From Raja brachyura (taxonomy: Eukaryota), in the NCBI GenBank assembly GCA_963514005.1, contig OY740804.1:41850001-41914000 (forward strand): a stretch of DNA of 64,000 nt, read 5' to 3'. Below are positions 1 through 64,000 of this stretch, piece by piece. Position 1 is the first letter of the stretch; the number at the start of each line of letters is the position of its first letter. Position numbers and translations under genes: made by a program. A model generated the notes under the pieces. It had not been told where the DNA came from. It searched no databases and saw nothing but the letters and a program-made list of their open reading frames with translations.

Positions 1-3000
1 ACACATTACCGAAGGTCCATGGGGTATGCCATGAAACTAGTTTGAGACCTAATGCCCCTGGTTTGTCCTGGTTAATTAAATCATAAACATCAAATATTTA
101 TTAGCAGATGTAACCATCCTGTCCAGTCGCAATTTATGTAGTGACTGGACCCGTTGCACTGTGACCAGTGCCATGAGGATAACTACCTTATGGGAGCCGG
201 CTAAAGATAAGGATGTAGTTGGCACAGTTAATGGCACTATAACTTAATTATTGTCAAAGACCCATTTGAAAACGAACTCCAAGACGTCAGTTATCCGTGC
301 TGTATTATATGTAACATGTGTATTTAAACAAAAATACTTCCCATCTCCTGAAGAGGAAATGTACTACCTTTTTTGGTGCTATCACTGCACTCTACAGTGA
401 GCACTACATGAATCGGTTTGCAACCCGAGCCGCAGGAACAGTCGTCTCAGAGTCTGCAAGTCAATTAATTGATTTATCATGCAGAGGCTGGTTTCCCGAG
501 TCACAGGCTGAACCAGCAAAGTTTTATGTTTAGAATAACCATATAAGTTTCTATATTATTCCCAACTTTAGCAGGAACCATGTCAGTATGCCAGTCAGGC
601 AGTTCAAAAAGCCTGAAGCAGTATCTTGCTGGATTTATTGCAAGATCCAACTGATGAGGCAGAATGGGGGAAAGACATGCAAGAACATTCCTCCCCAGTC
701 TGGCGATAATGTATCTCTCGCCACTGTATGCCACATATTTTGCAACTGGTGAATGAGCCTGGATGTAAACATATCGATATTCGGTTTTCCATCGAGCCAT
801 AATGACATTAAATACTTTGTGATCCAACATCCATTCTGTGTTGTCATTGATTTCGCGTGATGATACAATAGCATCAAATGCGGTTAGGTAAATATCACTG
901 GATACTTTAACTTGATTGCACCCATGTGACTAACATATGCCACCACCATAGTGTATCAACTTGGAGTTGAGCATGCAGATTATGCATATTCGCACAATAA
1001 CCTTTAACCTATAGAATGCACCTAGTGTTCATAGGTAGTTGATACCAATAACTGAAAAATTGGTAACTCATGCAAACGCATCCGCCTCCATAACTGGGGA
1101 TGGCATTCATAATTATTCATCTTTGAGCACTAGCATCAGTTTTTAATTACTGAAGATTACTGACCAAAATTACTGGAGCAATGCTGAATACTGCCACCAT
1201 TGTGACTTTGTTAGTTTCAGCTGGGAATAGCATAGGTCTGTTAATAATGACCTATATGGTACTAGTGAGGTTAATTCTTTGCACGTTGTAAGTTCTGATA
1301 ATGCAAAGGCCCAAATTGCGCAGCTGACAGCTACTATTGCCAATTACACTTGATGAATAGAAGGTTGCTTCATAACAAAGAGGTTGTTACAGGCTTCTGT
1401 TAATTCCAATCTCTTGTCCCAGGGCGGAGTTACTGTTAAGTTGATAGTTAAAGGTAAATCCGAATAATCAATAGTTCTGATTGGTATCAACTTAAATTTA
1501 ACTGGATGGATGAGGAACCCCAATTTCTCAAATATTGTTTAGGGCTGCAACAGTTAATTTTAGTAAAAACAGCGTTTAAAACATCATCCAGATAGGCGAG
1601 AACAAATGTTCTTGAGCTCTGAGCAGCCCAAGCACCGGTTTTAGTAATTTGGTAAATAAACCTGGGAGCTGAAGTTAGCCCATTTTGCAACACTTTAACT
1701 GTTATCATTGCCCCATCTAGATAAATTTCAAATATCTCCGGTGATCCCTGTGAATGGGAACTGAATAGCATGCATCTTTGAGATCAATGCTTGCCATATA
1801 GCTCCTATAGAAATCAATTGTTAGATAGTAATGAAGTTTCCTATTCTGAAAGTCTACACTGTACATACGAGTTAAATCTGGATGAAGTGACTTCCTCCAT
1901 CTTTCACCTTGTCCTGAAAGGCAATCCTGGCCATAATACTGGGCCTGCCTCAAAAGACAACTCTGGCCCCAAGTCCAAGCCTGCTTGGAACATTTGTATG
2001 ATGTGCAGTATAATTTAATCACATGTTATCATCAGTTTTTTTAAAACAGATCTAAATCTCATGTTATCATTGTCACTTGTACAAAAACAGAAGTGTAAAT
2101 ATTACCAACTTGTAAATGGTCCACAACCCCATGTATTGGAAGAACCAGGCCCACCTACCTCCATGGTTACCGGTGGTCTGAAGGTAAGCCCAAAGGCCGC
2201 TGATGCGGGTTCTTTTTCCGTCCTTGATTGGAGAGTAGGACTGGTAGGGTGCGTGGATTCCATATTTTCCCTGAGACCGGCTTGGGCCTTGGTCTGAAAC
2301 CCACATCATACTGAGCCTGCCTCGAAAGACAACTCTGCCCATATTTCCGTGCCCAGATTTCAAGCTGCCACCAGCTTCAGTGAACCGCTTACCCCCGATG
2401 GAGGCGTGGGGTGTGTCGTCGCCTACCGATGCAGCTTTGCTCATCGTCGGTACCTTGATTAGTCCGACAGCTTTTGCTTCCTCATCCTGGTCGTACCTGT
2501 GGGATAAGTCTTACCTGAAGAGAGGATTCGGCGGCTGGTTTCATTTCCTGGATTTCATGCCCCTCCATTGTCACCCTGATAGCGCTGTTCACTGCCGGCA
2601 CTTGTAGCGTGAGGGAACTCTGGCCCCTTCCGGGTATTCTGCCAACGGCTGGAGACCAACTCTTCCGGCAGCAACACCTTCGTTTGCGAGTATCTCTTGA
2701 AGCCACATGCATGTGCTCCAGTATGTTCCACCGACATACTTTCAATTTTGAAGTCAGTTACACACTGACCGCTCGCACTCCCCTCCACAGTGAGGGAGAT
2801 TTATAGGCAGCGCTGAAAACAGGTGCTGCCACAGGCCCCTGAGGATACCTGCGCTGACATGGCCCCTCCTACGGACCTGTATCAGGATTTGTGCTCTGAG
2901 TCAGACAGCAACTGACCCCGAATGCTCCCCTCCTCAGAGAGGGAGACATTGTGCAGCCCTGAAACAGGTGCAGCTGCCGTGCGCCCCCGAGGAGACCTGT

Positions 3001-3588
3001 GCTGATCACTCCCTCCTTTGGAGCATCATTGTGGAGCAACCTCTCCATCAGGTGCTCCATGTGGGTTTAGACGTCCACAGACGCTACCCATTGAAGGAGG
3101 GGAACCCTCCTGGCCTGACTCCCCTGGTTCACAGGCCTGACCGACTTACGTTTGGTTTTACCCCCTCCTGGGGACCCACAGCGGTGTGGAAGTGGGTGAC
3201 CGCTATATGTTGGAGGGGTCTCTCCTGGCCAGACTTCCACAGGCCTGCCTGACTTGCTGTTGGTTTTACCCCCTTCCTGGGAACCACAGCCGGTCTGGAA
3301 GCCGCTGACTGCGCTGTCAGTGACTTGGGTGGCGAACCCGGCGGCCACCGGCTACCCGCACGTCCGTGGTCTCTGTAGCCGGTTCCCCCTGGTCCCGGTG
3401 TCCGTGGTCTGAGACCGGGATTCCCCGCGGTCCATAACCGGTTTCGCGGCCCGTCCAGACTTCGGCCCGAATTAGTCCAGCAGGAAAATCTCTGTATTCA
3501 GATTCCTGCAGAAAAAAAAAAAGCAAAACCTGGGAATAAGGTGAAAACTTACCTTCAGGTTTAAACTCACGTGACTCCGAAGTAAAAT
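1..3588 (-). mobile_element. Decayed DIRS-like (tyrosine-recombinase) retrotransposon, running off the left edge of the window
   Basis: Minus-strand fragments in DIRS order. RT: YMASIDLKDACYSVPIHRDHRRYLKF (1717-1810) and LAYLDDVL (~1580-1600). RNase H-like remnants at ~900-1150. Methyltransferase-like motifs KPNIDMFTSRL...FPPFCLI (635-877). Gag-like region ~2400-3100. Many stops and frameshifts. Confidence 0.8.
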
Positions 3589-4248
3589 TCCCTGTTCATG
3601 GCTGATTTATCTATCCCTCACAACATCGTTCTCCTGCTTTCTCCCCATACCTTTGACACTCTTACCAAGCACGAACCTGTAAATTTCCACTTTAAAAATG
3701 CCCAATAACAGCCTCCACAGCCGTCTGGATAGCATGCTGATCAAGCACTTCACTGTATCCCTGGCCACGTGACCATAAATAAATTAAACTAAACTAACCT
3801 CCACCAAACCTCTTCTACCCTCAGCACTTGGTTTCCTGGGTTCCCGTCCAGCAGCATTTGTGATTAATTAAGGAGCACCATCCTTGTGCAAGTGTAAAAC
3901 CCTCTTGCCTTGACTACACTGATGATTCAATGGGCAGAACATGTCAATGACCCCAGAGGATGTTGGTTGGTCTTTGTCTACCTGAACAGTTGCTAATGCT
4001 GATGCTCATGTCTGGTCTGTGTAACGGACCGGAACAACCTGTTAGGGTCTTGGACAGAATGGTTCCCAAACCAAGCTGCAATGCAACCCAACAGTATATT
4101 TCCATGGTGCATGTCAAGAAGTTTTTAAGAGCCGATGGACCCATTTAAAAGTAGTCTGAGAACCAACGAGGCCTTCTCTGGAATGGTAAATATTTCAGAG
4201 GACAATTCAGGTGGAAATATTTAGCAAGAGATTTGAAATCATGATTTA

Positions 4249-4906
4249 AGGGCCTGTCCCGCTTAGGCAATCTTTTTTGCGACAGTCGGAAAATAGGCTG
4301 TTGCCACATGGTTGCGGGGTGACGCGGGTGATGCCTGTATTGTCCTGAGCTGTCTCCTCAAGTGTCAGCACTTTTTTCTTTTCGCCACTGGATTTTGAAA
4401 TGTTCAAAACCTTTTGCCGACAGTGGGCTTGACGTGGCCTGTCTTCTTCTGTCGTAGGTGCTGTCGTAGGTTGTCGTAGGTTGTCGTAGGTTGTCGCCAG
4501 AATGACGCCAGGATGACGTAGGTTGTCGCCGGGTGCTGACTTTAGTGAATTCCATTGGCGACTACCTACGTCAACCTATGTTAACCGGCGACAGGTACCG
4601 GCGACTGAATTGTCTTCAGTTGTCTTCGGTTGTCGCCGAAGGTGGAGGTAAGTTGACTTCAGGTGTCGTAGGTTCTTGCCTGCGTGGTCGAAGGTTGTCG
4701 TAGGTGTGGTTGTAGGTGGACGCCCCAAGTCGGGAGGAATTGTGTCGCCGGTTGACGTAGCTTGTCCTAGCTTGATGTCGACTAGGTGGTAACTTGCCGT
4801 AGACATTGTCGTAGGGCGGGTCAGGAGAAGCCGTTTTTTCGGCATCCCGCTCTGACTGTGACTGTTGCGGCAGTCGCCTAAAAATCGCCTAAGTGGGACA
4901 GGCCCT
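4249..4906. mobile_element. PIF/Harbinger-type MITE
   Basis: TIRs AGGGCCTGTCCC...GGGACAGGCCCT; TTA target duplication at 4246-4248 and 4907-4909; internal GTTGTCGTAG subrepeats. Confidence 0.85.
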
Positions 4907-5502
4907 TTACCACTCACATTAGCAACACTGTTTTAATGAGGAAATCATAGTATTTTAGTAGTAATTTACACCAAGCATGCAAATAGACTTAAGATAGACA
5001 TAAAATGCCGGTGTAACTCAGCGGGACCAGCAATATCCCTGGAGAGAAGGAATGGGTGAAATTTTGGGTTGAGACTCTTCATCAGACTGAGAGTCAGGGG
5101 ATAGGGGAACTAGAGATAGCAGGGCACAAAGAGCAAGTGAGGTGTGAAAGGGATAGATCAAAGCAGACAACGTTCAAGGAAATGTGGGATGGTTCATTGT
5201 CGGCTGAGAGGAAGTTGGCAACGAGGCATCCAAACAGTAAATTTAATCCGGAGGACAGTGAAACAAGTTGGAAAACAAGGGTGGAGGAGGGACGAAGAGA
5301 GAGTTACTTGAAGTTCGAGAAATCAATATTCATACTGCTGGGTTGAAAGCAGCCCAAGCAAAATATGACGTGCTGCTCCTCCAATTTGCATTTGGCCTCA
5401 CTGTGATAGTGAAGGAGGCTCAGGACAGAATGGTGAGTGTGGGAATGAGAAGAGTTAAAGTGTTTGGCAACTGAGAGATCACATAGGCCAAGACAGACTG
5501 AT

Positions 5503-5943
5503 CATAGAAACAGGAAAATAGGTGCAGGAGTAGGCCATTCGGCCCTTCGGGTCAGCACCGCCATTCAATAAGATCATGGCTGATCATCTAAAATCCATTC
5601 CTGCTTTTTCCCCATATCCCTTGATTCCTTTAAACCTAAGAGCTAAATGTAACTCTCTCTTGAAAACATCCAGTGAATTGGCCTCCACTGCCTTCTGTGG
5701 CAGAGAATTCCACAGATTCACAACTCTGTAAGAGGTGTAAAAGGTTTTCCTCATATCAGTCCTAAATGGCCTACCCCTTATTCTTAAACTATGACCCCTT
5801 GTTCTGGACTCCCCCAACATCGGGAATTTTTTTCCTGCATCTAGCCTGTCCAGTCCTTTAAGAATTTTATATATTTCTATAAGATCCCCTCTCATCCTTC
5901 TAAATTCCAGTGAAAACAAGCCCAGTCACCCCATTCTTTCATT
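5503..5943 (-). mobile_element. CR1 LINE 3' fragment inserted in the Penelope element
   Basis: FSLEFRRMRGDLIEIYKILKG...RVVNLWNSLP, followed by the CR1 3' UTR and TTTCTATG tail. Confidence 0.9.
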
Positions 5944-6442
5944 CTGACCCATTCGGATTGAAGGTTTTCAGCGAAACGATCGCCCAGTCTGCATTTGGTT
6001 TCACCGATATATAGGAGTCCACACCTTGAACAGTGGATTCAGTAGATGAGGCTGGGGGAGGTGCATCTCTGCATAACCTTAAAGAACTGTCCGGGCCCCT
6101 GGACAGAGTCAAGGAAGGAGGTATAGGGACAGGTGCTGCATCTTCTGCAGATGCACGAAAATATACATGGGGAGGGGGTGCTTTGGGTGGGAAACGGTAA
6201 ATTAGGCAGGGAGTTGCAGAGGGAACAGTCTCTACGGAAAGTGGAAAGGGGTGGAGATGAAAATACATGGCTAGTGGTGGGATCCCGTTGGAGGTAGCAG
6301 AAATGTGGGAGGATTATGTGCTGCATGCGATGGCTGATGGGGTGAAAGGTGAGGACTAGGGGGACTCTGTCCCTGTTGCGACTGGAGGGAGAGGGTGCAA
6401 GAGCAGAGCTGCGAAGTACCAAGGAGACACGAGTGAGGGTTT

Positions 6443-6766
6443 CATTTAGTTTTAGAGATGCAGCGCGGAAACAGGCCCTTTCGGCCCACTGGGTCCATGC
6501 CGACCAGCGATCCCTGCATATTAACACTACCCTATACCCACTAGGGACATTTTGTTTTTACATTTACCAAGCCAATTAACTTATCAACCTATCCATACAT
6601 CTTTGGAGTGTGGGAGGAAACCGAAGATCTCGGAGAAAACCCACGCAGGTCACGGGGAGAACGTACAAACACCATACAGACAGCAAACATGATCGGGATC
6701 GAACGCAGGTCTCCGGCGCTGGACTCGCTGTAAGGCAGCAACACTACTGCTGCGCCACTGTGCCAC
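6443..6766 (-). mobile_element. tRNA-derived SINE inserted in the Penelope element
   Basis: Minus-strand head GGTGGCACAGTGGCGCAGCAGTAG, central ...GTTCTCCCCGTGACC..., CR1-like tail ending CTAAAACTAAA. Confidence 0.85.
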
Positions 6767-8709
6767 CCTATGATAGAATAGGGGAACTCCCATTCACTAA
6801 AGAATGAGGACATCTCAGATGTCCTGGTATGGAACACCTCATCTTGGGCGCAGATGCAGCGTAGTCTGAGGAATTGGGAGTAGGGATAGAATCTTTGCAG
6901 GAAGCAGGATGGGAAGAAGTGTAGTAGAGATAGTTGAAAGAATCAGTAGGTTTGTAATAGACGTCAGTCAATAGTCTATTCCCTGCGATGGAGACTGTAA
7001 GATCAAGAAAGGGGAGGGAGGCGTCAGAGATGGTCCAAATAAATTTGAGTGCAGGATGGAAATTGGCAGTGAAGTTGATGAAGTCCATGAGTTCTGCATG
7101 GGTGCAGGAGGTAGCACCGATGCAGTCATCAATGTAGTGGAGATTGAGTCCGGGATAGGGCCAGTGTATGCCTGGAACATAATTTGTTCAACGTACCCTA
7201 CAAAGAGGCAGGCGTAGCTGTGGACATGCAAGTGCCCATGGCTATGGCTTGGAATTGCATGAGGTGGGAGGAGTCCAAGGAGAAGTTGTTGAGATTAAGG
7301 ATCAGCTAGGCAGATGAAAATTTTGGTCGAAGGAACTTGGCTGGTTCTGCAGTCGAGGGAGAAATGGAAGGCTTTAAGGCCTTCCTGGTGGGGGATGGAG
7401 GTGTAGAGTGACTGTACATCCATAGAAAAGATGAGTGAGTGAGGGCCTGGAAAACAGACGTCATTAAAGTCATCAGACTTGGCTGCGACAAATATTGAAA
7501 TAACAGATCTGCAGACATGCTTATCTCAGGACGAAGCCACTGAACACTACCAGACACAAGATTTATGAATGAAAAATACTCGCAGGCTCATTAAAGCTTT
7601 ATCTTGGTTGAAACGGATTGTGGGTGACAATATGCATAACTCACTAGCTGCAAGATGAAAGTGAAGTGAAGGAGCTGGAACAGTGACCCAGTGCAATGCA
7701 TCCAGTAATGTTCGAAAGCCTTGTCCTGCTTTGAAGATTTCTACCCTCCCCACTCAGGCACTGTGAACTATAGAGCATAAAATGTACCTGTCAACAGGGA
7801 TACTGCAAACTAAATCTTAGATCAAGATGTCATAAATTATTTAATTGTCCATGAAACAAACTTGCAGAAAATTAACAATTAATATATGATTAAACTTGAC
7901 CCTTCTCCTCCTCAAGAAATCAGTGGTCAGTAGAAACTTGTATCTCTCACGTACTCTCCACAATAAAATATTATTTGAATTCAGTAATGACACCACTTGT
8001 TTTCTAAAGAATGTTGTTCTTGGATCAACACTTCCATAAACAGCGGAGTAAAATGGATCACTTTGCCAATTCTTGTTTTACAATTTGAATAGTCATCAGT
8101 CGGCAATGCTGGCAAACAAAACAGAGATCAGTAAAACAAAGCAATTTCTCACTGTTATTCAGTGCACTGAGTCTCGGCTGATTGTACTGTCTCAGTCTAT
8201 TATTTCCATTCAATTTCATTGGGTTTGTTTGGTGTAATTCCAAAATACCAGCATCTGCTTTTATTATTCATTTAAGCCACAGAGTTCCATGTTGGGGACC
8301 ATGACCCATTCTCCAAAGAAACCCACCGCCCCCACTCCATATCCTTCTTTCTGAAGAGGTCAGGGTAACATGGGAAGGGTGCATGCACAAAGACGTCTGC
8401 TGGAGAAAGGCACAATTTAAGGAGTCGATGTATGACCCATTATCACAGAGTTTGAATAAAGGACACGTCTTTCCCACGTCAGGGAACATAAGAATCTTTG
8501 GCCTCTGAGTACAATAACACATTATTTAGATTCCCAACTAACAACCAAACGCATAGACAATTGGTTTGAAGATGTGAACACAGGAAAATAGCAGCAAGAA
8601 TAGATTTGAATAGAAACATAATCAAACTCAAATCCCACTGCAGTCGAGGGGGTTTTCAAATTTAAGGTATTTATAGAATCTGGAAGTAAGTGCCTATATC
8701 AGCAAATGA

Positions 8710-8802
8710 CGCACAATGGCACAGTGGTAGAGTTGCTGCCTTACAGCACCTGAGACCTGGGTTAGATCCTGACTACGGGTGCTGTCTGTACGGAGGTTAT
8801 AC
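8710..8802 (+). mobile_element. 5' half of the SINE split by the ERV
   Basis: tRNA-like head GCACAATGGCACAGTGGTAGAG...CTGTACGGAGGTTATAC; it continues seamlessly at 23750. Confidence 0.85.
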
Positions 8803-9418
8803 TGTTGATTCCGGATCTAATACTATCCCTTAGCCTGGTTCAGTCAATCATTGAAACAAACACTTTGGAATCCAAACTCTTCTTTAATTGTAAATGGGAC
8901 CACAGGGCCGGACCTGGATCTACTCACTCAAGCCCTCAGCAGCCGCGTGTGAACAGAACAGAAGAAAGAGACAATCGGCACGCCCAAACAAATTACCTAC
9001 TCTTTTATACCCCTGAACGGGGTGGGGATAGTAAAGGCACAAAAATGCAATGGGAGGTGCATTCCTCCATGCCAATCACTTGTTACAGATAAGAGATCAC
9101 ATTAAGAGGTACTTACTCTGCTTACTTACAAACAATGTATACAAAAACACAACACACATACTACATATAAACACAGCATCCATTGCACAATCACAGAACA
9201 GGGTTTAGTGTTTGTTTAACGGAAACCCAGAATTGGTGACACCGAGGGCTTCTTTGGATCAGGAACAGTTGGGAGCTTCTTTACAAACCTAGACTTGATG
9301 ACAACATTTAATTACATGAGCCTCTTGCACCTGGTGTCTCTTAGTCACCTCAGCAAAGCTTGACCTTTTTCACGGAAGCCTGCCACGTCCAAAGTACACG
9401 AACCCCTGCATATCTACA
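8803..9418 (-). repeat. ERV 3' LTR (616 bp)
   Basis: Minus strand TGTAGATATG...AATCAACA; TATAAAA at ~9003-9009; ATTAAA at ~8883-8888; homologous to 20003-20123 plus 23297-23749. Confidence 0.92.
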
Positions 9419-9430
9419 TTCCCCTCTTTT
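9419..9430 (-). promoter_or_regulatory. Polypurine tract
   Basis: AAAAGAGGGGAA immediately before the TG of the 3' LTR. Confidence 0.9.
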
Positions 9431-9741
9431 ATCATTCCATGATAATCAGCTCTTTCCATAAAGGATTCCACTACATGATCTTTACAAGCAGGGTCCATGA
9501 TTCAGTCATCCAACAGTGATGATGATGGAGTTTCCATAAGTGTCTGCTTCCCGACTTTGCATGGGCACGGCAGATTCTCTGGCATTCGACCAAGAGGTCT
9601 TCACCTCCCGCCTTTGTATGGGCGTATATCTTCTTGGGCCCATCACATTAGCATACTTTCTTCCTGTGACTGGTTGTTCAAGGTATATGAATGGCAGCTG
9701 TGTCTAAGGGAGATTTCCCCCAAAAAGATAAAGTTAACAGT

Positions 9742-11735
9742 TTAAATCTTACAACTGACAATTTTACAATGGTGAAGGTGAACCCACGCATTTCTCACTT
9801 CTACCTCAGCAGCAGTCGGGGTTGTGAGGAGGACCTGATAAGGTCCATCCCACCGAGCATCCATACCTTTCCTTACCAATTTCTTCACCATCACAAAATC
9901 ACCAGGGCCAACTCTAGATGAGGCACATAAAGGTGGTAATTCAATATATGCCGCTTGCACCCTAGAATGTAAATATCTAAATACTTTAGTTAAGGATAGA
10001 ACATAATCAGTCATTTCTGTGGCCATATGATGGAAATGAATAACTTTTGGGGTACTCTGGATCCATGGGGTTCTGAGTGGACGACCTACACAATCTCTGC
10101 TGGGCTCAATCTTGCTCTTCCTGCTGGTGTAGTGCGTATCTGGAATAATGCTACAGGAAGTAATTTAAACCAGTTAATTCCCATTTCGGCTCTTAATTTA
10201 GCTAATTTAGTTTATAATATCTGGTTAGCTCGTTCAACAAGTCCAGCAGCCTGTGGTCGATAGGCGCAATGTAACTGCTGCTGGATGCCCATTTGCTCAC
10301 AGAACTCTCTATTTACTCGTCCTATAAAATGTGGACCATTCTCTAAACGTAGCCGAATTGGAATTCGGTATCTCGGAATAATCTCTCTCATGAGTACTTT
10401 GACCACTTTATTGTCCAATGTAGGATAAGCTTCAATCCATTTACTGAATACGTCCACAATTACTAACACATACTTATATCCCTGACATCTCTCCAACTCA
10501 ATGTAGTTCAACTGGAAGGTTTCAAAGGGACCTCCTACGGGTAAGGGAGTTTTCCCACTTCCACAGCTCATGCCTTTCCCTGGATTATGTTCCTGACAGG
10601 GCAGACAAAGACTACTAATTCTTTGAGCCAGAGTCTGCAACCTCGGATGCCACCATGTGGCTAATAGTGTATCGCTGGTTGCTCGGGCACCACAATCAGT
10701 TGCAAAGTTTACACAATCAATGACGCACATTGTCAGTCATACAGGTTTGTTCTGCCGAGGTAACCCACAGTCCCGACATACAATCAATTTTACACCCAAG
10801 TTAGACAAAAATGCTGGAGAAACACAGCGGGTGAGGCAGCATCTATGGAGCGAAGGAATAGGTGACGTTTCGGGTCGAAACCCTTCTTCAGACTCAATTT
10901 TACACCCAAGTTGCCTCCATATTTTTACATCTTTCTCAGGAGCGTTCCCCTGCAACCTAATGACGTCTTGGATAGTTGGCATTGGCTTTTCCAAGGGAGA
11001 CTTCTTTTTCTCTACCCTTTTCGTCTGCCTCATCATTTTAGGTACAACCACCTTGTGCTCCTGGGACATCTCCTTCACTTCCTGGTCAGCACGACGATTT
11101 CCTATATCTACTGGTGTTTGACCTTTCATATGGGCGCTACATTTCATCACAGAAATTTGTTTCAGCAACATTAAGGCTTGTAACGGGTCTGAAACAAATT
11201 TCTGGTGGGATATCCGAGTTCCTGCTGAAGTTAAGAATCCTCTATTTCTCCACAACTGGCCAAAGTCATGGACCACTCCAAAGGCATACCGGTATAGAGT
11301 CGGTATAAAAGTTCACTCTCAAATTCTCTCCTATGATACAGGCTCTTATTAAGGCAAACAGTTCTGATTCTATCTGTTCTTCCGGTTGGTTCATCAAGAA
11401 AGGATGCCAGGTTGATGTTAGTGCAATATTTGAACTGTAATTTGGGATTATTTAACAAGTATATTTCAGACTTGTTCTGGCGAGCCATGGTGAGGTGTTG
11501 AGTCTGCAGTTGTCCTAGCAAGGCAGCAACTGAATGAGAACTGTATACTATAATGTTCTGCTGTACGGTCAAATTAGCAGTTGATTGCAAGCAGTTGTAG
11601 ATCCCAGTCAGGATCTGTGTGCAGATGGGATGTCCTCGTGCCACAGGGTCAATCTTGGAGAAGTGGTAAGCTACTGGTCGATGCTTGTCTCCATGTTTCT
11701 GGGTTAGAACTGCAATGGACCAATCAGAAAGGATT
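9742..11735 (-). pseudogene. pol: ERV pol 3' part: connection/RNase H/integrase
   Basis: DPVARGHPICTQIL; VHDFGQLWRNRGFLTSAG; WWHPRL...CLPCQEHN; KYVLVIVDVFSKWIEAYP; HCAYRPQAAGLVERAN; [15 protein letters not shown]. Frameshifted, with IN catalytic motifs degraded (QLNY, LENG). Confidence 0.92.
10803..10893 (-). ncRNA. 91-bp Penelope pLTR-derived insertion carrying a minimal hammerhead ribozyme motif
   Basis: 19-bp direct repeat TCAATTTTACACCCAAGTT (10784-10802 and 10894-10912); minus strand CTGAAGA-A-GGGT-TTCG-ACCC-GAAAC-GTC. Confidence 0.8.
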
Positions 11736-12042
11736 GTACAGTATAGTAGAAACGGCCGATCATAAAATGTTTCAAGACTTCTTCAGACAATTGAAACTTG
11801 CTCCCCACACTAGTATATGACATCAATTTTTTAGTGTCCAGAGCAATGTTACTGTCGACAACATTATCTCATTTGCTTTGCTTCTCGTGGTGCAGGGAAT
11901 TCACAGATTGGTTCGGCTCAGCTGCTTTCCAGTCCGTTCGGTTGCTGATAGTTTGTATCAGGCCGGGCAACGTTAGTAGACCGCCTGATAGATAGATATG
12001 GCAAATTTGTTTAACTTTAATGGCATGGGTGCACTATACTTA

Positions 12043-12629
12043 AGGCCTGTCCCACCAGCACGCAACTATATGCGATGAACGCGATCAAACCGGCAGCGGG
12101 GGCCGCGCGGAGGTCGGGTGATCCCCTGTACAGGGCCGGTCCCACCAGCATGCGCCTGCATGCGGCAAGCGCAACTAAACCGGCAGTAGGGGCCGCGCGG
12201 AGGTTGGGTGAGTGGCGCAACGCGGCGCAAAGCGAGGCGAACTTGAAGCAAGTCCAAGGTAAGTTCACCAGGACTTAGAGGGGCACACAGAGAGGGGCAC
12301 CGAGACACACACACATACAGGGCCACGGAGCCACACACATAGAGGGTCACGAAGGCACTTACAAATAGTTTCACGGAGGCACGATGTCCGGGCGGTGTGT
12401 AAATGTCGCGGCGACTGCGAGCCGACAAACCGTTGCCGCGCGGGATTTTTGGACATTGTCGGTTTTTCGGAGCCCCGCGCGGCGTCTGGACGAACTCGGG
12501 ACGAACTCCGCACAATTCCGCACGGCTCCGGCGATCGAAGTGGGACCGGCCCCGCGACGCCGGACGGCTCAAGCGACCACGTTAGGTCGCGCTAATCGCA
12601 TCGAGTTGCATGCTGGTGGGACAGGCCCT
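12043..12629. mobile_element. PIF/Harbinger-type MITE
   Basis: TIRs AGGCCTGTCCCACCAGCA...TGCTGGTGGGACAGGCCCT; TTA TSDs at 12040-12042 and 12630-12632; same TIR family as 4249-4906. Confidence 0.85.
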
Positions 12630-12866
12630 TTACTCTTTAAGGGGGAAGGATGGAGATTAGCTTATGCATGCATCCAATCTTATATAGGTTAACATCACTA
12701 ACCCCACCTTACTGTATCATTTATATTAACACCCACTCCCTATGCTACGCAGTTCAGGTGGCAGACAGGACGCAGTGACAACTAGCATGCTACTGTGCTG
12801 TTAAGTCTGTATGTGGATTAAAGATGATCTTAAATTACATGCCGTGTATATGTCATATTTATACAC

Positions 12867-12963
12867 ACCAAGGAACTTCACCTTGTGCTGGGCCATTAAC
12901 ACCTTTGATGGGAGACTACATATCCCAATGTCGATAAATGATTTAATAGATGAGTTGAGCGGT
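12867..12963 (-). pseudogene. pol: ERV RT fragment just downstream of YVDD
   Basis: Reads KDTAQ/LLNHLSTLGYVVS/PSKVLMAQHKVKFLG across frameshifts; continuous with 15386 once the foldback is removed. Confidence 0.75.
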
Positions 12964-13190
12964 ATCTTTGCGCGTGTGCAGACGTGGCGCCGACGGACGA
13001 GAAGCCGAAGCAAAGAAGTCGAAGCCAAAGAACCGAATGGAATGAGGCCGAAACGCCAAAAAACTGAAAGAGTACGAAGACAAAACACCAACTAACCAAA
13101 AGGATGGGACGCCTAAAAGCCAACTAACCGAAAAACTGCGTTGCCTCAAAGCAAACTCTCCGAATGGCCGCTCTGTCGAAACGCCACCAT

Positions 13191-13962
13191 TACCTTTTTT
13201 ATTTTTATTTTTAGTCCTGTTAAAACAAAATGTTTGTTGGAGGTCTTCTTTTATGTGGTGGGTGGGGGAAGGGGAAGGGGGAAACTTTATTTCTAGTCCC
13301 TACCTGGTCGGAGCTGCTTCTTCGCCCCGTCCTCGCGGCCTACCATTGGACAGGGGCGGCACTACCTGTCGGGACCGGCCGGGACTACAGCTTCAGTGGC
13401 GGCACAGCGCTGGGACACAATCACGGAGCGGGCGATGCCTTACCGGGTCACCGTGCGGTAAGCTCCGGAGCGCTGTGACCGCCGACTCCAGCATCGCGGA
13501 GCTGTGGCTGCGGAGCGTCCGGCCGCGGGCGCCGCTGGGTTTAAAACATCGTGGAGCCTGGGATCCGAGATTGCCAGAGTCGGAGCTGCGACCGGCGCGG
13601 CCTGTGGACTTCGGGAGCCGCGGTCTCCGGGGAGGAAGCGGCCGCTCCAGACATTTCCAAGCCGCTGACGAGTGTTCACCCGACGCCGGGGTTCCATCTT
13701 CCCGGCAGGAGGGCCTGAAAACATCGGACTGGCTGCAGAGGCCACAAATAGGCCACGAGATCACAGAGGAAGAGGACTGAACTTTTTGATGCCTTTCCCC
13801 ACAGTGGAACATTTTGATTCTGTTGTGGGGGGATGTTCATGTTGAATTCTATAATGTGTTGTGTCATTTTTCTTTTATATTTTTTCTTCTATGTAAAGCA
13901 CTTTGGTTTCAATGCGAGTTGATTTAAACGTGCTATATAAATAAAATGTACTTACTTACTTA
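13191..13962 (+). mobile_element. GC-rich non-LTR element fragment inserted in the left foldback arm
   Basis: Absent from the right arm; ends AATAAAATG(TACT)n. Confidence 0.55.
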
Positions 13963-14240
13963 ACGTTGCCAGGGGGCGGGACCTGTCAGCGAGTGGTCCA
14001 GACCCCCGGGTGCATCACATCACTGTGGAGGGATGAACATTGTCCCACACCTCTGCTCCACCCGATTCACAGCCCGCGGAGGGTGGCCTTGGGAGAGTGG
14101 GGGCTGCCCCGAGGGATGCGCACCTTCGGCCGCTTACAACTTGGTGCTTGGGTTCAGATTGCCTACTCACCTATGGCCTTTGTGGAAAAATGACCTCCAC
14201 CCTCCCGTCTCCCCCTTCCCTCTCCCCTCTTCTCTCTCCC

Positions 14241-14379
14241 NNNNNNNNNNNNNNNNNNNNNNNNNNNNNNNNNNNNNNNNNNNNNNNNNNNNNNNNNNNN
14301 NNNNNNNNNNNNNNNNNNNNNNNNNNNNNNNNNNNNNNNNNNNNNNNNNNNNNNNNNNNNNNNNNNNNNNNNNNNNNNN
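14241..14379. other. Assembly gap inside a CT-rich microsatellite
   Basis: Run of 139 N. Confidence 0.99.
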
Positions 14380-15385
14380 CTCTCTCCCCCCTCTCTCTCC
14401 TCTCTCTCTCTCCCTTCTCTCTCTACCCCTTCTCTCTCTCCTCCTCTCTCTCCCCATCCTCTCTCTCTCCCCCCCTTCTCCCTCCAGTTCTCTCTTTCTC
14501 TCCCCTTTCTCTCTCTCCTCCTCTCTCTCCCCTTCGTCTCTCTCCCCCCTCTCTCCCTTCTCTCTCTCCCCTTCTCTCTTTCTTCCCCTTTGCTCTCTCT
14601 CCCTTCTCTCTCTCCCTTCTCTCTTATCCCCCACCCTCCTCTCTCTCCCCCACTTATGCAGAGCGGCTATGGAAATTGAGCAAACTGGCAGCGGTCCGTG
14701 TGAAAATACAGCACCTACCAAGGTGAGAAATAGAGAAGGGGAGAAAGAGAAGGGAGAGAGAGGGGGAGAGAGGGAAGGGGGAGAGAGGGAAGAGGGGAGA
14801 GAGAGAGAAGGGAGAGAGATAAGGGAAAGAGAGAGGTGGGAGAGAGAGAAGAGGGGAGAGAGAAGGGGGAGACGAGAGGCTGGGGGTCATTTTCCCACAC
14901 AAGCCATAGGTGACTGGGCAATCTGAACCCAAGCACCAGGTTGTAAGCGGCCGAAGGTGCGCATCCCTCGGGACAGCCCCCACTCTCCCATGGCCACCCT
15001 CCGCGGGCTGTGGGTCGGGTGGGGCGGAGGTGTGGGACAATGTTCATGCCTTCGCAGTGATGTGATGGATGCAGGGATCTGGACCAATCGCTGACAAGTC
15101 CCGCCTCCCGGCAACGTCATGTCCGTTATTTGACTTTTCTGTTGCCGTGTAGACGACGCCGCCTTTCGGGTAGGTGGCGTATCGACAGAGCTGTCATTCG
15201 GTGAGTTTGCTTTTAGGTGATGCAGCTTTTCGGTGAGTTGGCTTTTAGGCGTCGTGCCCTTTCAGTTAGTCGGCGTTTCGTCTTCGTACGCTCTCGGTTT
15301 TTGGCGTTTCGACCTCGTTTCCATTCTGTTCTTTGGCTTCGACTTTGCTTCAGCTTCTCGTCCGTCGACGCCACGTCCGGGTGCC

Positions 15386-15985
15386 ATCTTTGCAGTTGCT
15401 TTGTTCATCCTGGCTGGCCACAAGTAAATCATCCACATACTGAAGTAGGGTGGAACCACATCAAAAGCTTCAGCTTTGCAGCTGTCCTTGGAGACATCTG
15501 GTGAACAATGTTGGAGAATTCACAAATCCCTGAGGTAATCGAGTCCATGTGTACTGTTGCCCATTGTAGGTGAAGGCGAAGAGGTACTGGCTGTCCTGAT
15601 GGAGAGGTAATGAGGAGAACGCATGTTGTAAATTCACTATTAAAAAGATCTGTGCATGTGCTGGAATTTGGGCTAAGAAGTGAGCTGGATTAGGCACCAA
15701 TGCGTGAAGCGGTTCTACGATGGCATTAATGGACTGCAAATCCCAAACCAATCTGTATTCATCCGGTTTCCCTGCTTTGCGTACTCTGAGGATAAGCATG
15801 TTACAATAGGATTGACATTTAACCAGGATGCCTTGTTCTGGCAATCCTTGAATTAACTTATCAATGCTTGGTATTGCCTGCTGCTTCAGCGGATACTGTT
15901 GTATAGCAAGCAGTGCTACATTTTTCTTGAGAGCTACCTGGATGGGAACAATCGGAACACATCCTGAGTCCGGTCTTCTGCCCAC
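15386..15985 (-). pseudogene. pol: ERV reverse transcriptase (N-terminal/palm)
   Basis: QYPLK...EYRLVWDLQSIN...FAFTYNGQQYTWTRLPQGFVNSPTLF; YVDD at 15428-15439. Confidence 0.95.
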
Positions 15986-16124
15986 ACCTGTGGCTCCACA
16001 TACGCTTGTACCTCACTCCCCAGATGATGGCGTAACTGCTTTGTAACCTTCCTTGGTGGCTGACAAAACTGAACAGTGCAATCATTAGGCAGCTCTTGTT
16101 CATGCCTCCTGTTTCGATTTGCCA

Positions 16125-16420
16125 GACTGATTGCTCGTTTAACTATAGCTCCTAAATCTTTTGCATGAGATGGGAAATTCACTTTCTTTGTTATATGCGG
16201 GGCAACTTCAGAAACCTGCTTCCATAATTCCGAAGGCACGTCAGCATATTCTGCTGTTCCCTGTGGTCTGATAACTAATGTCAAAAGATTTACATCCCAC
16301 CTAGTTCCTTCATAGGATTTGAAAAAAATTTCCAGCTCTACATTTTTACCACTCCGATCATATGCTAAGGTGATATGAAGCGGGGCCTCATCTTCTAAGT
16401 CTAGACACCACCATTAAGGT
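16125..16420 (-). pseudogene. Putative 2H phosphoesterase (LigT-like) domain between ERV protease and RT
   Basis: One frame reads WWCLDLEDEAPLHITLAYDRSG...VSEVAPHITKKVNFPSHAKDLGAIVKRA; His codons at 16375-16377 and 16195-16197. Confidence 0.75.
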
Positions 16421-16469
16421 GTCACTGACCAATAACACCATGGGGTTACAGTTATTCCCTTGTCTCCAC

Positions 16470-16790
16470 ACTCAGTTTTCAGCTGGAATGCACAGAGCAA
16501 ATCCCGAACTAACAGACTACAATCAAGATGTGTTGTAATTACGAATTGATGCAGCACTGTCTTGCTTTGGTATGTTACTTCAACTGGCATAGAGATGGGG
16601 AATTGGCATACTTGTCCTTGGAATCCGGACAGGCTCTGGGCCTCGTTAGATTAAGGAAGATTGTAAATGGACTGAATAGGTGACATGAATGCCCCTGTAT
16701 CTACCAAAAGGTGCATCTTCTTCCCTCTACTTTCACTGATAAAACAGGTTCCTCATCAGTATTGCACCCGTTCATCACCAAATTGGCCAG
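16470..16790 (-). pseudogene. pro: ERV aspartic protease
   Basis: EEPVLSVKVEGRRCTF/LVDTGAFMS (DTG at 16693-16701) and CSLLVRDLLC (LLGRDLL motif). Confidence 0.9.
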
Positions 16791-18714
16791 TCAGTTCTGG
16801 GAAAACTGATTATTGTGGGAGAAGTTTGTTTGCCTCCCCTGTCCTCGATTCCTCTGCCAACCTCCCCTTTGCTCTTGCTGATAGCCCCCTCTTTCTTGTT
16901 TTCGTGTTGGACACTCCCTGCTCCAATGACCATACCCGCCAGAGCTATAACAGCGGTCTGGTCCCAACGCTCTACTCACTCTAAAACGTGGCTTTGAGGA
17001 AACATAGGGTTGGCTGTAAGTGGGGGCACATAGCTCATGGGGGTAACCTGGAGTCCCACATTCCTGCATCTGAGCCCATTCTGACGCACAGAACCGGGGT
17101 CCTGTTTGGTAATTGCTAGTGTCTGGATTATCTCTCGGTATCTCCTTTTCAATGACATAATCCGTTTTTACTTTCGTCTGAGGCTGATTTTCCAGTTTTT
17201 TATTGTCCTTCCAATGGTATCTAACTGCACGGGCCATTTGACGCGAACTATTCTCAGATCAGTCCATGTTATTCGTTTTTATTGCCTCTGCCACAGCGGC
17301 TGACAGGCAGTTCACCAAAATTGCACAATGCTGGAGAGAATTTGCACCGTACCGATAATTAACATCTCCCGACTGGTCGATATACATTTTCAGAAAATTT
17401 CTCCAGAAATTCGTCTGCCCCTCTCTTCTCTGATGTTCAAAATTTTAGAAATATTAATAGGTTTCTGCAGAGTGATTGTAAGGGCAGCTCGGATGGCATC
17501 CTCTCGTGCCGTGCTCTGGGCAAGCAGCTTAGCTAGTGTGTCATGAGTTGGGGATGCCAAGTTCACCAAGAGTCTCCATGTTCCGTTTGGGTTAGAACTT
17601 GTTGTACTCAAGCTCATAAATCTCTCGAGTCTGCATGATACACTCTTATTGTAGCTCGGAGGTAATCTATACATGTGCGGGAGACTTTTTCCTATCAGGC
17701 ATCCGGCTCAGTATGGCTATCATTTCATTCGGTTTCCACGGGGAATAAACATTCATTGTTTGAGTGCTTCCTGCACCAACTGCAATCGCTGGATTAAAAG
17801 TGGGGTTAGGCATTTCTGTAACCGGGAATTGGCAGCGAGCAGTTTGTCGCTCAACCCTCTTGTCTGCCCTTGCCTCGGCACAGTGTCACAAGAGGTCAAA
17901 TCGCTCTCCAAATCTATGCTCTCAAGTGTGGGAATGTGATCTCTTGGTCTGCGCTTTTCCCTTCTGGATTTAGGGGGTTCTTTAACTGGTTCTTGATCTT
18001 GTGGTAGAGGCATACAGAATCTCCTAGTTTTGCTCCTAGTGCCGCGTGCAACTGGAGCATCTGCCAATTTCAGGGCCGTTGGGTTCACAGAACTCTGAGT
18101 TGGATCTGCTGCAGGGGACGCAGGTGGTATTATGGGATCAATATATGCAGGAGGGGCAGGAGGGGCATAAGGTGGGGATTGTAAACGATTCCTAATATGG
18201 ACACTTTCCCAATCTTCTAAGTACTCATCATCTCCTTCATCCAAGCCAAAGCCTACCATTGGATCACGCAATTCTATATTACTATATTCCTTTAACGCAT
18301 CCGGGGTCTGCTTGGACTCCCGTTCTTTATATTCTCTATAAGCACAAGTACATTCCTTTTTCAGCTTATCCATAGGTTTGACAATTCCTTCTTCCATCCT
18401 AGTCTCAAAGCCATTTCCTGCCATTCTGCCAACAGCTTAGCTTCTCTTTGATCCTTCAAATCTTGATAATGCTCTCTCCAGAGACCAATAAGCCTTTTAG
18501 CGTGATCATTTCGACAGTATTTCCAAATTATCTTTTCTATGTACTTCACACTCTCGAGGGTTCCATTCCCTCCTTTGTGCCATAAGTCACACCCTAACTT
18601 CTCATTCAAGATTCCAGACAAATGCTTCAATCGTTCCACTTCTTCTGGATATTTAACACACAGGATCTGCAATGGGCTCTCAGTGTCACTAGCGGTATCT
18701 AGATGATTCCCCAT
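16791..18714 (-). pseudogene. gag: ERV gag
   Basis: Starts MGNHL (myristoylation-type MG); proline-rich SPPYAPPAPPAY; degenerate zinc knuckle CYSSGGYGHWSREC; TGA at 16791-16793; several frameshifts. Confidence 0.85.
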
Positions 18715-19982
18715 TTCTGCTAACAATCAAACGAAAGATTGATCCACACACCAACACAATGCCGCACTTCACACGCTCTTATCTCCTGTCAACCCAGGCC
18801 TCACACCATTCACAGGCAGTTCTCAAAGTTTCTTAAAGTGGTAAATTAAAGTGGTAAACACACAATGTCTTAAAGCGGCATCACAGTAGCACAATCTACC
18901 GAACTTAATCACACAATCTTAAAATATGTAGCAATAGCACAAGAACAAAATCACACTTAAGCAAGAGAACCTGAAGCAAAAGCATATGCTACTATAATAC
19001 AGCTGCAAAATCACACTTAAACAAGAACATATACAGCTAACTCCAACAATACAAAAGCAAAGTAGAATATAAGCATACAATTACACTTAAAGTGGCAAAT
19101 TACACATTAGCAGCTCTAATACAGAAGTATATTACACAGATATGATACAAGGGTAGCTTACAATTACAGTACAAGAGTAAATTACAATTATAGTACAAGC
19201 AGAAGCAAAATCATTCAACATGAACACTTCAAATTTAGTGGAATTTAGACTCGAAGAATTTGGATCGCACAGTCCTAGAATATCACAGACGCATCCTCTC
19301 AATTTCAGTACTCATTTTTACAGCAGCTATGCCAATCTACCTTAGTGCTGATCCCAAGTACCAACAAGGACTCGAACCCTTCAGAGGCAGGGACTCAAAC
19401 CCCAAGGATTCAAACCTTCCTACCTGCAAGATACTGATCCTCAGCACTTACTCCGCTCAGCGCTGGCTCTCAGTACTTACCCCGCTTGGTACTGAATCTT
19501 CCCAGTATCGTCTTTCAAGGGACCCTGCCAATTAGTACCTTAATACCGGGCAGGGACTCTAACCCTGGGACTTTAACCCTTCTAAGGTGGGGACTCAAAC
19601 CCTCTAGGGACTGACCTTGTGAGCCTGACCCTCACTCAAACCTGGGTCTCTAATCCCTTAAAACGGGGACTCGAACCCCACAGGAACCTGACCTTATGTG
19701 CCCGCCCTCACCTAAACGTGGGACTCGTTTAGGTGAGGACGGGCCCGAACCCCACAGGGCCTCCAACCCTCACCCAAACCAGTGTTCGCCAGACTGCGAA
19801 CCTTAATCCATCTCATCAGCAATCCACGCACAAGTCAGCGAATGACTAATTCGTCATCGGATTAGCGGAGCGGGGAAAACCGATGCAGCATAAACTACTC
19901 ACACCAGGGCACCTATTTCTCCTTCCACGATCCACGACAACTTAGCTCCATGATCGCAGACTCGCGTTGGCAATCCGTTGAG

Positions 19983-20000
19983 ATCCCGGATGAGCCCCCA
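19983..20000 (-). promoter_or_regulatory. Primer binding site, tRNA-Pro
   Basis: TGGGGGCTCATCCGGGAT, one mismatch to the classical Pro PBS TGGGGGCTCGTCCGGGAT, 2 nt from the LTR end. Confidence 0.92.
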
Positions 20001-20002
20001 AA

Positions 20003-20123
20003 TGTTGATTCCGGATCTAATATTATACCCTTAGTCTGGTTCAGTCAATCACAGAAACGAACCCTGGAATCCAAATTCTTCTTTATTTGTATATGGTACT
20101 GCGGGGCCGGACTCGGTGGATCT
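20003..20123 (-). repeat. ERV 5' LTR, U5/R portion
   Basis: Homologous to 8803-~8920; adjacent to the PBS. Confidence 0.9.
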
Positions 20124-23100
20124 CGGAGAAGCAGCAATCAAAGACAATCAGGTAGAAGAGCTTATTGGCTGAAACCCGTGGGAAATAAGGTAAGTCAAAT
20201 AAGGTGAGGGGAATAAACGGTTTAAAACTGAGCAATTTGATTTGTAAATTGGCAAATTAGGCAATTTATCAGCCAATATAAGCAAGGTTGCTCTAGGGGA
20301 GCGGCAGTGAGGGAGCGGCCTTGTGTGTCTTTAGCTTGAGAGTCTTTGGAGAGGAGGCTGAGCAGAGGAGACTATGCAAAAGGCTGGTAAGGACGGGACG
20401 CGGTGAACGCTGGTAAGGACGGGTAAGTGTGATGCTGGCAGGATGTGGGAGGCCAGGGACACGGATGGAGCCTCTGGCTGCTACAATTGTGGCTGCGTCC
20501 AGGTTCAGCTGAAGGACCATGTTGGGGCACTGGAGAAGCAGCTGGATGACCTCACGGCCATTTGGGAAAACAAGTGTTTCCTAGACAGGACCTACAGTGA
20601 GGTTGTCACGCCGAGGATATGAGAAGACTGAAGGTGTGTGACGGAGAGAAAGGGTAGTAACCGTGGAGTGCAGGAGACCCAGGTGGCTGCGCCTAATACA
20701 AACAGGTACGCCCTCTTGGGAAATGTCGGGGGAGACGATGCTTCCAGTCCGAGCAGCGGACACGTCGGTGGCTCCAATCCTAGAGATGGGACCGGCAAGA
20801 CCGACGTCGGGCAGAGCCCTAGAGGTGGGTGCAGACAAGAGATTCTGTGGAGGCAGACGAGACGCGAGGATGGTCTGTTGCCTCCCTGGTGCCAGGGTTC
20901 AAGATGTCACGAACAAATTCAGAACATCCTCAAGAGGGAATTTGAACAGCCGGCAGTAGTTTAGAGGTATAAAAGTGTAGGTCATTCATTGCTTTCTCCC
21001 ATAAGAATCTTTCTTCCTCTTTGGAATGAACTGATCCTGCACCTTCTGAATTATTCCCAGAAATACCTGCCATTGTTGTTCCACTGTCATTCTTGCTAGG
21101 GTATCTTTCCAGTCAACTTTGGCCAGCTCCACCCTCACGGCTCCATAGTCCCCTTTAATCAACTGTAACACTGACACCTCCGATTTACCCTTCTCCCTCT
21201 CCAACTTGACCACTCACTACCTCCTAATGGCTCCTTAACCTCAAGTTCCTTTATCAAATACGGTTCATTACATAACACTAAATCCAGAATTGCCTTCTCC
21301 CTGCTAGGTTCCAATACAAGCTGCTCTAAGAATCAAATTATTGGGTATTGGGGGTAGAGTGCTGACATGGATAGAAAATTGGTTGGCAGACAGGAAACAA
21401 AGAGCAGGGATTAACGGGTCCCTTTCAGAATGGCAGGCAGTGACTGGTGAGGTACCGCAAGGCTCGGTGCTGGGACAACAGCTATTTCCAAATACATCAA
21501 TGATTTAGATGGGATTCAAAATAACATTAGCAAATTTGCAGATGACACAAAACTGGATGGCAGTGTGAACTGTGAGGAGGATGCTATGAGAATGCAGGGT
21601 GACTTGGACAGGTTGTGTGAGTGGGCAGATGCATGGCAGATGCAGTTTAATATGGATAAATGTGAGGTTATCCACTTTGGTAGCAAAAACAGGAAGGCAG
21701 ATTATTATCTAAATTGTGTCAAGTTGGAAAAGGGGAAGTACAACGGGATCTGATGGGGTCCTTGTTCATCAGTCAATGAAAATGAGCATGAAGGTACAGC
21801 AGGCAATGAAGAAAGCAAATGGCATGTTGGCCTTTATAACAAGTGGAGTTGATTCCAGGGATGGCGGGACTGTCGTATGCTGAGAGAATGGTGCGGCTGG
21901 GCTTGTATACTCTGGAGTTTAGAAGCATGAGAGGGAATCTTATTGAAACATATAAGATTATTAAGGCTTTGGACCCGCTAGAGGCAGGAAACATGTTCCC
22001 GATGTTAGGGAAGTCCAGATCCAGGGGCCACAGTTTAAGAATAAGGAGTAAGCCATTTAGAATGGAGGCGAGGAAACACTTTTTCTCATAGAGAGTTGTG
22101 AGTCTGTGGAATTCTCTGCCTCAGAAGGCGGTGGAGGCCGGTTCTCTGGTTACTTTCAAGAGAGAGCTAGATAGGGCTCTTAAAGTAGGTATGTTACAAA
22201 ACTTACCTTCAGCGGCTCTGCAGTTCTGTCACTGGCCGTGTGCGCAACTTTGGCGCCTTTGAGAGGGGGGTGGGTTTAAAATGCGATATTTCTCCAGCCT
22301 GTTCAAATCGATTTTGAACAGGTTGATTAGCTGCTGAAGAATAATCGCTCCGACATTGGTTTTATTAATTTCATTTTAAACTGCACTGGACAATTTAATG
22401 ACTGAAGTAAATTAAAAAGCATCTTCTAAAGCCGTCAACGCCGACAACGGGGACGGATTTCACGTACGGGACAGGTAAAAGAAAGCCGTTTATTTTACAT
22501 ATAAACTTGCTTCTTGGGATGCCTTTAATCAAAATTTCACGTTGCAAAAAGGTGATTATGTAAATATACGAACCGGCAGTATTTTGCCTGCCGATATGGG
22601 GTTTAAATTCACTGCAACCGCAACGTTCCTAACGATCGCGTTCCACAAAATCCCACTCACAAGATGATTTAAATGGCCATTCATTTACGGGAATTAAACA
22701 CTAAATTCCTTCCATTTGGCCTATAAATTAATGACAATGAGATTTAAAAATCATGTTATATTGTGAATTCTTGTGTGAATGTTATTTGGACACTTAGTCT
22801 ATTTAAAAATGTTAACCTTTTTTTAAAGAAATTGATGGATGTTTAGATCTAGTAATTGAATTTTGCAATTAGCTACAATTAGGTAACTAACTAATTATAT
22901 GCTTTAATTTCAGGTCATCCAAGTAAGATTGTTTCATATTTGTTTCAGAATGCTCCAATATATAATAACTGAACATTTCATTCAGTTCTCTTAATTTTTA
23001 AGAAAGTTATGGGCTTTTGTCTGTCCTTGATCACAGCTTTTGAGTTAAGTCAATAGAAAAGCAATAGGGAACAAGATGCTAATTTCCAAGTATGAAAACC

Positions 23101-23296
23101 ACCATAACTCTTTTAATACTGAAGATATGAAAGTGAATTAGGTGTCAAATTAAACTTCTTTTTATGCTTTATCTGATGGGATAAATTGCAGACTTGATTT
23201 TTTAAATCTCAAAATGTTGTAACATTGCTACTTAAAGCGGAGTCAGGGGATATGGGGAGAAGGACTGAATGGTCTACCCCTGCACCTATTGTCTAT
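20124..23296 (+). mobile_element. Internally deleted and rearranged CR1 LINE inserted in the 5' LTR
   Basis: TSD TGGATCT (20117-20123 and 23297-23303); 5' UTR similar to 47100-47375; ORF1 remnant FCGGRRDARMVCCLPGARVQDV; inverted ORF2 piece at ~20986-21330; RT 3' end and CR1 tail. Confidence 0.85.
22186..23230. mobile_element. hAT-like non-autonomous DNA transposon inside the CR1
   Basis: Imperfect TIR TAGGTATGTTACAA / TTGTAACATTGCTA; flanking direct repeat CTTAAAG (22179-22185 and 23231-23237). Confidence 0.7.
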
Positions 23297-23749
23297 TGGA
23301 TCTACTCAACCGAGCCATCACCAGCCTCGTGTAAACCAAACAGAAGAAAGAGACAACTGGCACGCCCAAACAAATTACCTACATTTTTATACCCCTAAAC
23401 GGAGGCGGGAACACCAAAGGCACAAAAATGCAATTGGAGAGCCATCCCTACATGCCAATCACTTCCAGATAAGAGATCAGTTAAGAGGCACTTACTCTGC
23501 TCACTTACAAACAATGTATACAAAAAAAAATTAACACACACACCATGTTTAAACATAAAATCCTTTACCCAATCGCAGACCTGGGTTTAGCTTCTGTTTA
23601 ACAGAAACCCAGACTTGGTAGCACCTTGGGCTTCCTTGGAACAGAAACAATTGGGAGCTTCTTTACAAATCTAGACTTGATGGCAACATTTAATTACTTT
23701 TCACAGAAGCCTGCCATGTCCAAAGTACCCAAACCCCAGCATATCTACG
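23297..23749 (-). repeat. ERV 5' LTR, U3/R portion
   Basis: Homologous to ~8915-9418; followed by the TSD ATAC. Confidence 0.9.
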
Positions 23750-23945
23750 ATACGTTCTCCCTGTGACCGCGTGGCTTTTCTCCAGCTGCTCCGGTTTCCT
23801 TCCACATTGCAAAGACATACAGTTTGTAGGTTAACTGGCCAGTAAAATTGTAAATTGTCCCTAGTATGTAGGTGGCGATTGCTGGTCGATGTAGAGTCAG
23901 TGGGCCGAAGGGCCTGTTACTGCACTGTATCTCAAAAGTCTAAAA
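23750..23945 (+). mobile_element. 3' half of the SINE split by the ERV
   Basis: ATACGTTCTCCCTGTGACC... through to the CR1-like tail. Confidence 0.85.
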
Positions 23946-24687
23946 TTAGCAAGGCTTCATGAATGGCCTCTGGGGCAGGAGATGAGCAGTCCCTGCCACA
24001 TCTGATCTACACATTGGGTCCAGAGCCACCAATGTCTCTGACATTTGATTGCTCCCTCAATCAGTTCACAAGCCATTGATTCAGAGACCAAAGAGGAGCA
24101 AACAAAAAACTGCTGCAAAAACCCTTCCCCAAAACATCCATATCCCACGCATTAATAAAGAGATTAAGTTTAAAGATATAGCATGGAACAGGGCATTCGG
24201 CCCATCAAGTCCATGCTGACTATCGATCACTTGTTCACATTGTTTCAAGAGTCAAGTCAAGAGTGTTTTATTGTCGTATGTCCCAGATAGGACAATGAAA
24301 TTCTTACTTGCTGCAGCACAACACAATATGTAAACATAGTACATAACGGGAGAAAAATAAAAATGTTCAGTGTGTATAGACACACATACACACACAAACT
24401 CAATAAATAAACAAATATAATGCAATAGTAATAGTCTGTTGCAATAACTATGTTATTCCACTTTGTCATTCACTGTCTACACATGAGGAACAGTTTACAG
24501 AGGGCAATTAAACTACAAACCTGCAGGGATGTGGGAGGAAACCGGAGCACCTGGAGGAAACCCTGACCCAATATAATAAGTGCTCTGACACCTCAATGAA
24601 GAAAAAAGGTACTGCAGATGATGGTTTACAAAAAGGACACAAAGTGCTCGAGTATCTCGGCAGGTCAGGCAGCATTTCTGGAGAACA

Positions 24688-26119
24688 CCAGACTAAGTGG
24701 GGTGGCAGCTTGGGCTGGCAGCTCAGTCACTCAGGCCTGGGTGGGCTGGCAGTTCAGTCACTCAGGCCTGGTCGGCTGGCAGCTCAGTCACTCAGGCCTG
24801 GTGGGCTGGCAGCTCAGACACTCGGGTCTGGGTGGGCTGGCAGCTCAGTCACTCAGGCCTGGTGGGCTGGCAGTTCAGTCAATCAGGCCTGGTGGGCTGG
24901 CAGCTCAGTCACTCAGGCCTGGCGGGCTGGCAGTTCAGTCACTCAGGCCTGGTGGGCTGGCAGCTCAGTCACTCACGGCTGGTGGGCTGGCAGCTCCGTC
25001 ATTCACGGCTGGTGGGCTGGCAGCTCCGTCATTCACGGCTGGTGGGCTGGTAGCCGACTCACTCACAGCTGGTGGGCAGGCAGCTGAGTCACTCACGGCT
25101 GGTGGGCTGGCAGTTAACTCACTCACGGCTGGTGGGCTGGCAGTTGACTCACTCACAGCTGGTGGGCTGGCAGTTGACTCACTCACAGCTGGTGGGCTGG
25201 CAGTTGACTCACTCACAGCTGGTGGGCTGGCAGTTGACTCACTCACAGCTGGTGGGCTGGCAGTTGACTCACTCACAGCTGGTGGGCTCACACACACACA
25301 CACACACCCTCCATCACACACACACCCTCCATCACACACACACACTCCATCTCACAGACACACACACTCCATCTCACACACACCCCCTCCATCTCACAAA
25401 CACACACATACACACTCACATACACACCCTCCATCTCACACACACTCGCTCCATCTCACATGCACACCCACCATTACACACACACAGGCACCATCTCTCA
25501 CACACACACACTACCTCACACACACACTCACACCATCCATCACACACTCTCACACACTCACGCACAACATATATATGACAGTAAAACTCTCTTGAATCTA
25601 CTCACGTGGTTGAGCACGGCCTCTCCCCTGAGCGGGACTTCCGCAGTGAGCGGGACTTCCGGAATGAGCATGACATTCAGTTCAAGCAGCACAGTGCAGA
25701 CCAACCCTTCAATTCAGTTCAAGCAGCACAGTGCAGGCTCAAAGTTCAGTTCACTCATGGCGTAGACTCACAATTCTGGTCTCAACTCTCACTCACGGTC
25801 TTCCGCGGTGACTGACTCACGTCCGGCCTCCGGGGCTTTATTCTCCTGGCCCCCCGGAAGGGGCGTTACCTTCATCATCATGACTGACAGGTGAGAAGAC
25901 CAATCTGCTGATATCATGATTTTTTAAACATTCATAACTTTTTTATTATTTCATCGATCGGAAAAAACCTTGGGGCGGTTGGAGGAGAGGAGGACGGTGA
26001 GTAAGATGGCAAAAACATCATAGCGATATAGGGTACCACTTTTTCTAAAATGTATTTACAACGTAGACAGGAAGTGATCAAGATTAGACTTTTAGTAATA
26101 GTATAGATAGATAGATAGA
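24688..26119 (-). mobile_element. Non-autonomous Helitron-like element
   Basis: Minus-strand 5' TC(TATC)n-TATACTATTACTAAAA and 3' CCACTTAGTCTGG (CTRR); inserted between A and T of GGAGAACA|TGGATAGG with no TSD. Confidence 0.75.
24711..25288 (+). repeat. 30-bp minisatellite (~19 units), followed by a CA-rich tract to ~25565
   Basis: Unit GGTGGGCTGGCAGTTGACTCACTCACAGCT and variants. Confidence 0.95.
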
Positions 26120-26811
26120 TGGATAGGAGATGTTTCGTGCCAGGACCCTTCTTCAGACCTTTCTAACACCTCAATCTTGATTCCTGTGTGCATATATTCA
26201 CATGATTTATAAACTGATTAGCTTTGAGGAACCAAACTATACATTTACCCCAACATATTCACAAAGTTCTGGAGGAACTAAGCAGGTTTCAGTAACTCAG
26301 TAATACTAGTGTGAAGACGGTTCCTGACCCAAAACATCACCTATCCATGCGCTCCAGAGATGCAGCCTGACCCGCTGAATTACTCCAACACTTCCTGTCT
26401 TTTATTGCAAACAAGCATTTGCACTTCCTTGTATCACCATCTCTCTGACACTTGGTACTGAAGACAGACAGATTTGTTTTGAAATGGATCAACTAGATGG
26501 TGAAGTTCTTGCTGAGGGTGATAGGAAGGTTAGAAACAAGGGTTTGCTGTGTTTCCAGCGCAATTGTATTTTAATGCAGAATCAGATGCTGCCTGACCCG
26601 TCGAGTTACTCCTGCACTTTGACTTTGTTGGCAGTCCGCAGTTCCCTGTTTCTACTATTAATTTAGAGATACAGCGTAAAAACAGGCCCATCTGCCCACT
26701 GAGTCTGAACTGACCAGCGATCCCTGCATGCTAACACTATCCTACACACACCGGAGACAATCAATAATTTTAACAAGCCAATTAACCTACAACCCTGCAC
26801 GTCTTTGGAAT

Positions 26812-27670
26812 GTCAAGTCAAGTCAAGTTTACTTGTCACATACGCATATGAGATGCGCAGTGAAATGAAAAGTGGCAATGCTTGCGGATTGTGCAAAAAA
26901 ACCCCAAAAAACTACAAAACAGAATAGAACAGAATCAGTAATTACACATTTGTGAGAAAAAAACAACAATTTTAAAAAGACACGACACAACAGTAAATTT
27001 GTACAGTAAGTTAGTCCCTGGTGAGATACGAGTTTACAGTCCTAATGGCCTCTGGGAAGAAACTCTTTCTCACCCTCTCTGTTTTCACAGCATGGCAGCA
27101 GAGGCGTTTGCCTGACGGTAGCAGCTGGAACAGTCTGTTGCTGGGGTGGAAGGGGTCCCCCATAATGTTGCTGGCTCTGGATCTGCACCTTCTGATGTAA
27201 AGTTCCTGCAGGGGGGCGAGTGTAGCTCCCATAGTGCGTTCGGCCGAACGCAATACTCTCTGCAGAGCCTTCTTGTCCTGGGCAGAGCAGTTCCCAAACC
27301 AGATTGTGATGTTTCCGGACAAGATGCTTTCTACAGCCGCTGAGTAGAAGCACTGGAGGATCCTGAGAGAGACTCTGAATTTCCTCAGCTGCCTGAGGAG
27401 GTAAAGGCGCTGCCTTGCCTTACTCACCAGTGCGGCAACGTGTGATGTCCATGGCAGATCCTTTGAGATGAGGACTCCCAGGTATTTAAAGCAGCTCACC
27501 CTATCCACAGTATCCCCATTTATCTTCAGTAGTGTGTACGTCCTCGGATGATGTGCCCTCCTGAAGTCCACGATCAGCTCCTTAGTTATTTTGACATTCA
27601 AGAGGTGGCTGTTGTCCTGACACCAGAGTGCCAGAAAGCCACCTCCTCCCGGTAGGCCTTCTCATCATTT
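26812..27670 (-). mobile_element. Rex1/Babar-type LINE 3' fragment inserted in a SINE
   Basis: ITKELIVDFRR...FKYLGVLIS...KARQRLYLLRQLRKF...SFFPEAIR (27011-27601); (CTTGA)n tail; SINE halves at ~26660-26810 and ~27672-27825. Confidence 0.8.
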
Positions 27671-28625
27671 CCGGTGTGGGAGGAAACCAGAGCACCTGGA
27701 GAAAACTCACCCAGTCATAGGGAGAATTTACAAACTCTGTACAGACAGCACCTAAAGATCGGATCAAACTCGGGTCTCTGGCTCTGTATGGCAGCAACTC
27801 TACCGCTACGCCACTGTGCTGCCCCCTGTAAGCATTTAGCCATGAAGGTCAGTTGGCCAAGTTACTAGCTCTGTGGGACTACAATACCTTCTCTGAGCAC
27901 CTTCACTTCCAATGTGCAGGAACGATGAGAGATTCAACAGTTACGCTCTGATTCATATCTTGGTGAGACTGCTCTCCGTGCAGACCTTTGATCTGAGCTT
28001 TCGGGAGGTTTGGCTGGCTGGCTATCAGGGGATGTTGGCTGATTCATTACCTTCTTTACATCATATTTAATGGGGGACTTGGCAGCAAGCAGGCAGTCTG
28101 TACATGATGTTGATTTACAATGTAATTGGAGATGATGTGGAGTCTTTGGATCTGACCTGCTTATGTTTGCTTGCAAAGTCTCTGCAAATGCAGCTGATGC
28201 CATTTCTGCCGTCTCCATTTCCTGAACACGTGTGTCCTCTGGTGTTTCTCTTGAGCTTCGTCCCACCAAGTGTTCAAACACTGCCTCACTTTTCACCATC
28301 ACCACATGGGTGTTATTGTGCCGGATTCTACAGCACATCAGCGGCACAGTGCCCAACTTTAACTAACCTCTTACCCCCAAACGGACTTTGAAACTCAGGT
28401 TCTGAGGTATTTAATGAATACTTTTAGATTTAATTTATTTTGCAATGACAACAACAACTTACATATTATATAGTATTTAATGTGGCAAGGTGTCCAAGAC
28501 GTGCTTCAAATAGTGTTGGAATCTAGTGTTCTTAAAGCAGAAATTAACAGATTCTTGATTGGGAAACGAGGTTATGGGGAGAAGGCAGGAGAATGGGGTT
28601 GAGAGGGAAAGTTAGATCAGTCATC

Positions 28626-29135
28626 ATAGAAACATAAACATAGAAACATAGAAAATAGGTGCAAGAGGAGGCCATTCGGCCCTTTGAGCCAGCACTGCCT
28701 TTCACTGTGATCATGGCTGATCGTCCCCAATTAATAACCCGTACCTGCCTTCTCCCCATATCCCTTGACTCCACTAGCCCCTAGAGCTCTATCTAACTCT
28801 CTTAAATCCATCCAGTGATTTGGCCTCCACTTCCCTCTGCGGCAGGGAATTCCACAAATTCACAACTCTCTGGGTGAAAACGTTTCTTCGCACCTCAGTC
28901 TTAAATGACCTCCCCTTTATTCTAAGACTGTGGCCCCTGGTTCTGACCTCACCCAACATTGGGAACATTTTTCCTGCATCTAGCTTGTCCAGTCCTTTTA
29001 TAATTTTATATGTTTCTATAAGATCCCCCCTCATCCTTCTAAACTCCAGTGAATACAAGCCGAGTCTTCAATCTTTCCTCATATGACAGTCCTGCCATCC
29101 CAGGGATCAATCTCATGAACCTACGCTGCACTGTC
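28626..29135 (-). mobile_element. CR1 LINE 3' fragment
   Basis: YSLEFRRMRGDLIETYKIIKG...; (TTTCTATG)n tail. Confidence 0.9.
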
Positions 29136-30319
29136 TGATGATAGAGTAGACATGATGGGCCAAATGGCCAAAATCTGCTCCTATAACATGAACTTATGTA
29201 CTTATGACATGAGCCCACATTTTATGGCAGGGGACCAAAAACTTCATGAGGTTTAGGAATGTCGTAAAGGAAAGTAGGTTTCAAACATGGCTTTTGCTGG
29301 GAATTCCCAAGCCCAGAGACAGAGTCAGCTAAAGCCACATTGTCAGTGGCAGAGCAATTACATTTGGGATCTTCACATTTTAAATTTGTAGATCCAACAA
29401 TAGCTAACGTGAAATGGAGCAACACTGTGGCACAGCGGTAGAGCTGCTGTGTTACAGCGCCAGAGACCCAGTTTCAATCCTGACCAGAGGTACTGTCTGT
29501 CCGGAGTTTGTACATTCAGCTATTTGAGCCAGCAGCACCATTCAAAATGATAATGGCTGATCATCCAAAACCATTACCCCGTTCCAGCTTTTTCCCCATA
29601 TCCCTTGATTCCCTAAGAGCTAAATCTAACTCTCTCTTGACTATGCAGCTTGTTGTTTACATTATCCACATGCACGGCAGCCTTGGTTTGTATATATTGA
29701 CACCAAGATTTCAATGCATATTTACAACTTTTCCCCAGTAGTCCTATTTACATTATAGTCTTTCTCATTTCATGGGGAGAATGAAAATCAAAGGATGAAA
29801 ATCTTTACATTTCCAGACCAATGTTGATGCGTAATCGATGAGTTACAGTACGTTTGAGTTTGACGAGATGTGTACAAGGAAATAGGCATCAGAATTTCAG
29901 GTGAATATAAGTGAATGGAAGATTGGAGATGTGTTGGTGCGGCCAGGAATATGTGTATCAAGGACATGTATGTAGGGGCCAACAGACACTGAACCAGCCA
30001 CGACAGATGCAGAAATGGCAATGCAAGTGATTACAGATGCAGGAATCTGGTGCAAAAAGTAAACTGCATCTGTGGAGACAGAGTGTAGTGCTGGTGGAAG
30101 GTCTCGACCCAAACCATCAATTATCAGATACATCTTACCCTGCTGATGTTCCCTGATGCCTTGGTGTTTTTGCTCCAGAAATGGCAATGTTACTGGGGTA
30201 GAGACAGATTCTCTCATCACCACCTCATCATTAGATGGGGCACTCTCACTGCCTTCTGGCTCAATATTGAAATCAGTAGTTTCAGTTCTTCATCACATCT
30301 CCAGTTTTTAACTGCTTCA

Positions 30320-30580
30320 GACACAGCGTGGAAACAGGCCCTTCGGCCCATCGAGTCCGCGCCTACCAACAATCACCTGTACACTAGTTCTATCCTACAC
30401 ACTAGGAGCAATTTACAGATGCCAATTAACCCAGAACCTGCACGTCTTTAGAATATAGAAAACAGTGGTAACCAGAGAAAACCCATGCAGTCACAGGGAG
30501 AATATACAAACTTTGTGCAGACAGCACCTGTAATCAGGATTGAACCCGGGTCTCTGACTCCAGTGCTGCGCCACTGTGCG
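30320..30580 (-). mobile_element. tRNA-derived SINE
   Basis: Same family as 6443-6766. Confidence 0.7.
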
Positions 30581-31201
30581 GTTGGTGCTAATGGATTTGT
30601 TAATTGTATTTCCATCTCCTCTGCACCAACATTGTGCCTCTTTCCTTGTCTATTCCAATGTCCTTCTAAGTTTCAATTTTGTTGTATTTGTCCTTTCATG
30701 TCTCATTCCACCCAATCACACACCAAACAGTTTGTACTTTGACCCCTGCACAGCTCTGCATTTGGTTAAAAAATTTCCAAAACGTTTTCCAGTTCTGATC
30801 TAAGATCATTAAACTGAAATATTAACTTTTGTTTCTCTCTGCCTGTTGGTTTGGTCTGACTGTCTGAGTATTTCTTACATTCTGTGTTGCACTCTCTACT
30901 CATGGATTCTAGGAATACATTTTATATCAGAGAAGACTTGTTAAGGACTCTGTGCATTAAGAAGAACATGTCAGTAAGCATATGCACTTGGCTGTGTGAC
31001 AGGAAGCAGAGGATGCACTTCTGGGAGGTAGAACTCCCCTTGATCAGTATCAGTTCCATTCCTCTTTCAAAACTTCCCTTTCCTGAGTCAAAATTGTTAT
31101 GGTAACAAATGCAAACCAAGTGCTAACTCATATTTTCTTATAAATATGCCAAACTGTGCCATAGTGGATCACATTAAAATGAGTTTGGATAACAATACAT
31201 A

Positions 31202-33263
31202 CAGTGGTTTGCAAAAGTATTCATACCCCTTGAACTTTTCCACATTTTATCACGTTACAACCACAAACGTAAATGTATTTTATTGGGATGTTATGTGATA
31301 GACCAACACAAAGTGGCGCATAATTGTGAAGTGAAAGGAAAATGATATATGGTTTCCAAATTTTTGACAAATAAGAAACTGAAAAGTGTGGCATGCAAAG
31401 GTATTCAGTCCCCTTTACTCTGACACCCCTAAATAAAATCCAGTGCAACCAATTGCCTTCAGAAGTCACCTGATAAGTAAATAGAGTCCACTTGTGTGTA
31501 ATCTAATCTCAGTATAAATACAGCTGTTCTGTGAAGGCCTCAGAGGTTTGTTAGAGGACATTAGTGGACAAACAGCATCATGAAGCCCAAGGAACACACC
31601 AGACAGGTCAGGGATAAAGTGGTGGAGAAGTTTAAAGCAGGGTTAGGTTATAAAAAAATATCCCAAGCTTTGAACATCTCACGGAGCACTGTTCAATCCA
31701 TCATCCGATAATGCAAAGAGTATGGCACAACTACAAACCTATCAAGACATGGCCATCCACCTAAACTGACAGGCCGGGCAAGGAGAGTATTGATCAGAGA
31801 AGCAGCCAAGAGGCCCTTAGTAACTCTGGAGGAGCTGCAGAGATCCACAGCTCAGGTGGGAGAATCTGTCGACAGGACAACTAGTAGTCGTGCACTCCAC
31901 AAATCGGGCCTTTATGGAAGTGTGGCAAGAAGAAAGCCATTGTTGAAACAAAGCCATAAGAAGTCCTGTTTGCAGTTTGCCACAAACCATGTGGGGGACA
32001 CAGCAAACATGTGGAGGAAGGTGCTCTGGTCTGATGAGACCAAAATTGAAGTTTTTGGCCTAAATGCAAAACGCTATGTGTGGCAGAAAACTAACACTGC
32101 ACATCACCCTGAACACACCATCCCCACTGTGAAACATGGTGGTGGCAGCATCATGCTGTGGGGATGCTTTTCTTCAGCAGGGACAGGGAAGCTGGTCAGA
32201 GTTGATGGGAAGATGGATGGAGCCAAATACAGGGCAATCTTGGAAGTAAACCTGTTAGAGTCTGCAAAAGACTTGAGACTGGGGCGGAGGTTCACCTTCC
32301 AGCAGGACAATGGCCCTAAACATACAGCCAGAGCTACAATGGAATGGTTTAGATCAAAGCATATTCATGTGTTAGATTAGATTAGATTAGATTCCTTTAT
32401 TGTCATTCAGACCTTACGGTCGGAACGAAATTGTTACCATACAGTCATACATATAATAAAAACAAAACACACAATAAACACATATCCAACATCCACCACA
32501 ATGAGTTCACCAGGCACCTCCTCACTGTGGTGGAAGGCAAAAGTCTTAAGTCCCTGTCTTCCTCCCTCCTAGTTCTCCCTCTGTGCTGAGGCGATCCAGG
32601 CCTCCGCCACCGCTGGAGCACCGCAGCTCCAAGCTGGACTGCCGCCGCTGGAGCACCGTAGCTGCGAACCAGGCCGCCACCACAGCTCCACCATTAGGCC
32701 CCAGCACAGACGGTGCGGGGGACACGCATCCCCTCAAAGGGAGAGACTACGACTAAAAAAAAGAAAAAAACAGACGGACTGCAGGTGAGCTGCAGCTGCC
32801 AGTCAGCGCAGCCACTTCCGGAATGGCACAGTCAAAGTCCAGACCTAAATCCAATTGAGAATCGCTAGCAAGACTAGAAAATTGCTGTTCACAGACGCTC
32901 TCCATCCAATCTGACTGAGCTTGAGCTATTTTGCAAAGAAGAATAGGCAAAATTTTCCGCCTCTAGATGTGCAAAGCTGGTAGAGACATACCCCAAAAGA
33001 TTTGCAGCTGCAATTGCAGCGAAAGGTGGTTGTACAAAGTATTGACTCAGGGAGGCTGAATACTTTTGCACGCCACACTTTTCAGTTTTTTATTTGTAAT
33101 AAAATTTGGAAACCATGTATCATTTTCCTTCCATTTCACAATGATGCACCACTTTGTGTTGGTCTATCACATAAAATCCCAATAAAATACATTTATATTT
33201 GTGGTTGTAACGTGACAAAATGTGGAAAAGTTCAAGGGGTATGAATACTTTTGCAAGCCACTG
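31202..33263 (+). mobile_element. Tc1-family transposon with ~200-bp TIRs and an inactivated transposase
   Basis: TA|CAGTGG...CCACTG|TA. Transposase runs from ATG 31580 to TGA 33045 with VLWSDETKIE, HGGGSIMLWGCF, FQQDN and SPDLNPIEN. Premature stops and an insertion. Confidence 0.95.
32376..32820 (-). mobile_element. Short non-LTR element with (TCTAA)n tail interrupting the Tc1 transposase
   Basis: Splits CATGTGTTAGA|ATGGC; (ATTAG)n at the left end. Confidence 0.7.
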
Positions 33264-33617
33264 TATGTAGACAGCAATAAGGATAATTTCCAACCCATTC
33301 TGCTCTCTTTGTCTTTGATTTCTGATACTGTTCCAATGAACCCAATGCATTAAGCAGCAACTATGTCTTCTGACTGCCCACATTACAGCTGTAAAGATTT
33401 AACATTGAACAATTTCATATATTCAGCCATTTAAGTTTGTTAAAGAACTACAGATCCCGGTTCACAAAAGTTTTGGAGTAGCTCAATGGGTCCGGCAGCA
33501 TCTCAAAAGAACAAAAGAAGGGTCCCGACCTGAAACATCGCCTGTCCATGTTTTCCTGAGATGCTGCCTGACCCAAGGAGTTACTCCAGCACTGTCTTCC
33601 TCAGCAACCTATAACTT

Positions 33618-34679
33618 TAAAAAAAAATGTATTGAACTATTTTTGCCTTGTTTCTCTTTTTTTTCCTTCTTTTTTAAAATTTTGTTTTTGTTAGAAGTAA
33701 GTGCAGTAGTGTGGCACCTAAGTACCTAATACATACATACACATTACCATTCTTGTACAACTTCGTGTTTTTAATTTGATAATAAAAGAACAGTGAAAGT
33801 AAAAGGGAAATAAAAAATGTCAAAATAGATAGACAAGTGAGTAGAAACAGATAGCAAAAGAGATAAAGAGCAGAGATAAAAAGCTAAGAAGATTGAGAGA
33901 AAAAGAGAAAGAGGAAAGACAAATTAGGAGACATATACCCATTTCATACTTTTGCCCATCCGTCACCCGGTTCTGAACCAATTAATTTCTAAGGTTGTGT
34001 TATGTTGCACCATATGCTTGTGAAAAGTCGATAAAAGGAGACCAAGACTTTAAGAATTGGTCTACTTTGCCTAGTAGGAGGAATCTCATTTCTTCAAGAT
34101 GTAGCGTTTCCGACATATATGAAATCCACATTTTGAATGTTGGCGTGGTTGCATTTTTCCAGAATTTGAGTATAAGTTTTTTTGCTGTTATTAAACCATA
34201 ATTAAGAAGAGCTTCTTGGAACGTAGGTAATTTACTTCCCTCTTCCATTGATCCAAAGATAATCAGTTCTGTATTGGGGTGCAATTTTGCGTTCAATAGT
34301 TTTGTAAAAGTTCCAAAAATTTCATTCCAAAATGTATGCAGTTTTGTACAAGAGACAAAGGGATGTGCTATAGTGGCATTTTGAGTTAGACTTTTATTAC
34401 AGATGGGGGAAACATTTGGAAATATTTTATTCAGTCTAGTTTTCGAGTAATATAGTCTGTGTAAAATGTTTAATTGAATTAGGTTAGTCGAAAATTTATG
34501 TACATATAATAGATTTTTTTCCCATCTGTTGTTCGGAATTTTTATCAATAACTCTTGTTCCCAGTCCCTTCTAAATGCTTCTGTCGTTGGTGTTTCTATA
34601 TTTAAAATTATATGATATAAATATGATATTAAATTGCTTGATTCTGCCTTTCTATTCATTCCTTCCTCTAATAAATCTG
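33618..34679 (-). mobile_element. 5'-truncated L1/Tx1 LINE
   Basis: ORF2 C-terminus LIQLNILHRLYYSKTRL...CNK...HPFVSC...FW (34000-34659); 15-bp TSD AGCAACCTATAACTT (33603-33617 and 34680-34694). Confidence 0.85.
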
Positions 34680-34899
34680 AGCAACCTATAACTTAAACTC
34701 TGTTTCACTCTCTCCACGGATGCTGCCTGCTCTTCTGAATATTTTTGAAGTGTTTGATTTTATTTCAGATTTACAGAACCTGCCATATGTCGTCTTGCAC
34801 TGATCCACTGATTTTCCTCCACTCTCCTGTGCCCTTGCTCATCTACTGATACTGACCTCTCCAGCCAGATCAGCTGTGATTAGCAAGCTCTTACAGCTC

Positions 34900-35165
34900 T
34901 CAGGTGGCTCGATTGTTCAGTTTCTCCCCTGTGCCAGAGACATGGTTCGATCTTGACTTGGGTGCTTTGTATGTGGAGTTTGCATGTTCATCCTGTGATT
35001 GCTTGGGTTTCCTTTGGGTGCTCCGGTTTCCTCTCACATTCCAAAAACGTGCAGGTTTGTAGGTTAATTGGATGAAAAAGTGGGATCATATAGAACTAGT
35101 GTATAGATAGTTGGTTGGAGTGGATCGGTGGGTCGAAGAGCCTGTTTCCATGCTGTATCTCTAAA
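34900..35165 (+). mobile_element. tRNA-derived SINE
   Basis: GGTTCGATC B-box-like motif, central domain and CR1-like tail. Confidence 0.7.
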
Positions 35166-35692
35166 ATGTTAAAATATTATTAAATGTTCCTTCACCCTCT
35201 CTATATAGCTTCACCCCTTTCCCTGTAACTTAAAACAGATTTGTTTCTAACTTTCTCTCGTGAAATTATTCCACTGAAATAATCCAATACCAATCCCAAA
35301 TTTACAGGATTATGGATAAACAGGAAAGGTGCAGAATTAATACAACCATTCTATCAGTGATTTAGCATTGACACGATGGGCCAATCCTCAAACATAGAAT
35401 AGTGCACACACAATGTCTGTGCCGGACGTGATGCCAAGACCATTACTTGCACATGGTCCTTATCAATCCCTGCAGATCAATCAGTTTCTTCCCAGCTATT
35501 ATTAGGCAACTGAACTGTCCTCTCGCCAGATAGAGTGTGGTCCTGGTTTCCTATCTACCTAATTGGAGATCTTTGAACTGTCTTTAATTGGACTTTGTCG
35601 CTGGAAAGACACGTAAGTGCTCACACATTCATGTAAATGTTTCAGTTTGGTTTCCATTCTGTGTTTTACTTCAAAAGCCAGCAAGAACAATG

Positions 35693-35876
35693 TAGACACA
35701 AAATGCTGGAGCAACTCAGCGAGACAGGCAGCATCTCAGGAGAGAAGGAATGGGCGACGTTTCGGGTTGAGACTCTTTTTCAGTCTGAAGGAGGGTCTCA
35801 ACCTGAAACGTCATCCATTCCTTCTCCACTGAGATGCAGTCTGTCCCACTGAGTTACTCCAGCATTTTGTGTCTAC
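35693..35876. repeat. Palindromic Penelope-pLTR-derived element with back-to-back hammerhead motifs
   Basis: GTAGACACAAAATGCTGGAG...CTCCAGCATTTTGTGTCTAC. Similar copies at ~26260-26420, 33460-33595, 36860-37035 and 37500-37678. Confidence 0.8.
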
Positions 35877-37679
35877 CTTCAATTTAAACCAGCATCTGCA
35901 GTTCTTTCTAACACAATGGGACATTCAAAGCAGTCCCCACAAAACTTGGACAAACCTGGCGAGAGAAGTGGGATATTAGTCAGATATCAAAATAAAATAG
36001 AACTACTAGCATTGGAATTGAAGAGAGATGGCTCACATTTAATTGTGGCTCTTCAATGTTTCAGAAATTACACAATTCCAACATTTTACGATTTTATTTC
36101 AAACTGCGAGTTCCTGTATGGATTCCCAGCAAACCGAGACCTGGAGAGTGTTAGAGTCAGATTTGGTAGCAGGCTCCTTTGTTGCCTTGTAAAGAACTAT
36201 GAAGTGACTGGAAAATAAGGTAGAATGGCACAACTATAATGACAATGTCAACATTTCGCAAGTTGGCTAAATTTACGATGACAGGTAGCTTTGATCCTCC
36301 ACTTAATGAAAACTTTGCTTTTAAAAGCAACCTGACTTCAATAATGGACTGGAGGTAAAGCTGCAAAAGGCTTTGAAACACATACAAAAACAGAACCACT
36401 GCTTGTGTGCATACAACCCCATAAAAACGAGAGGCAGTACAGGCAGTGAGCAAAGGTCAAACAATCTCCATAACTCGGTTCCTTTAAGGTCAATATTTAA
36501 TCTCCTTCTCTCTGCTTTTTACATTTTTAACTACTTTCCTCTAATCAATGCCACCTTGCTCTCAATTTCACAACCACAACCTCAACAAAACAATTTGAGC
36601 ACATTTTGCAGTCTTCAAAGATTCAGTTCCAATAAACACGTTATTTTTAGATACTATGAAAGCTGATGAAGGGCAAGATTTTGCAGATTAACGGCTTGTC
36701 CTTCCATTACATTTATTTGAGGTACATTAAATTTTACTGGAGGCGCAGGGTTCATATAAGGAGCAGAGATCGTGCTCCCTGCTGCCTCTGGTGGTCAGCT
36801 GAGGATATCCCATTCTTGGACATACGCAGAACTGCAGATGTTGGTCTATACAAAAAAATACACAAAGTGCTATAGTAGCTCAGCAGGTCAGGCAGCATCA
36901 CTAGACAACATGGAGAGATGATGTTTTGGATCAGGACTCTTCTTCGGGCAACTGTAAGGGTCCTGACTCAAACATCGCCTATCCATGTAATCCAGAGATG
37001 CTGCCAGACCTGAGTTACTCCAGAACTTTGTGTCTTTTCATCCTTTTCTTTCTTTCTGCTTCATACTGGTTAAAATTCAACCTCTGGAGACGTCAAAGAG
37101 CCGCCATGAGGTGCAGAGTTAATACCCCCAGCCTCACCATTGAAAAGCCAAGGTGTGTAGGACTGTTTTAACTTACAATTGACATTATGTATATGTGCAT
37201 GTCAAGGCAACACCTGACGTGTTATATAATAAATCCTGAGGAATGTTCTGCTTGAGTCTCACAGACACAGTAATCTGTACAATGTCAATAGTGTGTCTGC
37301 AGTCAGTCACACTCAGTCGCCGGCTACTCATGTAAACATTCCTGCTGCTTGATGTGGGCCAAAGGCTCCGTGTCCATGTTTGAATGACAGTATCCCCTGT
37401 TACTCTATCACTGTTATTCATACCCTGACTTAGTTTAATCTTAGATTAGAGATACAGCGTGGTAACTGGCCCGTGTAGGAAGGAACTGCAGATACTGAAG
37501 ATAAACACAAAATGCTTGAGTAACTCAACGGGGCAGGCAGCATCTTTGGAGAGAAGGAATTGGTGACGTTTCGGGTCGAGACCCAACGAAGAAGACTCTC
37601 GACCCAAAATGTCACTCATTCCTTCTCTCCAGAGATGCTGCCTGTCCTGCTGAGTTACTCCAGCATTTTGTGTCTATCT

Positions 37680-37960
37680 ATGGAAACTGGCCCTTCAGCT
37701 CAACGAGTTCATGATGATCATTGATCACCCGTTCACACTATTTCTATGTTATCCCCCTTTCTCATCCACTACCTACAAACTAAGGGCAATTTAAAGAGGG
37801 CCAATTAACCAACAATCCCGCATGTCTTTAGTATGTAGGAGGAAACCGGAGCACGTGAAGGACATCATTTGGAGAACGTGGAAACTCCCCACAGACAGCA
37901 CCCAAGGTCAGGATTGAACCCAGGCCTCTGGTGCTGTGTGGAAGCAGCTCTACCAACTGC
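37680..37960 (-). mobile_element. tRNA-derived SINE
   Basis: Same family as 6443-6766. Confidence 0.7.
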
Positions 37961-39256
37961 CATATAATGCATAATATCTACAAACATTCTGCTATTAAAA
38001 CTAGGGTATGATACATGTATAAACACACATAACATATACTGACATGCATAGTGTGGCATAATTCCGTCATGTCTGACTTCCTTTAAAAATCGTGATATGG
38101 AAGAAATCTTATCTCGAGTATTTATTGCTCTATTTGCTTCTTCATTTTTACTATTCACGGAAAAATATTTGTGATCTCCTGCTTTTCAGACTAGAGGGAG
38201 CCGAGAAGACTCTTGAAACAAAAGGCATATGTTTAAGGCTAGTGGGGAGAAATAGAGGCAATTTTATCACGTGAAGGGTGGTTGTTATCTGGAACGGGCA
38301 GAGGTGGTGATAGAGGAAGGAACAATTACAAAGGCATTTGGACTTAGATGTGAAAGTTGTCAAGGGGCACAGGCCTTAGGCAGGCAAATGTGGTTAGCGC
38401 AGAGCGGCATCACAGTTGGCATGGACAAGATTGGCCAGAATACCAATTTCATAAGTAATAGGAGCAGAACTAGGCCATTTGGCCCATCAAGTGTACACCA
38501 CCTTTCAGTCATGGCTGATCTATCTTTCCCTCTCAACCCCATTCTCCTGCTTTCTCTCCATAACCCCTGACACCAGTACTAATCAACAATCCGTGCGGTG
38601 TGATTCTATAACTATAACTTTGAACCTTTCACCTGGATTAAGAACTCGTTGATTTCATTACCTTTCCACTAACGTCCAACCTGCCCTCAAATCCCCCTGG
38701 ATTACCTGCTATGCTTTATCCTCCCCCCCCCCTCACATTTCCCCCCACCCCCACCCCCCACCCACCCCTCCACCCCCCCCCCCCCGCATAAGTCTGAAGA
38801 AGGGTCCCAACCCTAAACATCACCTATCCTTTCCATTCCAATACTTTGTTTCTTCCACCATGTCATTATTTCCCACAGTAACCATTCATGGGGACACGTG
38901 ATTAAATGCTTGCTGGTATTCTAGTCCATATTTCTTTCATTTCATGTTGCCCTTTGCTTCTTTCATCAACGATGACGGTTTCTTGGCAAGAAACGCTCGG
39001 ACCACTTCAGGGCAGCCATCAGTTCCACGTCACATTAAATAGCATTAAGAGCACCTCCCTCTGATCTAATTTCACATTACCGTCAGATTTATCCAGTTGC
39101 TCCACGGACCATGGTGTCATAGCGTGGAAGATGCCTGGATCACATCAGGCTGTTCCTCCCTTTCATTCAGTGAACTCAACCACAATGTGACTGGTATTAG
39201 TTAAACGTTCCAACCTCGTTAGAATACATTTTGTCGGTAATGCATTGCAAAATATA

Positions 39257-39274
39257 GCCTGCCCCCTTGTGGCC
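39257..39274 (-). promoter_or_regulatory. Candidate CTCF site
   Basis: GGCCACAAGGGGGCAGGC, close to the CTCF core CCASYAGRKGGCRS, in non-repeat DNA. Confidence 0.5.
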
Positions 39275-39458
39275 CACAGTTTTATTGTTGCAGAAAATTA
39301 TGTAGATACTCCAAAATCCACCACTTTTTAGTCTACTCATTCCAATATGAATGGTAAAATTCCTCATTAAATCAACTAGCCGTCATAACAGTGGAAACAA
39401 AGTGCTGGTTTACAAAAAAAAACAACAAGGTGCTGGAGTAACCCAACGGGTCAGGCAG

Positions 39459-40369
39459 CTAAAACTCTGGTGCTAAAACTTTTAAGTCCTCTCTCAAGAA
39501 GAGATTTAACTCCAAACTTCGTAGCATCAAAGAGAATTTATAACACTTAAGTGGACTATTAACCACTAAGTAGGCTAAGCTAGAAAGAGTGCAGAGAAGA
39601 TTTACGAGGATGTAGCTAAGACTCAAGGGCCTGAGCTATAGGTAGAAGTTGAGCAGGCTGGGACTTTATTCCATGGAACACAGGAGGCTGAGGAGAAGGA
39701 ACTGCAGATGCTGCTTTTTATGGATGGAGGGAGTAACTGAGGGTAGGGGAAAGGAGAGGGAGGGAGAGGTGAGGGAGGGATTGGTGGAAGGGTCGAGGAG
39801 TGGGAAAAGATCCCAGGGAGGTGAGGATGGAGAGTGGGGGGATTGAGGGAGAGGAAGGGGTAGGGAGGGAAAGTAAGGGGTAGAGAGAGGAGGGGAGGAG
39901 AGGGAATAGAGGGAGAGGAGGGGGAATAGGGAGGTAGGGAGTGGGGAATAGAGGGAGAGGATGGCAGTGGGGGAGGTCACGGGGGATAGTGGGGGGGATC
40001 GGGGAAGGGGAGGAGTGGGGGATAGAGGGATAAAAGGTGGGTATGGAGGGGAGTGGAGTTATGGAGGGAGGGAGTGATTGAGGGTAGTGGAAAAGAGAGG
40101 GAGGGATTGGGGAGGGGGGAGGAGAGGGGAAAGAAGAAGGGAAAGAAGAGGGAGGGTGAAGAGGAGGGGATTGGAGCTCTGGGGGATGAAGGGAAATGAG
40201 CTGTGCCTGCGCAGTTGGGGGCTATGTGTGAGTGGTGCAATATTGCATTGGGGGAATGGGTTGCATTGGGGGAACGGGTGAATGGTGGAAAATTGCGTTG
40301 GGGAATGGGTTGCGTTGGTGGACCAGGCCTCCCGTGTGACAGGGATCCAATGGCTGCCACTTAGTCCAG
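39459..40369 (+). mobile_element. Non-autonomous Helitron-like element with captured fragments
   Basis: 3' end GGGATCCAATGGCTGCCACTTAGTCCAG|T shares CCACTTAGTC with 24688; CTAAAACTC start; contains a CR1 piece and a purine-rich tract. Confidence 0.55.
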
Positions 40370-40370
40370 T

Positions 40371-42555
40371 ATTATACTAAAACTGTTCTAACATTCTAAA
40401 TGTCTGTGTGTTTGCAGGGTTGTGTTGGCTTTCTCATAATCTCCTTAATGTGTAACTTCTTCCAAACGGTAGGCCACAGCCTTCCCATTTTCACACACTT
40501 ATGCAGCCGACTAAATATCTTCCCGTCGCATTTCAACCTATATTTCTGAAGTTACTAATCTTTTAAAAACAGCTTCAAAATATTAAAGTTTTCAAAGTTC
40601 TAATTTCGAAGGATAAAAAATCAGACTGATCTCACAATTGACTTGCAAGGCATGATGGGACATTCTGCGTGGGTGGGGCACTCAAGCGCTCAAAACACAA
40701 AAGCATCGATCCACTCGCAAGCCAGGTCCTTGGGTCGACGCCCGCCCACTGGCCGAGCATGGCGACTGGGCCTGGGCTGGACCAGAGCCTGCAGCTGGAG
40801 TGAAGGCCAAGCTCGGGGCTGTGACCAGCGCCGAAGAAAAAGCCGCCAGTGGAAGCACGGATGAGCCGGGGTCAGGGACGAGCCCGGAGATGAAGTCGGG
40901 GCCTGGACTGGAGACCATGCAGCGGCTGAGCTGACGGCTGAAGTCTACAGCGAGGGCCGGGTTGAGTACGAGAACCAGGCCGAGTTCCAGGCGCTGCCCT
41001 ACGACCTGGGTAGCTACTGCGGCAGGGAATGGGAGTGAGGAGAGGAGGATGACCTGTGAATAGACCTGTTAGTTTGACGTCAGTGGTGGGCAAATTAATG
41101 GAAAGGATACTTAGAGAATACTTAGAAGAGGTTACTAGGGAAATTGATGAGGGTAAAGCAGTGGATGTTGTCTACATGGATTTCAGTAAGGCCTTTGATA
41201 AGGTTCCCCATGGAAGGTTGGTTAAGAAGGTTCAATCTTTGAGTGTTAATGGCGGAGTAGCAAGATGGATTCAACAGTGGCTGAATGGGAGATGCCAGAG
41301 AGTAATGGTGGATGGCTGTTTGTCAGGTTGGAAGCCGGTGACCGGTGGGGTGCCTCAGGGATCTGTGTTGGGTCCACTGTTGTTTGTCATGTAGATGAGG
41401 GGGTGGAAAATTGGATAAGTAAGTATGCAGATGATACTAAGATAGGTGGTGCTGTGGATAATTAAATCGATTTTCAAAGCCTACAGAGAGATTTGGGCCA
41501 TTTGGAAGAATGGGCTGAAAGATGGCAGATGGAATTTAATGCTGATAAGTGTGAGGTGCTACATCTTGGCAGGACAAATCAAAATAGTACGTAATAGGTC
41601 TTTAAAATGATGAAAGGGATAGACAGAGTTGACGTGGATAAGCTTTTCCCATTGAGGGTAGGAAAGATTCAAACAAGAGATCATGACATGAGAATTAAGG
41701 GACAGAAGTTTAGGGGTAACATGAGGGGGAACTTCTTTACTCAGAGAGTGGTGGCTGTGTGGAATGATCTTCCTGCAGAAGTGGTGGAGGCAGCATCGAT
41801 TTTAACATTTAAAAGTAAAGTGGATAGGTATATGGACTGGAAGGGAATGGAGGGGTATGGTCTTAGCTCAGGTAGATGGGACTAGGGGAAATGAATGGTC
41901 GGCACGGACCGGAAGGGCCGAGAAGGCCTGTTTCCGTGCTGTAATTGTTATATGGTTATATGGTTATATGGATGAGGGAAATGAGGAGGAGGGAGATGGG
42001 GTGGGGTCTCTACCCCCCCACCCCCCCGCTCTGCCAATCTCCCTCTACCCTCCCTCTCTGCCCCCTCCCTCTCTGCCCCCCTCCCTCTCTGCCCCCTCCC
42101 TCTCTGCCCCATTCCCTCTCTGCCCCCCCGCCCCCTTCCCTCTCTGACCCTTCCCTCTCTGAACCCCCTCCCATTCATCCCCCTCACACTCTGCCCCCCC
42201 TTCCCCCTCTGTCCTCCCCTTCCCCTTCTACTCCCCTCCCTCCATCTCTCCCTCTTCCCTCTCTGCCCCCTCCCCCTCTGCTCCCCCTCTCTGCTCCCAT
42301 CCTCTCTGCCCCCTCCCTCCCTCTCTGACACCCCCTCCCTCTCTCCCCCTCCCTCTCTGCCCCTCTCCCTCTCCGCCCCCTCCCTCTCTGCCCCCTCCCT
42401 CTGACCCTCCCTATCTGCCCCTATTCTTTAGCGCGCTGTATGGTGGCCTCCACACCTGGGTGGCCACCGTGGATCTCCTCACAATACTCATTTCGCAGAG
42501 GGGGGGGGGGGGGGGGGGGGGGGGGGGTGATGACCGTCTTGTGACCCTTTACTAT
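40371..42555 (+). mobile_element. Second Helitron-like element containing spliced-together CR1 pieces (41056-41965) and a C-rich repeat
   Basis: 5' TATACTAAAAC...TGTCTGTGTGTTTG; 3' hairpin-like GGGTGATGACCGTCTTGTGACCC followed by TTTACTAT. Confidence 0.45.
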
Positions 42556-42815
42556 CACTCCGTCCTGCAGTACAAAAAGTAGGGTCGCAGTTTGGAAGGA
42601 GTGTTGGACTGTTTGTTTGGCCGCCCGCCTTTGATGATCGAAGTTAGTAGCTGGGAGGTTTTGTCTGCGGCAGTGTATTCGGCGAGGCGGTGCAGGCGAT
42701 CAGTTGGAATGAATGAAACTTTCAGAACGGAGAATTCATCTTGTTCACATGGGTGGTGCTGAAGATAGAGTGTCTGCGATGTGCATGTCTTTACCTTTTT
42801 TGTAGAAAATCGAAC
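42556..42815 (-). mobile_element. Gypsy-type LTR retrotransposon pol fragment (RNase H end/linker)
   Basis: YKKGKDMHIADTL, then TAADKTSQLLTSIIKGGRP...LRPYF. Confidence 0.65.
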
Positions 42816-42819
42816 CATT

Positions 42820-44880
42820 ACATAGAAACATAGAAACATAGAAAAATAGGTGCAGGAGTAGGCCATTCGGCCCTTCGAGCCTGCACCGCCATTCAATGTG
42901 ATCATGGCTGATCATCCAACTCAGTATCCCGTACCTGCCTTCTCTCCATACCCGCTGATCCCTTTAGCCACAAGTGCCACATCTAATGCCCTCTTAAATA
43001 TAGCCAATGAACTGGCCTCAACTACCTTCTGTGGCAGAGAATTCCAGAGACTCACCACTCTGTGTGTAAAGAATGTTTTCCTCATCTCGGTCCTAAAGGA
43101 ATTCCCCCTTATCCTTAGACTGTGACCCCTTGTTCTGGACTCCCCCAACATCGGGAACAATCTTCCAGCATCTAGCTTGTCCAACCCCTTAAGAATTTTG
43201 TAAGTTTCTATAAGATCCACCTTCAATCTTCTAAATTCCAGCGAGTACAAGCTGAGTCTATCCAGTCTTTCCTCATATGAAAGTCCTGACATCCCAGGAA
43301 TCAGTCTGGTGAATCTTCACTGTACCCCTCTATGGCAAGAATGTGTTTCCTCAGATCTGGAGACCAAAACTGTACGCAATACTCCAGGTGTGGCCTCACC
43401 AAAACCCTGTACAACTGCAGTAGAACCTCCCTGCTCCTATACTCAAATCCTTTCGCTATGAGTGCTAACATACCATTTGCTTTCTTCACTGCCTGCTGCA
43501 CCTGCATGCCTACTTTCAATGACTGGTGTACCATGACACCCAGGTCTCGTTGCATCTCCCCTTTTCCTAATCTGCCACCATTCAGATAATAGTCTACCCT
43601 CATGTTTTTGCCACCTCACATTTATCCACATTATACTGCATCTGCCATGCATCTGCCCATTCACTCAGCCTATCCAAATCACCCTGCAGCCTCCAAGCAT
43701 CCTCCTCACACCTAACTATACCCCCCAGCTTGGTGTCATCTGCAAATTTGGAGATGTTGCATTGAATTCCCTCGTCCAAATCATTAATATATATTGTAAA
43801 TAGCTGGGGTCCCAGCACTGAACCTTGCGGCACCCCACTAGTCACTGCCTGCCATTCTGAAAAGGATCCGTTTACTCCTACCCTTTGCTTCCTGTCTGCT
43901 AGCCAGTTCTCTATCCACATCAATACTGAACCCCCAATACCGTGTGCTTTAAGTTTGTATGGTAATCTCTTATGCGGGACCTTGTTGAAAACCTTCTGAA
44001 GGTCTAGATATAACACATCCACTGGTTCTCCCTTATCCACTCTACTAGTTACATCCTCGAAAAATTCTATCAGATTTGTCAGACATGATTTACCTTTCGT
44101 AAATCCATGCTGACTTTGTCCAATGATTTCACCACTTTCCAAATGCGCTGCTATCCCATCTTTAATAACTGACTCTAGCAGTTTCCCCACTACCGATGTT
44201 AGACTAACTGGTCTGTAATTCCCCGCTTTCTCTCTCCCTCCTTTTTTAAAAAGTGGGATTACATTAGCTACCCTCCAATCCTCAGGAACTACTCCAGAAT
44301 CTAAGGAATTTTGAAAAATTATCACTAATGCATCCACTATTTCTGTGGCTACCACCTTGAGTAATCTGGGATGCAGACTATCTGGCCCTGGGGATTTATC
44401 GGCCTGCAATCCGTTCAATTTACCCAACACCACCTCCCGGCTAACCTGGATTTCACTCAGTTCCTCCATCTTATTTGACCCCCGTTGCACTCCTATTTCC
44501 GACATTTGTTTTAACTAGTCCCTTTCTCTTCACATATCTATAAAAACTTTGCAGTCAGTTTTTATGTTCCCTGCCAGTTTCCTTTCATAATCAATTTTCC
44601 CTTTCCTAATTAAGCCCTTTGTCCTCCTCTGCTGGATTCTGAATTTCTCCCAGTCCTCCGGTAGGCTGCTTTTTCTGGCCAATTTGTATGCCTCATCTTT
44701 TGTTTTTATACTATCCCTGATTTCCCTTGTTATCCATGGATGCACCACCTTCCATCATTTATTCTTTTGCCAAACTGGTATGAACAATTTTTGTACTTCA
44801 TCCATGCAGTCTTTAAATACCTTCCATTGCACATCCACTGTCAACCCTTTAAGAATCACCTGCCAGTCTATCTGGCCAAT
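42820..44880 (-). mobile_element. 5'-truncated CR1 LINE (RT)
   Basis: KSPGPD...NYRPVSLTSVVGK...GVPQGSVLGP...KFADDTKLG; (TTTCTATG)n tail. Confidence 0.95.
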
Positions 44881-45039
44881 TCACATCTCCTTCCTTCCGC
44901 TGCCCGGCTGTCCCACAACCAACTGCTTCCGCCTGTTCCTCTCTTTTTTCCGTTCCCCCCCCCCCCCCCCCCCCCACCCCCCCCCCGACATCAGTCTGAA
45001 AAAGGGTCTTGACCCGAAACGTCGCCGATTTCTTCTTTG

Positions 45040-46531
45040 GGCTGATGTCCATTTTATTCCCTTTACCACACAAGGACCATATTTTTGAAAATGTGAGCAG
45101 CAATGTAGAGAGATGAAACAAACAAAGCGATACAACTCCATTAAAATAATTTTAAACACAAATTTACAAAAATGACCTAGTTTACTGTGAAACGTAAAAC
45201 CTCGTGTTAAATAACATCATCTACACAGCAACACAACAAGGAGTACAGTGTGACATAACAGTGTGATTGCATTTTGTAGCAATGCTTTGACAGAAGTGTC
45301 CGATACTTCAAAGAACCTCTTGTTACTATAATGTGCTATGAACAGTCTAAATGAACAGAGCACCATGGCACACCAGTACATGTTACACATTCAGAAAACA
45401 AAACACCGATGTTCTACATTTGTCCCCTTTACAGGACAGTAGCCAGGTTGATTGTGGGTTTGTGGAGTTGCTGGGTAAAAGGGAAGAGTATTTTTAATTA
45501 CAATTTAAATATGTAGGCTTACAGCTGGCAAAGTTGAAGCAGGGAATATGCGAGGAATAATTGGCCCCTTCTTGAATGCTGGAAACGTGGGAATGAAGTG
45601 ACAAAAACTGCTTTCAACTGATAACTGATCTGCTGCACATTTTCAACATTTGCTCTCTTAGCTTTGCTACTGTTTGATGCTTAAGCAAGTCATTTACAAA
45701 AAGTTGACAGTGTACACGGGCCCTTAGTGAGAGCAATGAGAACAACAGATAAAAAATAAAAGGACAGTTATATCAAAAAGCATTGCCTTTGCATCCTTTC
45801 TCACCAAGAAGCATATTTTGGTCCATTTTGGAGAAAAAATCAATAATCAGTAAAGGTTCCTCTTGGAACCAGGAATTATCTGACTCAAAACCTGCCCATG
45901 GTTGTGGAAGATAATAACTGTTTGCCATTCTTGATCAATTTTACCATCCAAAGTAGACACATACCAAGCCACATTGTACTGTTTTATCATCACCAGGCAA
46001 CGGGCATCAGCATCTTTTCCACGACCTTAGCCAAGTAGTGTGAGTAGCAATTCAGGTGTTCAATCACCTGCCTCATCACCAGCTAAATGATGCCATGTTC
46101 CACATCCACAGACGCATTCCCCAGCAGCACCTTGTGGCATTTTGCCTCAAAACCATAAATAACAGATTAAAAGAAACAGCTTGAAATTCCTGTTATAAAT
46201 TGAACAGTATGATGTCGTTCACTCTGTAAAATCTGGCAACTCATTTATACACAATTACAAACAAGAGATTATTGTACAAAACAGAGTGGGAAATCACTGC
46301 AAGACCTCCTCCCAGCTGCTTGGCTTTGAGAAAATTTCCTTCTCAAGGCAGAGATCATAGTTCATTGGAAACTACTCTGGTAATATCAGCTGCTGCCCCA
46401 GTACGCTCTGTAAACAGTGATCCAAATCAGGGTTGCATGGTCTTTTGGCGTATTGACGACTGTTAAACCATTCAATGTTGCCTCTCAATGACCATTCCTC
46501 AGCTTGGAAACCCACGGACGGGCATCATGAT
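45040..46531 (-). other. Probable terminal exon/3' UTR of the IGSF8-like gene
   Basis: Acceptor TTCTAATGATTGCAAATGTTATTTTCAG at 46532; AT-rich unique sequence; AATAAA at 45053-45058. Splicing from the TM exon gives ...RRDAQS*. Confidence 0.55.
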
Positions 46532-46654
46532 CTGAAAATAACATTTGCAATCATTAGAAAATCATACTTCAAAACTTATTTTAAATTGCATCGCTTCCAT
46601 ACTCCCCTGCAAGAATACACTGTCCAATTTCTACATAGAATAAGGTGCAGTTTG

Positions 46655-46832
46655 ACAATAGACAATAGGTGCAGGAGTAGGCCATTCCGCCCTTTGAGCC
46701 AGCACCGCCATTCAATGTGATCATGGCTGATCATTCCCAATCAGTACCCCGTTCCAGCCTTCTCCCTATATCCCGACTCCTCGAGCTCTATCTAGCTCTC
46801 TCTTGAAAGCATCCAGAGAATCTGCCTCCACC
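46655..46832 (-). mobile_element. CR1 3' end
   Basis: CR1 3' UTR with CTATTGT tail. Confidence 0.8.
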
Positions 46833-47099
46833 ACCGTTTGATGGGGTGAAGAGGGTTAGGTTAGGATTGGGTTAGGGCTGGGATTCGAGCATTGGGGATG
46901 ATATTTTGTTTTCCATGATGGGTGTGGTTTAGGGTAGGAGTTTTGAGGGTTGAGTCGGGGTTGCCCGGAGGTATGGAGGGTGATGTAGAGGTGCTCAGAG
47001 TTGGGTTGCAGCCTTCTGGGTTAGTATTTGGAATGTGAGGAGCACACTCCTGCACTCATCCCTGGACTCTTAACACCCTTAACTCAGAGCTCCCGTGGA

Positions 47100-50000
47100 T
47101 TTTGAAGCAACAGCAAGAACGAGAAGCAGGAGAAAGCACTGATTGGCTCTAGCCTGAGTGGAAGAGAGTTAGAAGTGAGTCAGAGGGGGAAAACAGTTTA
47201 AAACTGAGGAATTTGGTTTGTAAATTGGTAAATTAGGCAATTTATCAGTCAATATAAGCAGGACGGCTCTTAGGGAGCGGCCTTGTGAGGGAAGTGCCTT
47301 GTGAGAAACGTGCGAGTCTTTAGCTCGAGAGTCTTTGGCAAGGAGGCTGAGGAGAGGAGGCTACGCAAAACACTGGAAACATAGAAAATAGGTGCAGGAG
47401 GAGGCCATTTGGCCCTTCGAGCCAGCACCGCCATTCATTGTGATCATGGCTGATCGTCCCCTATCAATAACCCGTGCCTGCCTTCTCCCCATATCCCTTG
47501 ACTCCACTAGCCCCTAGAGCTCTATCTAACTCTCTCTTAAATCCATCCAGTGATTTGGCCTCCACTGCCCTCCGTGGCAGGGAATTCCATAAATTCACAA
47601 CTCTCTGGGTGAAAACGTCTCACAGGTCACACTGCCAAGAGGATGTTAGGAGGTTCCAGGGTGACCTGGACAGGTTGAGTGAGTGGGCAGATGCGTGGCA
47701 GATGCAGTATAATATAAATAAATGTGAGGTTATCCACTTTGGTGGCAAAAACAAGGTGGCAAAAAAACAAGCTGGAGAGGGAGAGACGAAAGAAGGAGAT
47801 GTCAAGCAAGCTGATTCAGTGCGATGCTTGCTGTATGTGGGAGGTCAAGGACACTGCTGCTGACTCTGGCTGCTACATGTGTGAGAAGTGCATCCAGGTA
47901 CAGCTCCTGAAGGACCGTGTTGGGGAACTGGAGAAACAAGTGGATGACCTCGAGTTCGTCCGAGAAACTGTGTCATTCTTCGACAAGTCCTACAGTAAGA
48001 TTGTTACACCTAAGGTACTGGAAGAGAGAAGGTGGGTGACGGTGAGAAAGGGAGGGAAGCATGGAATGCAAAGGTCCCCGGGTGTTGTACCTCTTAAGAA
48101 CAGGTTCACCCACTTAGAAGCTGTCGGGACAGCAGACGTTATCACACTGAGCGGCGGACTGGCTTGCGAAGCAAAAAGGGCTGTAGAGCCAAAACCAAAG
48201 AGGCCAACGTCAGGCAACGCCATTGTAGTTGGAGACTCCATTGTGAGAGGTACTGACAGGGGTTTCTGCGGCAACAGACGGGATTCGAGGATGGTGTGCT
48301 GCCTTCCTGGTGCCAGGATCCAGGATGTCACGGACAGAGTGCAGAAAATCCTCAAGGGTGAATGTGAACAGCCGGAAGTGGTAGCGCATGTCGGCACAAA
48401 CGATGTCGGAAAGGAGGGGATGAATATTCTGAAGCGTGACTTTAGAGAGCTCGGAAAAATGCTGAAAGCAGGACTTCCAGGGTGGTTATCTCCGGTTTGC
48501 TTCCAGTTCCTCGTGCTGGCGAGAGCAGGAAAAGGGAGATACGGGACCCGAATGTGTGGCTGAGGAGTTGGTGCAGGGGGCAAGGATTTAGATTGTTAGA
48601 TCACTGGGATCTGTTTTGGAGTAAGGGGGAACTGTACAAAAGGGACGGATTGCATGTTAACAGGTGGGGGACCAGCATTCTGGCAGGCAGGTTTGCCACT
48701 GCTACACGGATGGTTTTAAACTGAATAAGGGGGGTGGGGTGTCAAATGGGATAGTCGAGGACGGAGTTAAAGGGAAAGAGAGTAAAGGGATGGTTAATGA
48801 CCCCAGAATTAACGGGAAAGGAAGCTCACAAAGGGATAGGAGAGTATGGCCAAGCGTAATAGGGATCGATGTGAAAGGTGAGATGTGTAAGGAATTAAAA
48901 GTACTGTATTTGAATGCGCGAAGTATAAGAAGTAAAGTAGATGAGCTTGAGGCTCAGTTAGAGGTTGGTAGATATAACATTGTGGGGATTACTGAGACGT
49001 GGCTGCAGAAGGATCGGGCCTGGGAACTTAATATTCAGGGTTATACATCCTATAGAAAGGACAGGCAGGTGGGGAGAGGAGGGGGGGTAGCTCTGCTGGT
49101 GAGGGATGGAATTCAGTCCCTTGCGAGGGAAGACATAGGCACTGACGAGGTAGAGTCACTGTGGATTGAGTTGAGGAATTGTAAAGGCAAGAAGACACTA
49201 ATTGGTGTTATCTACAGGCCCCCAAATAGTAGCCGGGATGTAGGGTGCAAGTTGCAGCAGGAGTTAAAACTGGCATGTAACAAAGGTAATGCCACTGTGG
49301 TGATGGGGGATTTCAATATGCAAGTAGACTGGGAAAATCAGGTTGCTTCAGGACCCCAAGAAAGAGAGTTTGTAGTATGCCTCCGAGATGGATTCTTAGA
49401 GCAGCTTGTAATGGAGCTGACCAGAGAAAAGGCAATTCTGGATTTAATGTTGTCCAATGAACCAGATATGATAAGAGAACTCGAGGTAAAGGAACCGCTT
49501 GGAGTTAGTGATCATAATATGATTAGTTTTAATCTGCAATTTGAGAAGGAGAAAGTTAAATCGGAAGTGGCAGTGATGCAGTTGAACAAAGGGGACTATG
49601 AAGGCATGAGAGGGGAGCTGACCAAAGTAGACTGGAAAGGGATCCTAGCAGGAATGACGGTGGAACAGCAATGGCAGGAATTTCTGGGCATAATCCGGAA
49701 GACGCAGGATCATTTCATTCCAAAAAGGAAGAAAGATTCTAAGGGGAGTAGGAGGCAACCGTGGCTGACAAGAGAAGTTAGGGATAGAACAAAACTAAAA
49801 GAAAAGATGTATAACACTACAAAGAGTAGCCGGAAGCCAGAGGATTGGGAAACTTTCATAGGACAACAGAAGGAAACAAAACGGGCAATACGGGCTGAAA
49901 AGATGAAGTACGAGAGGAAGCTCGCCAGGAATATAAAGAAGGACAGTAAAAGCTTCTTTAGATATGTTGAGAGGAAAAAGAGTAGCAAAGTCAAATGTGG

Positions 50001-51465
50001 GTTCCTTGAAGGCAGACACGGGTGAAATTATTATGGGCAACAAGGAAATGGCTGAAGAGTTGAATAGGTACTTGAATAGGATCTGTCTTCACTAAGGAAG
50101 ACACAAACAATCTCCCAGATATACTGGAGAACAGAGGATCTAGGGGGTAGAGGAACTGAAAGAAATTTTCATTAAGCGAGAAATAGTATTGGGTAGGCTA
50201 ATGGGACTGAAGGATGATAAATCCCCTGGGCCTGATGGTCTGCATCCCAGGGTCCTCAGGGAGGTGGCTCTAGAAATAATTGATGCATTGATGATCATTT
50301 TCCAATGTTCAATAGATTCAGGATCAGTTCCTGTGGATTGGAGGATAGCTAATGTTATCCCACTTTTCAAGAAAGGAGCGAGAGAGAAAACGGGGAATTA
50401 CAGACCAGTTAGCCTGACTTCAGTGGTGGGAAAGATGCTGGAGTCAATTATTAAAGAGGTAATAATGGGGCATTTGGATAGCAGTAAAAGGATTAGTCCA
50501 AGTCAACATGGATTTACGAAAGGGAAATCATGCTTGACTAATCGTCTGGAATTTTTTGAGGATGTGACAAGTAAAATGGATGAAGGGGTGCCAGTGGATG
50601 TAGTGTATCTGGACTTTCAGAAAGCCTTTGATAAGGTCCCGCACAGGAGACTGGTGACTAAAATGAGAGCACATGGTATTGGGGGGAGGGTGTTGACATG
50701 GATAGTAAATTGGTTGGTAGACCGGAAGCAAAGAGTAGGAGTGAACGGGTCCTTTTCAGAATGGCAGGCAGTGGCGAGTGGAGTGCTGCAAGGCTCGGTG
50801 TTGGGGCCGCAACTGTTTACCATATATATTAATGATTTGGAAGAGGGAATTAGGAGCAACACTAGCAAGTTTGTGGATGACACAAAGCTGGGTGGCAGTG
50901 TGAACTGTAAAGAGGATGTTAGGAGGTTGCAGGGTGACCTGGACAGGTTGAGTGAGTGGGCAGATGCGTGGCAATATAGATAAATGTGAGGTTATCCACT
51001 TTGACGGCAAAAACAAGGGGGCAGATTATTATCTCAATGGGGTTAGGTTAGGTAAGGGGGAGGTACAGCGAGACCTGGGCATCCTTGTACACCGGTCACT
51101 GAAAGTTGGCGTGCAGGTGCAGCAGGCAGTGAAGAAAGCGAATGGAATGTTGGCCTTCATAACAAGAGGATTTCAGTATAGGAGTAAAGAGGTTCTTTTG
51201 CTCTGGTGAGGCTCTGGTGAGACCACATCTGGAATATTGTGTACAGTTTTGGCCTCCTAATTTGAGGAAGGACATCCTTGTGATTGAGGCAGTGCAGCGT
51301 AGGTTCACGAGATTGATCCCTGGGATGGCGGGACTGGCATATGAGGAAAGATTGAAAAGCCTAGGCTTATATTCATTTGAGTTCAGAAGGATGAAGGGGA
51401 ATCTTATAGAAAATTAGCAAAGGACTGGACAAGCTAGATGCAGGAAAAATGTTCCCAATGTTGGG
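47100..51465 (+). mobile_element. Near full-length CR1 LINE (ORF1 zinc finger/leucine zipper/SGNH esterase; ORF2 APE-RT), frameshifted and 3'-truncated
   Basis: ORF1 from ATG 47799: CDACC...CEKC, IVVGDSIVRG, HVGTND, DGLH. ORF2: YLNARSI, ITETWL, MGDFN, SDH, KFVDDTKLG. Extra CR1 pieces at 47376-47755. Confidence 0.95.
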
Positions 51466-52580
51466 CGACCAGGAGATCAGGTAGACTAAGGTGGACTGAG
51501 CAGAGGTTTTCAGCGAAACAATCGCCGAGCCTGCGCTTGGTCTTGCCGATGTACAGAAGTTGACAGCTGGAAAAGCGGATACAGTAGATGAGGTTGGAGA
51601 GGTGCAAGTGAACCTTTGCCTCACCTGAAAAGATTGTTGGGGTCCTTGAATGGGGTTGAGGGGGGAAGTAAAGGGACAGGTGTTGCATCTCCTGCGGTTG
51701 CAGGAGAAAGTACCTGGGGATGGGGGTGGTTTGGGTGGGAAGTGACGAGTTGACCAGGAGAGAACAGTCTCTGCAGAAAGCAGAAAGTGGTGGAGATGGG
51801 AAGATGTGGCCAGTAGTGGGATCCTGTTGGAGGTAGCCAAAATGTTAGAAGATTATAGCTGTATGCAACGGCTGATGGGATAGAAGGTGAGGACAAGGGG
51901 GCTCTGTCCTTGTTACAAATGGGGAGCGGAGCTACGGGATATCGAGGACACCCTAGTGAGAGCCTCATCTATAATGGAAGAGGGGAACCCCCATTCCCTA
52001 AATAATAAGGACATTGCCAATGCCCTGGTAAGGAACACCTCGTCCTGGGAGCAGATGCGGTGTAGATGAAGGAATTGGGAGTTGGGGATAGAGTCTTTAC
52101 AGGAAGCACGATGGGAAGAAGTGTAGTCTAGATAGCTATGGGCGTCAGTGGATTTGTAGTAGATGTCGGTCAATAGTCTGTCTCCTGTGATGGAGACGGT
52201 GAGATCCAGAAACGGTAGGGAGATGTCAGAGATGGTCCAAGTGAATTTGAGTGCAGGAAGGAAATTGGTCATGAAGTTAATGAAGTCAGTGCGTTCTGCA
52301 TGGGTGCAGGAGGTAGCACCGATGCAGTCGTCAATGTAGCAGAGGTAGAGTTCGTGGAGAGGTCCAGTGGAACAGGGATTGTTCGACGTTACCTACAAAG
52401 AAGCAGGCATAGCTGGAGCCCGTGCGAGAGTCCAAAGCCACGCCTTGGGTTTGGAGGAAGTGGGAGGAGTGGAAGGAGAAGTTGTTGAGGGTAAGGACCA
52501 GCTCTGCTAGGCGGAGGAGAGTATTAGTAGACGGAAATTGTCTGGTTCTGCAGTTGAGGAAGAAACGGAGGGCTTTAAGT
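51466..52580 (-). mobile_element. Penelope-like retroelement fragment
   Basis: LLRLAELVLTLNNFSF; PALKFTWTISDISLPFLDL; SNLIYCIRFSSCQLLYIGKTKRRLGDCFAE (GIY-YIG). Confidence 0.9.
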
Positions 52581-53230
52581 CCTTCTTTCTGATAGGACAT
52601 ATAACCTTGAAGATTCAGCTCCCAGCTCCGATCCTCTTGTAGCCATGTCTCTGTAATCCCTACAACAAATTCTAACTGTGCCACAAGCTCATCCACTGTT
52701 TACGATATAGCGTGCATTCAAATACAACACCTTTAATTTGGTGTCCTCCCCTCTCACACCAGTCCTGATTTTATCTGACCTTAGTCTCTTATCCCTTCTT
52801 AAACTTACCCTCCCGCTAATTCTGGAGGTTCTGTAACTTTTCCTGAACTCTCTCTCCCTTTAACCCCACCCTTACACTTTCAATTTGTTTATGCCACCCG
52901 CCCACTATTTAGTTTAAAGCTGTATCTACGGCCCTAGTTATATGGTTTGCCAGGAGTTTGGTTCCAGAGATTATTACCTTCTTGATTCTGCTTTACAATT
53001 TGGTACCTAGCTGTTCAAATTCCTTCCGGAGAATGTCTTTCCTCGTTCTACCTATGTCTTTGGCACATGGGCCATGACAACCAGATCTTTCCCCTCCCAC
53101 TTCAAGTTCCTCTGCAGGTCAGACAAGATGTCCTGAACGCGGGCACCAGGCAGGCAACAGAGCCTTCGGGACTCTTGATCCTCATGACAGAGAACAGTGT
53201 CTCTGTCCCGAACTATATTATCCCCAATGA
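52581..53230 (-). mobile_element. CR1 ORF1/ORF2 junction fragment
   Basis: VVIGDNIVR...CCLPGARVQD; VVGITETWLQED. Confidence 0.8.
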
Positions 53231-53234
53231 CAAC

Positions 53235-53735
53235 TTCAGGATGCATCACAACTTGGTTTGGGAACAGTTCCATCCAAGACTACAGGAAATTGCAGCGAAT
53301 TCTGGACGCAGCCTAGACCATCACACAAACCAACCTCCCTTCTATTGACTCAATTTATACCTCACGCTACCTCGGCAAGGCCAGCAGCATAATCAAAGTC
53401 AAGTTGCACCTTCTTCTCCCCTCTCCCAATGGGCAAAAGGTATAGAAGAGTGAAAACACACACCTCTAAAATTCAGGGCCAGTTTCTTCCCAGCTGTTAT
53501 CAGGCACTGAATCATCCTACCTCAAGTAGAGACCTGTCTGGACTACTATCTACTTCATTGGTGACCCTCGGGCCATCTTTGATCGGACGTTACTGGCTTT
53601 ACCTTGCATTAACGGAATTTACGTACAATGTAAATGGCTCGACTGTAATCATGTATTGTCTTTACGCTGGATAGCATGCAACAAAAACTTTCCACTGCAC
53701 CTCGGTAAACATAACAATAAACTAAGTTAAATAAA
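53235..53735 (+). mobile_element. Rex/L2-type LINE 3' fragment
   Basis: GKRYRRVKTHTS...; AATAAACTAA tail. Confidence 0.6.
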
Positions 53736-54139
53736 ACTCCAGATCATTTGCCGTCTATCCTGGGATCCCCCCCATGTTACAGGCTCACCTGCGGTAGAAG
53801 ACATGGAGTGGTTAGTTATTGTGGGAGCACGTCTCTCCATGAGGAATGAATGGTTCCTACAGCCTTGCTGTTGGAGGTTCAGAATGGCAGACTGGAGCGT
53901 GGCGTGGGGTTAATAGGGTCAATGGGAGGGTCAACGGTTACTTCACACAAGTCACATTCCCCAGATGGAATACAAGGCACAGTGATTCTGCAATCACCCG
54001 GCACTTTACCACCCTCCACCCCCACCACCCCCCCCATTCCTCAATTATTGTGTATTCCCAACTTCAGCTCTCGAATCATCGCCTCACTTCTCTGCATTAA
54101 AAGAGGTTCACAGCCAAGCTGCCGAGTTCCTCTCATAGA

Positions 54140-55105
54140 GTTATAGTGTGAAACGATGCAAAAACAGGCCCTTTGGCCCACTTGCCCACATTAAGTCCAT
54201 ATCCCTCCAAATCTGACCTATCCATGTACCGGTCCAAATGTTACCTAAACGATGGGATAGTCCCAGCCTCAACTACCTCCTCTGGCAGCTGTTCCATACA
54301 CCCACTACCCTTTGGTGAAAAAAGTACCCCTCAGATTCGTATATTACTTTTCCTTCAGTTTAAACCTGTCCTCTGGTCCTCGATTCACCTACTCTGGGAA
54401 AGAGGCTGTTCCTTTCATGATTTTTTACACTATAAGATCATCCCTCATCCTCCTGCACTCCAAGGAAGTCCCAGCCTACTCAACCTCTCCCTATAGCTCA
54501 GACCCTCTTGTCCTGGCAATATCCTCATAAATCTTCCCTGCACCATTTCCAGCTTGATAACATTTTTCCTATAACATCTTTCCCAGAACTGATCACAATA
54601 CTGTAAATGCGGTCTCACCAACGTCTTATACAACTGCAACATGACCTCACAACTTCTATACTCGATATTCTGACTGATGAAGGCCAATGTTCCAAAATAC
54701 TTTTTGACCACCTTATCGACCTGCGACTCCAGCTTCAAGGAACCATGCATGAGGAGATGGAGAGCAGGTGGTGTGAGAGAGGGGCGAGGGTGTGCGAGCG
54801 CTGGCGTGGAGTGAGGGGGGGAGTTTGTGTTACGGGGGGGGGGGGGGTGCGGGAGTAGATGTGATGGAGGGGACGAGATGGAGAGCAAAGACACTCCTAG
54901 ACCCCTCTGCTCTACAACGCTCCCCAGGGGTCTACCATTTATTGTGTAGGTCCTGCCCTTGTTAGCCGTCCCAACATGCAACAGCTCACAATTCTCTGTA
55001 TTTAACCATTCCTCAGCCCACCTGGCCAATCAATCCCAATCCTGCTGCAATTTTCCACCATCTTCACTATCTGCAAAACCACCCACTTTTGTAACATCAG
55101 CAGAC
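54140..55105 (-). mobile_element. Old CR1 3' fragment
   Basis: LQLYKTLVRPHLQYCDQFW...GLSYRERLSRLGL. Confidence 0.8.
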
Positions 55106-55183
55106 TTGCCGTGTATTTATGTTCTCATCCAAATCACCTCCCTGGAGTCTGACGTTGTACCGCCCGCGTGTGCTTGGCCAGAC

Positions 55184-55311
55184 TCACTGTGCATCCCTCC
55201 TCTTGCTGAGGCGCCGCAGGAAGCAGCAGGTCACGCCGGCGACAATGGCGATGGAGACCGACAGAGAGGTCACCGCGCCCACCACGGCTGGTAGCGTGAG
55301 CGTGTCAGACA
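55184..55311 (-). CDS. IGSF8: IGSF8-like transmembrane/cytoplasmic exon
   Basis: Acceptor CCCCCGCAG; LSDTLTLPAVVGAVTSLSVSIAIVAGVTCCFLRRLSKRR resembles the IGSF8 tail ...TITCCFMKRLRKR; the TGA overlaps a CA|GTGAGT donor. Confidence 0.88.
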
Positions 55312-56059
55312 CTGCGGGGGCAAGGACAAGATCACTGGAACCCTCACACACACAACTCCCCACAGTGTAACAACACATCGCCTAGAACATGGGGGCTGGG
55401 GAGGGGAGATAGGAGGAGGGGGGGAAAGAGAGAGGAGGGTGTGGGAAAGAGAGAGGAGGGAGGGAAAGAGAGAGGAGGGGGGGAAAGAGAGAGGAGGGGG
55501 AGGGGTGGGAGCAGATAGCAGGTGGCAGTGGTGGCAGGGTGGGGTGATATGGGATAGTGGAAAGAAGGAGGGGAGAGGATGCAAGATGGGGAGAGTGCGG
55601 GGAAGGTGGGGAGGGAGGGAGGGCCAGGGGGAAGGAGGTGGCGGTGGAGAGGGGCGAGGGTGTGCGAGCGATGGCGTGGAGTGAGGGGGGGATTTTGTGT
55701 TACAGGAGGGGGCGGGAGTAGATGTGATGGGGGGGACGAGATGGAAAGCAAAGATACTGGAGCAAGAGTCTTCTACGATCTTTGGTGGAGAGGGAGTGGG
55801 GGGAAATGCGGAGGTGAGGTGGAGGGTGGTGGTACAGGGATATGGACAAAGGCAGTGACACTGAAAGCAGGAGGAGAGATAGGTTCAGAGAGCCTCCGAC
55901 TATCCTTCCCGCCCGGTGATCCCCTCCTCCACTGGCCTCCCCGTCACCTCCCCCACAGACAGCCCCCGCTCTCCCTCCCACATGCCATCCGTCACAGACC
56001 CATCCTCGTACCAGCCCCCCCCCCCTCCCTCCCCCTCCCCAGGTGTGTGGGGCACTCAC

Positions 56060-56449
56060 GAGTCAGGTAGAGGAAGAGTGTGGTGGGAGAGGAGCTGTCC
56101 TCGGCTGCCTGGTACCAGTGGCCGTCCTGGCTGCGGGCCCACAGCGCTAGCTGGCAGCGGTACAGCCCCTGGTCCTGGCGCCGTGCACCGTGCAGCCGCA
56201 GACGGAAGCACAACTCGCCGGGTCTGTCCACACTCAGCTCCGTCCCGGCTGCAGTCCGCCCGTCCCCAGCACCTCGCACCCCACGGCGGTCCAGACTGGC
56301 CAGCAGCTGCTGCCCGGGGCCCCACCAGCCCACCGACATCTGCCCTTCCTCCAGCGGGGCCCCCAGGCTGGCGTTACACAGCAGGGCTACCGTGTCCCCA
56401 CGGTAGAACATGGCCGGGGCCACAGAGACCTCGGCCAGCACCGACAGCT
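56060..56449 (-). CDS. IGSF8: IGSF8-like membrane-proximal Ig-V exon (D4)
   Basis: 390 bp, phase 1/1, AG and GT boundaries; YRGDTVALLCN...WW...FRLRLH...DQGLYRC...WYQAA. Confidence 0.9.
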
Positions 56450-57949
56450 CTGTGCAGGGGGCGGGGGGAAGGAAGAGAGGGAGAGGGGGGGGGGGGGTAG
56501 AGGAGAATGGGGAGAGGGGAAGTGGGAGAGGGGAGAGGGAAAGAGGAGGAGGAGGGGGAAGGCGTTGGAGAGGGGAGAGGAGGGGGTAGAGAGGAGCACA
56601 GGTAGGAGAAAAGGGAAGAGGGGATAGAGGTTGGGGAGGGAGGAGAGGGGGAAGAAAAACCGGGGATGACGAGGAGGGAGAGGGACAGGCATGGAGGGGG
56701 ATCAGGGGGGAGAGGGATGGGGGGTAGCCAAGGGGAGAGAGAGAGAGGGGGCAGGGAGATAGAAGGGGTGGTGTGGGAGCGAGACAGGAGAGTGAAAGTC
56801 AAATGTTAAGCACTGCAAGACCCAAAGTCTCAACAAATACGACCCTTCAGTACCCCATCCGGTCTCATCCTGCTCTCTGCACCATTTAATACCCTGTCTG
56901 ATCCCAGTCTCCTCACTCACCACATCCTTTAATATCCCAGCCATTCTAAACCCAGGTCACCCTCGCCCCCTGCGCCCTTTAATATCACACATGAAAATAT
57001 GCTTCACATGGACTCGATGGGCCGAATGGACCGTTTCCCAGTTGTTCCTGGAAAATGCCTCCCTAAACCGCAACCTCTCTTCTGGAGTAGCAGCATCCTT
57101 GACCACGTCACATCCAATTACTGGAGGACTGGAGTTATAAGGGGAGGCTTGATAGGCTGGGACCTGCTTTCCCTGGAGCGCTGGAGGCTGAGCAAGTACT
57201 TTATGATGGAGCGTGTCCAGCAATATGAGGGGCAAAGAAAAGGTGAGTAAAATTAGAGGACATAGATTTAAAGTGAGAGGGAAGAGATTATAGGGGACTC
57301 GATGTGCAATTTTTTCAGGGAGGGAATAGTGGGATGGAGGGAGTGAAGGAATGGAGGGAGGGAAGTGAAGATATGAGAGTGACAGTATCGGATGCAGGAA
57401 GAGCAGAAATGGTGCAGTGGGGAGAGGTGAGAGGGGACGAGGCCAGGATGATATGGGGAACATGATTTTGACGAGTTGACAGTAGAGAATAAGAGAGAAG
57501 AATGGGAGGATTGAAGAATGAGACGCAGAGTAAGAGAAATATAGAAATGAAATGTTACTTGCTGGTCAATTGCACTGTCCAATCCCAACAGACCGCACCC
57601 TTTCTCATTCATTCTTAAATCCAATGCCAATGGACCCGGATTCCCATAAGGTGAATGGTCACAGTCTTTTCCCAGGGAAGTGAAGTCCAATGGTAGAGGG
57701 AAGACATAGATTTAACAGGAACCTGAGGGGCAACTTAACCACACAATAGGGAGGTGCGCCTATGGAATAAGCTGCCAGAGGAAGTAGCAGAGACAGGTAC
57801 AATTACAAATAGGGCCGGTACATGGATAGGAAATGAAATGGACCGACTGCAGGCAAACAGGACGTGCTTAGGCACCTTGGTCAGAACAGCCAAGTTGGGC
57901 CAAAGGGCTTGTTTCTATGCCGTAAATCCACCACTATTTCTAGCCCTTC

Positions 57950-58310
57950 TGCGGTCACTGCCCCTCCTGGACAAAGCACGGATTTACAGCACCTCCTGTA
58001 TCGCCTCCTCCCTCTCTCCCTCCGTGCAGCGACCGCAGTCCTGTGGGTAAAGCAGGGAGCCACCTGTAGGTGTCCTAACCCAGTGGCTGTGTTGGGAGCC
58101 CACCCTGGGACCTCCTCCACACCACAGACTCCGGACACAGGGTGGGAGTGACTGCTGCTCCGACCAAATGCTCAGTGCATGGGGAAGACCCTTCGCTTCC
58201 AGTCACTCTCCAACCCCCACCCCACTCTGTGTGACCTCCGGCACTGTTACAATGCAGTCCCAGACTAGCCCAAGGACCCACCTGCCCGCCCTCACCCTCC
58301 CGTTCCCCCT
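57950..58310 (-). pseudogene. Possible decayed Ig-V D3 exon of the IGSF8-like gene
   Basis: VGPWASLGLHCN...GWRV...HLVG...LG*DTYRWL, then frameshifted PQDCGRCT; collinear with IGSF8 D3 motifs. Confidence 0.5.
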
Positions 58311-58811
58311 CCCCCTCGCTCTCTTCCCACCCTCACACATTCCCCCTCACAGTCTTCCCTCCCTTCTGCTCCCCTCAGGGAAGGGTGCATCCTGGGACTT
58401 GATCTCAACACCCTCTGACTCTGGGTAATCCGCAGTTTCCCTGTATCAGGACTGCTGGCTCTGCAGGTCACATCGCCTCAGCTTTTCTCTTCATTAGTAC
58501 CGTCTGACCTGCTCAACAAGCCCCACAGCCCAGTCATTAACACCCAACACAAGCTCTATCACGTTGCCCATTCCATCTCCACCAATCAGACACAGTGTCT
58601 AGCCCCCCTCCCCGTCCCAGCCCCTCCCTTCCTCCCTCCCTCCCTCCGACAACCAACTCGGCTTCTCTCTTTACCGTTGCTTAAGAAGGGTGTTGGGCCT
58701 GAACCGTTAACACTGGTTCTCTCTTCTCAGATACTGCCTGAGCAGTGCGTATATCCAACACTCTCAACCCAAACTTCTGCATAGTTTAATATGAACCAAA
58801 CTTGATGGATT

Positions 58812-58990
58812 AGAGGGAGCTTCACTCTGTCTGTCCTGTACCCTGGGAGTGTGTGATGGGCAGTGTAGAGGGAGCTACCCTCTGTGTCTGACTGTGGGAG
58901 TGTGTGATGGGAAGTGTAGAAAGAGCTGCCCTCTGTGTCTGACTGTGGGAACTGTGTGATGGGCAGTGTAGAGGGAGCTTCACTCTATCC
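58812..58990. repeat. ~45-50-bp tandem repeat next to the D2 exon donor
   Basis: GGGAGTGTGTGATGGGCAGTGTAGAGGGAGCT..CTCTGTGTCTGACT, about 3.5 copies. Confidence 0.85.
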
Positions 58991-59005
58991 AACCTCTGCC
59001 CTCAC

Positions 59006-59431
59006 CATTAGGCTGGACACTCAGCTCCACCAGTGGGATGGATTTCTCCAGAATCTTCTGCCAGCTTCCATCGGGGTCCTGGAGCCACTGTGCGGCCACA
59101 CACTGGTAGCGCCCCGCGTCCTGCAGCTCCACATGCTGCACGTACAGGTGGTAGGAGCTGGCCCCAAACTTCTGCAGCCCCACCTCTCCCCGCGTGAAGC
59201 GCAGCCAGAAGGGTCCCCCTGTGTCCACATCCAGGGCAAGATCTCGGTCCAGCCCCACCACCGGCTGCCCCCGGCCCGCTGCCGCCTCCTGCAGGACGAA
59301 ACTCACTGCCACGTGGAGGTGCAGTGGCGAGGTGGAGGCCACCGCACAGTGCAGCTCCAGCGACTGCCCCTGGTGCAGAGTGAGCGTCTCCACTGTATCG
59401 GGGCCCGTCAGTTGCAGTGTGTCCGGCACCA
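59006..59431 (-). CDS. IGSF8: IGSF8-like Ig-V exon (D2, EWI-motif domain)
   Basis: 426 bp, phase 1/1; VVPDTLQL...LELHC...HLHVAVSF...DAGRYQCVAAQWLQDPDGSWQKILEK. Confidence 0.92.
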
Positions 59432-60179
59432 CTGTGGGGTGGGGGGGACATTGAGGGGAGAGGGGGGTGATGAAAGAAGGGGATGGAGGGAAAGAGGAAT
59501 GGGTGGATGGTGAATGAGCCAGGTACGGGAAGAGAGTGGTGTGGGAGAGAAGGAGGCATAGCGAGGGAGAGGGTGGGTATGAGAGTGTGAGGAAGAAGTA
59601 CAGAGAGGAGAGATGGAGAGAGTGTGGTGGGATGGAAGGAGGTAGGGAGGGTGGGTGGGTGCAGGCAGGGATGGTGGGATTAGGGAGGAAGGGAGTGGTG
59701 GGGTCGGAGGAGATGTTGTGAGATGGGAGAGAAAGAGAGGAGGCAGGAAGTGAAGGGGTGGAGTGAGGGAAAGGTGAGGATGGAGACAGTGACAGGTGGC
59801 AGAAGAGCAGAAAAGATGCAATGGGGTCAAGCGGGAGGAAGAGGGAGGATGGGCAGGATGGGATATGAGGAATGTGATTTTGAGGAAAGGTGAATGTTGG
59901 GAATTAGAAGGAGGGAGGGGTGGGTTGAAGAACGAGACAGTGCGAGAGGGAAATAGAAAAGAAGCGTTACTTGCTGGTCGATTACTCCCACTGTCCAATC
60001 CCAATGGACCCCACCCTTCCCATTCACTCAGATTCGTACAACATGGAAAATGGCCCTTTGGCCCAATGCGTCAATGCCCAATCTAAATCAATCCCATTTG
60101 TCTGCATTTCACCCATATTCCCTGAGCCTTTCCCAGCCATGTACCTGTCCACGTGTCTTTTCAATGTCGACACTCAGAA

Positions 60180-60490
60180 TGTTTAGTTTAGTTTTTAAGA
60201 AATAATGCAGAGACAGGCCCTTTGGCCCACCTTGTCTGCACTGACCAGCATTCACCCCACACACCAGCGCTATCCTACACACTAGGGACTATTTACAATT
60301 GTAGCAAAACCAATTAATCCTTAAACCTGTACGTCTTTGGAGTGCGGGAGGAAACAGGAGCACCGGGAGAAAACCCATGTGGTCACATGGAGAATATCCA
60401 AACTCCGCACAGACAGCACCCATGGTCAGGATCGAACCCGTGTCTTTGGCACTGTAAGGCACCAACTCTAACGCTGCGCCATTATGCCAT
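60180..60490 (-). mobile_element. tRNA-derived SINE
   Basis: GGTTCGATCC B-box; CTAAA tail. Confidence 0.8.
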
Positions 60491-60839
60491 CCATGTCTGA
60501 AGAGTTTTTGCAGTTTTTGTTTTGTATATATTTTTTATTCTGAATAGTTTCCTATTTTAAAAAACGTGTATTTACTGAGTGAAAAAGTTCCCGCTCGAGT
60601 TCCAATTAAATCTTTTGCCTCTCACCTGTGTCTCTTGATTTCTTGATTTCTCTACCCTGGGTGAAGACTTGGCATTCACTCTGTCAATTCCCCCTCATGA
60701 TCTCATATGCCTCTATGAGGTCACCCCTCATCCTCCCGTGCTCCAAGGAATAAAGTCCTAGCCTGCCCAGCCTATCCCTGTAGCTCAGGCCCAGGCAAAA
60801 TCACCAATATTCTCAACACGCCCACTGCCTATTGCCAAT

Positions 60840-61260
60840 GGTCTGAGCTACAGGGAGGGGGGGATTGAGTAGGCTGAGACCTTATACCTTGGAGTACAGG
60901 AGAATGAGAGGTGATCTTATAGAGGTGTACAAAATCATGCAAGGAGTAGATTGGGTCGATGCACAGAGTCTATTGTCTAGAGTAGGGGAATCGAGGGTTA
61001 AGATGAAGGTCAAAAGATTTAACAGGAATCTGAGGGGTACCTCTTTCACACAAAGGGTGGTGGGGTATGGAATAGGCTGCCAGAGGAGGTTGTTGAAGCA
61101 GGGACTATTCTAACATTTAAGAAACAGTTAAACAGGTACATGGATAGGACAGGTTTGGAGGAATATAGGCCACACCTGGGCAGGTGGGACTGGTGTAGCT
61201 GGGACATGTTGGCCTGTGTGGGCAAGTTGGACTGAAGGGCCTGTTTCCACACTGTATCAT
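60840..61260 (+). mobile_element. CR1 3' fragment (with a minus-strand CR1 piece at ~60580-60800)
   Basis: YTLEYRRMRGDLIEVYKIM...FTQRVV. Confidence 0.8.
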
Positions 61261-61320
61261 TCCCATTCCATCCCCCTACCCACTACCAATGGGTAATGCT
61301 CTTTGTTATCGCAAGGCTAC

Positions 61321-61695
61321 CTTTTAGCTGGACGAGGGCCATGTACTCTCCTCGATATCTCCCCTCTGCTGCCGGGACGCTGCACTCCAGGTCGCCCTCA
61401 TCGGATTTGCGGACCTTTCCAATGAGCAGCTGGACGGAGCCGGGTGCTGGCCGTCTGATGGCGACCTCGGTGGAGAGCACCCTGTGTCGGAGGCTGGCGT
61501 GGGCGAAGGCCGGATCCCGCGTACTCACCAGCCTGAGCCTTTCCGGAGGCTCCGAGCGCCGGATTAAAGTCCACTCGAAGTCCAGCCCACCGGTCTCATC
61601 CAGGGCAGACACATTGCAGAACACCGAAAGCTGGCTTCCCTCCACCCTGAAGAGAGGTCCCTGAGGCAAGCGCACTCCCGGCACCCATGCCAACG
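61321..61695 (-). CDS. IGSF8: IGSF8-like Ig-V exon (D1)
   Basis: 375 bp, phase 1/1; VRLPQGPLFRVEGSQLSVFCNVS...DFEW...VSTRD...DEGDLECSVP...RYRGEY. Confidence 0.92.
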
Positions 61696-61727
61696 CTGCA
61701 GGGAGACAAGGTCATGGAAGGCAAGCT

Positions 61728-62310
61728 TCCCATCCACCCACCCACCCTGCACATTCCCAATGGACTCCAGCCCTCCCATCCACCCACCCTGCACATTCCC
61801 AATGGACCCCAGCCTTCCCATCCACCCACCCTGCACATTCCCAATGGACTCCAGCCTTTCCCACCCACCCTGCACATTCCCAATGGACTCCAGCCTTCCC
61901 ATCCACCCACCCACCCTGCACATTCCCAATGGACCCCAGCCTTCCCACCCACCCACCCTGCACATTCCCAATGGGCCCCAGCCTTCCCATCCACCCACCC
62001 TGCCCATTCCCAATGGACACCAGCCTTTCCCACCCACCCTGCAATTCCCAATGGACTCCAGCCTTCCCATCCACCCACCCTGCACATTCCCAATGGACCC
62101 CAGCCTTCCCACCCACCCACCCACCCTGCACATTCCCAATGGACTCCAGCCTTCCCAATCACCCACCCTGCACATTCCCAATGGACTCCAGCCCTCCCAT
62201 CCACCCACCCTGCACATTCCCAATGGACTCCAGCCTTTCCCACCCACCCTGCACACTTCCAACAGACCCCAGCCTTTCCAATCCAACTCACCCTACACAT
62301 TCCCAAAGGA
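61728..62310. repeat. ~35-46-bp minisatellite abutting the D1 acceptor
   Basis: Unit CCCACCCTGCACATTCCCAATGGACTCCAGCCTTCCCATCCA, about 14 copies. Confidence 0.95.
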
Positions 62311-62654
62311 CCATCCCTTTCATTTCTACCCTCCAGGATCCCTTCAGACCCAACCCCTTCCCATTTACTAACACTGACCCCATTCTCAACAGACTCCATT
62401 CACTCCCACCATCCACACTCCCAATAGATCCCTTCCCTTCCCATTCACTGCCACTATGTATAATCCTAAGCAATCAAATCCTTCCTATTGCAAAACATTC
62501 TCTCCCTCTGTACCCAGTACTATGAGTGGAGGGAGCTTCTGTCTCTAAACCCATGCCTTGGGAATGTTTGAAGGGACAGTGTAGATGGACCTTCATTCTG
62601 CATTGAACGTCATAATGTTATCAATCTTAATGCATTCACAGGTTTGAGCTGAGG

Positions 62655-64000
62655 GAGAGACACAAAATGCTGAAGTAACATGGATTGCTGACATTCCGGG
62701 CAAACAGGAGGGGCAGGACAGAGTATGGGTAGTAATCGGTGGGATGGGGGGAGGGGTGATAGGCAGATTGTTTGACAAAGGCCAGAGATGAAACAACAGG
62801 AAAAACCCAATGGGTTGTGGATTGCGAAACTCCGTGGTGTTAAACTTACAGATTGGGCACCCATTGGAATGGATAGAGGGGGAGGGAGAGGGAGAGACAG
62901 GTGAAAGGTCAATCAAGCTTCAGGGAGGGTGGGTGGGAATCGAGGGGATGAAGGTTATTTGTGCATAAGTTCTGTAAAATTGGAGTATTCAATGTTGGAA
63001 GCTATCCAGGCAGAATATGAGGTGCTGTTCCGTCTAGTAGCCTGTGGCCTCACTCTGACAATGGACGAGACCCAAGAAAGAAAGATCAGAATGGTAATGG
63101 GAAGGGCAGTTAAAATGGTTGGCACCCAGGAGATCCAGGCCTTGGTGGACAAAGCACGTATTGGGCAAAGTGGTCGCCAAGTCTACACTTGGTCTCACCG
63201 ATATACAGGACCCCACTTGGGGAACACCGGATGCAGTAGATGAGGTTAGAGGAGGTGCACATGAATCTCTGTCTCACCCTGAGATCCCTGGATGGAGATG
63301 AAGGAGGAAGTGTATGGACATGTGGTGAAGAGGGTGGTGAATCTGTGGAATCCATTGCCATAGACGGCTGTGTAGGCCAAGTCATTGGAAATGGAAAATG
63401 TGAAGATTCGTGATTAGTACAGGTGTCAAGGGTTATGGGAAAAAGGCAGGGGAATGTGGATGAGAGGGAAAGATATATCAGCCATGATTGAATGGCGGAG
63501 ATTCGATGGGCCCAATTCCTTAATTCTGCTCCTAATTATGAATTATGGTGTTAGATCTCCTGCATCGGCTGGGGAAAGTACCCGTGGAGGGGGTGGTTTG
63601 GGTGGGAAGGGATGAGTGAACCAAAGAGTTGTGGAAGGAGCAATTTCTGTCGAAGCCGAGATGGAAAGGTGTGACTTGTAGTGAGTCCATGGAAGTGACG
63701 GACATGTAGGAAATGCGGAGGCTGGTGGGGTGAAAGGTGATGACCAGGGGAGCCCTATCCCTGTTGTATCTCGGGGGGGGGGGGGGGGTGAAAGGGAAAC
63801 CACGGGGCAGGGGAGATGCGGGTAGGGATCCATCTATGACAGCCGGGGGGAAACCACCTTTATAAAGAATGAGGACATCTCGCATGAGGAATCGAAAACC
63901 TCATCTGGGGAGCAGGTGCGGTGGACACTGAGCAACTGAGAGCAGGGGATAGCGTCATTGCCAGAGGCTGAAGCCCGTCTGTTCCCCCGGGGCTCCAGAG
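62655..64000 (-). mobile_element. Decayed Penelope-like element with a CR1 3' fragment (~63325-63545) inserted
   Basis: RQRFMCTSSNLIYCIRC...LYIGETKCRLGDHFA; NRDRAPLVITFHP. Confidence 0.8.

Follow-up and report, generated by a model that had tools for sequence, protein, structure and literature searches.

The window, a stretch of 64,000 nucleotides from the cartilaginous fish Raja brachyura, contains a real and conserved 2H phosphoesterase domain, encoded between the protease and the RT of an endogenous retrovirus. The domain is CNPase-like and represents a shortened form of a type already known from fish retroviruses. We give a probability of roughly 0.6 to the reading that it is a CNPase-type 2',3'-cyclic phosphodiesterase, which on the basis of its predicted structure would open cyclic phosphates on RNA ends or nucleotides to 2'-phosphates.

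The domain lies in a provirus that spans about 8803-23689 on the minus strand and is nearly complete yet decayed. The order between the LTRs is primer binding site, gag, protease, 2H domain, RT, RNase H, and integrase. The features, in the direction of transcription of the provirus, are as follows.

20003..23689, minus strand: 5' LTR, in two parts (20003-20112 and 23297-23689) split by an insertion of ~3.2 kb
19985..20002, minus strand: primer binding site, adjoining the 5' LTR
16791..18726, minus strand: gag remnants, ending in a CCHC zinc knuckle (zf-CCHC, E 0.007)
16450..16734, minus strand: retroviral aspartic protease with a DTG motif (Pfam RVP, E 0.022)
16015..16413, minus strand: 2H phosphoesterase domain, predicted CNPase type, short form (AF2 model and Foldseek, 133 residues modelled)
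16369..16377, minus strand: first HxT motif (His codon 16377-16375), with a Tyr at His+5, the offset of CNPase Phe235
16189..16197, minus strand: second HxT motif (His codon 16197-16195)
16123..16164, minus strand: predicted helix from the second His+11 (model residues 84-97), in the place that helix alpha7 takes in CNPase
15395..16012, minus strand: 5' part of RT, to just past YVDD (Pfam RVT_1, E 8e-14)
11860..15390, no strand assigned: foreign sequence of ~3.5 kb interrupting RT, with ~80 RT codons missing
9742..11853, minus strand: RT tether, RNase H, and integrase with an MLV-type C-terminal domain, in several broken frames
8803..9307, minus strand: 3' LTR, 85-88% identical to the 5' LTR

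The two parts of the 5' LTR match the 3' LTR at 329 of 389 (85%) and 96 of 109 (88%) aligned bases, and the primer binding site presumably belongs to the tRNA-Pro type, which we take it to resemble. A single stop closes gag in the reading frame in which the protease region begins, an arrangement that, as far as the sequence can tell, would fit read-through expression. The protease can be aligned with the RVP part of a skate Pol and is broken at its 5' end by a stop and a frameshift, while RT is frameshifted near 15964 and then interrupted by the foreign sequence. The region downstream of this interruption gives Pfam matches to RT_RNaseH, RNase_H, rve, and MLVIN_C. The alignment of the whole pol region with an intact skate Pol falls into seven pieces and includes six stops. 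Only about 430 bases separate the end of integrase from the 3' LTR, and the gap is similar in the sister copy L086 (about 410-430), so we regard the subfamily of the window as env-less. The window copy is dead and unable to make the 2H protein. The architecture and the homologues, rather than an RT phylogeny, are the basis on which we label the element an epsilon-like retrovirus.

Two insertions have lengthened the provirus. The one within RT contains nested inverted repeats (12981-13188 with 15377-15173, and 13963-14238 with 15117-14842) and a central CT/GA-rich tract around a run of N, and part of it resembles a stretch in the host locus L109; it is possibly a foldback or non-autonomous DNA element. 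The one within the 5' LTR (20113-23296) sits at a short duplicated motif and holds pieces repeated elsewhere in the window that resemble a CR1-type LINE.

The 2H domain is read from a minus-strand, stop-free open reading frame (15934-16413) that holds LHITLAYD and APHITKKV, followed by KDLGAIVK. The original prediction had placed these motifs, with no strand given, in the frame that continues from the protease, with their histidines exactly 60 codons apart, and the reading frame bears this out. It had counted a single in-frame stop, at ~16415; this stop is present (16414-16416), but a second one, at ~16651-16653 inside the protease, had been missed. RT does lie downstream of the domain, as proposed, but not straight after KDLGAIVK: about 45 intervening residues, which fold as a beta-hairpin in the model, still belong to the 2H domain and bring its end near 16015. 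The extent first given (16125-16420) therefore includes both motifs but cuts the domain short, and the true N-terminus is probably up to ~8 codons upstream of the modelled part, on the far side of the stop at 16414-16416. Both motifs are intact, as had been remarked, but in a dead and env-less copy this reflects only its past. The motif pair is weak evidence when taken alone, because a loose version of it, with 50-100 residues between the motifs in one stop-free frame, occurs twice in the six frames of the window (the pair described here and one other); the plus-strand frames contain no such motifs. We judge the domain to be real because it is conserved in homologues and has a fold match.

A profile search of 1.84 billion representative sequences resulted in 31 matches and a second search in 29. 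We took one of the 31, the repeat protein P0020, to be spurious and did not count it further. The sources, looked up by name for 10 of the 31 matches, are skates, a catshark, an electric ray, cichlids, catfish, killifish, a mullet, goodeids, and a mormyrid, and the nearest named homologues are those of skate and catshark. In the longer homologues, including intact skate and cichlid proteins, the domain also lies between protease and RT, and the teleost endogenous retroviruses (ERVs) have 60-63 residues between the histidines. Two of the cichlid ERV Pol proteins with the domain (P0017 and P0018) bear the source names "RAD9B" and "neuronal calcium sensor 1"; their Pfam content is retroviral. We aligned 60 rows, of which many are near-duplicates; among the rows that cover each of the four motif positions, the motif residue is retained in 52 of 54, 52 of 55, 51 of 53, and 50 of 53 (Thr or Ser at the last). 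Searches with the single sequence for longer homologous proteins, phage records, and viral contigs gave no matches.

The occurrence of 2H domains in fish retroviruses and WDSV is stated in PMC9503650, citing Mazumder 2002, and PMC4977317, citing Basta 2009, mentions that epsilon-like fish ERVs sometimes encode a CNPase. The caution in the original prediction that a 2H domain in pol of fish epsilon-retroviruses is not new was thus well placed. Its statement that it knew of no established function for the domain also agrees with our literature search, which found no functional test of a retroviral 2H domain in a coverage that leaves out most subscription journals.

Copies in the host genome show that the domain was under purifying selection. 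The search of the host genome scored 150 of 682 candidates, all of which matched, and we analysed 50 copies: the top 30, including the window, and 20 from lower ranks. Among the covered copies, the first His is kept in 46 of 48, the first Thr in 44 of 50, the second His in 45 of 50, and the second Thr in 42 of 49. For the selection test we took 44 copies from three subfamilies (8, 8, and 28), leaving out six intermediate copies, and computed transition-weighted dN/dS, since unweighted dS saturates against the most distant subfamily and pairs are lost. The net dN/dS of the 2H domain between subfamilies is 0.23 (bootstrap 0.10-0.46), 0.21 (0.12-0.36), and 0.22 (0.12-0.36). For the protease the value is 0.13-0.19, and for RT, where a single comparison was possible, it is 0.06. 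Changes private to single copies have a dN/dS of 0.91, 0.84, and 0.90. The contrast between net values of ~0.22 and private values of 0.84-0.91 shows that the domain was held under constraint for as long as the virus was replicating, and that its inserted copies have since decayed neutrally. The expectation that the HxT motifs would be conserved among related copies is thereby confirmed, with purifying selection at a net dN/dS of 0.21-0.23. In the comparison of subfamily A1, to which the window belongs, with A2, which lacks RT, net dS is 0.75 in the protease and 0.18 in the 2H domain, a contrast that suggests recombination between the two domains.

We modelled the structure of the domain with AF2 and compared it with known structures using Foldseek. 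An earlier model from 24 close copies had a pLDDT of 42.5, and its Foldseek result is meaningless. The model from 43 rows, which include distant homologues, covers 133 residues with a pLDDT of 90.4 and a pTM of 0.83, and places both HxT motifs on strands. Against the PDB it has 51 matches at E up to 0.001, and all those listed are 2H enzymes. Down to rank 49, every listed row is a vertebrate CNPase or RICH structure (TMq 0.65-0.76, best E 1.1e-5), except for one chain of a fungal tRNA ligase (6u05, TMq 0.59, E 1.4e-4). Four matches reach E 0.001 in a library of viral structures: the polyproteins of the fish retroviruses WEHV1 (TMq 0.72, E 2e-6) and WDSV (TMq 0.68, E 1.5e-4) and two unnamed entries. 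Giant-virus RNA ligase proteins come after these best rows, and rotavirus VP3, HKU5 ORF4b, a coronavirus ORF2, and Acb1 reach only TMq 0.34-0.41 (E 0.13-0.25). The fold match substantiates the 2H domain that had been predicted between protease and RT. The analogy with NS2 and VP3 drawn in the original prediction is not supported as the leading interpretation: the domain is not closest to the AKAP7/NS2/VP3 group (TMq 0.37-0.41, against 0.65-0.76 for CNPase), TM scores are 0.59-0.76 for CNPase and fungal tRNA-ligase chains against 0.34-0.41 for the viral enzymes, and ray-finned fish, which lost OAS and RNase L, commonly carry homologues that keep both motifs.

Sequence comparisons trace this kinship faintly. 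The model is 10-15% identical in sequence to CNPase, and hhalign against the host CNPase gives a probability of 19% (E 0.0012); 196 of 2,000 shuffles score as high with the short-form profile and 3 of 2,000 with a long-form profile. The window domain itself has no Pfam match. Matches to four 2H families come from its relatives alone and never reach the curated thresholds: LigT_PEase (4 of 24 and 4 of 32 rows), 2_5_RNA_ligase2 (5 of 32), PF08302 (tRNA_lig_CPD; one homologue, E 0.028), and Acb1 (one long-form homologue, 1 of 32 rows, E 0.012). PF05881 (CNPase) was not matched in the Pfam scans or the genome search, nor AKAP7_NLS in the Pfam scans. Searches of PDB sequences with the domain returned nothing relevant, and the best score in the ESM Atlas (0.81) pointed to no family.

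Individual residues agree in part with the CNPase fold. The row alignment has a Tyr at the first His+5 in 38 of 43 rows and a Gly at the second His+15 in 41 of 43, where the host CNPase has F and G, and the helix of model residues 84-97 starts at the second His+11, where alpha7 of CNPase begins; the equivalences to Phe235 and alpha7 were set by offset and pairwise alignment rather than by an inspected superposition. According to PMC4643303, no other 2H enzymes have helix alpha7, which possibly determines stereospecificity, and Phe235 is needed for base stacking. The equivalents of Arg307 and Val321 are not kept, the alignment having mostly Ala at the second His-2 and Lys at the second His+12. 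The window domain also differs from CNPase in size (133 residues against ~210), in the spacing of its histidines (60 against 82 in the host gene), and in its place inside a viral polyprotein. Its model also resembles the fungal cyclic phosphodiesterase domain of 6u05, though it has neither a kinase nor a ligase domain beside it. We conclude that the domain is a 2H phosphoesterase with a predicted CNPase-type fold, CNPase-like but not a CNPase.

The resemblance might mean that the domain is mainly a binding or assembly module, e.g., a mimic of host CNPase, with catalysis secondary. The predicted fold would suit such a role, and host CNP is listed in PMC7471995 as an interactor of HIV-1 MA that inhibits particle formation. 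The best-kept residues are nonetheless the catalytic His and Thr/Ser, whereas identity to CNPase at the surface is 10-15%, and we consider a binding module highly improbable.

A catalytic role of the CNPase type would start with expression inside Gag-Pol by read-through of the gag stop, from which the viral protease would release the domain. The enzyme would then open 2',3'-cyclic phosphates, on RNA ends or nucleotides, to 2'-phosphates. The likely benefit would be to clear the cyclic-phosphate ends that host nucleases leave on viral RNA, primer tRNA, or signalling fragments. The domain is ~75 residues shorter than the CNPase catalytic domain and may therefore have a different pocket; substrate also varies among 2H enzymes that share a fold. 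Among the three candidate substrates first named, the CNPase-type model favours 2',3'-cyclic phosphates and leaves 2-5A and cGAMP in a weaker position. The purpose could still be immune-related, because RNAs with cyclic ends can trigger RIG-I/MDA5, NLRP3, and TLR8 signalling (PMC8406329).

The immune function tied to the first-listed candidate substrate is the cleavage of 2-5A by a 2',5'-phosphodiesterase, which would block RNase L in the manner of NS2/NS4b and the VP3 C-terminal domain. MHV NS2, MERS NS4b, and rotavirus VP3-CTD are virus-encoded, as is the window domain, and together with AKAP7 they belong to the 2H superfamily with paired HxT/S motifs. Other viral 2H domains do destroy 2-5A, as reported in PMC8406329, and the OAS-RNase L pathway is described in cartilaginous fish in PMC10400998. 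The genome of the host agrees with the latter. It includes 11 separate matches to the central OAS1_C exon, nine of them clustered on one contig (C30:8623454-8788673) and the others at C7:92534369-92537262 and C3:33885277-33885477; counted as exon matches, these suggest an expanded OAS family. A gene that combines ankyrin repeats, a kinase, and a KEN nuclease exon, the architecture of RNase L, lies on contig C10 (~23371156-23381854, minus strand; L105, L108, and L109). This gene emerged from a looser search and overturned an interim view that the host lacks RNase L. Beside it, L107:2-3533 contains long open frames with an RT-like region, presumably of a DIRS-like retroelement distinct from the provirus.

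The model lies much nearer to CNPase than to VP3, ORF4b, or coronavirus ORF2. Cichlids, catfish, killifish, mullet, goodeids, and a mormyrid harbour homologues whose motifs are intact, and ray-finned fish have lost OAS along with RNase L (PMC10400998). Because the ERVs of these fish keep both motifs in hosts without OAS-RNase L, the cleavage of 2-5A fails as the general function of the domain, and we regard it as unlikely. It could hold for the short form of cartilaginous fish even if not for the teleost form.

This possibility is best discussed with the two size classes of the domain. The distance from the first aromatic strand to the first His is 11-18 residues in the window family, skate, catshark, and some unnamed records, and 34-39 in the teleost and electric-ray proteins, with the shortest form lacking 22-28 residues relative to the long form. 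The register between classes depends on the aligner, since E-INS-i pairs the two first strands and the default mode does not. The extra segment of the long form reads as a probable helix in its sequence pattern. Every one of the 14 long-form rows is recovered by the short-form profile, at 50-62 bits. We built a tree from the core common to both forms, using 38 of 43 rows after leaving out five short fragments; it puts the classes on opposite sides of one branch (support 100/98); its root is arbitrary, long branches meet at the split, and several truncated rows were assigned to a class by kinship rather than by a visible N-terminus. This shortened clade without the 22-28-residue segment is an addition of the present analysis, as is the subfamily without RT described below. 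It is conceivable, though doubtful, that the retroviruses of cartilaginous fish, hosts that would have retained and enlarged this pathway, evolved a trimmed, 133-residue CNPase-fold enzyme that disarms OAS-RNase L. The loss of the helical segment would then open the cleft to oligonucleotides, and the enzyme would cut 2-5A or open the immunostimulatory cyclic ends left by RNase L. If this were true, it would be the first retroviral antagonist of OAS-RNase L on a CNPase scaffold and among the smallest 2H enzymes.

Two further substrates compete with the 2',3'-cyclic phosphates of our preferred reading. Retroviral DNA is a ligand of cGAS, and cGAS-STING is probably retained in fish. A nuclease that cleaves cGAMP, as phage Acb1 does, would blunt the sensing of reverse-transcribed DNA and, given this retention, would have a target common to all hosts. 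The Acb1 match of one long-form homologue noted above fits such an enzyme. The Acb1 models, however, match the domain at only TMq 0.34-0.39 (E 0.18-0.25), and the eukaryotic viral 2H enzymes tested in PMC8406329 did not cleave 2'3'-cGAMP, which makes cGAMP a very unlikely substrate. The other candidate is ADP-ribose 1''-2''-cyclic phosphate or a related product, which the domain would open in a conflict over NAD or ADP-ribose. 2H domains are known or predicted to resolve this compound (PMC9503650), and some fish epsilon-like ERVs carry macro domains instead of 2H (PMC4977317). Against this, no macro domain came up when the provirus frames and 29 homologous proteins were scanned with Pfam, and the Foldseek matches listed, which are CNPase/RICH and one fungal ligase chain, include no CPDase-type entry. 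We see this activity as distinctly unlikely.

The domain also persists in a non-autonomous subfamily made up of gag, protease, 2H, RNase H, and integrase, from which the polymerase domain of RT and the greater part of the tether are missing. Its members share one deletion junction and a one-base frameshift soon after the 2H domain.

L003, L008, L011, L020, L022, and L064-L083, host genome: loci of the RT-less subfamily

The search with the junction scored 40 of 291 candidates, and 31 of the 41 matches listed (query included) cover at least 290 of the 301 bases across it. Hence, there are at least 31 such copies, and 18 of the 20 fetched show no RT. We considered whether 2H was selectively kept after the loss of RT, which the dN/dS of shared changes does not support (2H 0.65, RNase H 0.61, integrase 0.40, from few changes). 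Remnants of env follow integrase directly in 2 of the 20 copies, a search with a distant cichlid protein in which misses are possible: L083:5614-6722 (TLV_coat, E 4e-7) and L079:2027-2278. Since these two copies keep them, the lineage must once have had env.

Overall, the discovery is modest because the domain was known and the copy is a decayed fossil. The window element differs from the walleye and teleost systems in the absence of env and in its cartilaginous host, and its domain type was reported in 2002 and 2009; what is added is a narrowing of the scaffold to the predicted CNPase type. With the 2H domain, some retroviral Pol proteins contain a fourth enzyme, constrained to nearly the same degree as the protease (0.21-0.23 against 0.13-0.19), and the host range of the domain argues against 2-5A as a general substrate. 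The two natural size classes, found in hosts with and without RNase L, offer a clean comparative assay. If the domain acts on cyclic-phosphate RNA ends, it would point to an unrecognised step in the handling of retroviral RNA or primers, or a means of dampening RNA sensing.
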